In this document: positions 1-64,000 of the stretch, piece by piece
Layout: each line of letters starts with the position of its first letter
Numbering within the stretch: the first letter of the stretch is position 1
Source of the DNA: Vermamoeba vermiformis
Lineage: Eukaryota
Direction of reading: 5' to 3'
Assembly: GCA_045837725.1 (NCBI GenBank)
Contig: JBEWZL010000096.1
Coordinates: 62,001 to 126,000, forward strand
DNA length: 64,000 bases
Translations under genes and position numbers: made by a program
The notes under the pieces: generated by a model
Told to the model about the DNA's origin: nothing
The model's input: the letters and a program-made list of their open reading frames with translations, nothing else
The model's database searches: none

Positions 1-638
1 CCCAGGTACGTTTCGCCACAGAATAATTACTCACAATGCTAATATTAAACAAACTTGTTGCTGCTTTCCATAAAAGGAAATATTTTATTAATGTTATTTT
101 TGGTTTTTTGTAGTGGGCAATAACGCGACTGTGGGAGCATCAGGAATGGGTACTGATTATTTATTCATGTGTCCTACGCGAGCTGCTGTGCGTTCAATGA
201 CTAAGAGTGGCGTACCAGTCTATTACTATCATTTCTTGCATTCACCATCGACCGATCCGTCAGATCCTTGGCCCTATTGCCAGGTAAATATTATATATAT
301 GATTAAGTATTATTATTAATCACATTTAAAAATTATAGAACTCGTTCGTATGCCATACAGCAGATGTACCGTTTTCGATGAACACATCCAGCATCATTTG
401 GCCGAACTACAAATTGACGACAGCGGAACAATTATTAGCGGACAAAATGGCGAGATATTGGACCGCTTTCGCGAAGTCTAAGACAGCTGAAGTCAAGTGG
501 CCAAGCGATTTATTATCGTGGCCTAAGTACGATCCGCAACGACAGCTTTCGATGTCCTTTAACTTGAACATTTCTATTAGTATTAATTATAATGGTGCTA
601 ATTGCGATTTTTGGGACAACTACGGATATTTAAATTGA
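1..638 (+). CDS. Carboxylesterase type B (COesterase) family, 3' part only; gene starts upstream of the window
   Basis: Exons 114-283 and 339-638 join to TDYLFMCPTR...VPVYYYHFLH...VCHTADVPFSM...LADKMARYWTAFAK...WPKYD...CDFWD, the typical C-terminal motifs of type-B carboxylesterases including the catalytic His. Introns are GT-AG. Confidence 0.85.
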
Positions 639-721
639 AGCAATGTAATTTCCAAGTAAAATAAAACAAGTTTGTAAAGAGATCTGGTAATTTACAAAAA
701 ATTCTGCGGTGAGTTTAGTAC

Positions 722-3700
722 TTAGTTATCAGATACAGGGTTGCTGGTGTTATTAACAATAATTTGATTAGCATCAGGTTTCTTTTGTTGCGGCTGTGGC
801 GGTAACTCGATCTCGTTCTTTTGTTTTCGGATCGGCTTGGGACTGTTCTTCTTTTGTTTCTTCGGCTTTTCTTCTTTCTTTTCAACTACTGGCTGCTTTT
901 TTTCTTTGGTATTCGCTGTCTTTTTCTTCGGCTCTTTCTCTTGCACGTTTGTTTTACCACCGGATCCATCGCCGGAAAGGTCTCTTTCTCCAAATGCGAT
1001 TTCATATACGTCCTTATAGTAGTCGACGAAATGCGGTGTAATTCCTCTCGTAATATTTTCTTCTAATTCTTCCCAATCAACCCTGAAGGAAATTTTGTGT
1101 TAGATCCGGATCTAGCTGCCATAAAAGTTCCTTTTAAGGAGATGCCAAGAAATATATGCTTACTTGTTATCAATAGGCAAGATCACGTGCTTGATATTTG
1201 CACGACTGGCAGCAATAATCTTTTCTTTGATAGCACCGACTGGCAAGATCTTTCCTGAAAGCGTAATTTCGCCAGAAATAGCCATATCATCGATAACAGA
1301 TCTACAATGAGAATAAAATTAATAAAATATCGATCGATCACGATGCTGCTTATGACGTACTTGTTGAGAGCTAATGACAGCAATGAAGTCACCATCGGGA
1401 CACCAGCACTAGGACCGTCTTTGCTGGTGGCACCTTCGGGCAAGTGCATATGCACGGAGTACTATAAAATTAACAATAAGACTTAGGCTCAGAAAGAATT
1501 TTTAAAGCAGATCCAGATCCGATCCAAAAATTTGCAGCAGCAGACGTACCTGTTCGAAGAATCTATTCTCCGGTGCCACGCTGTACAAGAAATTTCGTGC
1601 GTAAGTGAAAGCAATGTTGCTGCTCTCTTTCATCACTTCGCCCATTTGACCAGTCGTCTTCAAGCCCTCATCATGGTCACGTGTGCCTTCAATCACGGTC
1701 TCTACGTACAGCGCAGAGCCGCCCATTGGAGTCCAGCTGAGACCCATGACGACACCCGGGGGACATGTTTCGTAGTGTCTATATTTGGAAATTAGAAAAT
1801 ATTCGCAAAGTTACGTTCCAACGCAGATCTAGATCCATTTCGGCGGTACTAGCTTGAGTTGCTAATTTCTATCACATTTAAACGTACCTATCAGTGGTAT
1901 ATTTAGGCTTGCCAACATATTCCTCCAAATTGTCGTGGTTGACTGTGATCGGAGTTTCAGTGCCTTTCGTCTGCTTTTCTTTTTGGAGCTAAAAATAGAC
2001 ACATTAATTACCAACGCTTCAAATAACCTAGTTAATTTATAATACGTACCTTGTAAGCAGCCTTCGAGAAGATATTGTCGATTTGTTTTTGCAATTGACG
2101 CACACCAGCTTCACGGCAGTATTGGTGGATCAGCTTTTTAATCGCCGAGTCTGTAACTTTCACCAACGTCTAAAAAAACATAACAAATTAATAATTAGCC
2201 TATCGTTCGAGTTGTACTAATGCAAATGTTTTCAAACGGCACAATTATATTAGGCTTTAGAGGACTTACGGATTTGAGTTGCGTATTCTTGCGTGCATTA
2301 GGCAACAAATGGCGCTTGACAATGTTCATTTTTTCTTCGAGGACGTAACCGCTCAATGTCAACACCTCCATGCGGTCCAATAGAGGTCTGGGAATGGTAT
2401 CCAACACGTTCGCCGTGCACACGAACAACACCTTGCTGAGGTCATAAGGCACGTCTAAATAGTGGTCTAAAAATGTCGCGTTTTGTTGCGGGTCCAATGC
2501 CTCTAACAACGCACTGCTCGGATCCCCCATGATACTGTTGCCGACCTTGTCAATCTCTGAATGTTTTTTGTGAGTCACGTGACATTTCCTAATAAGGAAA
2601 CTAAGTAGTAACACTTACCGTCGATAAGAATGACTGGGTTTGAAGTCTCACGGAGCTTGAGGCATTGCACAAATTTGCCGGGCATGGCTCCAACATAGGT
2701 ACGTCGGTGACCCTTAATTTCTATAAAAGGAAATTAGCATTGACGCCATTATCAAATCTGCATTTTATAAAAACTTACCAGCAACATCGTTCATGCCACC
2801 AACGGAAAATCGGAAGAACTTTCGGTCCAATGCCCGAGCGATAGATTGACCAATGCTAATAGTGCGACCGTTAGCCACGTCATAATTGAATATTGATGGT
2901 TCGACTTACCTCGTTTTACCAGTGCCAGGGGGACCAACAAGACATAAAATTTTACCCTGTAGAGTTGTCAGAAAAATGCACGAGGAACAATTTTGACACG
3001 CGCGTACCTGAACATTGCCGGTCAATGCACCCACAGAAATGAATTCTAAAATGCGTTCCTTGATGTCCTTTAAGCCATAGTGGTCTTCATCAAGGACCTC
3101 TGTATAATAAAAGTTCATTAGTATCACTTTCGACGAACAGAAAGTACGTGAAAAGTTGTTGATCCGCACGGATGCGGATCTCGGATCCAAAACTTACTTC
3201 TAGCATGAGCAATGTCGTATTTATCTTGCGAAAATATTCCCCAAGGCAATGCAGTCAACCAGTCCAAGTAATTGTTCGTCACGCCGTATTCCATGAGCAT
3301 GGGCTCGAGTGACATCAACTTGTCCATTTCTTCTTTAATAACGCGTCTGACCTCTTCAGGAATGTTCTTATTTTCCATGCGTTGTTTGTATTTTTCTAGT
3401 AATTTTTCTTTCTCGTCCGACGCAATGCCCGACTCTTTTTGCAATTTTTTGAGTTCTTCGTTCAAATACGATTCTTTGCTCTCCTTGTCAATAGTAAATG
3501 TTCTAATAATATATCAATACGTTATCCAAAATTAATATAATGTATTATAGTGAACTTACTGTGATAAGTGGAATGCGTCCTTCAATACCGCGTATTGCTT
3601 TCTCAATAAAGAAATGACCACGTCCAATCTTTTCTTTACATTAAGAGCCTCGACGACTTGCTATAAACAATAGGAAATAATTATTAGCAAAATTTTGAAG

Positions 3701-5301
3701 CCGCTCATTATAGACAAACAAAAAAAAAGTAAGATAATTTTGAGCAGCTCAAAATCTATTGGACAAAACTATATGCTCGAAAGAAAGAATTAAATTGTTT
3801 TTCCAAATTAGGTAACAGAAAAAAGCGCTTGAGAAATAATTCTAATATATTTGTAGCGTAGCGTACCTGCAATTCAGAGGCGTCAAAGTTAGGCAAGAAT
3901 TGCATGCAGGTGTCGGCAATAACAGATGGTTTAAGGCTCTTTTGAATCTTCAGCATGTCTAAGAAGCGATGAATATAATCGACTTCGTGTGATTGACGCT
4001 GCGCTAAAATCTCGTAGATCTGCATCAGTGTCAACTTCAAAGTCGTCAATTTTTGTTCTATTTCGGGGTCTTTAGGGTCATATGGTTCATCCTATAAATA
4101 GAAATATTTTAATATTAAAAAATTACCTTCATTTAACTATAATTAGCCACACTTAAATTTCTTCAATGAGGATCTGACTATTCAAAGTAAAAAAAATAAG
4201 CAAAAAAACGATATTTCCTTAACTATATAGGAGGCAATTATGGCGTAAATAATGGACGCAAAACTAACCACAAATTTACTATTACTTTCTAATTATTCAA
4301 AAAGTACTGAAGGAAAATTGTAGACTTACCGCTAAAGGCTTAACATGTGCCTTAAATGGCGTGGTCGAAATAATTTCAGTAATTTGCACGCGCAGAGGCT
4401 GCACTTCTACGAGTGGATAACCTGGCGCCAGCTTTTCATTCAAAATAATTGCCCAGTAACCTGTTCACGAACAAAACAATTTAATAACGAAATATATTAC
4501 GTTGATATGTATATATTACCTATATCATGCACTTTGGGCTTATTATCTGGTTCATCGGGGTTCGCAGGTCCGTCTTTGACGTAAAATAACGCGACATTTT
4601 CTGACGACTCTGTCGATGCAGCAGCCATTTTACTCAAAGGCAAGGGCATTCTGAGACCTATATATTTTATTTTTAGTAATTGATTTGTTTTGAGCGGAAC
4701 GGAAGTGAGTTCAGATCCGATCTAGGCGAAAAGTCGCTTACCAGGATAAAGAGTGCGCTTGGAGATTGGATAAATCGTGCTAGTAGTTGAAGCTACTAAT
4801 GTAGTGGGTTCTATTATTACAAAAGTTAGTCCGATGACGAGGACTTCGTAGATCGCAAAATATTAATAATTTAATAAAACACCGCTTAATTCAAGTATTC
4901 TAGAAAACGAATCGTATAATTTTAATGCACGTGCAACTTACTATCACGAAGAGAGACTGCTTTATCCTCGTCACTCTTTTTTGGTTTGCCATCTTCAACC
5001 AAACGCACCTGAAATTTTAATTAATAATTTTAAAATGCATTTTGTACCAATTAAACCACTGTGATATATAAATTCTTATCAAGACACTTCACAAAAAACG
5101 ACAAGTAATAATTACTTTAGATTGGGAGAAAAATCGCTTCTGAGTTGCCTTCTCGTTGAGCCAAGCTGCTTTTGGTTTTAAATTTAAATTGAATAATGTT
5201 TGCGTCCGACTGACAAGCTGCGGGGTAGTTCTAGTCAACATCCGCGAAGTCACACGAGATCGAATGACTCGCTGCATTTGCTGTGTAACTAGCGATAACA
5301 T
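722..5301 (-). CDS. LONP1: Mitochondrial Lon protease (AAA+ and Ser-Lys protease), multi-exon
   Basis: Arg/Ser/Thr-rich presequence [35 protein letters not shown]; Walker [53 protein letters not shown]; catalytic [23 protein letters not shown]. Confidence 0.95.
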
Positions 5302-5564
5302 TACTGAATATTTGAGTTATAGTCTATCAGCGCGCTATTGTTTTCAACTTTTAGCGGCTCGTTTAATGAAAAATTTTCTGAATCTGCATTTTTGCCTGCC
5401 GACAGAGAACGACGCGAACCGGATTTTCTTCCGATGTTGCAGATCAACATAAGAAGGAAAGTTCCATAAATCACATGCCGGATGAAGACTTTGTGGCTTA
5501 AACAGACCAAACTGAGTATTGATTTTTAATTATTTTATTGTTTTCGTAAATCACAAACGCTCAT

Positions 5565-6800
5565 CTATGCAATTGCAATCAACATTAGTGCCTCGTAGCC
5601 AATTGGCTTTCCAGACGCCATAATTTCCTCGGCAAGCTCCGTCAATCTCTTCTTATACGCAGCTCCTTGCTCAGGGGTTGATTTATTCAGTTTGTCAACA
5701 ATAGCAGGTCCTTCCATTGATCGCTGTGCAAATTCTTCGGCTGAAAGTACGTCAAACGGTGCCCACTATGAACAAACATTAGTACGCTAGATTTGCCTAA
5801 AAAAGACATCAGCTCCTACGTACACTGTACCACGCTAATACTTTCGAGAAACCAGCGTCGAGCAAGAGTTTTCGTGTGGCCTCTAAATCACCGAGGTAAA
5901 ATTGTGAACGACGATTGCTCTGATCGGCCAATCCGATGTCTTCCCAAGCCTTGGCTGGCAACGTGAATTGTGGACCATTCTCTTTACGGCCCCAAACACT
6001 GAACGCAGCAATACCACCTGGTGAATTCACATCATATTAGATCGAATGTTAGAGGGCGAAAATTGTTACCTTTCTTGACCACGCGACGAGCTTCGCGGGC
6101 CATATCAGCAGCGGAAGGCACGAGATGCATGACAAAATTGGCGAAGTAGACGTCGAATTCTCCGTCTTTGTAAGGCAGTTCAACACCGTTAGCGACTTCA
6201 AAAGTGACGGTTGGGACCTGAAACGGAAGGTCAATATTTCGCCGAGGGAGGAGTTAACTTAACTTACTTTGATTCTATCCGAAGCAATCTTAATCATTTC
6301 CTGTAAAAATAAGTGCTTAGGACCGGAGCAAGTAAATCAGAGTTAGTTACACGTACCTTGGACAGATCCGTGCTCGTCAAATGAACGTGATCACCCTTTG
6401 CACGGACCAAATTGATAGTACCTATTAATAATTAGTAAATATTACGCTATTATAACATGATCGTACCTAATCCAGAACCACAGGCAACTTCAAGAACTTT
6501 TGACACCTTGGGATCGCCTACAATATTTTTGATTATTTTGTTTATAATTTTTAAATAATTACTTACGAAGTGGTAGCATGACTATAAGTTGTTGGGCGAA
6601 CAGGTTCGTCGTGACAGCGAAATTTTTATCAAAAGTGCTGGAAAATCGATCCCAGTATTTTTCCAACTCTTCTACGGTTTGGGATGTTTCTGTAATAATA
6701 TTTGGTGAATATTTAAATACTCAAGATGAATTAAATGCATCATAACAGTAGATTGAGTTCAGCCACAGGCAAACTTACGTTGTTGTTGTTGCTGAGCCAT
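5565..6800 (-). CDS. Class I SAM-dependent methyltransferase (Methyltransf_11/UbiE-like), multi-exon
   Basis: Spliced product has motif I VLEVACGSG, TSTDLS, ANGVELPYKDGEFD and AREARRVVKKGG. ATG at 6800, TAG at 5565. Confidence 0.8.
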
Positions 6801-6952
6801 TGTTTGTTTTGTTGTGTTTGATAACGTATAAAGATCTGAATTTATAGTCGAAAAGTAATTGCTTCTAGGTGTTTCTACTCCGACAAGAGGAGATTTATGG
6901 AAGGATCCAAAAATGGAAAAACCACGCGCGGTTGAACGTCATTACGCGTAAT

Positions 6953-8838
6953 TTATTTCTTCGGCGAAACGGAAGCTCCATGCTTACCATGATGATGCCC
7001 TACATTATGAGGTATCTTATCCTCTAAAAACTGTTTCAGCCTCGGGTTGAACCATTCGTGCTCTTTTAAAAATGCGTCATGACCAAACAGCGACGATAAA
7101 ACCTAATGAAAATACGATTAAAATCCATGCCAACATCTTTATACCTTAGGATAAGTATATCGTAACATTTAAGGTCTGGGGTACGGAAAAAATCTTACCT
7201 CGAATCGAACGTCTCGTCCAAGTTCTTTCAACAAGAAAAACAAATGCTGTTGTTCAGTGACAGGGATTAACATATCTCTATCGACACCTATTAAAAATGT
7301 CTTGGCTTTGATCCGAGACACGCCCTCGTAGTAACTTGAAAAGCCAGATCCAAGATCCATCATGTCCATGCATCTACTCAGCAACAAATAGCAATTTGCA
7401 TCGTAAACGTATGTAAATTTCTCGCCTTTCGCTTGCAAATACCTACGAAATGTTAGAAGATCGCGTCAAGTTAGATTCGCTTCCGGACTTACTTTTCAAC
7501 CTCAAAAATAGGCTCATAATAGCTTGTAATGTTCTTTTGTGGATTCCAATCAAATCTTTCGTTAAATTCGTCACGTGATCGATAGGTTATGGTGCCTAAT
7601 TCTCGTGCTATTTTCAATCCTTTCCATGTACAAATTTAGAATTGGAATTCAAACTCGCAAATTTAGAAAAAATCGTTGTACTATACGTACCATCGATAGG
7701 TCCAGGGTTCGGGTAATATTCACCATTTTGGAATTTGGGATCCAGGGTTATCGCTGCTCTTTGAACTCTTCTCAGCGCCACAGTTCCAGGCGTAGTCTTG
7801 CCTAAGTACCAAAATCATTAACATTTTCACAGAAGTATTTAAATAACGGTTAATTTTCTCACCGGTCGCGGAAATTGAAATTATTCTCTCGACACTGTCA
7901 GGGAATAACGAGGCGAATTTCAGAACTTGCATGCCCCCCAAACTAGCACTATCAATCACGGAATATTAGGCCTGTATTAACTATGATATGATACTCACCC
8001 GACTAGTCCGTGTAATTTTGTAATTCCCAAACGATCTAATAATAGTTTATGAACACGTGCTTGGTCACTAGTTGTAACGACTGGAAATTTTTTGCCGTAC
8101 CTTACATTCAAGTATTAGTACTCATTATAATATATAGGTACCAAGCCTACTTTTCTCCAGTTAATGGATTGATGCAGACTGGCGAGGTAGTGCCGAAAGG
8201 ACTGCCTAAAATAGCCGCACAAATGACGCGGTACTTGTTCGTGTCAATTCCTTTGCCAGGACCAACAGTAGCTGTATCCTATTGTTATTACGCGCGCTTA
8301 TCACATGCATCGGGTACGTACCCTCCCACCATCCAGGAGTTGGATCTGACACGCTTGTGCGAACATGTGACGAGGAACTTAGAGAGGGCATGATCATGAC
8401 TACTGGTCCGTTCTCAGGACCCCATTGCTCGTAAAATATTTGTAGCTCTGGCAATGATCCGCCGAGCTCTAATTTAAATTCCTCTTTGACGCAGCACTTG
8501 TGAAGGGAATTACAGTCCATCTGCTCAGAATCGGCCGCCGTAGCATAGTATCGAGTGGAAATATTGGCTCTATTACAATTACAAAGCTATTTAATATAAT
8601 GTTACGCAAATATAAAATATTCTCTAATTAGAACAGACTTTCATACCAGATTCACCTTTGAGAAAATTCAAAATTCACCGATTCGCTTCAAAGTAAATAC
8701 TTACGATTTATATGCATTTTTTTTGATATTTAACAGCGTTTTTCGCGTAGTAGTGCTCTTTGTACAAGCACGCGAGACTGCCGCCCTACAGATCCCACGT
8801 ACTAATGAAAGGGTAGAATTGTTTCTTAGCTGAAACAT
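6953..8838 (-). CDS. MetX/Cys2-family homoserine or serine O-acyltransferase (alpha/beta hydrolase) with mitochondrial presequence
   Basis: [20 protein letters not shown]; nucleophile motif GASLGGMQ split by an intron; [26 protein letters not shown]-terminus [23 protein letters not shown] is basic with no acidic residues. Confidence 0.88.
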
Positions 8839-9776
8839 TTAAAATAAATATAGCAATGCTTTGCGCTGCCTCGCAAACGAAAGAACTGAAGATAGTAAAT
8901 TTTGTTTTCGAATATTCTTTCCGGCGTGTGAAGCACGGAGTGGTAATCTTCTTGCTATCCAAATTATAAGAAATATAGACTATCAAATGTCTGTGATGGT
9001 TCATTGGAGATACGGATTAAAAGCCCGCCAAAGTTATATAGCTCCGTGATCCAGCTGTCCCGAAGGCTAATAGAATTTCAAAAATAAGGAAAAAATGTCA
9101 CAAGCAATGTCAATTATATTGCAGGTAATTAGGCAGCCTCCACTAAATGAAATCACGACACAAAAAAATCTGATCGGTTATATCGATTTAATAACGCTTG
9201 CCCGAACGGACTTTTGTCAATTAATAGCATTATAAACTATAGACTGTAATATCGCGTTTCTTACCGCTTGTGTTAGGGTGCGGAGTTGATCTTTGTAACT
9301 TGGCTTGCGCAGTTTCCGCCGATACCAACTGATGTAACAAATGTTTTAAATTAGAGATTTACTTTGCAATCCCCAGTTTTGCACCGTTACAATCTTCTGG
9401 AACGCGACCTGAATTCAGATTTGGAGCACCACACGAGAAACAACAAATATTTAAAAACAAAGAATGTAATCAATCAATGGAGCAACTTAATTTAGACAAC
9501 AAAACGACAATAGGCAATACAGTTTTCATCGATATTGTTCGTTAAATACAAAATAACGAATTTTCTATCAATTCTCCACAGAAATGACAGCGGATGCCTC
9601 GTTCATTGTTACAAAGACCACAAATTACAGAAATACCAGTAAGACGACTTCTACAGAGATATTTCCAGTATCCAAAGTATAAAGCTGTTTGGTTTGTTCA
9701 GTTTACTCACTCTCGAAATCCAAGCAACAACGGAAGAAGCTTCTCAGTAACTTCGGCTTCTACAATAACACACAAA

Positions 9777-12700
9777 ATGTCTAAGACTCGAAGCGTTTTA
9801 ATATGCTTAGGGTTGGTATTCGCCTTTGCGAATTCACAAGGTAAGATCTCACTAAAATATTGGCTGCGGATGCAGATCCCTTCAAGTCTGTAAATTACAT
9901 GTATGCTAACGATAATTTAATCTATAGCAATCCAATGCGGTGGCTTTTTCGTATCCCCGTCCGGCCTCTACTTCAGTGCCGTCGTAGGCGGTGCTGCATC
10001 CACTCAGCAATCGCTGTTCATTTCTAACGCTGGTCTTACCGACACTACTTTCGCTAAATTTGCTATTGAAGGCCCTGGCGCCGATAGATTCACTATGGAT
10101 GGTCAAGCTCCCGCTCAGATCAACAAAGGTCAAACCCTTGAAATCAAGCTCTCGTTCACGGCTACTGCTTTGGGCGATACTGGTGCAGTTCTCACTATTG
10201 AGACCGCTGTTTCAAACGCTTCAATCGTATTGAAAGGTTTAGGTAAGTGATAAGTTGTCAAAGGACGAAATCGTACTGAAATTCCGGAGTTGATGTACCG
10301 ATCCGCTTACGCTTCGTCCCAGATTCTGCTACGGACAACATTTTTTGTGTATTAATTGCTAACCACTAATTTTCTTAAAGGATTCGCTGGTCTTGGTAAC
10401 GATAAGGAACCTTCTCTGCAACGCATCCTCGATACCATGTCCTTCAATATCAATGTTGGTGATGATGATCCTGCCACTAGCGTCATTAACTCCGATGACG
10501 CCAAGGCAAAATCTGCTCTCCTTGGAAAAGACGAAATTGCTGTGCCCAGATTCGTCAAGTCAAACGCTAAATTGCCTGTTACTCTTACTGTTATCGCCTC
10601 TTTCACTGCCACCTCTCAAAATCCCGCTGCTCTTTTTGGCTACTACCACGCTGGAAATGCCGCTGGCGTCGAGGTGAGTTTTCCATTCCCGATCCAAAAA
10701 TCGTTGCAAAGCCAGACTTACTGATCTGAAATTTCTTCAGGAACTCTTCACTTTGTCTAACCAACCCGAGACTAACGCTCAAGGCCTCTCCAACATCGCT
10801 GTTGGTGCCTTGAGATTCGAGCCTGGTGCTTCTACTTTCGGTTTTTATGCCGGCTTCCCTGCCCTCAACAAGGTTTTCTACAGTGAAGACTCTTTGAACG
10901 CTAACTCTCACAACATCCGCGTCTACAAATTAGCCGATGACGAATACCTTTTCTGCGTTGAAGACGGCTATTTGCCTGATTACAACGATTTGGTCGTCGT
11001 TGCTCGCAACGTCAAGCCTGCTCCCAACATGGTTGTCACTAACTACGGTCAACGCTCTTACCTCACTAACTCCATTGAACGCGGTGTTTTCGACGAGCAC
11101 TTGGGCTTCTCTAGAATCTTGGTCCCCGGCGGTGCTACTTGCTTCGAAACTGGTTCAATCAAGCTGAAGAACTTCGGTACTACCACCGTCACTGTTAGCA
11201 AGATCGAAATTGCCAACCCCGATTTGTGGGCCATCGCTGGCGTCACTTTGCCTCTCACTCTCGCTGCCGGTGCCGAACAAATTGTTACCGTCAACTTCAT
11301 TGCTTCTACTGGTGACAGAGGCTGGAGACAGTCTACTTTGACCATCACTAGCGACGACGCTGGATTTGAAACTCGCGTCATTGCTTTAGGTGGTGCTTAC
11401 ATGCTAGAACAACAAGGTGGTCACGAAAACACTCTCGAAGACTTGTCCTACGCTTGGGGCTACCCTCTGATGTGGGATCACATTTACCTCCTCTCTCAGA
11501 TCGGTAACGGTTGGGCGTTGAGTGAAGATCCTAATCATCCCCTTCACGGTGATGAAGTCCGCTCCAAGTTGTGGAAGCGAGCTGTTGAGCGCAACGACCT
11601 TTACGTGCGCCAAGCTGCTGCTTATCATCCTTGCTGCAACGATGACGTCATCATTCAAGTCGCCGGTTCTGAATTCAAACACAACCACTTGTGGTCTCAA
11701 TCTATCTGGCCCTTGATGATCGACGAGAAGGGCCCCGCTGAAATGTCCATCTTCAACCCAACTCCTAACCCCTTCCCCGTTGTCATCTCCGGTGAAGCTC
11801 ACACTGATCAACTTATGGGCGGCAAATACACTGGTATTCGCACCTTCCCTGTTCGTAACCCCATGGGCCACTTGGTTCGCGACACTTACCTCTTCGTGCA
11901 AGACTTTGCCGCTGCTGGTTGTGGTGACGCTGCTGGTCAAGCCAACTGCGACTTCAACGACAACGTCTACCTCTTCAACAACATGGCCCCTGCTGATGCC
12001 ACCTCCTGGAACCCCTTCGATCAACAAATGGCCCTTGGCAATCCTGCCCTCGTCTTGGAATTCACCCAAGCTACCATTGGCTACAATGACGCTAACAACC
12101 GTGCTACTGGCTTCAATGACATCATGATCAACAGCAGAGACGTCGCCCCTGGCAGCAACTCTCACGACGCTTCCAAGTTGAACCTCGACACCACTGCTGG
12201 TACTCTCACCGTCACTTCAACTGCCACTGATATCTCTGGCAATGACAACGCCAACGGAAACAACCTCATCAACGGTCTCGCGTTGGGCTTTGACGGCTCT
12301 AGCCACACTTTCTCCGTCGTTGCTCGCATCAAGCAATACACTGACGCCGTCAAGGGTGGTATCTTCTTGGGCTTCGACAAGGACACTTTCATCCGCGCTG
12401 CTTTCACTGGTGGCAACAACATTGAAGTTTGGACCGAGAAACACGGTACCGGTCAAGCCACTAACATCCCCATTAAGGCCGATCTCTTGGCCAATGTTGA
12501 ATGGTGGGAACTTCACTTGGCTGCTGACCCTACCGACGGCACTGTTAAGGTTGCCTACAGAGCCATCAACAAGGACAAAACTACCTCTGACTTCAGCGGA
12601 TCTAACGCCTTCACTTTCGAAGCTCCTTACTACGGTCGTATCTTTGACGTGTACAGCAAGGCTGGTATCTACGTCGTTAACGCTCAAGGTCAAAACCCCA

Positions 12701-13023
12701 GCAACGTCGTCTACGATCACTTCTCGATTGTCCCTGGCATGCCTTCTCAAGGCTGCTCTGGTCCCGTCACCACTCCTCCTTTGGGCAGTGGCACTCCTTC
12801 TTCGACTACCACTCCCTCTGGCGACAACTCACCTTCGTCTACTACCACTCCCAACACCAACAACTCGCCTTCTGGCAACACCCCCAATACCATCAACGCC
12901 CCCAATGTTATCTCCAACCCGAACGTTCCTTCCACGAACAACAACCAAGTCTCATCGGCTCAATCAGTAGTTGTTAGCGGCATTGTCATGTTGGTTGTTG
13001 CTCTTATTTATTTGGGCTTTTAA
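9777..13023 (+). CDS. Large cell-surface protein: signal peptide, 2x (ASH/Ig-like + conserved beta domain), ConA-like domain, S/T/P/N stalk, C-terminal GPI or TM anchor
   Basis: Exons 9777-9840, 9928-10242, 10381-10673 and 10741-13023 join in frame. Signal MSKTRSVLICLGLVFAFANSQ. The internal repeat ends in EDGYLPDYNDLVVV and ANCDFNDNVYLF. Hydrophobic end SVVVSGIVMLVVALIYLGF. Strong C/T third-position codon bias. Confidence 0.85.
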
Positions 13024-13267
13024 TTCGATAATATCGAATAATTTTTGATTTTTTCTAATGTAAATAAAGTAGTATTCCTATAATACCTGACTCTTTATTC
13101 GCTCAATCCGCGAATAGTTCAATTTATAACCGGTACTTCAGCAAACAAAAGTTACTCAAGAAGGCGCTGAGCGTTACATTTCCTATTTGAATCGCAGAAA
13201 TTTTGGTTTGAAAACTCGGGCTCGATACGATTGGCAACCGAAACACGTTGTGAACAACACAAACACA

Positions 13268-14294
13268 ATGGAGAAGAAAACAGGCTCCTCATATTCATTT
13301 CGAGATAATTATAACACCTTTGGGGTTGGTGGCTATTACACACAGTTTGGTGACACGTACAGGTAACTAAGATCTTGATCCCAAATCCACCACAGAGATT
13401 TTTATTCGTCCTAACTATAATTTTCCTCGTTATACTAATTAAGAATAAACCAACTTACCATACTGTTTCAATTTTTAAATAATGTCGAGTATTTGAATTC
13501 AAATAAAATTCTTATTTTCTTACCAGAAACCCACACGAATATGATATCAACTCGGCTATGAAAGAAGCATTTTATAAACGATGGTTACAATACTTTGATT
13601 GGAAAAAACCCAAAAGGTAGCTTGATAAAGGAGAGCTTGCCGTGATCCTGTTCTCAGGACTCATACCGTTTATTAGGATATACGATTTGGCTTGTGGAAG
13701 TGGAGAAGTCACGTTATTTTTCGATAAATTAGGCAAAGCTCTCACTGAAGCAGAAAAAGTACCTGAAGATCACATTACCACCGAAGCAACGGATCCCTAC
13801 ACTTACAAGTACGCACCCCTATAACAAATATTCGCGTTTATATGTCTTTCCGATATTAATATGGTCATAGAGCGTTTGAAGAGCGAGTAGGAAGGCCAGC
13901 AGAACAAATTTCATTCGAAGACATTGAAAACGGCAAACTATGGTGCGTTAAACACCATTTTAATAATTTTATTATGAATAACTGATTTACTATGCCACTA
14001 GGGGTCGTAGATATGACATGATTATTTCTAGCTTCGCGATGCATTTGATCGATGAAACAAGGCTATTATCCACGTGCAATCAGATGTCCTTCGTCGCGGA
14101 TTATCTCGTCATTATTTCTCCGCACAAAAAACCCGATATTAACGAAGCAATGGGCTGGACACTAAAGTACGCCTTAATAATACATTCTTATCATTCGGTA
14201 GCAGGCTTACTCACGTTGATCTTTTAGGGATGAATTTGTGCATGAACGAATTCACATGAGGCTATATGAATCATTGTATAAAGAAACATTTTAA
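13268..14294 (+). CDS. Small class I SAM-dependent methyltransferase-like protein, multi-exon
   Basis: Spliced product: GVGGYYTQFGDTYR|NPHE, motif I IYDLACGSGEVT, ATDPYT, YDMIISSFAMHL, LVIISPHKKPDI. Confidence 0.75.
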
Positions 14295-14538
14295 CGCTCA
14301 GCTTGTTCGGGATCAGGAAAAGATCTTTTGCCCCTTTAACTGTGCCCTCTAATACTGACCTCGATAATAACAATATACTCCTCATTGGGTTCACTTTGGT
14401 ATGGTTACGTGGACTTCGTTCGAAATAGCCTAATTATTTTGCTCGTCAAATTTTGTGCGCCAATGAATTTTCTCTGTTCGTGAGCGAATTCATTTTGTTC
14501 GGCGTTCAGTAGTTAATAAAGCACCAAATAGATTAAAA

Positions 14539-16693
14539 ATGTTCTTTGGAGGAGGTAAGCCGCCACTTTCTTGCCAGATTGAGATCCAGCCCGCTGATAT
14601 TTTTTCTATCTAAAGACGAGGTCGGTGCCTTAGTAATTGATGTTGGTCATTCAAGTACACGAGGAGGATATGCTGGTGAAGATACACCCAAGTCTGTCTT
14701 TCCATCGGTAAGCGCCACACAGAAAAACAAATAATAAATAAAATTTCGTCGCTCAACGAGCGACTTTAAATATTTAAAAATATTTTTAAATATGCACAAT
14801 AACGATTGTGTGTTTATATGCTCCTATAATTTTGAAATAATGCTTTCTAGTATTTTAAAAAAATTTATCGATAATTAATAACGCGGATTCTGAACCGCAG
14901 ATTGCTGGAGTGATCTATTCTAAAGGCAAAGAAGGAAATGTTGGTGAAGGTCCAATGGCTATTGATGACGAATCTGATAAACCTGTCAATCTCAATGCAC
15001 CACAAGACGATCGAATTATTTACACGGGCGACAATGTCAAATTAAGACGAGATAATATGGAGATGGTTAGCCCGTTTGAGAGTGGATTAGGTAAAAATAA
15101 CAACACTATCGTATTATTTTAATATGCCAAAAAATTTGATCCTTAACTCGCGCGCGATCCACACTTCAGTGCGGAAATTTTACATTACATAAAACTGGAT
15201 ATGTCCACACTATTATAAACCTTACTAAGACCGCCTCCATTTAGTGTCTGACTGGGATATTATCGAAAACCTATGGCGTCATACATATTTTGACCGCCTC
15301 CGAGTGGATCCCAAAGAACACCCGGTCGTACTTTCAGAACCGTCATACAACACTACAGAACAACGAGAAAAAATGGCTGAACTTATTTTCGAGAAATTTG
15401 AAGTGCCTGCAATGTTCATTTCTAAGAGCGCTGTTCTCACTGCGTTTGCTTCGGGCAAAGGCACAGCGTTAGTTATTGACTCTGGCAGCGGCATGACTGT
15501 TGCTGCCCCCGTGCACGAGGGCTATGTTTTGCAACGAGGTACGTGCCTTATAATAGCACTTTACACTCCGAAATAACACGTGCTAATTGGGCCCTGTTTA
15601 GCCATTGTCAAATCACCGCTTGCCGGTGATGAGCTGACTCAAGCATTCGAGAAGATGATGATCGAGAAGGGCGTTGAATTCAGACCAAGTTATTCATTCA
15701 CGAAGAAAGAGGCTCGTCCCGGTGATTATCAAATTACACCGAAGAACTTGCCAAACACGACACAAAGCTACCACAGATATATGACACATGAACTCGTGCA
15801 AGACTTCAAAGAGTCAGTGTGCAGAACATACGAAGCTACTTATGACGAAAAGTAAGTGGATCAAAGTGACACGTGATCCGACGGATTTAGTACCGACCTA
15901 ACTCGTCTATTCAGAATACTATCGACTATGGCCACTGCATCATATGAACTACCAGACGCTAAAATCATCGATGTTGGCTCTGAACGATACAGAATACCCG
16001 AAGCCATGTTCAACCCGACCATTATTGAGGTGAGTGTTACACGCAAATTTTTCAACTATGGAAACACTTTTAATATGATTATGCACCCGCCTTCGTAACC
16101 TACTCGGCACCTAGTAACACAATGTACTTACTCATTGGAAACAGGATCGATTCTATTCTCAGCCCAACATCCCTAAAACTGGTCTCGCGCACATGATCCA
16201 CACTTGCGTGTCAAACTGCGACAGTGACTTGCTCATTCGCAAGGACTCACTCGTTAGCAATGTGCTCGTCACTGGTGGCAATACATTGTACCCCAGCTTC
16301 ACTGAAAGATTGCAGACTGAATTGAACGTCATGTCGCCGCACGGATCGGTACGTAGCTCACTTGACCCGACTAAATACTCTTTAGATTTAATTTACACGT
16401 GCGCACGTGCACATTCATTAGTTATATTAAATTTAGATATGGTGACTATTTTTCCAGGCACTAATAAAATTTTTAGAACATGAGATACAAAGTCGTTGTT
16501 GCCCCGACGAACGTAGAACGAAAATACAGGTACCTATCGTGTTTATAAATATAATTCGCATATTTAACGATGAAATAGTGCTTGGATTGGTGGTTCTATC
16601 CTCGCATCGCTTGGTACCTTCCAGCAAATCTGGGTTTCGAAGCAAGAGTACGAAGAACATGGAAAGAGCATCGTAGAACGAAAGTGCCCGTAA
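14539..16693 (+). CDS. ARP4: Actin-related protein 4 (Arp4/BAF53/ACTL6)
   Basis: [16 protein letters not shown]...[23 protein letters not shown]-terminus [26 protein letters not shown]...VERKCP, diagnostic of Arp4. Confidence 0.93.
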
Positions 16694-16759
16694 GATATGT
16701 GTTTGTGATCGTATCTGAGATAAACAAAACAAGTTTATACGACGGAAAATGAAATTTTT

Positions 16760-16814
16760 TTTCCCGCGTTAATTCAAAATCGACGTAACGGCTATTTTTT
16801 TAAACGTTTCCCGC
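16760..16814 (+). promoter_or_regulatory. Two E2F-consensus sites (TTTCCCGC) upstream of kinesin-14
   Basis: TTTCCCGC at 16760-16767 and 16807-16814, about 95-150 bp before the ATG at 16908. Matches the TTTSSCGC consensus. Confidence 0.5.
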
Positions 16815-16907
16815 CTCACTTCCAAAACGGTTGTTTCGTAACGAAATCAATTAATTGTTCGTTCTTGGACTCGATACCACTATCAATAATCGACAACTAA
16901 CTTTAAT

Positions 16908-19622
16908 ATGACAGATTTAAATAAGGTAAGGAGTTTTTTCGGATGCATCTGCTCCGTGCCGTCAATAAGACATTACAATACAAATGATAATATTATTTTA
17001 CATAAATTATTAAAGTTAAATAATAAACATCGTGTTTAATAATATTATGGCCTCTGGTTATTGTCCATAATTAATAATTAAAATCAAAAAGGAAAACGCG
17101 AATCCCAACTCGCTCGCAGCTGGCATCGGTTTGAAGAGAAAACGTGAAGACGATCCTTTTGTTAAAGTTGCAAAGCCTACTTTATCAGCTCAAAACCGCG
17201 TAGCTGCTACTTTGAAAACTGCAGCTCCATCTGCTGCAGCCAAGAAACCCACGACCACCTTGGCCAAGTCCGGTACTATTACTCGTACCACTACTGCCAC
17301 AAAACCAACTGTCGGGTATGTAGATACACTAGTCAATTTAGAATCAAATTTAATCAAGATCGTAGAGCTACTGCACGATCAACAGCCACAAAGCCTTCTC
17401 TTGCTTCTACTGCCACCGAGCGCAGAACTACTCTCGTCGCGGGATCTACTGCTCGCCCTGGTTGGGACGTTAAGGTAAACAATGGATTCCGACAATTGAA
17501 GCAATCTTTTTCAAATCTGAATCCGCGGAATGGTTCTAACTCGGTTGCTTATTAGGGTCGTCTTCAAGATGTTGAAGGTGCATATCTTGAAATGATGGAA
17601 CAGCTTAAGCGTAACAATCAGATCGTTGAGGCTTTGCAAAAGAAATTGAACGAAAGCGAGCAAACAGGTACGCAAGATCTCAGTGCTCAGGAGCTAAAAC
17701 AAATTGCTAATAATATATTATCTATAGTTCAGGTCGTTAGTGTTCAAAAACAGAGCTTGGAAGGCAACTTGTCGCAATTCCACAAGGAGGTCGAGCAATC
17801 CAACGAACGTAACAGAGAACTGCTCAGAGTCATCGATACTATGGACAGCCAGCACAAAATGGAGATTGAGAACTGGCGTATGAAGACCAACTTGTTACAA
17901 AGCAAGCTCGACACCACCGAAATTAACCTCAGATCCGCTCAAAGCGAAGCTGCTGGTTTGAGAGTAAGTTCTTCAAAAAAATCAGCAAAAGCTTAGAACG
18001 TCCGCTAATAATCAACTCATAGTCACAACTCGCTATTGCCGAAGAAAAGAATGCGGATCTGTCTCGTCAATGCGAAGACTTGAAGAACAAGCTCGAACGA
18101 TCCGAAAAGCTGTCAGAAGAGCGTCGCTTGAAGATTAACGACTTGGAGTCTAAGATTGCCGAACAGAAAGAGAATATTAACTACTTGGAAGAGAAGTCTC
18201 GCGCCGACGAAGAGTTGCGCAAGAAGCTGCATAATGCTATTCAAGTACGTTGGATTTGAATCCGGTTTGGAGTTATGACTGTTGATCTAACATTATCATC
18301 TCTATAGGAACTCAAGGGTAACATTAGAGTATTCTGCCGTGTTAGACCTTTCCTTGGTGAAGAGAAGGCTGACGAACTTGTTAAGGTACGTTCGATCCGA
18401 ATCCGCATTCGTTTTCAAAATTCAAAAGACAAAGGACCTGACTTTCATACTAATAGTACGTCTTCCCTCGCTTGGACGACCGTCAAATGGAGATTGTTTC
18501 GTTCATGAACAAAGAAGTTACCGGATGCAAGACCGCTCCCGAGAAGAAACACAACTTCAAGTTCGACAAGGTCTTCCCGCCTACCTCTACACAAGCCGCT
18601 GTTTTCGAAGAAATTTCACAACTCGTTCAAAGCTCATTGGACGGTTACAACACATGCATTTTTGCTTACGGACAGACCGGATCAGGCAAGACTTTCACGA
18701 TGGAAGGCCCTGGTCTAAGCACTTCTCAATCGGAGTCACGTGGTATGATTGCCCGAGCCGTCGAGCAGATCTTCAACACATCATACAAGTTGAAAGAGAA
18801 GGGCTGGGAATACGACATGTTCGTCAGTTTCCTCGAGATCTACAACGAGACTTTGCGCGACTTGCTCGAGAAGCCCAAGAAGGACAGCGTGGCTGATCCC
18901 AAGAAGGACGAAAAGAAGTACGAGATCAAGCACGATGCAAACACTGGCGATACTACGGTGACCAACTTGACCACCATCAAGGTCGACGATCCTGATCGCG
19001 TGCACGATCTGCTCAAGACTGCCAACAAGAACAGAGCTGTTGGCAAAACCAACATGAACGCTCGTTCTTCTCGTTCCCACAGTGTTTTCCAAATGCGTCT
19101 GGTTGGCCGCAACACCGTTACTGGAGAAAAAGTCAACGGTTTGTTGAACTTGATCGATTTGGCTGGATCTGAACGACTTGATTCTTCTGGTGCCACTGGC
19201 GACCGTCTTACTGAGACTAAGAATATTAACAAGAGTTTGGCTTGCTTAGGCGATGTTATTGCTGCTTTGGGTAAGTTCGACTTCGGATCAAATCCGGATT
19301 TACCTGGAGTTCACCTCGAACAATTTCTAATTGCTTACTATTATAGCTAATGGCGATCCTCATATTCCTTACCGCAACTCCAAGTTAACTTACTTGTTGC
19401 AAAACTCTTTGGGCGGCAACTCCAAGACGCTGATGTTTGTAAATATTTCTCCGACTAGCGCTTCTTTGAACGAAACTTTAAGGTACGCATTAATACTATT
19501 ATAATATTAAAGCTCTATACTAATTCAATCGTATGAATAGCTCGCTGCGATTTGCTACCAAGGTCAATGCTTGCGAGATCGGTACTGCCCGCCGAGCGCA
19601 AAAGGTTGAGTTCAAAGAATAA
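16908..19622 (+). CDS. Kinesin-14 (Kar3/Ncd/KIFC1-like C-terminal motor)
   Basis: Basic tail and coiled coil, neck [24 protein letters not shown]-loop [11 protein letters not shown], switch I NARSSRSH, switch [24 protein letters not shown]. Motor domain is C-terminal. Confidence 0.95.
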
Positions 19623-19913
19623 CCGAATTAATTAGTAATATAGCTCTCTATTTATTATTTTGAATTGATGTTTAAAAGTTTTGAAGGCTATTTAAAGTCG
19701 ATTAGGCGTCTTCTTTAAACTAAAGCCATTGTACAATTACTCTAATAAAACCATTATAATCGAATAATTATCTTCTTTATATTATTCCACACGCTATATA
19801 GCTGGAATAACTAGCAGACTAAGAAATCAATCAAGCTAAGATAAGATGAACGGATGTTGAATTTACATTTCGTAACGAACTCTGTACAAATTGGAAATAA
19901 TAATGCTATCCCT

Positions 19914-21663
19914 TTACAACATTGATAATCGTAATCCTCCATCGAGACGAATCACTTCTCCGTTGAGCATAATGTTCTCAACGATAGAAAGGCAAAGCTG
20001 ACCAAATTCGCTCGGGGATCCAAGACGACGTGGGAATGGCGTCTAGCGAAATAAAATGGTTAATTAAGCTCACTATATATATGAATTTAATTATATTTAT
20101 TGGCTAATAGTATATATAAGCCGATACCAAGAGATCCGATGAAATTTCAAATTTTCTCTAGGCCCGTTTGCCAGTACTTATATACACTAACGCTAGTGTC
20201 TTATATTATATATAGTGTACCACTACGAATGCACGATGGCCAGACTGAATTGGCCGGCAATTTGTAGCGGATCAGATCCCGATTAAAAATTGTATTTTTC
20301 GATTTCAACATACAAATACCGTATTATTAGATGGACCACTGTCCTTATTTGTGGAAGCCTATATGGGGATACATAAAATTAAATGCCTGAGATTGAATTT
20401 AAGCAATTCAATTTCGTCCCAGCGGATCTGCGCCACGAATCTCTTGGTAACAGCCGAGGCAACAAAAATTGAGCTATATAAATAGCATATATACATAGTA
20501 AATATCTTATATGGATATAGTTACCGTATTAATGATCTGTTGTTGCGCTGCATCCGGCAATAAATTGAACAAGGGAGTTGCTGAAAAGAAAATACATCAG
20601 AACGCATATTCATCGACATTATATAATGTAGTAATATTAAGGATTATATATACGATGATATGATGCTATTTAACTTACAAAATACACCCGGAGCAATGGT
20701 CATAACGCGGATGCCCAAAGGAGCAAATTCTCGAGCCAAAGGCAAGGTCATTGACACAACGCCACCTTAATATACGATTAGTACTATAAATATATTATAG
20801 GTTCGTATATTAATATGACTCTGCAATTGATATTCGTTACCTTTACTGGCTGAGTAAGCAGATTGACCTTGTTGGCCTTCAAAAGCGGCAACGGATGCCG
20901 TATTAATAATAACTCCACGTTCACCTAATATGAATAGGCATTAATTAATATATGTAATAAGTACTAGCTCTATGCAGTGCTTAAGTGTCATACCGGATTC
21001 ATCTGGTTGCTGCGAGGCCATTCGTTGAGCAACGAGTCGAAGGACATTAAAAGTTCCAATTAAATTGATTTGAATGACCTGCATTATAGAGCAATATTAA
21101 ATAATGCATTTGAGGGTTGGAAAGTGAGATCCGGTGTTTTATGGAAATAATCAAATTCCCACGTCAAATAATTACCTTCGTCCAGAGTTCGAGAGGAAAC
21201 ACACCACCTTTATTTAGGACCTATAATATGGTATTAGATTAATGCAGTCACATCGTGGAGGCTACATCTGACGTACCTTGCGTGAGTATCCAACACCAGC
21301 GCAATTAATTAGTCCGTGAATATCACCGAATTTTTCTACAGCTTTATTTATAGCATTCATAACTGAGCCTATAATATAGAGTAATTAGCAAGTCATAAAT
21401 CAATTTTTAAAAAACGTAATTATTTTTGGATCAAGCACAATCTTGCGTGATTCATTAAATACACGAATAGTACCTTCATTTGTGACATCAGTGTTAACAA
21501 AAATACTCTTAGATCCGAGTTCTTCAACGAGTTTCGCCCCTTTTTCATCGTTAATGTCCAACAATACGACATTAGCCCCCTTGGCTACTAATTGCCTTGC
21601 AACAGCTTCTCCGAGGCCACTGACACCACCGGTAATTAAAAAAGTTCCGTCCTTGATGCGCAT
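19914..21663 (-). CDS. HSD17B10: 3-hydroxyacyl-CoA dehydrogenase type 2 (HSD17B10/SDR5C1-like short-chain dehydrogenase)
   Basis: [94 protein letters not shown]. Confidence 0.9.
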
Positions 21664-21790
21664 CTGTTCGTTTGGTATCAGAAAAAACCTCCGAAGAAAA
21701 GTCGGCGTGACAAAAATTGCCAAAAAAATCACAAAAAATATTTGTACTAGCGTTCGCATACACAAGACAACGGTACATTATATTATAACA

Positions 21791-22357
21791 ATGATGCGTT
21801 ACGCTGCGCTCATATTTTTATCATTTTTGTCGGTTGCTTACGGCGGATGGCTTTTCACATCTATTTGCGGTCGCCCAGAACTCGGAGGATTCGCAATTAA
21901 TGGCAACTGTGTACCTATTGATAAGAACAATACGTACTATAAGAAAATTGAATGCCTCGAAACTGGAGCAGTCGAATCTGTTTGTTGGGATCCCATGTGC
22001 GAAAATTGCAAAGAGACCGATAAGACTCGCTTGGATACCTGCGACAATGGTGTAACCGTAACGTGCTACGACGAGGATATTATCTACGAGCCTATTGTCG
22101 GCAAAAATTACGCTTTGGTGCTCACGTACCGAGATTCGAACTGCAGCTCGGTTATTATGGAAGAAGCAGCTTTTCCGACGGACATTTGCATAGCATCGCC
22201 TAGTGGAGGCTCAATGCTCATGACCTGCAACCAACAAAGCGTTATGGCAACAATTTTTGGGGATGAGCAGTGCGGCTCTCGAATGGACAGCTACACGCTT
22301 GCGGTAGGCAAATGTGACGGTATGCAACACGCCTCTTGCTACAGCAGTAAGAACTAG
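21791..22357 (+). CDS. Intronless secreted cysteine-rich protein of unknown function
   Basis: Signal peptide MMRYAALIFLSFLSVAYG followed by a domain with many Cys and an internal semi-repeat (CWDPMCENC / YRDSNCSS / FGDEQCGS). Confidence 0.75.
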   Translation: MMRYAALIFLSFLSVAYGGWLFTSICGRPELGGFAINGNCVPIDKNNTYYKKIECLETGAVESVCWDPMCENCKETDKTRLDTCDNGVTVTCYDEDIIYEPIVGKNYALVLTYRDSNCSSVIMEEAAFPTDICIASPSGGSMLMTCNQQSVMATIFGDEQCGSRMDSYTLAVGKCDGMQHASCYSSKN

Positions 22358-22505
22358 TCACCTGGATCTCTTCTCTGCTCGTTCACTGAAAATAAACGAA
22401 AATTCAACGTTTGATCTGACGTCAGGTTTTTTCGGTTTCAAACCATTTGCAATATTGGCCATTTATTGTACATATCATTATATATCACACATTAATATTT
22501 ATAAT

Positions 22506-23903
22506 ATGCTCAATCGCGGAGGAGTGATAGATTCGCGTCGTGGAGATCAATCTGCCTTACACAACAGTGATTTCGAAGATTTAAGCAGCCTATCATCTGA
22601 AGGCCTAGTAAAATATGCAAAAAAATTAGAAACGAAAATAGACACGACCCTTGAACGATATGACGAGGACGACGAGGATGGCGGAGTCTTTTTTGGCAAT
22701 TTAAGGCAAATTCAAGAATCATTAAATCAGGTACGCGTGCTATATTGATTATTCAGTAGTATCACGGTGATGTATTGTTATTTTGATTGGATCAGGAAAA
22801 ATTTTCTAATTTTCAAATAATTATTTATCTTGATTGGACAAATATCCAGCTAAATATCTCCAAAAAATATCATAATATATTTAACGCTTATTTTAATACG
22901 TATTATCGCAGTTATCAATGGTTGTGGATCAAATGAATGTCAAGGGCGTCACCGCTCATACGGTGCAATATCACAGCGAGAAGTTGCATCATTTTATGCG
23001 CACTTTTCAACGTGTAAAGGTCAGTATTAATGCAAATATATCTTATTCAAATAATTACACTTCACGCAAAGTATTCAAGTTTAATTTGGATCCGCTACAC
23101 GAATTCAAAAAATTTCTCCTTATTTATTTATTAATTATAATTTGTATAGGATAAAGTAGAAGAAAAGCGCAATAGAGAAATATTATTTGGCGATTATAAG
23201 TACGTATTATTACGAAGAAAAAATTAACCCAGGATTTTCTAAATTTCAGTCGTAGTTTGTTTAGTGCTTTAATGACATAATATTAACTACTATTATTATA
23301 GAGGCAAAGATGATTCAGAAGTATCAATTAATATGAAGCGACTGATGGACGAACGATCGTCAATTTACAATTCGTTGAACCAGGCTGACGAGACCTTAGA
23401 GTACGTACTTGACGTAATTTAACGCCAAATTATAATTATTAACGAGTATAATTGAGTATTTCATATTAACTAATCATCGATTTATGATAAACAAATGTTT
23501 TATTTAATTTTCGAAATTGAAACGTAGTTAAAAATTTTCATTCTCGGATCTTTTTCCGAAGTGGCTTTACACCTGTCAGTAATAGTACTAATCTCATTAT
23601 TGATGTATTATAGGACCGCTAATGACGTAAAACAAACACTCGTTCATGGTCGGCAAGTACTGGAAAATAGCGTCAGCAAGAAATTAACGCAAGGAATTGG
23701 TACGAAGCCAAAAATTTTCAGTTTTATTACATTAATGATAATATTGTTAATATTGATGTTGTTTAGGAGGCACTATGAGCGCTGTTAATAATATTTTTGG
23801 AGCAATCAAAAAGTTCAAGTTCAGAAATATGTTCGTGCTTGGCGGTACGATTGCATTTTGTATTTGTTTCTTATTGTGGTGGTGGATTAGTAGCTGGTCT
23901 TAA
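22506..23903 (+). CDS. Golgi Qb-SNARE, Gos1/GOSR1-like, multi-exon
   Basis: AKKLETKIDTTLERY; HTVQYHSEKLHHF; RNREILFG; LMDERSSIYNS; SNARE helix; C-terminal TM KFRNMFVLGGTIAFCICFLLWWW. Confidence 0.75.
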
Positions 23904-24107
23904 AAACACAACTGTAGTAATAAATTAATTTAAAATAAGGCTATTTGCACCAGTTTAATTTACAGAGCACAAGTCATGCAGTTTGATCTTGTTGAGGTTT
24001 TTGAAGACTTTTTAAGCAATAGAACATCCATAAAGAAGTCTACCATGTCATTATCAAAATGATTTAATACTAAAGCTACAATGCTCTTGGGCCAAATGAG
24101 TGCTAGT

Positions 24108-26419
24108 TCAGTCATCCCCTATGTTATCTTCTTTTTCTGTTTCAGCAGCAAAGTCTTCATCTCTTTCATGTGCTTTAATGTACGCCTTCTCACTTTCATC
24201 AAGTGCTGTAATCTCATCAAGGAAATCATTTTCAAGTACATCCTTCTCTTTTTCAAATGCAAACTTTTTGATGTGGTCATTAGCATATAACAAATGCTGC
24301 ACTTGTGGCTCAGTAATTGAATAGCAGTATCCAGTCTCTGAACCTGATAGTAGATGTCATTAGAGTTTGAAAAGTACCAAGTTGACTTACTATTCTTCTG
24401 AAAGAAAAGGAACCCAGTGTCATCAGGATCAAAGCCAAACTGGGTGTGAAAATGCTTGGCATCCCAAGTCCTTGTATTTTTGCAAACACTATTGTAGAGT
24501 ACATTTGAAATATGGAGCAGAACTGCAGACTAACATCAGTTTCTGCCAAATAGATAGCTTACTTTGTTGTTACCTAGGTTTGAATTACATCCATGTGCCA
24601 TACTTGCAAGTCTATAGTCAATGAATTCCTTGATCTCCTGGTTCAACTTCTTCAATGAAGCTGCAAAGATGTCATTGAGATTGTTGTCTTTTCCTTTTTG
24701 ATCTTTGGCTGTCTTGAACATTATGCCAATAAATCTCATGACATATCTGAGTCGTCCTTGTAAGTGAATTTTTGCTACTTGTATGTTTGTTTCTGATATC
24801 TTTGAAAGATCAAAGTACTTGGCCATTATTTGCATTGATTTTTCAGGCTTCACATAAGGATATGTTGCCATTGGTTGTGTTTCAAGATCAAAATAAGTTC
24901 TGTTGTTTGCTCCACCATTTTGTACAAACAAAGAAAAGTCAGTCATTTTTGTACTGGCAACCACAATTTTGCAATGGGGTGAGTGTATTGCATCCAGGGC
25001 AAGTATCTTCAGCAAGTCTCTATCAGCACTTATAGCAGTCCCCTTAATTTGGTAATCTTCAATGAGGTGAGCTTCATCAAGAGCAATCCAAAGGATATTT
25101 CCCAGATTTTTCATTTCTGCATCTATGAGGGCATCCAAATGTCCAGATAACCCAGCTACATCAAGGTTTTTAGATCTGTTTGAGGAGAAAATAAATATCG
25201 AGGCTCAGCTGCATAAAGTATTCTTACATTAAATCCAAAAGCTGTCCTTGAAGATGAATAACACTTAACATGCCACCATTGCTGCACCAGTAGAGCCATT
25301 GTGCAGGTGTTAGATCTTTGCAAACTAATGAAAGAAGTTTCATTCGAGCAAGCCAAAAAGCTTTGCAAAGTAAAGTGCATTTAGTCACAGATCTGCCCTG
25401 AAGATACAGCAGAAGTTTTTTGTATGCCATATCAACCTGTATCAATGGTTAATGGTCAATTATAGTACATACTAGGCTTGGCATCATCCAGTCTTACAAA
25501 ATCTTGACCAACTCTGCCTTGAACAATGTCACCTTGTACATACAACAAATACGAGTTTCTTCCAATGGCATTCAATATTGTGCCTAGTACAAGGACCTAA
25601 GTTTATTGGCGCCGAGTCAAGTTGGTCAGTTTATTGACTTACCTGTTTTTCCTGCACCTGACATAGCTCGTAAGATGTAAATGTCATAAGTAGGGTTTGT
25701 GGCCTCTTTTTTCATGAATTCGAAGACCGGATCTGACACTTCCTGCTCCATAAATCGGATGTCGGCACGTTTGCCATTCAGTGGATCGAACATGATGGAT
25801 TTTTTGATGAATTCATCTCCAAAAATTTGTTTGAGTTCGTCCATTCGGTCTTCTTCACTTTTCTGGAAGTTCGGCAGTTGGATCTCGTCCTTGATCTCTT
25901 GTGTCATCTTATTTATTTCTCGATCGATGGGTGCAAACGGATCTATAACAACAACATTATAATAATTCTATTTCGAAACGACGTGAGGTCCTCCCTACCT
26001 ATTTTTTGCCTTTTCGGATCTGGCTCGTGTAACTGATCAGCTTCATTTCGTTCTCGTTTTTGTCCCTGTATCGCTATTCGCTGCTTTCTTTCCTTCAAAA
26101 CCAATTTATAATCTTCGATCGAAAAGCCCACAGTGTCTAATTAATAATTTTAATTTTAGATAAATAATTAAGTTAAGCGTAAATAGTACTAACCCACAAA
26201 TATTTTGGCATTATTGTTCAAATAATTTTCTAATTTATCTTCGGTATTAATTGCGACGGGCATTTCTCCTGTGTAACCTTTTAGTTGCAAATCTGATTCA
26301 AGTGTCTGAAGTTGCAGCTGCTGTATTACCAATTTCTTTAGATTTTCCAAAAGAGGGGCTTTTATTCGGTCTGGGATGAACGCTCTGCCGTTAAATAGTA
26401 GGATTTTGTATTCTGCCAT
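24108..26419 (-). CDS. Crinkler-like protein: ubiquitin/PB1-like header plus P-loop NTPase; possibly truncated or pseudogenising
   Basis: Header MAEYKILLFNGR...LENLKKLVIQQLQL; Walker A ILRAMSGAGKT; FWLARMKLL...LTPAQWLY; Walker B WIALDEAH; LQGRLRY; ITEP, then an acidic stretch and TGA at 24108. Introns are GT-AG and appear to join in frame. Confidence 0.6.
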
Positions 26420-26952
26420 CCTCGATCAACACACAAATCAAGTGTATTCTTGTTCTTCCCCACGCCTACGACGTGTATTTGTCTTCTTTGGAAGGTCTTA
26501 GTAGTACATAACATATTGGATTGTTATTGTGTTAAATTAGTGCACGCGGTGCAAAATAGTTAAAAAAACGCGCGTAAACAAAATTATTATCGCTTTGTAA
26601 ACGACGAATCATCTCGCACGATTCACTTAAGAATGGTATTGTTGGTGTTGTTTTTTGAGAAAGTATAATCTAGATATTCAATCTTCATTTCAACGCAAAG
26701 CAAGCGAGGAACCCGCTGTTAGAACGTTTTTAAGGAACGAAATAGCATTTACAGATGAGGATTTGACCCAACCAGCGGTAAAAGTTCCAAAAGCGAATTT
26801 CGATCTTCCTCGGATTATTTTAATTCATATGGAAGTTTGCGCTGTCGTGGTTGTTCAATTCAATCGGGGATTGCAAAAAAAGGATAAAATTTTCCTGATT
26901 ACAACACAACTTACTTCAAGATACTGTGCAAACGACAATATTTTATTAAAAA

Positions 26953-27652
26953 ATGGTTGCCGTTGTATTTATTATGGGCGTTAGCGGATCTGGCAAGACA
27001 ACGATCGGAGAAGGACTTGGTACGTATGTTCCGAAAGGCAAAGTCATCAAAATTAACAAAAAATAATTACATTAATTTTTATAAACATGTACCATTCGCG
27101 TAAATTCGGTTTAGCCTGGTTGTTAGGCTATCAGAATTTTGTACGGAGCTAATTATATTTTTAATTTTAATTTTAGCGAATGAATATAACACCCAGTTCT
27201 ACGATGGCGACAACTATCACCCTGAAAGCAACGTACAAAAAATGAAGAACGGAATAGCACTTACGGATGAGGATCGAAAAGGCTGGCTCGACAAGTTGCA
27301 CGAGTTAGCGGCTAATGCTATTAACAACACTTCTTCGCAACAAAAGTTCGTATTCATTGCATGCTCTGCTTTGAAGGTGGCTTATAGAGAACAACTTACC
27401 CGTGGATTTGAACTCGGCAAGCAAGTGTTTTTCGTGCACTTGAAAGGTCCGTTTGAATTGATTGAAAGTCGTCTTCATAACCGCAAAGGCCACTATATGC
27501 CTGCTTCGCTATTGAAGAGCCAATTTGATACTTTAGAAGAGCCGCACAAGGCCGAAGAAGATCCAACCGGTTACATTACAGCTTCAATTGTACCTCCTGT
27601 GAATGAAGTTGTTGCTAACATTAAGCAAGAACTCGAAAAGAGAATTAAATAA
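26953..27652 (+). CDS. IDNK: Gluconokinase (GntK/IDNK family), 2 exons
   Basis: FIMGVSGSGKTT; DGDNYHPESNVQKMKNGIALTDEDRKGWL; ACSALKVAYR; RKGHYMPASLLKSQFDTLE. Confidence 0.95.
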
Positions 27653-27803
27653 AGTGGCCCAGTTCAATGTTGAGTGTTCACATAAACGAGATTTTGTTCG
27701 CTTGATCTGAATTAAATTTTAGAATTCAACGGCAGAATACCACACTGTATATAATTATGTATATATAGCGACTAAAGTATATATTTATTAATAAGACTGC
27801 AGT

Positions 27804-30800
27804 ATGGAAGACAAGAAAGCGGATACACACCGCCTGCGGTACTACATGGCCAATAAATACGAAGGCGATGTATATGAAACGGATTTTAGCTCAAATAACT
27901 CACCAAGAGAGGGCCAAGGAGGTAGTCCACGCTATTCTTCCGATGAAGACTTGAGATTGAGCAGTGGCAGCGGTAGTGGCTCGCAGATTCTGGGATCTGA
28001 GAAAGACATTTATTATAAAATCTACGATTTTGTAAATGAAGATAGTCACGATAATCTAAGAAGTTCTGCTAGTAGTTTCTTCGGCCAGCCCCCAGGTAAA
28101 TTTTAAATAATTTTTGAAATTTCTATTTTTTGATTGCGCGTTAATACCCGCTTTATAATTAAATAAACCTTCATAATATAATTCATTAATTTATATCTTT
28201 TGACGTAGATATCGAAGATAAGCCTAAGAAAGTTTCGTATTCAATGCCAAACCCATCTGACAAAGATTGGAATAAGGAATTTCAGGAGTTATTAGAACTG
28301 CCTGACACAGAAGAAAAATTCGCTAAAATTAGGCATTTAGCTCAAGATTTCATCTCAATAGGTAAATTACAATTACTCATTCAAGAATAATTATTCTAAA
28401 TACGTCTTTTTGTTTTAGCTACTAACTGCGCCAAAATTATTATATCGGAATTATATTTGCATAAGAAGACTATTAAGCCTTTAGAAATCGGAGGCATCGC
28501 CGGCGGTGATAAAGTAAGGCCTAAAAATTTTTACTTTGATTGGACCGAATTAATTTTTTTATTTTCCGTAGTACTTGTACAGAAACATTTTGTTTAAATT
28601 TGCGTTAGACGTGCAATTCAAAAAGAATTTATGGATGTACGGTGGTCTTGATGCTTCAGACGAACGAGCCATGAAAGGTAAAGTCACTGCCAAAAATTGT
28701 GGTCCGACGCTAACTTTATGACCCGATAGGCGCATCACACGAACTCAAAGGACTAATGCATTATTCATCGATAAGAGTTCCCGGCATCCACTTTCCATTA
28801 ATGGTAATGCTTCATTGTCACGAAATTTCAGTACGCTAATAACGACCTCAGATTTTGATCGATTACAAGGGTTATCGAATGACCGCTCAAAGTTTTCTAC
28901 CGATTCATTCAGATACTATTCGATATGGAAGGTAAATATAGCTTTAATATGCGCGCAAAATAACGGTTTTTGTAGTTCTAATGCCGGATCTGTGGTTCAC
29001 GCGGATATTCCGGATCTTGTTGAAAAAATGAGCAAAATCGGTCAAAAATTGAACTTATGTGCGCATCGCGTGAAAGATAAGACACTTTATGGTCCTGGCG
29101 ACCAGGAAGTTCACATTGGTACTGACGGGCGATATTACTGCATCGATTTGGCACGTGTTTTTCCGTGCGAAGCACCCAAAGTGTAAGAACGATACATTTT
29201 TAATGACCACTTCTAATGTGATAATATATTATTGTTTCTAATGATTTTTGTTTGCAGTAAGACCAGTGAGACTCGGTCCATATTTTATGAAATGTTGCGA
29301 CCAGAATTCGTGTTGAAGTTTTCAGAGCCGTTGAATTCTGACGCATATACTGCGTGGAGCAAAAGTGACCCAAATCACGCCAAGCATAATGCAAGGATAG
29401 AGGCAGCTACTGATAAGTACGTTAAAAACAATATTGTTGCCTTCTTACAGCGACCTAAACGAGTTTTATAGGCTGCACAAAGTTGTTATTGGTGATTTTG
29501 CCAAGTTTTTAGACAAACAAGAATACGTCAAGAAACCTCTCATAGAAAACTTTCAGTCACTACGATTAATTGAAATTTTGCATCGTGAAGGAATTAATAT
29601 TAGGTACGGTTTACTAGCATCGAGTTTCAACAATGACTAATTTTTGATATTTGTAGGCACTTGGGTCGAGTACGAGCCAAATCTAATTCGCCTGTCGTGC
29701 AAAAATTGTTGTTATCAGAAATGGTCGTGCGAATTATTAAGAACATTATTCGACAGCAGTTCAGAGACATTATGAAAGAATCGAAGTACCTCTCTGAAGA
29801 ACAAGTAAGTTCTCAATATATGAGCACGTGACTAGCCCTGGTAGAGATTTATTTTGTCTTCACCAAATTTGGTTAACACAATTGTTTTTGTTCGTACTTA
29901 CGTATTTTACCATAGATGAAAGAAGTGTTTGTGACGTATCTCAATCTCGTCACGGGATACGCATTGAACTCGAATAACTTTTGGAAGAACATTACTAAGC
30001 TCGTTGTGACCAAGTTCCCTGGTTCGATGTCGAGTCAAGAGCTGCAACAGCCTTCGTTCAAACTTCAATCGCACATTGACATTTCATACGTCATTCGAAG
30101 GCTCAGCGACAAGCTAGGCATTGAAATTTCACGAGTAAGATTTCACTTTAAAAATTTACGTTCCGAGAATGAGTAACGAGCATTTGTCTGGCAGGACCTT
30201 GTAATTTCTAAAGGCACCGAGCTGATTTACTGTGACATTGAATCTGTGCAGCCTAAAATCAGATTCATTAATATTCTCGATGAGGCCGAGGTACGTCACC
30301 TATTCGTTACGCGTTTTACCGAAAATTTACCAAATACTTATAAATTTATGAATAGGGAATGTCGTTGTTATTGTTAGGCTTGAAAAAAGAAGGCACTACG
30401 AGACTCAGACTGCTTAAGTTAGCCGCACAAAAGTTCGAAATGGCTTGCGCCAATCTTCCAACGAACTACACCGCGTTACAAGAGTGGGGAAGGTAAACGA
30501 ATTAATCATTATTTAATTATTGCTAATGTTCTGTAGGTCGTTGTTGGAGTACTCTAAACTCATCCCCAAAGAATCACAAGAACACGAGACAGTATTGGCA
30601 AGTGCCACTCAAAAGTACTCGTCAGCATTACAACTGCACGAATCAGAAGACGCGTACAAACATTACAACTCGGTGCTGATTGGTCGGTTGTTGTACTCGC
30701 GGCTGAGTCAAGAATTGTCCTCGGCACTTATCAGAGATTTGACTTCGAGTTTGCGATGTTATTTGAAACTCCGAGTACGTAGTCTAAATATAAGTTTCAG

Positions 30801-33015
30801 AGTTTATATATATTAATATTTACTATTATTAATGCAGCCCACGAAATTATCGAAGCTGTTGCACAAGATCCAAAAGCTGTGGGGATTGTACAACACAAAG
30901 GCCGTAAATTTCAATAGGTAACAATTTAATTTCAAAATTTAAACTAAAATATTAACGATTATTAATATAGGGAGCATTTGCTTGAGATTTGTCTGTTGAT
31001 TAGCAAAATCATTGACGACTCCGTGCAAGATACTTTCATCAGGTACTTCATTTGCAAAGATAATCCAATCACATTATAATAGAGCCATATTAATCGTTAT
31101 TATTTTTGCAGTACTAATAGTCGAGTGCCAAAAATGATGAAAACGAATTTGATTTCAAACAACGTTATGATCACCGCAATTAAGAATTTATTGCTCTCAG
31201 CAATCATCAGTTTCGAACACGCAAAGTTGACAGAGGCAATAGCGGATAATAGGAATACGTTCTTATATATCATGAATTCGGTCAACACGAAGATCTCGCA
31301 GATCAGATCCATCGAAAAATATGTTCGAGCGTTGACTTTGCCAGTACGCGATATTGACCCTAATAACGCTACTCAATGCGACGTTATGATCCTGAAACAT
31401 ATCTCGCACATGATTGGCTTCTTGGCTAATTCTGCAAATTTGAGATTTGCATTGGACAACAAACTTAGCGCAATCACTGAAATTTCGCTGAGCGACGATG
31501 ACGTGTTTGATAAGGCGATTCCAATGATCGCACTCAAGTCGAAGCAATTGAAATCACTCTCTTTGGCTAATGTGTCGTACTTACAAACAAAACTGTTCGT
31601 GGAGCATGTGCCGAAGATAGTCAGCTTGACGTCACTGGATCTGTCTAACAGTCCTATCAACGAAGCGTGTTTGATGGCACTGACGACATTAACGGCGCTT
31701 AGATTCCTAGATATTTCCAAGATTCAAGACATTACCGACGAATCTCTCAAAGTTTTCTTCCAAGCTTGTGGATCCGGCTTGGAACGACTAGATATCTCAA
31801 GTAAGTTTCTATACCTTTACAAACATTACTATTTCATAACAAGAAATAAGATTGCAAGGCAATTAAGGCCTTTTTGTGAAAAAGTGGACTTTTTTATAGA
31901 AAATTGTTTATCCGGCTTAAATTTTCTTGTTTTATTTAGATACGAGAAGAATTAAAGGCGGCTCAATCAATTATTTGCTAATGAACACCACTCGATTACA
32001 ACACTTGAACCTGAACGGCTTGGCGAACATCACCGACGATACAGTTGTGGCTCTAGCGCAGAGTCCTACAGCAGGAGTATTGAAGTCTATTCATATGATT
32101 GGTGTGCACACTGGATTGACCGAACAAGTCGTGGATGTGTTGACGAACAGAACCACTGCACTGACGGATCTAAGTCTAGGTATGACGTCATTATAGGCAA
32201 TCACATAGTGAATTAAATTTAATTGCCATTGTTATAGGAACAATTAAGAAAATCGGAGATAGTTTATCGAAGTTAGCAGATCTGGCACCGAAGTTGAAAA
32301 CTTTGACACTGAAAGGCAAGATTTAACAACGCGTCGTCGTTTATAAGGACCTTTTAATTAATATCTGCTCTTAGGCATGAACGCTACTGATATTGGCTTC
32401 AAGCCAATTTTATCAAATTTAACCAACGCGACACGATTGGTCATTCGCGCGTGCCTTGGTTTGACGGACAAATCATTGGCGACATTGCCTGCAAGCAACA
32501 CTTCACTGCAATCACTGAGTTTAGGAGGGTGCTATAGTATTACTGGCGAGTGTTTCTTAACTCTACGAAACACCTTGACGAGTCTGACGAGTTTGGATCT
32601 GAGCGATGTGACGGCACTGGATCCGGTGCACTTCAGAAAATACGTGTCAAAACTGCACTTGTTGTCACATTTGCAGCTCAACTTCTGTCAGACACTCGAC
32701 GACGATTGCTTCATTGAGATTTTCCCGCACTTGCCGTTCTTACGAACACTCTCCCTGGACAGCAGCCACGTGACAGATGTCACCATCAAACATCTCGTGA
32801 AACATTGTCCGCACTTGGAGCGTTTGGATCTGACCAATTGTTTGCGACTGACCGACAAATCGTTGAATTATTTGACGCTGATGAAGTCACTCAAAGAACT
32901 GTGCATCAAGCACTGTCAATTCTCGGCACCTGCGCTAGAAAACTTGCAAGAGAAATTGCCCTTGGATAATCTACTGACTTCGAGCGGTAGTTATAAGCTA
33001 CGGCAGCACTTTTGA
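27804..33015 (+). CDS. Clu-domain (clustered-mitochondria family) protein with helical/TPR-like middle and C-terminal leucine-rich repeats
   Basis: DWNKEFQELL; GGIAGGDK; ASHELKGL; FPLM|ILIDYKGYR; YG|SSNAG; GPGDQEVHIGTDGRYYCIDLARVFPCE; LRPEFV; LHREGINIR|HLGRVR; then many FBXL-type LRRs (LxxLDLS..C..LTD). Confidence 0.85.
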
Positions 33016-33289
33016 AATAAAAAGGCGCAAGATCCATTTTTTGGGCCACAAAATCTTGATTGTTTGGCATTAGAATGCGATGATGTGCTGGGAGTTGATT
33101 ACTCTAGGCATGTAAATAATCATCAGTTTATAATTATAAGAAAGTGTTTCATCGATGAGGAGATACGAAGAGTTCACAACTTTTATCCGAAAAGTTCAGA
33201 AATTTGTTAGAACACGATATTTAGCGTTCCTTCGACATTTTTTGTCATTAGTTAATACTTTATAACACGTAACAAACGTAAACTTGAAA

Positions 33290-33572
33290 ATGTCGTCGAG
33301 GTAAGAGCATAACTGGAGCGGATGTGGGTTGGAATAGCAATGTGGCTTGAAATATTTCGCGCAGATTTAATCCCTACAACCCGGAAGAAAAATCAAATCC
33401 GATCAAAATTGAAGTGGCGAATGAAAATGAGGATCAAAGCCCATCAAATGTCGTGAATAATAATAACAATAATAGTGGTAATAATGACGTGGCTAAAGAA
33501 CTTACTCCAACAGAAGTAAAAAGAACCCATCTGGTTTTCGATGACTCTTCTTCATCAGAGAGTTCGGAGTAG
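33290..33572 (+). CDS. 72-aa low-complexity microprotein, 2 exons, absent from the ORF track
   Basis: AAAATGTCGTCGAG|gtaaga...gcag|ATTTAATCCC gives MSSRFNPYNPEEKSNPIKIEVANENEDQSPSNVVNNNNNNSGNNDVAKELTPTEVKRTHLVFDDSSSSESSE*, with canonical splice sites. Confidence 0.6.
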
Positions 33573-33638
33573 CAATATTATTAATATTACTATATTTATT
33601 GTAATATATAGCACATAATTATAAACACTGTCATAAAT

Positions 33639-34744
33639 AAACACGTTGTCGTGAATGCCGTTGCCATCCATGGATAAAAACAAGCAGTCAACGGTACCGC
33701 CGCTGGGTGTTGGTAGTGTGAAGTAGTCCGGGCACTCCCAATCACCACCTTCGCCTGGTTCACCGAGCACGAATGGGTGCTTGTACTTCCAATGTTTCAA
33801 GTCTTCGCTTTCATACAGCAAAGTCATCGCAAATCTGTTTCGCATGCCACTGCCGAGGATAAAATACCACTGCAATAAAAGTCAATTATCGTTAAGGCTA
33901 GATTAGAAAAATTGACCGTACTTTGCCGTTCTGGGTCCAAATGGTCGGGTCACGGAAGCCGACGAGAGAGCCTTCAAACTCCGAGGGAGGTCCAGCTACA
34001 ACAGGGTTGGCAGCGTCTTTGTACCAATTGATAAGAAGGCCGTCGTTGCTCTTCGGATAGGCCAGGCAGACGGTCTAAAGTAGGACGATGACACGTGTCA
34101 CAAAAATTTTAACGGATGTCAATACAACTAAACTTACTTGAGCACCAGAATCAACAACGTTTGGTTCATTAATTCCTGTATATATAGCCATGATTTTGGT
34201 ACCGTTGATGACGATTGCACTTCCGCTATTGAAAAATGAAATTAATTTGTGAAATTGGAATCAATTCGCCAAGTGAATCTTTACCTCCAAACACCGTAGT
34301 TATCAGCACCCGCTATAATTGAAATGAATTATTAAATTTCTAAACATTACGCAGACTTACGTTGGTCAGGAGACAGGCCAATGGGCAAGCGCTTCCAAGT
34401 TATAAGATCTTTTGACACAGTATGACCCCAATATTTAATATTAGTGCCATATACTGTCGTCGCATATTGATAGAAGACGTGGTAATAGCCTTGGTAGTAA
34501 AACATGCCATTAGGATCATTCATCCTTAAAGAATTACGGATTAGCAAAACATTCGCTTAATTGAATGAACGATATTTAAAATAGCACTAATGTTGACTAA
34601 TTTATTATATGGATTAAAATTTTCATTGAATTACCATAATTTATCAGGTAAGAAGTGAAACTTGGGTCGTTGCGGATCACTAAGCTCTCCGAGTGCCTTG
34701 AGAGCAGTAGCACTCAATAGTAATACGAATAGTAGCTTCTTCAT
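33639..34744 (-). pseudogene. GH32 invertase/beta-fructofuranosidase, 5' half; broken mid-exon by an inversion, exons otherwise intact
   Basis: Signal peptide [55 protein letters not shown]. Similarity stops abruptly after GIHDNVF at about 33639. Confidence 0.9.
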
Positions 34745-35036
34745 ATTGTTAATTTGTTGCGTTCTTTACGCACACCTTTCTCGTATGACACATAGCCAAA
34801 ATACCTCGGAAAAAATCACTTTTGTGTCTCCTTTGGATCTAAACAAGGAAGGAACAGAGCTTATTAATAGCTGTTGAATATTCTATACGTCATAGTGCCA
34901 CCGAATCAAGAAACAAGCAGAAAATTCTCAACTTTTTCTTCTTGTCTCGTTTGTCCGGTCTCATCGCATTAAATTCCAACAAAACATATTTTCATTAAAT
35001 AATCTCATAGCCTACAACACATAATCACTTTTTACA

Positions 35037-35986
35037 ATGGGAAATATGTAAGTTAAATCGACATAATTGATAATTGATCTGACATGTGATTTGTGTTTAG
35101 AGCGACATTCGAGCAATTACCTTCGCCGCTTAGAAATTTAAATGAAGACAATATGGTCGTATTATTGCAATATTTACATGTCTCAGATTATGTGCATCTG
35201 ATGTCGACTTGCCGCAAGTTCAATAACGAGACTTTAGGCCCTGTAAGTACTTCGTAACCAAATTTAAATTTGATAAATTAAATTTGAAATAATTAACATG
35301 GCCATATTGCCTTTAAAAACTCTGAAATTTCCGGAGATCTGGCATCCAATCACATCCACTTTACTAACTGCCGTTATTTGAAGAATAATTACTATTGGGC
35401 TCAATTAATAAACCGTCCAGCGCCTTTCCCGTCACGATCGGCCCAATACAGCCTCGTCAATCATATCCTAACGACAACGCGTAACGGAAGAAAATTTATC
35501 GTTGATGGCCAGCCAATCGATTTAAATATGGCAATTGATACACGCAACAAAAGATTAGTGAGCCATTTTGACTTTAGAAAGCATATTAAGGAGTATTATT
35601 TGAAAGCAAAGTGCAGTAAAACTTTGCGTAAATTACTGAAGCCTTTTACGAAAGGTACAAACGGAAAATTATCGCCAGAGATTAAAATTGTCGAGAATAT
35701 TCAATTGGACAAGTTTTTTTGCAAATCGGATCCGCTTGAACGAAGCACAATGGCAGATGCGACTTTTGTAGTGGATCTTGGCGTCGATGCAACTTCATTA
35801 GAGAAGTTGAATAATATGCAACTGCCTGCTACATTTAAAAGTCGCCGCATAGTCTACAAATTATCGAATAAGCAAGCACAACGCGAAGAATTTAAATTCC
35901 TCTCGCGTGCTTGGTCAGAAATGGTGCCTGATAAACCCAAATTCGGTAAAAATATGCAATGGAACCGAAAACATGTTCCAAAGTAA
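35037..35986 (+). CDS. F-box protein with N-terminal MGN (possible myristoylation) and unknown C-terminal domain
   Basis: Micro-exon ATGGGAAATAT|gtaagt, then LRNLNEDNMVVLLQYLHVSDYVHLMSTCRKFN (F-box pattern) and NNYYW, joining ORF 35378..35986. Confidence 0.65.
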
Positions 35987-36115
35987 TACACGTGTAATAA
36001 ACAGATTTGAATTGCTGTTAAATAAAAGACAAATTTGCCGCGCCAAACACTGTTTCAAAAGCAAGCCCGTGAAACGCGAGAGCACAAGGGCAACGTAGCA
36101 CTAAATAATATAGAT

Positions 36116-37760
36116 ATGGAGTTACCTGTAGAGATTATCGAGATTATATTGGCCAACGTGAGCTATCAAGATTTGTGCAGGTAATTAACGATCAGATTCG
36201 CCACCTCGACCACCTAAAAAAATACAATTTAGTTTCGTTGTAATATAATGTATTGATTATTTAATAATTATTTTAAACCGTGTGCCTCATTTTTTCTAAT
36301 TTTTTAATTGGAATTCTAGAGGCAGAAGAATATCTCGAAAATGGCGGGACGCAGCTGCCGACTTACTTCGTCGTGGTGCTTACAAACGAGTAAGTATGGT
36401 TAATATTTTGATTATATTGTATTTTTAATGACCATTGTGTTGCTTCAGAAAACGTTGGAAGAAAGAGTTCAATTCCTTCTCTTCAAAATTCAAAAAGAAG
36501 CCAAAAAGAGTGGCAAAAAAGATAAATTACTCAAAGAAGACCTTAATGCGATACTAACGGTAAGTTTTAACTATGATATTTTGCCAATTAATCGCCGATT
36601 TCATCTTGTTTCAAATTGCATCCGTGTTTTCGTAGCTGATTTAATCTTGTTTAAATTGCAACCGATTTCTTACTCACTTGTCATTATTATAGTACGCATT
36701 AGACACTAAGAAATTAGGCGAATCGCCTGTAATTTCTAAGTCCCCGATTCAACTGCCACTATGCCTTGACACAATTGTTCCTCTACGCTGAAGATGAAAT
36801 CGGTCTTTGGGACCATTTTGACGAGGCTATAGCTAAAATAGGTACTTATATATCAATATATTGCTTACAATTATTCGTTAATCAAAAAGTTTCAGAAAGC
36901 AAATTCCACTTTATCATCCGTTCACCGCTGCTCAGCGCATACACAAAAATTCGTTGCCAAGAATTGTACGAGCTTAATTTGGACTTAGTCAACGAAGCTC
37001 TTAACACTCACGCCAATTTAAACCTTGAAGTAAGCTATAAATATATAATGTCTAAGCGAATTAATGCTTGTTAGGTGGATCCGCGTAACGACGGCAGACC
37101 TGAAAACGCTGAAAATCTGGTCAAAGTGTTCAAACATTACTTTGATAATTTTGTACCCGCTATTAAGAAGCTAAATAAGTAATTGTATTTATCTTGGCGA
37201 AATTTCATACTGACTTTTGTGCAGGGCAGCGCTCGGTTGGTTTCAGCACATCTACTACAAGTTTGAGGATACGAGACCGATTAAAGCGATATTAGTAATG
37301 CATTTATTTACTTCCTTCAGTTATTGTGCAATCTTTGGAGCGTGGTTCTTCAAAGAAGGTAAGTTAAAATTTCATACTAAATGAATAGACGAAATGTTGA
37401 TCGGTCATACTGCAGAGCAAAAAATCAATGCCACGCCCTGATAGAACAAGACATTACATATTATTAATGAAAATATTTGCATCAGCAATATTAGGCAACA
37501 AACACAAAGAAGAGTTCATGCGTGGAGCAGATGCGTTCACCGCTGAAGTTGCGCAGCAATTCGAGGAAACTGTTAAGCATTTAATGGTACGTGGCTATAT
37601 ATTTCCGAATAACTGGTACATTAACGATGTTATATAGACGATTGAGGTGGATCCAAGCGCTCTATTTCATAAGGTCAATTTCTCAATTCGTGAGATCTTC
37701 GAGGCTCTAGCAATAGCGAAGGACTTTTATCGCGATAAGGAAAAGAATAAATTAATATGA
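36116..37760 (+). CDS. F-box + degenerate RasGAP-like domain protein, copy 1
   Basis: F-box MELPVEIIEIILANVSYQDLCR|GRRISRKWR. RasGAP-like traces: LNLE|VDP..ENAENL, ILVMHYLLPSV, RHYILLMKIF, KEEFM. Confidence 0.7.
36390..36547 (+). repeat. Near-identical 158-bp intron+exon block shared with 40145..40302
   Basis: By-eye alignment gives 6 mismatches in 158 nt, 3 in the intron and 3 in the exon. Confidence 0.85.
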
Positions 37761-37849
37761 AGATTTTTTTGAATTTGTGGACGTGGCTTGGATAAACTCA
37801 AAGCGCAGAAATGGATCTGATCCAACTTCTACTTTATTCCACAATTGCG

Positions 37850-39490
37850 TTACATCAGAAGTGCACCGGTCAAAGCAGCAACGAAACCAACAGCAGTCCA
37901 GTTCTTAACTGCCTCGCTGACCTTCTTAGTTGGCGATGCAACTGGCACATTGGCACCAGGAGTGCTCGCAGCGCCAGGCGGCAAAGGACACGAAGCAGTA
38001 GCGTTGCACAAGTATGTTGATGGAGCCAAAGTGCGTGAGAGTGAAAGGGAGACTTGGAACTTGTAGTTCTCGATGCTGACACCCTTGTACGATGCGTCCA
38101 CGGCACCACATTGCACATCGTTCTGCGTGTAGAGGTTGAGTTGATTGAAGTCAACAGAGCTGCAGTCATTTAGCGTCAAGTCATTGCAGGTCACATTGAC
38201 CGGATCCAAGGAGCAGCGAGGGAATGAATATGGCAAGCAGTGATAGAAAGAGACATAGGACGGGTCCATCTCACAGCTCATGACCATTATATCGCCGTGC
38301 GAATTCTTTCCAAAACCAGTGCCAAAGTAGTTGTTAATGTCTTTCGAAACAACAATTTTTGCCTTGGCACTCCAAGATTTGGTCTCGTTACGCTGGAACA
38401 AAAACGCTGAGCCAAACGAGCCAGTTTCACCTCCTTGCACTGATTTCTTGGAGATTTCGTTGAAATTTCCATCGGCAGCGTGGAGCGAACGTTTCACGAC
38501 TGGAGGTCCACCTTCATTCGGTGCACCAATCAAGACGTAGTTTGAGTCAATGGTGAAATAAATTGTGCCGACATCGGAGTTCTGACTAAGGCCGAGATCG
38601 TCTCCAAGCACAATCTGGTCTTGCCACACACCGTTGACTTTGGAGATGAAGAGCAGGTAGCCATTACCCACTGCAACGCCAAGTCGTGGGTCAGCAGTGT
38701 AAGGACTAACCACCACAACAGTGTCCTGATCGACCAAGAATGTATAGATGCTAGAAATAGAGCCAAGACTGTACGTGGTGCCAATGTCGTGGGATTGCAG
38801 CAAATTCCATTGCAGGCCAGTACGCTCGTAGATATTGAAACTCGATGAGGAGTTCCATGCGAGTATATGAGTGTCGGTAACGTCGAAGGAAGGCACATTG
38901 CCGCCGATATTGATCGTAGAAATTTCGAGCACGTCGGCTTGTTCCCAGTCAGTTCCGTTAAAAACCAAAGTAAGAATACCCTGGTCGCTAGGGATAATCA
39001 AAGAGTCATCGGACAGAATCTTGTAGAAGCTGTAGAAGGTACCCAATTGGATAAAGCTCTCGTTCGCAGCTTGGTTGGTCGCATCCAGTTGCATCATGCG
39101 GATCCTATTAGATTTGTGGAGGAAATGCCCGAACCACTTGCCATTAGTTGCAGGTTTCCAACGGTTGGCAACGGTAGAATAATTGTAAACAGAATTATAA
39201 GTGTTGCTGTCGGCATCCCACTTGTAGATGGTGATGGCGCCGCTTCCGGGTGGGTATAAGTACGCATTTGCAATCATATAATCTCCAGAAAAATCGCTAA
39301 GCGAAGGATAGCTACCATCAGAGCCGAATCTGTTGTCGTCAGAAACTTTTCTGCCGCCAGTTAAATCCAACGTCTGAAAAAAATTTTAAAATTTTTAAAT
39401 CCACAGTTTTTAGTCTTTACTTACCACATAACAGTTAACGACTGCAATACCGACGCTTAAAAATAGCACAATACATGCAAGACTTCTCAT
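37850..39490 (-). CDS. Secreted or GPI-anchored beta-propeller protein with FG-GAP-like repeats and a Cys-rich stalk
   Basis: Signal exon MRSLACIVLFLSVGIAVVNC|; DNRFGS; VLIGAPNEG; GSAFLF; YFGTGFG; Cys-rich region; P/A/S linker; hydrophobic end TAVGFVAALTGALLM. Confidence 0.75.
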
Positions 39491-39877
39491 TTGTGGTGCA
39501 GTGTTGAGACTTAAACGTTAACAAAATAAACTGTCCGTCGGAACGAAGGCCGCTTTTTGCGACTATAAATAGCCCGTTATCTGTAGTCCTTTTTATATAA
39601 ATAATGGAATGCGGAAACAAAAGATAGGGCCTACTAATACCAGGCGTATAAGTTCAACTGGCAAACGAATTAGAGTTACAATAAATCCGCCGTTCAAAAC
39701 TCAGCTTATTATAATCTCGCCCGATCGTTACAGCAAGTACATCAAATAATCGATTGCAGTCCCTATAGCTTGGTTAGTTCAACTTTTCAATGAATTTGGT
39801 CCCGAACAAAGCTCTTTTTTTTTGAGGCTTGTCTTTTTGGTTTGTGCACAAGAAACTGAGCAAGAGATCTGCTTTTT

Positions 39878-41472
39878 ATGGATTTACCCGCAGAGATTAT
39901 CGAGCTAATATTGGCTAACGCGAGTTATAAAGACGTGTGCAAGTAAGCTCACCGATCTAAATCCAGGGCTTCATTAAAAAAATAAATTTAAAATTGAATA
40001 GCAAGTCTTGCAATCAATTTATTATGTACTCGGCACTTTGCGAATATTTAATAATTTTTTTAATTAAAAATTAGAGCCAAAATAGTATCTCGAAAATGGC
40101 GCGACGCTGCTATCGACTTACTTCGCCGTGGTGCTTGCAAACGAGTAAATATAGTTAATATTTTGATAATATTGTATTTTTAATGACCATTGTGTTGCTT
40201 CAGAAAACGTTGGAAGAAAGAGTTCAATTTCTTCTCTTCAAAATTCAAAAAGAGGCCAAAAAGAGTGGCAAAAAAGATAAAATACTCAAAGAAGACCTTA
40301 ATAAGCTGCTTACGGTATTCTTTATTCATTCTTTAAAGAATTGCTTTCCGCGAGATTTCAATCTCTCTCCCTCGATCCGTTCAAAAGTTTTGTTACGCAG
40401 CACCTCATTAACCTTACTATTATTGTAGTATGCACTAGATACGAATGTTATGTTAGAATTGCCTGCCATAGTTAACCACCGCAATGCAGCTCAATCTATT
40501 ATCCGCTTGTGGCTCTACGCAGAGGACGATCTCGGTCTTTGGGACTATTTTGACAAAGTAATGGCTAAATCAGGTAGTATTATAAACTAAATTTACCATT
40601 TACCACTCATTTTTAACAATTTTTTGCTAGACAAAGTCCACATCCGCTCGCCATTGCTAATTCCTTATCTGCAACACAAGTGTCGAGATTTATATGAGCT
40701 GAATTTAGATCTATTAGACGATGCCATAGATAAAAATGCGAATTTAAACCTTGAAGTAAGCTATAAAACCATATCTAAGCGAATTTAACGCTTGTTAGGT
40801 GGATCCGGCCAAAGGCGGCAGACCTGAAAACGCTGAAAATCTTGTCAAAGTGTTCAAACAATATTTCGACGCCCTTCTGCCTACTTTAGAAAAGATGAAT
40901 AAGTAATAGATGCTTATTTAAGTGAAATTCTAATTGATCATTAGAGCAACGCTCGGTTGGTTGCAACACATCCACAAAAAGTTCGCGGACATGAGACTAC
41001 TTAAGGCGATATTAGTTATGAATTTTCTTACCCCGTCAATTCTTAGTCAATCAGCTGATCGAGATATCCATCGGCTAGTAAGCACAAATTATTGATTTTG
41101 GTACAACAAAAATATTGACCTGGATCTAGGGCCCGAAAAAGCCAAAACCTGAACCACTCATACGAGTAAGAAAGTATATATTGGTATGTAAGATTTTGAC
41201 GTCAGCGATGCTGGGCAATACGCACAAGGAGGATTTTCTACGAGGAGCAGATGCGTGCACTGCTCAAGTTGCACTGCAATTAGAAGACGCTATTAAACGG
41301 CTAATGGTAAAGAATATTAATTCTTTCATAAAAATAGCGCTATACTAACGATATTTTATAGACTATTGAAGTTGATCCAAGTGATCTATTTCGTCCGTTC
41401 AATTTCTCAGGGAGCGAGATCTTTGAGGCGTTGTCAATTATTAAATCATATGAAGGCAAAAAACCTCAATAA
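39878..41472 (+). CDS. F-box + degenerate RasGAP-like domain protein, copy 2 (paralog of 36116..37760)
   Basis: MDLPAEIIELILANASYKDVCK|AKIVSRKWR; same exon structure as copy 1; KTLEERVQFLLFKIQKEAKKSGKKDK identical; LNLE|VDP..RPENAENLVKVFK. Confidence 0.72.
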
Positions 41473-41568
41473 TAATCTTAATGTAACATATTAATAATTT
41501 TGCATAAAACAGTTAACTATAACTAAATGTACGAGATCCGCTAGTTTTATTTACAAAGTGTTGTTGTT

Positions 41569-44136
41569 CTATTTAATATTAGAAGGCTTGGCGTTATTAT
41601 TATTGTTATTATTCGAAGAATTGTTGTTATTCTTAATTTTTAGTTTTTCAAATCCAGATCCGATCTTCTTAAAGAACGACGTAGACTGTTCCTTAAACTC
41701 TTCAAATCCATCCTTAATCTTTTCTTTCGTCTCTTTGCCCCAATCATCTACCTTATGTACAATCTCGCCTAATGTCTCTAACGCTCTGTTTCCACCTTCT
41801 TCCGAATCCGAATCTGAATCGTAATCTGAGTCGTAATCTTGGCCTTTTAATTTCGCGACTAATCTGCGCGCTATTAATTTGGCCCATCTTAACTTCACTT
41901 TTGTGCCGTACTGCGAGCATCGCGTGTTGTCGTAATGGCCCGGCTAAAACAAACCAAAACATTAGTCATGTTAGCAAAAATTTAATCATACACGGATATA
42001 TTTAAAAGTTAATGAAAATGAATAGTAATATTAGAATAGACTAATAATAATAATAACAATAGCCTTTTATGTTTCAGCAAAAAAAAAAAAGAATTCGTGG
42101 ATCAAATCCGGAGTACTACTTTTTACGCAGATGTAATAGCATTTAATATAAAGTTCTGATTGTACTGTTATAGAAAAATTTTCGAGTAGTTGTTAAGTTT
42201 TCGAAAAGTGAAATTTACCTCGTATTCTTTCATGCACTGCCAACAGAACTCGTACGAACACCGCTCACACGTCATGTGATTGCAGCCCCCGTCCTTCTGA
42301 ATGACCGCTTTGCAGTTCGGACACAATTTGGTGTAAAAGCGCTGCCACAGAGCCACGCGCACATCGGTCTTCGAGTGCGACATTTTCCACTTTTTGAATT
42401 CTTCGCACGTCTTGCCTGGGTGATACTAAACATAATAAATTTATTAAAAACTTCAGAAATTGAATTTCTAGAGATTTTTAGATCCGCCAATAAGTCGTGG
42501 ATCAGATCCGGATGTACACCCTCAAAATCGCAACTTTAACGAGCATATAGTACTTACCTCATCGCTGCAATCAAAACAGTACTCATAATTACATTGGCTG
42601 CAAATGATTTTTGAATCGTTTTCGTGTTGCCTTGGCATCGCGTTACCGCATCCAGCTGGATTCGGACACCTGTTGCAACATATTGTTAGCTCATATATAT
42701 GTCATATATATTATATTTATGAGTACTTGCCATCTCATATTCGGATTCTTATTAATCGCATTGTTTCGTGCAAAATCGATGTATTTTACGAAGACCGGTT
42801 TAGGCAGAATAAATTTCAACTGAAAAATGGAAACACGTTAGTTTTATACTTATAATACTATTATAAATTAATATAAGTGTAATATTTAATATTTTGGTAT
42901 TAACTTACGTCGTCATAAGTGCACATATTTTCACAATTTGGATCCGGACATTTTATGTCAGTTTTTCCGCTATTGATGTTCTGTGTATAATAATCTTGAA
43001 GGCACTGCAAATGATGATTATATTAATATATGACCTATTCTCTATATTCGCACATGTTATGCAAATAAAAATTAAATTACTTACGCTGCCGCAGTAATTA
43101 TGTTTACATTTCTCAAAAACGTAGCCGGATCCAATAATAACTTCATCCATGCAAATAGGACACTCGAAGGGCTTCTTATTTACAGGGTCATAGTGTTCGA
43201 TATATACTCGTTGATGCATCTATGATAAGAAGTTCAATGCAAGATCTTGATCTGATCCAAAAAAACTTTTCGGATGTGGATTGATCCCATGATCGTATTG
43301 ATTTATAATACTATAGTGCTATTATATATACTTACATATTCTTCATCGATATCATCAGGCGGCAAACAGCTGCTCACGTGTTGTTCAATTTCAGCGCTAC
43401 CGAATAATTCGCCGCACATCGGACACTGCGCAATATCAGCGCCTATTAGTAACCCTTTAGTATTAATATAAGGCATTGTTTAATAGCCATAATTCACAAT
43501 ATTCTGAAAAGATTTTGTGTCGCGAGATGCGAAAACCGATCGGATGGAAAACTCGAGAAAAACAGATCAAGAACGTTCCAATATCGAATAAATTCATATT
43601 AAAATGCATATATTGTGTGGGTATGATATTTATAAATAACGTACCGAGCGATTGAGATTGAATCAATTGTTGTTCAGTTAAGAATCTGATCTGATCGTCA
43701 CTTAATTGATTCAAATTGAGATTCTGAAACGCTAAATCGTCATTTAATATACTACTAAAATCGTGATGATGGTGAGGGTGGGACTGCTGTGGTTGTTGAG
43801 GCTGTAAGAATGGATTTGTCGGTGAAATTGAGATTTGGTATTTTCGTTCGATATCTTTCAGCATTTCCTCTTCCTCCATTTTTTTGGCAAATAATAGATC
43901 TTGTTCTACGACGAAATTAATTATTTAATTATTAAATAGTCGAAAAAAAGAATAACATTTTTGGAATCCGTTCTGGAATTCCAGACAAGCGTTTACCGCG
44001 ATAATAGCAATATGTTAATTATATAAGTACCTTCTCTAGCCAAGTCTTCATTAGATTTTCCTTGTTGCCGCTCTTCTTCTTGAATTTTGAGAGCCAACTC
44101 GAAATCTAATTCTTCTTGTGACTTGAACTCGCTCAT
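41569..44136 (-). CDS. RBR (RING1-IBR-RING2) E3 ubiquitin ligase with N-terminal ubiquitin-binding motifs
   Basis: MIU-like [12 protein letters not shown] and [15 protein letters not shown]-like [24 protein letters not shown]1 [45 protein letters not shown]2 [30 protein letters not shown] with the catalytic Cys. Confidence 0.9.
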
Positions 44137-44249
44137 TTTAATACAACTTAATTATTATACACCTGTAGTAGTATTATGGAGCGTTACATCAGAATAAAAT
44201 TTCGTTTCCGTTCGCACAAAAGCTGGACGGAAATTTGACCGTTTTTTGT

Positions 44250-45318
44250 TGGAAACTTGGTCGTACTGACCCTGATCGCATGATGTTTTTGCCTTTTGCC
44301 AATGCTTACCGTTACGACGTTGGCTGGAACTACGCCCCACGAAGCTTTTACGACCCTGTTAAGGTAAAAATCTATCATTGCTACCCTTCAAAGCTATCTT
44401 TTTGCTAACATGAAAATTCGCATGCCAGAAACGCCAGATCCAATTCGGATGGTTGAACGAAGGCAGAGATACCTCGAGTAAGTATTATGCGTCTAATTTT
44501 ATGAATTAAAGGTGGTTATAATTAATTTTGTGCAGTCAATGCTAAAGAAGGTTGGGCTGGTGTCATGACTTTGGCCCGCGAGATCTACATGTTAGTATAC
44601 TTTTTGACATATTTGATGCTTGATAAATACTAACAATGCGTCCTATAATAGTCGTGATGACAATACAGTTGGATTCAGACCTATTGAAGAACAAAAACAG
44701 TTGCGCAAGTCCACTCTGTTCACGTTGAATAACTACGTGTTCCCGAATAATCTCGTTCGATGGGACAATATTTTCCGCAACGCAAAAGGAAATCAACTCG
44801 AATTTATTGCTAAATTTAAAATTTCCGCTGCTCAACAGCCTACGTAAGTTTTACGAAAGTTAAGTATTGGATCTGATCTAATTTTTGTTCGTCTTCAGTG
44901 ATCGATTTGGCATTATTTTGTTGTCGGATACTTTGCAAACGGAATACACGAGAATATTTGCAGATTTATCGCAGAATCAAATGGGCTACAATTTGACTTA
45001 CGGATCCCTCAATCCTAAAACAGATCACAGCGTAAATCAACTTCCTTTTACTTTCACCAACTCCCTCACGTAAGTACATACATTATATATTACCTTCACT
45101 AAACTAAGAATTCATTTCTTAGTTTGCATGGATTCGTGGATCACTCAGTCATCGAAGTTTTCGTGAACGAACAAATCGTGCTCACGCCCAGAGTGTACCC
45201 TGAAGGACCTGACGCGCTTCATATGGGCCTCTATTATGAACAAGTATCTGATGGCACTCCTTCGCAGATCACTTTGGAGTCCTTGATTGTGTACAGCGTT
45301 GGATCTATTTGGGACTAA
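44250..45318 (+). pseudogene. GH32 invertase, 3' half (last propeller blades and beta-sandwich), with no own 5' exon
   Basis: Starts abruptly at TGG: WKLGRTD...YDVGWNYAPRSFYDPVK|KRQIQFGWLNE...GWAGVMTLAREI...RPIEEQKQLR...VDHSVIEVFVN..LTPRVYP. Six exon pieces splice in frame to the stop at 45318. Confidence 0.9.
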
Positions 45319-45571
45319 TTACACTTGGAGTTGTATTGATCTTTCGCAATTTATACTAAGATCTTGATAGTAAATTAAAAATTGTTACACATTGAATTGG
45401 CCGTTTTCTAAAATTGTTTCCTAACATTTGCGACGACCGTTCACTGAAAACCGGTCGTATTTTCTAAACGACCGCGTAAAGAAAATTTCTATTTTTCGTT
45501 TTTGAATTACCTAGGCCAGAACATAAAGCAGCATTATTTTGTCTAATTGGCGCAACTCGATTCCGAATCCG

Positions 45572-47540
45572 TTAGTTTCCACCATTAATACTTGGCAGCA
45601 ATTTCGTGGTCTCGTCAACACCACTCACAACGGACTTGGTCCAGTCATCTTTGATTATAATCAATATAAATATAGAACCTATAAGCGACACAACTCCTCC
45701 TATAGCCAAAACTGCAGCGTACTTGTCGAAAACTAACAATATGACAGATCCGCCCAACGACGCAATGATCTGCGGAACACAAAGGGCTAAATTTAACGTC
45801 GCTAAAAATAGCCCTATTTTAGACGTTAATAAATGAATTTCAATACGAACAATTCGTCAAAAAATAAAACTTACCTTTGTCCGTTGTTCCTTGAACCGCT
45901 ACTGAAGCAATTGCTCCAGGAATTGTAAATGTCTAAAAATAGACTTTTAGGACCAATATTGATTGTTTTTGGTACTTACCGATGCCCATGATATGCCGAG
46001 AGCGCCATAAATTAAAAATCCTAAGTATTCGTTGTTGACCAACATTGTAGCTATTAACGAACATCCCTGACATAAAGCTGTCAATAATTTATATTAAGAA
46101 AGCATATCTATCAGATTTTTTGCTTACTTGAACGAGTTGACTGAAAAAATAGAGTTTCTTGTGACCGAAGATTTTGATCAGAGGAATCAATAGCAGAGAA
46201 TACACGACTGATACGAGCCCAAAGAGACTAGTAGCTGTTGACGCCATTTGAACTCCGTTCTGGTACTTTAAATAATTCTCAGAATTGTGATCTGCGTTCG
46301 GATCTCCACCCATAATCTGAGTGCCGAACCAAGTCGATGAAAACATGTTCCAGGAAAACCAAGCGTAGAACGTAAACAAATGGATGACGAATAAGCCTTT
46401 CAGTGGCTTTGGCAAGCTCGGCAAAGCGAATAAAATTTTCTGCGAAATAAAATTGATAAATGGCAATTGCCTAATTGGGAATCGTACCTTAAACGTGGCG
46501 CCGATTGAAACTGCTTCGTGATTATCTCCGTATTTGATATTTTCCTTGACCATAAGTAAGCAGACAGCGACGGTAACCAACACCACGATAGTGCTCAATG
46601 AATACATAGCTCGAATTTGAGTTACCATAAAAGGCAATATTATTAAAATGTTGAAATTGAGCCATGGTATTCGACCACCGAGTAATCCTCCGAACACTGC
46701 ACCAGTACTAAGATGTCCAGAAATGCATGCGTTGCCTAGTGTTTGCTGTTCTGAGGGCGCTACATCCGTCAATAAGGCTTGAACCTAATATAATATGTGC
46801 CATTAATTAATGGGAAAATAATTTGCTTGATTTTGCGATTAAATGAAACAAAAAGTTGATCTCAACCGATCAAACTTACCGGCGATTGAACCACGTTTAA
46901 AGCAAAATCTAATATCCAAAAACTAGTCGCTGCTATTGCTAGTCCCCAAGGTGTATAATTGTGATTGCTATTGTCCGCTGGTTGAGTTTCATTAAAGTTG
47001 TTCGATTGAGTTGTGTTAGAAAACTCATATTTGTCACCAAATGCCACCCCGATTACATCTGCATTTGCGAATAATTGCAATGATATAATGACTATTAAAG
47101 CGCCAACGGCTATAAATGGCTTTCGCTTGCCCCATCTGGGTCTCGCATGTCAGATCAACCGTAGACGTTATTTTTTTCCTTTCCTACCTTCCATTCCAGG
47201 CGTCACTCATAGCACCTACAATAGGTTGCACGACGATACCAGACATCGGCCTAAAATTAATGTGGTTTGAGAATTAATCGAAATAATTGATCCGGATGCA
47301 ATCTTTTCTCTGCTGTAAGAAGCGTCAACATTATAAATTGCACGTTAAAAATTTTAATTAATTATTTGACTGCCCTTACCCCGCAAGCCATACCCAGGGA
47401 ACAAGCCACTTCGCCAATCCAAACTGCAACAGTGTTGGTGACGTGTAGACATATTGTGTGGCTCGTACAAACGCCAAGCTGAGCATAGGAGACGTCAATG
47501 CTAATATTTTATACGCTGGTTGCCGTTCCTTGTACTCCAT
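45572..47540 (-). CDS. Sucrose transporter family MFS (SUC/SUT/SLC45-like)
   Basis: WVWLA|GPMSGIVVQPIVGAMSD; RWGKRKPFI; FWILDFALNVVQSP|VQALLTD; FYAWF; WFGTQIMGGDP; YQNGVQM; G|LFLATLNLALCVPQII. Confidence 0.9.
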
Positions 47541-47906
47541 TGTGCAGATAATTAACAAAAATCTTCAACCGCATAAACGTTTGTTTACTTGCAAAAAATC
47601 ATGTGCCAAGCTAAGCGATCATATTTGACGCATTGCATTACTATCTTATTACAAACATTCATAATCGTATCAGGTATTCGTGTTCGACGCGATGACCGAA
47701 AGACTTTTATTGTGAATCACTCGATGGTTCATTATATATACATATTGGGACAAATGGACGGTACATATTGGGGTGAGTAATTATTTCGAAACATAAAGTG
47801 ATTTGCTAGTATACATATTATGACATTTTGACACCTTAACGCATCCGTCTTGAATCTGTAACATTATTTTTAGTATTAACCAAAACACTACATACTACAA
47901 TAACTG

Positions 47907-49650
47907 TTAATCGAGCGTAGACTTTTCGCTTTCAAGTATCTCCAGGGCTATTTCCAGATCCAGTAAGATCGCGCTACCCGCTTGTTCGGGAATCGGTTTG
48001 TTTACCTCGTTCATATTTAGCTCGACCAGCTAATAAAATATTATTATATAAAATGCATTTATATGTATAATTTTACGTACCATGAGCTCTTCGAATGACG
48101 GAACAAGAAGAGTTTGCAGATCCGTTGAAAAAGAATTCGCTCGTTCCAAATACGGCTCTTTGCTACGCATACAAAACAGCCCGTTTTGAATAATAATGGC
48201 CATCAGATGAAGGTGACGAGTATTATATTGGGATGGCATGAGCTTCTTTCGCGTTTGCAGCTGTAAACTTTGTCAGATCCGGATCCACAAAATCTTACCT
48301 AAATAAAATAAACGTATAATCTGTATTAACTTACTCTAGGATTGAACATCGATATAACACTCGGCATCACAAATTTCGTGAAAAATTGAGAGAGAACAAG
48401 AAACGCCGAGTTGTTGAGTGACTGGTACATCAACTTCAATAAATAGATCATTTTACTATAAAAGGAAATTAATATTTCGCCCAATAGTATTAGTCCGTAC
48501 CTTGGCAAAGTTTCAAAATATTCGCAGTGGCTTTTACCGCTGCTCGAGTCATGTCCATAATAGTGTCAATATGCGTGGGCTGATAACCATCACGAGCAGG
48601 ATCCACCTGATAAATTAATAGTAAGTCCAAGTAAATTGTTTCACATGTTATATTTGAAACTAAATATTTGACAATATTGCCCGATTGAGATTTCAAAAGC
48701 TTCGTATCGGATCTGCTCCGCGTGACATGTCACGTGTCACTTTTTGATCGACAAGTACCTCTAATCGCAAGCTTCTATTCGGGGTTAATATCTTCATAAG
48801 CTCCTTTTCAAGTTCTCGTAAGAATGTATGAGCACTGTGATGCATCATCATAAAATACCCGGTCACAAGCGGGATTCGCTGGCCGATCAGATTCTCTAAA
48901 CCATTACCAAAACTTCAGCGTAAGACGTATTAAGTATAATATTATAAATATAAACGTACGAGGTGACTTGAAACATGATATGATGTATTGTCTAATTAGA
49001 TCTTCTTCTTCGGCGAAAAACCACAGCCGCAACATCACTTTTTCTTTATCTAGCGCTCGATACTTGGTTGGAAGTGACAACACTTTTTCAAAGCTTGATT
49101 TGAGCCAATTAACATCTTTTTTGATCCTCGCTGGCTCTGTCGTTGGTTCTGGTGGTTGGCTCGTCGTGCCATTTTTGGATTTGTCTTTCTTTGACTTTTT
49201 TTCTTTCTTTTTCTTTTTCTCTTTTTTATCCTTTTTGTCCTTCTTTTTTGAGCCTTTATCGGTACTCGTTTGGTTCATCCAATAAATGGCGGTGCTGAGA
49301 TAAAAACTTGAACACTGCGAATTGGATGCGCTCGGTTTGATTTCTCTGTCAATCTAATGAGCAAAATAGGTATAATTAATATTATCATTATTACCGCTGG
49401 CATTTTATTTCTCCGAATTAATGAATCAATTGCTGCACGCCAATTTTTAGAAACGGATCTGGCCCTAAAATTGTTTTATTTCAGTTTCAAGCCCGAATAA
49501 TATAATGAATTAATTTTCGTAATACTTTAGGCTCATAAACAATATTTATATTTACCTCAGGAAAGCAGATTGCGTGTCAAGACTTGACAAGATCTTCTCA
49601 ATCACTTCAACAGGCAACATGTCTCCGATATCGTACCGTGCGTGTTCCAT
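47907..49650 (-). CDS. F-box + degenerate RasGAP-like domain protein, copy 3 (divergent, with a Lys-rich insert)
   Basis: F-box MLPVEVIEKILSSLDTQSAFLR|ARSVSKNWR; LRLWFFAEEE (cf. RLWLYAEDD in copy 2); LRLE|VDPARDG with the same intron position; FFTKFVMPSV; TRHLHLMAIIIQN; KEPYL. Confidence 0.68.
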
Positions 49651-49881
49651 TTTTATTGAAATTTGAACAAGGTTGATTTCAGCTGTGGTCGAGCTCGCGT
49701 TCAGTTTGGTCAGAAAAATGGGACGTTGGATAAATAACATAATTAACTTTTTCTGTGATACATCTATGAAAAAGCGACTATAGGGTTACGTCTTCCTTCG
49801 TATCGAATAGAATAGATGAGAATAATATTTTATTTCGCAAGCTTAGTATAATACAAATAATTACATAATTACAAACACGAG

Positions 49882-52430
49882 CTACTTGTTTTGGGCAAAT
49901 AGCTTTTTCAGTTCATCGAGTACGATAGTCTCAGAACCGTTGACGCCTTTAACAGCTCTAGACGTTCAGTTAGTGATATCAAACCAAGGAAAGACTTGGG
50001 TTATTTACGTACTCATAAAGCTTCCTGACTTCTTGTCGAACCTCTTCTTCGTTCTTTGGAAGCGGAAAGCTGGCTTGTTTTAGCGCCTCTCCTAATATAG
50101 TATAGAACTCGTTAAGCAGGTGCGTAATGAAAAAGTTTTGAACGTACTTTGGGCTTCTTCTTCTGCCATGACTTTTGTTTCAGCCAGCGAATCAAGCAGG
50201 ACTTTATAATTTGCGGTGCCAAATAAAGCCATCAAACTGGCCTTTCGTAGCACTATAACCTCGACATTGGTGGGCAGAGGAAGCGTTGTGCTGCCCTCTT
50301 TGACGTGTAAGTACTCAAGGTTGTTTGTCACAGATTCAGTTTTGCCAGCTTCAATTTCTTGCATTAGCTCGTCTTTGATCTTATTATGCACTGATGCAAC
50401 GTAAATGAATGTTATTGGAGTATTATAAAGAGCTGCTGCTTTCGGATCCGTTCCTTCCTTGGGCTCGCGAACCACCTAGCAGACGAAGATTAGCCATAAG
50501 TGAGTATACTAACATTCGACTTATTTACCTCGTTGGAGTCAAGCTGAAGAAAAGGGCACTTTGCAACTTCTTTCGCTAATTCTTTCACGCTGAGGTCCTG
50601 CACTCCCGTCTTCACCTGGAAGCACAATAGATGCAGAGCACCCTCCTTCTGCAACACAAACATGCAATCGGGAGATTTCGACATCTGCACGGGCACAACG
50701 GGTCGATCAAGTTCAATAGCAGGTATTAAGTTGACCCAATCTGCTTGGCACATCGTCGGTTGTGGGGGCAGAGCACGCTTTCCTTTCTGCCACTGCTGCA
50801 GTGCCTCCGTGTTTAATGTCTTCTTGCCCGTTTTGCGCACGAGTGGAATGACTTGAGGAAGTGCTGCGAATTCAACCCTCAGGTCTGCAATAGCTGAGTT
50901 CTGCAAGAAGCACCATTGTTGGCCCAAAGTTCCGCCACGCGTGCTGGCATCTACAATGGTGCGAACAACAGCTTTTTCTGCCTCGTACCATTTTAGAGAG
51001 TTTCCATGAATCAATTTGAATACGTCGCTGCTTGGATTGTCATACTCGAACTGTCCATGAATATAACTCGACGTTGAGATCGAATACGGCTGGTCCGCAT
51101 GCAAGAGAGGCATGATTTTTGAGCGCTTAAGCCTTGGTGGAGTACTGATGGAGTTCTATACATAGAATAAGCAACAAAATAAATTGTAAATCAAAGTTAC
51201 CTTCAGTTCCGACATAGCATAAGCTTTCTTCTCTCCGTCAGATCCTGATCGGTAACGGCCAGAAAACTGAATGTCAAACCCCAAAATGGCTGCTGCATCC
51301 AACAGAGGAAGATTAGCCGCCAAGTACATGCTGCTATAGATTTGCGCATTTGTCTGCGCCAAGCTAAAAAGGGTGTAAAAATAGCCGTAGAACGGCTTGA
51401 ACTCAGTCCTCTTCCAGAGGGCCATGCGTTGTAAAATTTGAGCGTATGGCTCGCCTTTCACATCAGATTCGAATACTGATGGGAATCGCTTGCAGAATTT
51501 CCAGTGACTCGGCTTCAGCGAGTAAGCCCTACGATTGGTTAGAGACGAAACAGTAATTGAACAAATAACATACCCAATTGGCTTGTCGAGCAAAGGAAGC
51601 ACGATATGCCTAATTTTGCATCGATATCTCGCCTCTAGCGATTGTTGACGGAGACCGTAGATCGGCTTCATAAAGAGGACCAGGCAATTGTTCGTCTCTG
51701 CATTTTTTGCAACAAACTGCTCCAACTTGGTGAGATTACGCCCAGTGGGAACGTCCATGTCTCGCATGTCGATTAGAAAAATTTCTTCCGAGAGCTCAGT
51801 ACCGGTCAACAATTTTTCCACCGAGACTTGGTTGACGATACGGACGCTTTCCTTGAAACGAGAAGATATGCTTGCAATATGTTCCTTAAACATCGCTCTA
51901 TCAGACTCGGGCACATCTTCGATTTCATCGTCAATAAAGTTCAGATCCAGCTGGAGCAACGTTTGAAGGTACAACGGCGTCATACTTGGCTGGAAGTTGA
52001 CGATAAGGCGGTTGATATAGTTTGGCCTTTCAAGTTTAAGGAGGCGTCGAGCCCACGTTTTAAGCAAAAAACTAATGATGCAACTTGATTTTGTTCTCTT
52101 CGTTCTGATCTGCAAAAGTCGGTTATTCCGCGCGAAGTTAACTACAAGCTCCTTGCCTCTCTCCTGCTCCCTAGTTAACGGCAATGGTGCAAATTGAACG
52201 GATAGCTTCTTTTTGACAAAATATTGAGGTCTTGTATTGTTAATTAAAGTGAGGTACAGAAGCGTAACAAAGTCTCGGGTTAACCCGCGAAAATTAAATT
52301 AAATTTAAGGGTATTGATTATGCATGGTTACGTACTGTTTTAGAATAGACCGTGGGTTCGCAGGCACATTTTCTTCACGAGCAACTAAATGGACATCTGG
52401 CGCGCAGGAGTTGTTTAGCTCTGAGCTCAT
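49882..52430 (-). CDS. Crinkler-like protein with C-terminal PD-(D/E)xK restriction-endonuclease-like domain
   Basis: SKSPDCMFVLQ...LLCFQVKTG...ELAKEVAKC fits a PD..QxK nuclease motif, preceded by GTLGQQWCFLQNS. The N-terminal half has no recognisable family. The splice model is approximate. Confidence 0.55.
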
Positions 52431-52833
52431 GTCTACTACTTTTAGCTGATAATCAATATAAATTCGCCGTAATTATAAATAGTAATACAGAATCAAGCAG
52501 TTGAATTATTTAATTGTTTTTAATTTCGTCTATAAATCGAGAATAAATATTAGTATCAATTTTCTGCTCCGAGATTCAAGTTCTAGTAATTATAAAGTTT
52601 TTTTAAAAAAATGTCGAAAAAAAATCCAACTTAACTCACTTGTTCCTCAGCGCTGGTTCCGGCTACCAAGTAACAGCTGAATCCTCGTGAATGGCAATAC
52701 CACTATACATTCGTATGCTGCTTAAACGAGCACTTTTGTTCGTAAAATGAGCAAAAAACAAAATTAACCATAAATTATACAACTTTATTTAGCGCCTTCA
52801 AAGCGATTAATAATATAAATGAGACTAAGTAGA

Positions 52834-55800
52834 TTACAGTAATTTGAAGTGATCGGGCAGTTCAGGGGCAAAGTGCTTAATGCCAGGCGTCTTCATTATT
52901 CCATCGCGCCACATCTGTTGAGTAGCGTTGCCGGCTGCATCAGTGTACTTAGCCTTGCCGTTCTTTCTATTCTCTTTCCATTCGCCTTCAAAGATACTGC
53001 CGTCCTTGCCTTTGAAAATGCCGTTTCCGTCACGCTAAACAAAAAAGCTGATCAGCACATCCGTTCGGTTTGAGCACATCACCATATCATCTCCTTACCA
53101 AATCATTCTTCCATTCGCCTTCATAGACGCCCAGAGCGGTCTCGTATTTGCCATTGCCATGTCGCATACCATTCTGCCAGTCACCAGTGTACTTCGTGCC
53201 GTCAGCCCAGACCATGGTACCTTGACCGTGGAACTGATCTGAGACCCAATCACCTTGGTACCAGCAACCGTTCTTGTACACGATCTTGCCTTTGCCTTCT
53301 TTTCTGTCGTGCAAGAAGTCGCCTTCATATCGCGAGCCGTCGACGTCAACAAAAACTCCCTTGCCGAATTTCTGTGACACGCATTAGATCCGCAATACAA
53401 CTATCTAAAGATCTTTCGTAGCCTACCTTGCCCTGGTGGAAAGTTCCTTCGTACTTCTGGCCTTCAGCACCGATCCAAACTCCGCTGCCTTCGTATTGAG
53501 AAGCAGCCCAAGTTCCTTCGTACGATGAACCGTCAGGCAAAATTTCCTTGCCTTGACCGTATTTCTAAATTAAGAAAGTGTTAGGTATGTAACACGTGGT
53601 ACACAGGTGCTCTTGTGCCTTACCTTGCTCTCCTTCCAGTTACCGACGTAAGAGTATCCAGCAGCACCAGTCAACGTGCCCTTGCCGTGACGAGCATCAT
53701 CGCGCCATTCTCCGTCGTATTTTTCCTTGCCAGTGGCACTAGTCCAAACACTATTAAATGGTTAACAAACGAGGTCCGTGCGAGTATCTAAAGTGCAGTT
53801 ACGTACCCGTCGCCGTTCTTCTTGTTCTCGACGAAGTCACCCTCGTAAACTTCGCCGGACAGCAGTGTCAACTTGCCCTTGCCGCTGCGCTTGTCATCAA
53901 CCCACGCGCCTTCGTATCTAGCATAGATCATTAGCATTAGTGGACTCATGTAGAGAGTGTTAGCTCGTGACTTACTTGCTTCCAGCGAAGGACAAGAAAG
54001 TGCCAGTACCGTGTCGCTTTCCTTCTTTGAACTCGCCCTCGTAGAACGAGCCATCAGCGAAAGTAAGTTTGCCCTTGCCGTGCATAACGTCGCCTTGCCA
54101 AGATCCAACATAGACATCGCCGTTCTCCCAAGTCATGGTACCTTGACCAGACTTGCGGCCAGTTTCCCACTCGCCGTCGTAAACTCCGTTCTTGGTGAGC
54201 AACTTGCCCTTGCCGTGAGGGACGTCGAATCGCCATTCGCCTTCGTACACATCACCACCGCTAACCACGCGTTAGTCTTCTACTTGACGGTTATTAAGCT
54301 GAGTTACTTACGCGTATTTGGCGACACCTTGGCCAAACATAATTCCCTTGTCAAAGAAGCCATCGAATATGCTGCCGTTCTTGGACTTGTAAACACCTTT
54401 GCCGCACATCTTGGCACCCTTCCATTCTCCTTCATAAGAGCTGCCTTCGGAGAAAGTGAACTTGGTAATACGAGTCTCGGGATCGTCTTCCTTCAACCAG
54501 TTGTCCTTTTGGTTTCTCTTGGTCGTGAGCAAGAAGTCCTTAATAGCCTTATCGACTTCTTCGAACCACATCTTCTTACTGTCAACATCAGCAGCAGTAA
54601 GAACGATCGAGTTCTCGGGAGTGAGGACTTCGAATGAAGCTACAAGAGGATTGTTAGTGACCTGCAAATCATTTGCACTAGTCAAGACTTACTTGGTGAG
54701 ACTTCGCTCGAATCTTTAACCCAAGCAATATCGAACTTGATTGTTGACTCGATGACTTTCTGACTCTTGTTTTCACCAACAAAGGCGATCAAGTCGTTGA
54801 ACAAAAGAACGTAGTCGCAGTCTTTCTTGACGGACTTGACGTTTGACTCTAAGTCTCCTTCTAGCAACAGTTGACGGTGAGGTGCCATCAATGCCTGAAT
54901 ATTCCATGAGAACCCACGCTGTTATGCATACACATAAGTAACGACGTACCTCAATACCACCAAAGTTCTTCTTGATAAGATTCTCCAACATTCTGACACG
55001 CTCAGCTTCACGTACACTCTTGTTGACAATTTCAGCGATTTCAGCAACCATCGTCAAGGCCTTGTGCAGGTTGGCGTAGTCAGGGTGTTCTTTAGGCGTT
55101 TTATTCACAAGTTCCTATCAGTGAGTGAGCTATAAGAACGCTATAGGAGATGGTGCTCTACTTACACGTAGCAAAAGCATATATCGAGGAATGCGTTGCA
55201 CGGGCATGATCAAGAAGAAGGGCAAGGTGAAACCACCACAAGCAGCTTCGGCAGACTTGAAGAAGCTAGCAAGACTCTTCTTGGCTCGAATTCGCTCGTA
55301 GACTGCAATAGCCTTGTCGTAGTTATCGCAGTATGTCTTGTAGGTCTTCAAGAACGGACCCAATTGCACGAAGATATCACCGATGATGGTCTTCGTGTCG
55401 TCCCACTCCTTCATTCGTTGTTGCAAGTTCTCCATCAAGTTTCTGTTGAAGATTCTGATCGAACCAATGTTAGCAAACAACGTTCGGCTGTCTTCTTCCG
55501 AGATCATCTTTTTGTTTTCCATAGGCTCGATCCATTTCTAATGTAAGACACAAGTTAGCACGTGTACGCAACTCGATTCGTAGTTTAATATTACCTCGTG
55601 GAGCTTGTCCAAACTAGCTACGTAACTAATCTCGGTGCTGAGCATTTCCTTCGCTTGCTTAGAACGAAGTGACTCGCCTTCAACGATGCCGGGCATTTTT
55701 GGAACAGACTGAGAAGGGGTGCTGTTTTGAGTGAACTCGCCAGAGGCTGCGGGACTGTCTGACAAGTTTTGACTCTTTCTCTTGCTCGGGTCTTTCTTCA

Positions 55801-57456
55801 CCTTCTTCTTGTCAAGCTCGCCGGAGTTGTTAATGCTCGATGAACCGCTGTCTAAATTCTTTGATGATCGCTTTTCAATATCAACTGAATCTCGCGTTGA
55901 CTTTCGTTTCAGCTCATCACTGTCTTTTCTCTTATCTTTGTCTTTAATCTCTTTCACTTTGCCTCCGTCAGTCGAATCTCGCTTTGATTTGCGGTCTAAC
56001 GTGTCTCTTGATTCTCCTGGCGACGAAGATACTTTTTGAGCATCGACTAAATTTTTCGAATTCTTACGTTTTAAATCACGGGAACTTGGCCCACTATCAG
56101 TCTTGTCCTTATCTTTCTTATCCTTGTCTTTATCTTTTCCCTCTGAATCTTTGCCTACATCAAAATCTTCTCTCTTTGATGGCTTTAATGTCCCGGTCTT
56201 CTTATCTGACTTCTCTGAATTCTTTCGCTTAATCTTTCTTGTTGTCGGTGATTCAATTGGCGGTGGAATAGCAACATCGTTGGGAATTGGCGGAGGCAAA
56301 GGAGCTACGAAAAAGCGTTAGAATACGGATGCAAATGATAACATCGATAGGTCCTACTGTCAAGTGGGGGTGGCACGTAAGAAGGTGGCGGAGGATTGCT
56401 GAGTGGAGGTGGCGGTTTGGATGTGAGTGCGGCGTTTTCACCTAGTGTTCTAGGCGACTCTGGCAATTTAGGGCTAGCCAATGGCGAATCTGCGCCTCGA
56501 GGAGTATCTAATATGCAACAATTTTAGTTTGTAAGACCGTAATTAAGAAGCTACTTAAAACTAATCCAACCGCGATCAGACCGAAAATTATACGGCGATC
56601 ATAGAGATCATATAAATATCTAGATATATTTGCTACGGCTATAATTTCGATAATTAAATTTTAATATCTATAAATGGAAACAATTAATTTGTAGTTATTG
56701 ATCTAATAGCCAATTAAACTGTGAATCGAATTGAGTTGTATCATAATTTCTAAAATATGTAATTATTAAAAAAGAATATTTCGCGGGTTTAGCCTCCATT
56801 ACAACGAAAAATCTCGAGTTGAATCTGGCAATTTACCTTCGGGCAAGTTTGCCATGGCGTCAATTGCGGTTTGAAATTCTGTTACAAATTGATCGGCTTC
56901 TTCATCTGTATTAAAATTGAGGCCATAGACGGCCTCCTCGTCTTTCCACTGTACGAACTTTGAGGTTGCTTTTTGGTAAACGATATCCGCTACCACAGAT
57001 GCATTCAATACAAACTGTGATTAAATATGTTAGTGCTTGTATTTAATTTACATAATTTCGATTAATTATTTGAATTTGCAATAGATGAGCTTGGCCATCC
57101 CTTTTGGAATCAGGCCAGAAGAAAATAAATCACCAATAAAAAAATAAGAATAATGCTGTAAATATTAACCTCTTGATTATCTTCTCTGCAGCCAACAACT
57201 CTGTAAGAAACGTAAACTGTATGTTTCATTAACCAGATTCGACTGGAACCTCCATCTATTTGCTTCCAGTTTCCTTCAGAATGCTGAAAAACGCCAGCAC
57301 GACACGACAAAACGGCCTCTTCTTCGCTAAAAAATTAAATAATCGTCAATACAGTGCTAATAATACTGACTACCGCATCCAGATGGAATTGGCGGTTCAC
57401 AAGTTACTCAAATTATCGATTACTGTCATTTCCTCATTCATTTATACGAACCTCAT
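52834..57456 (-). CDS. EVH1(WH1) - Pro-rich - RhoGEF (DH) - PH - MORN-repeat protein (alsin-like core)
   Basis: EVH1: MS|EEEAVLSCRAGVFQ..GNWKQ..YRVVG..FVQWKDEEAVYGLNF. DH: EMLSTEISYVASL..FLIMPVQRIPRYMLLL. PH: LLFND..KKMWFEEV. More than 10 MORN repeats (YEGEW..G..HGKG). Confidence 0.9.
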
Positions 57457-57751
57457 TTTATGCCAAGTGTGTTATTGATGGCGCGATTTAAAATTCAATA
57501 AAAATAAAACGGTGTGGACTATTTCGAAATAACCCGCGCAGTACAACCGACAGCATAAGGCCGCAACTATAATTGAAATTAGCCTCTAATGATTATTGCA
57601 TTCTTATATTTAGCCATGAGAACCGTTATTTAGCGCTAATTTTCGAGTTGCACTGCAACGAAAGAAAACGGATCGGAATCACAGGTAAATTCAAATTAGT
57701 GAGAGAATCTTCTTCGTGAAAACTATTTCACACGCTATATTACAATAACTC

Positions 57752-59827
57752 TTATTTTTGGCGACGCATTTCTTTTAGCTTGATTTGGATCTCGGCAACT
57801 TTTTCTTTCGTTAGAGGGTAAAACCAGACCAGCAAGTAGCTCAAGCCCAACAAAGCTGCTGGAATTGCTCCAAGCATAATTCGCAATGCCATGAGCACGC
57901 TATCGGGTTGATAGTCCTTGGCACCAGGTTCATCGTTCGGATTTATGTAACCTGCGAAACTTAAAATGTATGATGATGATGCTAAGGCCTGTAAAGATTC
58001 AAAATCAGTTAGCATTAATATAAGCGATCGCCTGTGTACGTACCACTGCAATACCAGCCCGCTGGAACAAGACGAAGATGCTGTAGAACACTCCTTCTCG
58101 TTTCAGACCCGTGTCCAACTCGTCCTGATTGATGACATCTAGATAACATTAATTAACAACGCGACAATTATTTATAGACAGCGCGACATACCGGGTAAGA
58201 ATGACCAAGGAATTAAAATAGCTGAAAACAAAATAATTAGTTCACGCGATCCAACAAGAAGTTGATTCTAGCCTACCAATTCCGATGCCCACACCAGCAG
58301 ATACACCAAGAGCGTACAACAGAATTAAATTGGCGCCATCTGGCAAGAATAACATGCTGAGCACGGCTAGGATCAAGAACAAAATTCCGATGTAGTACGT
58401 CTTCTGTTTGCCGAGCTTGTTCGATACTTTAGACCACATAACAGTAGAAACTGCACCTACGGCCTATGCATAATATCTTTAGCTCAGTTCTGAAGTAATA
58501 ACGAAAAGTTAACGATTGATCTTACCTGTACGATTAAGATGAACCACTGGAAATGATTGTCGCGATGCAAGACGTAAGTCATATAGAGCAACAAGTTATT
58601 TTGAATGAAGTTGATCGAGCACAAGCACAAGAAGTACACGCTCATGGCAATCACAAATCCTCTGTTCTTGAAGGTCGTAAAGACGGTCACAACTCCGTTC
58701 CACGCACGACGCAAGCCTGATTCAGAAGTGACTTCTTCTATAGTATCAGGCACCTTCTTGTCTTTGATGAATAGGGAGTACGCTACTGGTCCCGGGATCA
58801 GCGACAAACCAATCACGATGGCACTGACGAAGTAACCTATTTATCACAAATGAGATCACGTGACCTTGCAAATTAGGCAACATCATGCCACTAACCTTTT
58901 TTGTAATCAGCTACTTCGGGATTTGATTCGGAAGGAAAAGCAGCGATCAACATTGAGTGGCCGAATGTCGCTACAATGCCCCACAGAGTGCAGGTGAATT
59001 GTCTAAATGTCGTTAACTCGGTAGCTTCATCGTAGCTGTTTGCGAGTTCAGGGGTCATAGCAGTAAACGGCACGGAGATACACGTATCTAAAAAGTGTGT
59101 TGATCAGATCCACATCCTCAATGACATTTCGAATGACTATTACGTACCGAATGTATTCAATAACATTAACATAAGCAAATAGTACAAGAATTGAAGTGTT
59201 TGATTTTCTATTGGTGGAACTTGCCACAAAGCGAAATAAGCTGCGGCGTACGGAATTGCCGACAACAAGATCCACGGCTAAAAATCAAATAGTAAATCGT
59301 TAATATTGTTTTATGAATATTAGAGAACTGTTGGTATTATATATTACCCTTCGACGGCCCCATCGTGATTTAGTGTGATCTGACAACTTGCCGACGATTG
59401 GATGCGCAATCGCGTCCCAAACCTGGCCGATCAACATAATATTTCCGACCTTTATAATAAGTTTATGTTACTAATCGCATCGATCGGTATTAAAGTCTCT
59501 GGGTAATAAAGTACCAAAACCGGATGGACGTTAGCCACTTCAAGCAAGAACACAGTGAAATAAAACCCTTCTACCATCTTAACTGCTTGAATACCAGTCT
59601 CGCATATGCCATATAACTATATGAATCGATTAAATATGCAAAAATTCAAAATTCGAAAAAAAAATAATCCTCTAAATTTGCGTAAATAAAGAATTAATCG
59701 CTTCATGTGATATTGAGTACCAACGTTTACGTACCATTTTTTGCCTCTTGGATAATCTCTGCTCTGAATGCGCTGGCAAGCCTCCATCAGGCATTATTTC
59801 AGATTCAATCAATGGCAGGTTTTCCAT
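57752..59827 (-). CDS. GPH-family MFS transporter (MFSD2/MelB-like)
   Basis: IGQVWDAIAHPIVGKLSDHTKSRWGRR; VPFTAMTPEL; DVINQDELDTGLKREGVFYS; ALRIMLG; FYPLTKEK. Confidence 0.88.
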
Positions 59828-60031
59828 GGTTATATTACAGTCTATAAACTAACAAATAAATATTTATACAGATAGCATGCTTATATCAAGAAAGATGCTT
59901 CGTTGTGTCTCTAAGATCACGAACAATAAACTGCGTTGAGCACTTTTGACAGTTCATTTTTATTTATCATCGAAACGACCACCTGTCCTTATATTCCTTC
60001 AATAGCCTAATAATAAACTACTTGAGGAACT

Positions 60032-62707
60032 ATGGCGGACACAGTGCAACGCAGTTTGGAACAGATGATCCCCGAGTTGGAAGATCTCCAAGTCGCGGGA
60101 GTCTTTTCGAAGGTAAACTGTTTCGAAAAAATATTACATTAATAGTAGATAATTTTGGATAGTTTAATTATTAATTTCTCGCCAAACTTAAATCCAAATC
60201 GCGATCTAATCCGGTTGTCACTCGCAGGAAGAAATCAAAGCCATTGTACAAAAAAGAAGAGATTTTGAATATGGTATCAAGCGTATTGAGAAAGAGAAAG
60301 TCGACTTCTTGCGATACATCCAATACGAGCTGAATCTCGAACAATTAAAGAAAAAACGAATGAAACGCTTAGGTACGTAAATTATTATAATGCTGATGTT
60401 AACGAATTATTCTTCTGAATTTTAGCTCGAGCTAGGATCTGACTAATTGATTAATTTTCTAGGTGTTAAAATATTGGGCCGTCATGGTGAATTTGGCGGC
60501 ATTGGTCGCATTCACACATTATTTAGACGAGCTTTAAGAAAATACAGAGGTGACATTCGCTTCTGGCTTCAAGTAAGTTCGTTCAGAGCTGATAACGTGA
60601 CTTGGTATCTAACGACCATCTCAGTATATTGAATTCAGCATTAGAAGTGGCAGTGCTCGTGCTCTTAATAAAACTTTCGCCGAGTAAGTCAAGACCAGAT
60701 CGCGTGCAACGACCAATTGGTAACAATCTCTTTCTACAGGGCCCTTCGCTTGCATACTCAAAATGCTCAATTATGGATCTTAGCAGCGTCCTGGGAATAT
60801 GAACAAAACAACAATATTCTTGCTGCACGAGGTAAGTCGCCACATTCGTCCAGATCTGCAGATCTAACACGAGTTTTCAGTACTGATGCAACGAGCTATC
60901 AAAATTATTCCGCGCTCGTCCTTACTTTATGTTGAATACGCAAGACTCGAGTTAATATATCGAGACCGCGTCAAGGATAAGATGAAGTTAGGCGACAAGA
61001 GCCTCAAGTTTAAACCCAAGGGCAACTCAATTGATATTAGTGCGGTGCCCGAGACTGCCCAACAAGCCGATCAAATGGATGTGGAAAATGAAGACGACAA
61101 TAACGAGTTTTACGCCGAGGAGAACCCTGAAGAAGGAAATAACGACGGCAAAGCGGAACATTTCATCTCGGTTGGTGACGAGAACAAAGTCGAAGGAGAT
61201 CCGGCTCACGGAGATCGCGCCAAGTTGTTAGAAGGCAACCCTTTCCTCGAGGGTGCTATTTTGAGAGTGATTTTCAAGAAAGCAACCCATGGTAAGTGAA
61301 ATAGACTCGGTCGTTACGCGTGATCTGCGACTGATCTCTCAACTTTTAGAAATTCCTGACGATTTGGAAATGAGAAAGAACTTCATCAATGTACTTCGTC
61401 TGTTCAATGATACCGAACACCTCATCGACGAAGTTTACTCTGGAATTGCTAAAGACTTCGCTAAGAACGATGATGCGCTCCACTACATTGCTGAACGACC
61501 GCTAGCTCACTTTGAACTTTCTTCGAAGCAACCGACTGCCTCAGCTATTGCCAAGGCCACTCATAACTACCAGCAAGTCTTGAAATCGCACCATTCAGCC
61601 GGACTGCTGGAGTACTACATGGTTTTTGTCGAGACCAGCTCCCACATTATGGACGACGCTACAAAGGCCAAGGTCAAAGTATTCGTTGATAGTCTCACTC
61701 TCGACAATGTCACTTCGTACCCCATCAACGAGGCGTGTGCCATTCTTTTGATCAAGTTTTTGATCGAAGCCAATGCTACAAAACAAGCCGTTCAGTACGC
61801 CTTCAAACTTGTGAACGAGCACCCAACTATCTCAAAGAGCAATGGTGTATGGACTCTATTGTTTGGCTTCTTAAACAAGCTGCGTGAATCCGCGAGCTCG
61901 ATGTGTAAGTACCTCTATTAGTTAGTTTGTCACCGATCTAAATGCGTGCTTCAGCTTGGACGGATCCTGAGGTGGTTAAGTCTGACGAGGATATGGCCAG
62001 CCTATATAGAACTGCGTTGAAATCCGTGGATAAATCCTCTACTGCGCCTATCTGGGACTCTTACTTGACTTTCTGCTTTGAAACTAAGATGCCTTTCGAA
62101 GAGCTTCAGGCCATCTTCCAAGTACGTTAAAAGCTATACTGTTACTATATTTAGAGCTATCCTAATCGCACACCATGTTTAGAAAGCCATTGACTCTCGC
62201 TCCGTTGGCTTAGAGAAGGTGAAAGAAGACGTTATCGGAAAGGCCATTGAGTACTTGACCACCGAGCAGATCCGTGACTTGTACCAAAGGTATGTCCTTG
62301 CCTTACTCGGGCTCGTGATCATCGAAATCTAACCACTGGTCACAGGGCCTTGTTTACTAAGCCATGGAATATCTCCTTAATTGATCGCTGCCTCGACTAT
62401 GAGGAGTCAATTCTACCGGATGTAAACAACAAGAGCAACTCCGTTGATTACAGCAAGATTCGCGAACTTTACGAGAAAGCCGTTGGCGAGTATGGCGTTT
62501 CATCTCCTGGTAAGTACCATGGTACAGATATGATAGCTAACGGTACTAACCCTCGTGCCATCAGAACTCTGGCTCCGGTACATTACTTGGGAAAACAGCA
62601 TTGGACAACTTCAAAAAGGCACTGCATTGTACTGGCGTGCGATGAAAACCGTCAAGGATGCTTCGACATTCTCAACACTGCATTCCCAATACATTAACAC
62701 GCAATAA
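60032..62707 (+). CDS. UTP6: U3 snoRNA-associated protein 6 (HAT repeats)
   Basis: MADTVQRSLEQMIPELEDL...EEIKAIVQKRRDFEY..DFLRYIQYELNLEQL; ALRLH..LWILAASWEYE; ELWLRYITWE..LYWRAMK. Confidence 0.93.
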
Positions 62708-62948
62708 AGATCTGAATCTGATCGAACAAACAGAGACAAGTTAATGAAACTCCAATAATCTGCAATACCAAATTTCTGTTCGGATAATGATGAAAATTGT
62801 GTACGCGGTCCAATTAATCGAAAAGATACGAAGAAGGAGTCTCGCCTTTTTGGAATTCCTCTTAGGTCATATGACTAAACAAGAACTTAAAATTCATGAA
62901 GGCGATTTGATTTTGTTCAAACTCTCACACACCACACTACAACACAAC

Positions 62949-63718
62949 ATGTACCCTTACGGAGGAGGCTATCCCCAAACCACCGTCTATGGTGGCTATC
63001 CTGGTACCACTACCACGACTACTTACGTGTCCATCCCTCAAAGCTATGTTTACAACCCTTCCATGTACTACTATGAAGTTCCTTATGATCCCTTCATGCC
63101 CTTCATTCCTCCCATGGGTACGTACGATTATACATAGCTTCTTGACCAAGTTTATCGCATAAATTGCCGATTTTTGGACCCAAAATTAAATCTACCGAAT
63201 TTTTTTTTATCCTTTCAAAAAATGCTAAAAATATCAAATATGAAATCGTGAACTAACGTGATCGTGTACAGGTGTTCCTCCCCACATTGCTCAAAGAATG
63301 ATGAATGCCTCTGCTGTTTTCCGCAGATTCGACATGAACCGCTCTGGTATGATGGAATATAACGAATGGATGATGGCTATGTCTGCTTTGGGTATGTATA
63401 TCGCGCGATTGCTTATTTCTATGGTTATTTGAGCTAGGGAGCTCGCAGGAATTTCCCTCTTGAATTTGACCGTTTTTTTTTACTTTGGTGCCGATCTTGT
63501 TCTAACCGCCAGTATTTCAGGTTACATGATGAACCCTATGGACGCTCCTCGTTTGTTTGCTATGATCGACAGAGATCGCTCTGGCCGTATTAGCGGTAAG
63601 TGGTCTTTCACGAACGGATGAAACCTGAACCGAAACTTTTTTTTAACAAATCAATCTAATTGAATTTTTATATTCAGAGCGTGAATTCGTTGAATACTGG
63701 GCCCAATACGGCTGGTAA
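62949..63718 (+). CDS. Small two-EF-hand Ca2+-binding protein with Y/P/G/T-rich N-terminus
   Basis: Four exons: MYPYGGGYPQTTVYGGYPG...; EF loops DMNRSGMMEYNE and DRDRSGRISERE. Confidence 0.85.
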
Positions 63719-64000
63719 ACGAGCTGCCTGCAAGCCGTGCAAAGGCGCCTCGAAGCTCGTGCACGAGAAATCCGTCCTTTACTTAGCGGTAAAATAAACT
63801 GTTTTTATTATTTTTCAGAAACGACTGCGTTTAATTATTCATATTTTCTTCGATTTCGGTATCATTACTGAGCTTTGGCCGCACCAAACTAGCTAGAGCG
63901 TAAATTTACGACCTAATCCGGCAAATTACGCCCGCTTGTGCGCGACCGAATCTTTCTATGAAACAAATGAGGTGTGATTTATTTCATATGTACAAGATTC

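Follow-up and report, generated by a model that had tools for sequence, protein, structure and literature searches.

In the window, the whole 64-kb stretch of DNA analysed here, one gene has lost nearly every CpG from its distal 1.76 kb. This CpG desert, the CG-poor part of that one gene, is probably the mutational trace of a CpG methylation island with sharp limits, maintained for a long time at a single locus in a CpG-rich genome that would otherwise be unmethylated. We infer that 5mC was the cause (from composition alone), that it acted in place and that its role was repressive. Locus-targeted CG methylation is the best reading because the loss is specific to CpG, is matched by reciprocal gains of TpG and CpA, is independent of coding status and, once reversed, restores the G+C content.

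In the proposed mechanism, CpG methylation would have covered the distal 1.76 kb of the gene (exons 4-8 with introns 4-7, plus the 3' tail), and the methylated cytosines would have deaminated to thymine, converting some 65 CpGs into TpG or CpA. Purifying selection would have acted throughout, retaining the reading frame and the seven splice sites; two arginines would have kept CGA, while the rest drifted to AGA or AGG. Methylation would never have reached the initial 0.8 kb of the gene.

Extent and boundaries of the desert

A preliminary description of this locus had reported five CG dinucleotides between 23941 and 25600, at 24183, 24753, 25199, 25345 and 25552. The count is exact: these 1660 bases (G+C 0.37) contain 5 CG against 56.8 expected from base composition, an observed/expected ratio (o/e) of 0.09 in a window whose overall CpG o/e is 1.16. 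Maximum-likelihood edges fall at 23849-23893 on the left and 25507-25609 on the right, so that both are steps of less than ~100 bases, as sharp as had been claimed. At its full extent (23849..25609, strand not applicable) the desert has 5 CG in 1761 bases, where 58.8-70 are expected (o/e ~0.09), together with an excess of TpG and CpA. The Poisson probability of five or fewer CG in such a segment, calculated from composition, is 1.8e-19, and in 58,718 segments of the same 1761-base length outside the desert the CG counts run from 65 to 114, with a median of 83. Three 500-base bins at 24001-25500 give CpG o/e values of 0.06, 0.06 and 0.11, the remaining 125 of 128 bins giving at least 0.75. The desert contains the four longest runs without CG anywhere in the window, of 570, 446, 335 and 207 bases; the next is 152 bases. 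In the 5' part of the same gene (25600-26419), 34 CG are found against 29.5 expected (o/e 1.15), and the 5' third and its surroundings are CpG-rich, as first described.

The left edge lies in the final ~55 bases of the last ORF segment of a convergent neighbour (23757..23903, plus strand), and the right edge within intron 3 or exon 4 of the minus-strand gene. The right edge had been suggested to mark a junction between header and NTPase. Instead, it falls inside the NTPase homology: P0004, the sole full-length homologue (831 residues), aligns on both sides, from ~25868 across the exon with Walker A and on into exon 4.

Step edges, the right one in or beside an intron, suit a recombination junction equally as well as a chromatin boundary. 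One alternative is a mosaic gene, whose 3' 1.76 kb (intron 3 onward, as far as the transcript end) would have been acquired by recombination or gene conversion from a CpG-depleted, methylated paralogue; the edges would be recombination junctions, and the depletion would stem from 5mC at a donor locus in the same or a closely related genome. We regard this as unlikely, though a serious contender. Both edges are steps, the right one lies where exon shuffling joins, and CR-type proteins are described as modular in the account given by PMC5289972. Against this, homology to P0004 is unbroken across the right edge, and, with ~17% of the gene being intronic, the chance placement of an edge in or next to an intron is only slightly improbable.

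The gene under the desert

The gene is predicted to be intact, with eight exons and 642 codons (coding region 24108..26419, minus strand); exons 4-8 and the four introns 4-7 lie in the desert, as does its 3' tail. The model combines a tblastn alignment to P0004 with the reading frames and with introns of GT-AG type, 47-61 nt long, and its splice sites are predicted. A header at the N-terminus is followed by a charged linker and then by a P-loop NTPase. Exon 1 (26194..26419) encodes the header, possibly ubiquitin-like, and exon 2 (25999..26136) a linker rich in lysine, arginine and glutamate. Exon 3 (25643..25942), where NTPase homology starts and which has Walker A (GAGKTG) at its end, is 42.7% identical to residues 53-134 of P0004. 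CpG is normal in all three of these minus-strand exons, and the last two normal-density CpGs, at 25610 and 25613, lie in intron 3 (25584..25642, 59 nt). The first 0.8 kb of the gene adjoins a short intergenic region in common with a divergent upstream ORF.

Exon 4 (25498..25583), the first in the desert, is 85% identical to P0004 residues 130-149 and has a residual CpG at 25552, in a TCG serine codon. Exon 5 (25228..25436) keeps a CGA arginine codon at 25344-25346, aligned with an arginine of P0004. The Walker B-like WIALDEAH and the motif QGRLRY are encoded by exon 6 (24574..25175), which has a residual CGA codon at 24752-24754; here G145 and R146, the latter being the arginine of QGRLRY, are invariant across 15 sequences. 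The frame of exon 7 (24391..24522) is set by P0004 homology (DTGFLFF), and exon 8 (24108..24343) carries the ITEP motif, an acidic tail, a residual CpG at 24183 (GCG alanine) and the TGA stop at 24108-24110. These exons too are on the minus strand, as is the tail beyond them (23904..24107), which is 3' untranslated or intergenic and contains no CG.

CR proteins of the Crinkler-RHS type combine a Ubl header with a P-loop NTPase, an HTH and a REase (Zhang et al. 2016, as described in PMC5289972). By that domain description, the present gene resembles them in having a short N-terminal header followed by a P-loop NTPase; unlike them, it lacks a Pfam crinkler match and a C-terminal domain after the NTPase. 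P0004 has ~320 further C-terminal residues where CR proteins carry the nuclease, and tblastn with P0004 finds no match for them, which bears out the earlier remark that the nuclease domain is missing. The ORF does end in TGA, as also remarked, the distance from ITEP being 62 codons and not the short one first given. The loss of a nuclease through a CGA>TGA mutation finds no backing, since the P0004 C-terminus is unmatched and the ~200 bases from the stop to the end of the neighbouring ORF leave no room for a hidden nuclease domain.

The protein family is rare, with 16 matches among 1.84 billion representatives, the best of them 49% identical. Walker A and the Walker B-like motif, read from the translation, mark a P-loop NTPase module. 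Pfam returned nothing above cut-off for six exon translations and four homologues, AAA_22 reaching 17.4 bits with P0004 where 27 is required; the exon 1 header had no Pfam match at E <= 1, and the crinkler domain PF20147 was not detected in the gene. Atlas leads for exon 1 were beta-grasp families (PB1, TDP-43_N, Ubiquitin_GT-1 and CIDE-N), all sub-threshold (<0.9); the label Crinkler-like, used in the preliminary description, is provisional. AF2 models were poor, with a pLDDT of 60 for exon 1 and of 49.8 for P0004, which was modelled from a 21-row alignment. Searching PDB sequences with P0004 produced no match below E 0.2, Pfam on the P0004 C-terminus was also empty, word-based protein searches with exon 6 yielded no scoring match, and Rfam found no match in the window. 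As to lineage, a kinesin-14 fragment has its best named matches at only 58-60% identity, in amoebozoans as well as chytrids.

A metagenome scan with a 7-row alignment provided four loci with a 31%-identical homologue. Their G+C is 0.41 and their CpG o/e 0.87-1.12, and the homologous exon has 15-16 CG where ~15 are expected, with CGN in six of six arginine codons. Judging from these distant homologues, which are normal, CpG depletion is not a trait of the NTPase family.

Composition and codon use

The abundance of TG and CA noted earlier between 23941 and 25600 is confirmed by their o/e values of 1.38 and 1.58, GpC standing at 1.30. Strand-symmetrised odds are 0.09 for CpG in the desert versus 1.19 elsewhere, far outside the normal range within the 64-kb window, and 1.45 versus 1.03 for TG/CA. 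Some 63-65 CpGs are missing from the desert, and TG and CA are in excess by 30 and 52. The depletion is independent of coding status, being equally strong in exons (4 CG observed, 44.2 expected), in introns 4-7 (1 and 7.0) and in the tail at 23849-24107 (0 and 6.5). Outside the desert the same gene has 28 CG in its 5' exons, where 26.2 are expected, and 6 in introns 1-3, where 4.2 are expected. If the lost CpGs are restored, the G+C of the desert rises from 0.366 to 0.403, the value elsewhere being 0.401. With CG, TG and CA omitted, the dinucleotide distance between the desert and the rest is 0.079, and the background is 0.070 +/- 0.031; apart from these three, the dinucleotides of the desert look native. 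The signature is supported as that expected from deamination of methylated CpG.

The same figures bear on the idea that the segment was supplied by a foreign donor, a virus or some other organism whose genome is CpG-poor, and retained the composition of that donor. Such an origin would suit the patchy occurrence of so rare a family, and many methylated silent protist genes are stated in PMC12344493 to have viral closest homologues. It is nevertheless improbable, given dinucleotides within background, a host G+C on restoration of the lost CpGs, four host-sized spliceosomal introns inside the segment, and a frame and family homology that cross the edge. Phage records gave no match (blastn), and the single peptide pattern LQGRLRYV matched six stretches in viral contigs, none of them a relative. 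Native non-CpG dinucleotides and introns of host size, 47-61 nt, are also as in a paralogue, and thus count in favour of a mosaic gene.

The preliminary description had named a RIP-like process as well as locus-targeted methylation. By this account a short C-to-T burst would have struck a duplicated segment with the same limits as the desert. CpG-biased hypermutation of repeats is known from some basidiomycetes, and the desert resembles the product of Neurospora-type RIP in being a sharply bounded tract in which C>T-type products dominate. The context, however, is CpG and not CpA, and the RIP indices are reversed, with TpA/ApT at 0.72 in the desert versus 0.84 elsewhere and (CpA+TpG)/(ApC+GpT) at 1.64 versus 1.14. 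A second copy of the desert segment was not found within the 64-kb window, and the X1 contigs described below show no excess depth. The frame of 642 codons is open, all seven GT-AG introns are kept with their splice sites, and no nonsense codon is present, so that the predicted gene shows no sign of inactivation. Arginines encoded by AGA and AGG are unreachable from CGN by C>T, and the desert appears to be common to strains ~7% diverged. A RIP-like process thus becomes very improbable and is dropped from the original pair, and locus-targeted CG methylation stands, as the reading to which the composition signature points.

Codon use in the desert points to a slow process. CGN accounts for 2 of its 12 arginine codons (AGA 9, AGG 1); within the 5' part of the gene the figure is 9 of 12, and seven background ORFs together have 75 of 112. 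Since CGA>AGA is a transversion, this shift points to a long equilibrium and not to a burst. Two of the five residual CpGs are in CGA arginine codons, one of them for an invariant residue and the other for an arginine shared with P0004. The pattern of residual CpGs and arginine codons fits long decay under purifying selection. Among the mismatches of exon 6 at conserved columns, 1 of 12, a glycine-to-serine change in VVAGT, is explicable by CpG decay, and the protein therefore holds little trace of the process, a point against the methylation reading. Its arginine content of 3.0%, versus 5.0-5.1% in homologues, is only suggestive.

Related strains, read depth and RNA

Contigs from two other samples, X4 and X6, ~90-96% identical to the window (~7% diverged), cover the desert and its flanks in the same arrangement. 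The X4 piece at 25373-25588 has 15 differences from the window, and none of the eight listed creates a CpG. Position 25446-25447 is TG in the window and CA in X4, which are the alternative products of decay from a single CpG. Transitions pooled over all X4 sequence number 55 from A/T in the window to G/C and 39 in reverse, which is too few for ~50 extra CpGs in the desert of X4. On the strength of the eight listed differences and the pooled transition counts, the desert would appear to predate the divergence of the strains.

Across the right edge X4 is collinear with the window, as its loose ends at 25588 and 25619 show. This, and the arrangement shared by X4 and X6, argues against a mosaic gene, and any such event must be old. 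No donor was found for it either: the window lacks a second copy, X1 depth shows no excess, no read fits two places, and the best protein relative is 49% identical. On the other side, two X1 loose ends, at 25640 and 25684, flank ~45 bases around Walker A and suggest diverged paralogues in the same organism.

Depth of the X1 contigs is similar in all 30 bins, and a single contig of 557 bases spans the left edge of the desert. These contigs are short, with local departures from the window such as indels at 23933-23951. Nanopore data are prone to miscalls at methylated motifs, and an assembly chimaera or long-read miscalls at methylated CpG could in principle have made a desert out of DNA that keeps its CpGs. 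The agreement of the data sets makes such an artefact scarcely credible. X1 bridges the left edge at even depth, none of its eight listed full-depth differences restores a CpG, and the independent samples X4 and X6 have the CpG-poor sequence too, X4 being collinear over the right edge. Miscalls would, moreover, fail to produce an open frame, AGA arginines and CGA at precisely the conserved codons.

One RNA run, from a diverged strain, left 18 of the 19 bins of the gene without reads, and both neighbours had reads, those on the left neighbour extending up to the bin 23785-23941. Identity is below 95% even over the neighbours, so that silence may mean that the gene is absent or too diverged, and the run is weak evidence for silence of the gene.

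Comparison with known methylation systems

According to PMC12344493, a small number of silent genes in Acanthamoeba, Cyanophora and Naegleria carry sparse 5mC of a repressive kind, with young or laterally acquired genes and transposons among the targets. The genomes concerned (Acanthamoeba castellanii, Cyanophora paradoxa and Naegleria gruberi) are nearly free of methylation, a few percent of genes being targeted. The present target is similar in belonging to a rare and patchy family and in being without expression in the one diverged RNA run. It differs in that methylation is read from CpG loss and in that the gene is intact and apparently selected, not decaying. In Acanthamoeba castellanii, by the same account, methylation of silent genes extends over the promoter; the gene studied here has neither its promoter nor its initial 0.8 kb depleted, which speaks against the methylation reading. 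A footprint of CpG loss is not described in section 6 of PMC12344493.

Orphan, transposon-related and crinkler-domain genes are highly methylated in Rhizophagus irregularis, where 18% of genes are in this highly methylated state according to PMC8647823. The likeness lies in the placing of 5mC on non-core genes, crinkler-type genes included, core genes there being unmethylated. In contrast, one gene in a 64-kb window is affected here, and PF20147 is lacking among its detected domains.

Plant and animal gene-body methylation offers a parallel in shape, a spared 5' end (~0.8 kb, o/e 1.15) followed by a depleted remainder (0.09), and in method, CpG o/e being a proxy for germline methylation there as used here. 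Unlike that system, which marks many broadly expressed housekeeping genes, no other gene of the 64 kb is depleted, and the RNA run is silent. In the main texts of the literature covered on CpG depletion, 5mC, gene body methylation and Crinklers, no crinkler-type gene was found described as bearing a CpG desert, and none of five terms for CpG decay is present in PMC11244446.

Implications

If a local 5mC island is the right reading, a plain composition scan would find historical 5mC targets gene by gene in protists without methylome data, and such targets would include intact, selected genes, beyond dead transposons or viral relics. The rare NTPase family would then be flagged as a possible target of genome defence. 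The locus is a natural test case for how methylation boundaries get fixed within a gene, and for the fate of a methylation-silenced gene after deamination has stripped it of nearly all CpGs.

A more specific version of the methylation reading, which we consider doubtful, would make the island a heritable 5mC domain smaller than the gene, with the same two boundaries since before the ~7% strain divergence. It would gate a potentially self-harmful CR-like NTPase, and, eroded to five CpGs, its control may now be slipping. The domain would begin just past the Walker A exon, sparing the promoter common to the neighbour.

A Sharply Bounded CpG Desert

The CpG observed/expected ratio (o/e) of the whole 64-kb window is 1.16 at a G+C content of 40%, and within it lies a CpG desert that is real, overwhelming statistically and bounded cleanly. 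The five CG dinucleotides counted by hand at 23941–25600 in the preliminary description (24183, 24753, 25199, 25345 and 25552) proved exact; composition predicts 56.8, giving an o/e of 0.09. The true CG-poor span is somewhat wider, running from 23849 to 25609 (1761 bases, 5 CG), and holds the window's four longest CG-free gaps. Among 128 consecutive 500-base bins, the three covering 24001–25500 score 0.06, 0.06 and 0.11, and the remaining 125 all reach at least 0.75. Equal-length windows outside the desert (n = 58,718) never contain fewer than 65 CG, with a median of 83, and from composition a count as low as the desert's has a Poisson probability of 1.8e-19. In a two-rate likelihood scan the edges fall at 23849–23893 and 25507–25609, and both are steps.

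The depletion is CpG-specific. In the desert, the strand-symmetrised odds of CG are 0.09, compared with 1.19 elsewhere, and those of TG/CA 1.45, compared with 1.03, while the mean dinucleotide distance between the desert and the rest of the window, with CG, TG and CA excluded, is 0.079 against a background of 0.070 ± 0.031. Some 63–65 CpGs are missing, TG is in excess by 30 and CA by 52, and adding back a G or C for every CpG lost raises the G+C content from 0.366 to 0.403, compared with 0.401 elsewhere. Acquisition of the segment from a foreign donor is improbable, given this native composition and introns of host size.

The Gene Under the Desert

A minus-strand gene with a coding region at 24108–26419 was modelled from reading frames, GT-AG introns and a tblastn alignment of P0004, an 831-residue homologue. 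The predicted gene comprises eight exons (26419–26194, 26136–25999, 25942–25643, 25583–25498, 25436–25228, 25175–24574, 24522–24391 and 24343–24108) and seven introns with predicted GT-AG splice sites (57, 56, 59, 61, 52, 51 and 47 nt, in order), leaving 642 codons open to a terminal TGA. The protein consists of a 75-residue header, a charged linker and a P-loop NTPase, whose Walker A motif, GAGKTG, closes exon 3 and whose Walker B-like motif, WIALDEAH, is encoded in exon 6. A Pfam search returned no match for the gene, including for the crinkler identity implied by its earlier label "Crinkler-like"; the header drew only beta-grasp leads, every score below 0.9, and the structure models of the header exon and of P0004 are both poor. 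The desert covers exons 4–8, introns 4–7, the 3' tail and the final ~55 bases of the open reading frame of a convergent neighbour, which ends at 23903.

CpG loss is independent of coding status: observed over expected CG is 4/44.2 in the desert's exons, 1/7.0 in its introns and 0/6.5 in the tail, compared with 28/26.2 in exons 1–3 and 6/4.2 in introns 1–3. Two of the five survivors lie in CGA arginine codons, one in intron 5 and two in TCG and GCG codons. One CGA encodes R146 of a QGRLRY motif, invariant among 15 aligned sequences, and the other an arginine also present in P0004. Only 2 of the 12 desert arginine codons are CGN (AGA 9, AGG 1), compared with 9/12 in the gene's 5' part and 75/112 in seven background frames of the window; among four-fold Ser/Pro/Thr/Ala codons, NCG accounts for 2/74, 7/36 and 98/643, respectively. 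Since deamination cannot convert CGA to AGA, this shift indicates prolonged CpG hypermutability under selection for arginine rather than a brief burst. The trace of CpG decay in the protein itself is faint, with 1 of 12 conserved-column mismatches fitting it (a glycine replaced by serine in VVAGT, where the codons read GCC AGT) and an arginine content of 3.0%, compared with 5.0–5.1% in homologues.

The preliminary description had proposed methylation or a RIP-like process, and of these methylation decay is best supported. A RIP-like burst is highly improbable: the classical indices run opposite to the direction of RIP (TpA/ApT 0.72 in the desert vs 0.84 elsewhere; (CpA+TpG)/(ApC+GpT) 1.64 vs 1.14), arginine has moved to AGA codons and the frame is open. 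From composition, we consider the desert to be probably, though far from certainly, the footprint of a putative 5mC island, long-lived and with sharp bounds, on the distal part of this single gene. Deamination within this island would have stripped the CpGs, and purifying selection would have retained the gene throughout their loss.

Gene-targeted 5mC is of a kind already published (PMC12344493, PMC8647823). In Acanthamoeba, Cyanophora and Naegleria, repressive 5mC is described as sparse and as falling on a few percent of genes, mostly silent ones (PMC12344493), and in Rhizophagus orphan, transposon-related and crinkler-domain genes are described as highly methylated (PMC8647823). Unlike the cases these sources describe, the gene in the window is intact, with its promoter and first 0.8 kb spared. 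The interest of the desert lies in a boundary that falls within an intact, selected gene.

Homologues and the Position of the Edge

A HMMER search of 1.84 billion representative proteins (E ≤ 1e-3) gave 16 matches, mostly exon-sized fragments, with a top identity of 49%. P0004, the sole full-length homologue, aligns on either side of the CpG edge: the alignment starts at ~25868, crosses Walker A (42.7% identity over 82 residues), matches exon 4 (85% over 20 residues) and extends to a DTGFLFF motif in exon 7. The edge therefore lies within the NTPase module and not at a header/NTPase junction, one of the two alternatives first suggested. P0004 carries ~320 further residues without counterpart in the window, and only ~200 bases lie downstream of the stop codon, so a CGA>TGA change, tentatively suggested for the missing nuclease domain, is insufficient alone.

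Four metagenome loci encoding a 31%-identical homologue (G+C 0.41) have a CpG o/e of 0.87–1.12 throughout; their homologous exon holds 15–16 CG where ~15 are expected, and CGN encodes each of its 6 arginines. Depletion therefore characterises this locus or lineage and is not shared by the family. The main rival, though an unlikely one, is a mosaic gene with a 3' part derived from a CpG-depleted paralogue: the step-like edges, one of them in or beside intron 3, favour it, but no donor was found in the window or in the protein search. A foreign donor, a RIP-like burst and an artefact all fare worse.

Some contigs of X1, the best-covering DNA run and possibly the source sample, match only in the ~45 bases encoding Walker A (25640–25684), with unrelated sequence on both sides; such loose ends hint at diverged NTPase paralogues elsewhere in the same organism. 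Separately, 18457–19350 is an exon for a kinesin-14-type kinesin with a C-terminal motor, matched by Pfam Kinesin at E = 5e-86. Its top named relatives, only 58–60% identical, are scattered over animals, chytrids and amoebozoans; no sequenced organism in that database is therefore closely related to the window's lineage.

Reads and Related Strains

Reads and contigs were compared with the window at a likeness threshold of 80%. X1 covers 30 of 30 bins, with summed depths in the desert (106–220) similar to those outside (67–365) and no record that matches at two positions. A single contig of 557 bases spans the left edge, and none of the eight full-depth differences listed restores a CpG.

Contigs from two other samples, X4 (23026–23777, 23903–25588 and 26177–26374) and X6 (portions of 23663–26567), are ~90–96% identical to the window inside the desert and beyond both edges. 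The X4 piece at 25373–25588 has 15 differences, and 0 of the 8 listed create a CpG. Over all aligned X4 sequence, A>G plus T>C total 55 (G>A plus C>T, 39), far below what ~50 extra CpGs in its 1374 desert bases at normal density would need. Within intron 4, at 25446–25447, X4 has CA where the window and X6 have TG, the pair of products that deamination of a single CpG yields. X4 stays collinear with the window at its loose ends (25588 and 25619). Both samples carry the same CpG-poor locus; the desert therefore predates the divergence of the strains and is no assembly chimaera; given such independent samples, an artefact is scarcely credible.

X1 also yields paired variant contigs at 25860–26206 and 26402–26645, mutually different and of near-equal depth (66–67 and 80–82), with differences that include a 37–38-base skip near 26628–26684, in intergenic sequence upstream of the gene. 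The pattern suggests heterozygosity, with two haplotypes present.

An RNA run of the same species label, X8, placed 46 reads, none at 95% likeness. Depth reaches ~5 on both neighbours, and of the gene's 19 bins one shows 0.47 and 18 zero; because the strain is diverged, this is weak support for a silent gene. X8 is below 95% identity even on the expressed neighbours (23000–23941 and 26925–27700), where it shows introns at 23197–23305 and 23697–23763, and the species label seems to span clearly diverged strains.

Other Compositional Features

CpG o/e is unusually high in the bins 16501–17000 (1.93) and 23001–23500 (1.99), the latter at only 28% G+C. A block of raised G+C (0.47–0.53) at 10500–13000 has a CpG o/e of 0.84–0.91, the window's lowest apart from the desert. 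It contains a plus-strand 781-codon open frame (10678–13023) without a Pfam match, overlapped by a long open reading frame on each strand.

Follow-up and report, generated by a model that had tools for sequence, protein, structure and literature searches.

A GH32 beta-fructofuranosidase (invertase) gene of a Vermamoeba-like amoeba has been found in two pieces, on opposite strands and 10.6 kb from each other, within the 64-kb stretch of DNA that was analysed (hereafter the window). The arrangement is geometrically what one two-break inversion would make of a contiguous ancestral gene; this geometry accounts for every feature, and we hold it to be very probable. Our preferred reading, to which we give a probability of about 0.55, is that the inversion is real, recent or polymorphic, and gene-inactivating; it was read from the assembled sequence.

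Two halves of one gene

The 5′ half occupies 34744..33639 on the minus strand and encodes 258 aa in six exons (34744-34635, 34524-34361, 34312-34285, 34225-34138, 34074-33922 and 33869-33639), with GT..AG at all borders. It was defined by these splice borders, by its translation, by Pfam matches to PF00251 and by its match to residues 1-253 of a relative. As the initial annotation had read it, the translation opens with a signal peptide, or at least the signal-peptide-like MKKLLFVLLLSATALKALG, carries all three catalytic motifs (WMNDPNG, FRDP and WECPD) and ends in ...GIHDNVF. PF00251 was matched on exon 2 (7.6e-20) and again on exon 6 (1.5e-11, profile positions 144-212 of 307). Beyond the last gene codon the frame reads through 33638..33555, still on the minus strand, as 27 AT-rich non-gene codons, IYDSVYNYVLYITINIVILIILLLRTL, and a stop at 33557-33555. 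This tail overlaps the 3′ end of a convergent gene of 72 aa. The predicted truncated transcript of the 5′ half, as assembled, thus reads ...GACAACGTGTTT and then ATTTATGAC...

The 3′ half occupies 44250..45318 on the plus strand, also in six exons (44250-44363, 44429-44477, 44536-44590, 44652-44843, 44899-45069 and 45123-45318), which encode 258 aa and a stop. It supplies the remaining propeller and the C-terminal beta-sandwich, and was recognized by splice borders, by translation and by PF08244, matched on the last exon at 5.9e-10. The protein starts with WKLGRTD... and ends with ...SIWD before the stop. The start had been described as lacking a splice acceptor, and no AG stands directly before 44250, where the local sequence is ttttttgt followed by tgg. 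The two consecutive ATG codons reported at 44280 are present and in frame, about 145 bp from the divergent start of a neighbouring RBR ligase gene.

Exon borders, translation, Pfam and tblastn of relatives therefore agree with the initial annotation on both halves, their coordinates and their strands. Introns in the window are 48-110 bp long with GT..AG borders and G+C is about 39%, a eukaryotic gene structure. No further GH32 piece was found in the window by tblastn of the relatives P0005 and P0002, which elsewhere gave only chance-level matches.

The gene carries the GH32 N-terminal domain (PF00251, with the Asp of NDPNG, the Asp of RDP and the Glu of EC) and the C-terminal beta-sandwich (the PF08244 match and an alignment to residues 255-513 of a relative). 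As assembled, no single continuous polypeptide holds both domains. By descent, the gene belongs to GH32; as assembled, the copy does not suffice to encode the entire enzyme.

Relatives and the join between the halves

A protein search with exon 6 returned two significant matches among 20 candidates, P0001 and P0002. P0002 is a transcript-derived protein of 512 aa, labelled Vermamoeba vermiformis in EukProt. The cluster of P0001 has 10 members, eight of which were read, and includes full-length 513-aa forms (P0005 and P0009). Another four of the 10 (P0003, P0004, P0010 and P0011) are ORFs of 109 aa from genomic contigs of up to 484,847 bp. These ORFs run unbroken from MRNLF... through ...SNGVGWKLGRTD... 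(also ...LSMESNGVGWKLGRTD...) to ...SFYDPVK, after which an intron is evident (VTDKPR). The intron after YDPVK is common to the relative and to the window, where it follows 44363. Because the 109-aa ORFs of the relative are uninterrupted, the ancestral exon, broken in the window, was a single piece.

The close relatives are single proteins of 512-513 aa and about 80-88% identical to the window halves; proteins outside the amoeba cluster reach at most 46% identity. The closest relative is P0002 for both the 5′ half (82.6%) and the 3′ half (88.4%). By tblastn of P0005 and P0002, relative residues 1-253 fall on the 5′ half, ending at 33654, and residues 255-513 on the 3′ half, from 44250; local alignment gave the same two ranges. 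At the break itself, residues 181-253 were placed on 33872..33654 and residues 255-327 from 44250 onwards. A gap or overlap at the join, or different closest paralogs for the two halves, had been named in advance as signs of unrelated fragments. Since the halves abut in homolog coordinates and are nearest to the same relatives, neither sign was found.

Other searches added little to these relatives. A protein search with the 108-aa ORF across the junction, among 'near' lengths, gave three candidates, none significant. The organism's own GH32 is absent, in any form, from the protein collection searched. Scanning metagenome contigs with exon 6 gave 240 pattern matches and a single relative (L001), the scan having used exact 8-residue patterns, which missed a relative of 81% identity. 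L001 was considered for a comparison of synteny and set aside, as it is an intronless GH32 gene only 25-27% identical over its length. With P0003 as query, a scan of genome contigs gave 36 loci, all bacterial and 28-54% identical, and a scan of viral contigs gave no match.

When the block between the halves is flipped, the joined exon reads ...GACAACGTGTTT-TGGAAACTTGGT... in frame, as claimed earlier. The accompanying claim of no apparent gap calls for one qualification, for the joined hairpin loop exceeds that of the two closest relatives by four residues: these have ...SNGVG and ...DVGIG directly before WKLG, and the window has ...GNGIHDNVF before WKLG... We aligned the joined window with P0005, P0002 and 118 family representatives (420-620 aa, among 149 beyond the query's cluster). 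Between conserved S247 and invariant G258 the family has 8-30 residues and the joined window 14, a length found in 22 of the 121 rows. The PDB chain 7vco has eight extra residues exactly at the join position. Judged from these sequences, the length of the joined loop is common in the GH32 family.

The same alignment bears on where the break fell. MAFFT aligned the terminal VF of the 5′ half under the VG/IG of the relatives. Two columns ahead of W/Y, V is the most frequent residue (32 of 120 family rows), and the column just before W/Y holds I, L, V, Y or F in 76 of 120. Together these residues favour an exact breakpoint with the gene reaching 33639. It seems less likely that the breakpoint lies after ATT (33654), which would make HDNVF non-gene sequence. 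Up to 12-15 nt at the breakpoint could be junction filler and not ancestral codons.

The GH32 N-terminal propeller has five blades. An AlphaFold model of the relative P0005, based on 78 aligned sequences (P0005, P0002 and 76 of the 149 representatives), reached pLDDT 92.9 and pTM 0.92. It has strands at 240-248 and 252-261 with a tight turn between them, and the break corresponds to the start of the second strand. Counting four strands per blade, the model places the break inside blade IV.

The proposed inverted block, its junctions and its age

The inverted block is 33639..44249, or 10,611 bp. Its left junction (33638..33639) separates the read-through tail from the 5′ half, and its right junction (44249..44250) is the one that lacks an AG acceptor; neither carries a repeat. 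To the left of the block stands the small gene of about 72 aa, with two exons (33291..33572, plus strand). At the right end of the block is an RBR-type (RING-IBR) E3 ligase gene, at about 44136-42168 on the minus strand; 113 bp lie between its putative start codon (44136) and the right junction. The RBR label of the initial annotation is supported by an IBR match at 8.8e-15 and a RING match at 5.8e-4. In the gene order that we infer to be ancestral to the block, 66 + 113 = 179 bp separate the stop of the 72-aa gene (33572) from the putative RBR start, the ordinary gap of about 180 bp that had been anticipated. Flipping 33639..44249 breaks no other gene.

The block also contains three F-box-like genes (about 35038-36000, 36116-37714 and 39878-41438) and two minus-strand ORFs, of 511 aa (39385-37850) and 124 aa (41943-41569). 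Their earlier labels fared less well. The F-box labels depend on three exon-level matches, with scores of 19.0, 18.9 and 14.9 bits that all fall below the Pfam cut-off of 20.5. Among the F-box genes, two make up a diverged tandem pair. The 511-aa ORF, earlier called FG-GAP, had no match in Pfam at E<=10.

Inverted repeats were sought between 32000 and 47000, and none among the best 25 of 66 inverted pairs by length joins the junctions. The pair nearest to them (33587-33610 with 45084-45107) is an AT-rich 24-nt match, 75% complementary, and lies 835 bp off the right junction. Within 100 bp to either side, the junctions are no more similar to each other than expected by chance: the observed score was reached in 276 of 500 shuffles for inverted and in 248 of 500 for direct matches. 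By eye, microhomology at the breakpoints amounts to about 1 bp. The repeat listing and the shuffle tests thus agree with the initial annotation, which had given about 1 bp of microhomology and no inverted repeats.

Flipping in silico therefore brings the counterparts of relative residues 253 and 255 together in frame on one side and leaves a 179-bp spacer on the other, as one two-break inversion predicts. Homolog coordinates and intact splice sites likewise uphold the geometry proposed earlier, with one breakpoint in an exon, complementary halves and no decay. On our preferred reading, a single 10,611-bp inversion would have cut exon 6 between the codons for ...NVF and WKL..., with its second breakpoint in the spacer between the small gene and the RBR ligase gene. 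The ends would have been rejoined without repeats and with about 1 bp of microhomology, as in end joining of two double-strand breaks. The 5′ half could still be transcribed from its own promoter, and its product would be a truncated protein consisting of blades I-III, half of blade IV and a 27-residue nonsense tail. The 3′ half would have been left by the inversion without a promoter, a start codon or a signal peptide, so that the inverted copy would probably give no working invertase.

Both halves are well preserved. All 10 introns are GT..AG and neither half has an internal stop, in line with the earlier statement that stops, frameshifts and broken splice sites are lacking. Of the residues that are invariant in the family alignment (A1), the window has retained 12 of 12; of those that are nearly invariant it has retained 49 of 51, and P0005 50 of 51. 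Substitutions unique to the window number 12 in the 5′ half and seven in the 3′ half, counts that the misalignment of the last four 5′ residues can only inflate; the corresponding figures are 29 and 23 for P0005 and 20 and 16 for P0002. By these sequence counts the window lineage is the slowest-changing of the three, so any inactivation would be very recent on the scale of the species' divergence. The lack of decay in either half likewise indicates that the inversion is very recent, or else polymorphic or heterozygous in the strain.

A clean flip with intact halves would also be expected from an assembly or library artefact, and the sequence requires no lifetime of the inversion at all. The organism's gene would in that case be contiguous, the 10.6-kb block having been flipped in assembly or scaffolding or by chimeric molecules. 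We take this possibility seriously, while thinking it somewhat doubtful. Assembler flips are usually located at repeats or gaps, whereas the window contains no N among its 64,000 bases and its junctions show neither an N run nor any inverted or direct repeat beyond chance; this absence of a gap or repeat at the junctions makes an artefact less probable. An artefact would also require a matching pair of false junctions at a distance of 10.6 kb. What keeps an artefact in contention is that both halves are wholly undamaged and meet to the exact codon, that the window gene has no lineage-specific defects, and that the gap in the protein collection noted above extends to every form of the organism's GH32, so neither arrangement is independently confirmed.

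Other explanations and comparison with known systems

The split might be real and also maintained. Selection could then act on the halves through a DNA rearrangement that restores the gene in some cells, or through an intact second haplotype in a balanced polymorphism; possibly the truncated secreted propeller fragment has a role of its own. We consider all of this very unlikely.

More unlikely still is a functional arrangement, in which the block is a reversible DNA switch for invertase or the two halves are made separately and form a two-piece enzyme. Both ideas were raised in the initial annotation and draw on the intactness of the halves; for the two-piece enzyme one may add the in-frame ATG codons at 44280, to which the divergent RBR start could lend a promoter. 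The switchable arrangement lacks its defining feature, inverted repeats at the block ends, and no recombinase-like family was found by Pfam among the ORFs scanned in and beside the block, 15 ORFs or exons in one scan and four in another. A two-piece enzyme is unlikely because, in the model of the relative, strands 240-248 and 252-261, between which the break lies, belong to one propeller blade, and because only the 5′ piece has a signal peptide; a 3′ piece starting at MMFLPF would be without one, and the two would go to different compartments. The relatives, moreover, make one protein.

Trans-splicing between a GTGTTT donor at 33646 and the AG at 44220-44221 was also considered. It would be in frame and add about 12 residues, with a donor unlike the gene's ten GTA/GTT donors, and we judged it unparsimonious.

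That the halves are unrelated and come from different GH32 paralogs, or represent a partial duplication, can hardly be credited, since the in-frame ...LDGNLTVFC upstream of 44250, which faintly echoes ...MDGNGIHDNVF of the 5′ half and might suggest a duplicated breakpoint segment ('LDGN..VF'), does not exceed chance in DNA (1594 of 2000 shuffles score at least as high), and the halves share P0002 as closest relative and do not overlap in homolog coordinates.

If the inversion is real, as we prefer, the amoeba's secreted invertase has been cleanly knocked out in nature by an inversion that is tiny and free of repeats, and the window offers an example of end-joining rearrangement in an amoebozoan. 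The knockout would be a useful marker of strain history; one may speculate, for example, that a dispensable enzyme was lost in culture. If it is an artefact, a local assembly error would mislead annotation into two pseudo-fragments in place of one gene. No title or abstract opening returned by a full-text literature search concerned a Vermamoeba invertase or this inversion.

As an enzyme gene, the window copy resembles the GH32 beta-fructofuranosidases (invertase or sucrose-6-phosphate hydrolase) in its NDPNG, RDP and EC motifs, its PF00251 and PF08244 domains and its full set of 12 invariant residues. The relative P0005 matches 7vco at 5.5e-54 and the Thermotoga maritima invertase 1uyp at 4.7e-53. 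Unlike these two, the window gene has introns and a eukaryotic signal peptide, and its reading frame is divided between the two strands.

As a rearrangement, it can be set beside two kinds of inversion. Both the human F8 intron-22 inversion and the invertible switches of bacteria rely on inverted repeats, to which the switches add a site-specific recombinase. The proposed inversion in the window is like them in parting the two ends of a gene, or a promoter from its gene, and differs in having no inverted repeats and no recombinase among the scanned ORFs. Simple two-break inversions that disrupt a gene at the breakpoint are known at Drosophila inversion breakpoints. Here the likeness is closer in form: the segment is balanced, one break falls in a gene and the other in a spacer, and the ends have no repeats and about 1 bp of microhomology. 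The window block differs in being very small (10.6 kb), in its amoebozoan host and in being known from one assembly. A repeat-free, gene-breaking inversion is an event of an ordinary kind, and the biology is ordinary either way.

Sequences at the two junctions

Upstream of the 3′ half of the invertase (GH32) gene (44250–45318, plus strand), 26 open codons (44172–44249, plus strand, ending ...AQKLDGNLTVFC) lie 5′ of the break at 44249|44250 in the same frame as that half, and an AG dinucleotide falls within them at 44220–44221. Similarity between this open frame and the end of the GH32 5′ half (34744–33639, minus strand) is no better than chance.

The left junction (33638|33639) is spanned by a plus-strand AATAAA hexamer at 33636–33641, which lies 64 nt 3′ of the stop codon of the small two-exon plus-strand gene (33291–33572). 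The hexamer could be a chance occurrence in AT-rich DNA; alternatively, it hints that a few bases rightward of 33638 are part of the small gene's 3′ region.

Gene content and composition

A repeat search found that two F-box-like genes within the inverted block, at 36115–37714 and 39877–41438, are a diverged direct duplicate, linked by eight collinear repeat families that are 3720–3762 bp apart and 71–88% identical. Between them, on the opposite strand, sits a single-exon ORF of 511 aa (37850–39385, minus strand). The FG-GAP label given to this ORF in the initial annotation found no backing in Pfam, where a search returned zero family matches even at E ≤ 10. Outside the block, positions 10001–14000 have higher G+C (0.44–0.49) than the remainder of the window, and a strongly negative GC skew (−0.14 to −0.17) relative to it.

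Occurrence and relatives

Eight sequencing runs under other organism labels (X5, X8–X11, X13, X15 and X16), several of them RNA by our guess, contain 5–13% of the words sampled from 33001–43000. Such sharing could conceivably mean that the Vermamoeba-like amoeba of the window occurs in cultures or samples of other organisms.

Among 1.84 billion representatives, the amoeba GH32 clade had no relative above 46% identity beyond its own cluster. Prokaryotic matches to the amoeba GH32 exon (36 bacterial loci, L002–L037; 28–54% identity) were best in Bacillota, such as Oribacterium and Lachnospiraceae. An old bacterial origin of the clade is possible, and the best solved-structure match of P0005, the full-length 513-aa amoeba relative, is a bacterial sucrose-6-phosphate hydrolase.
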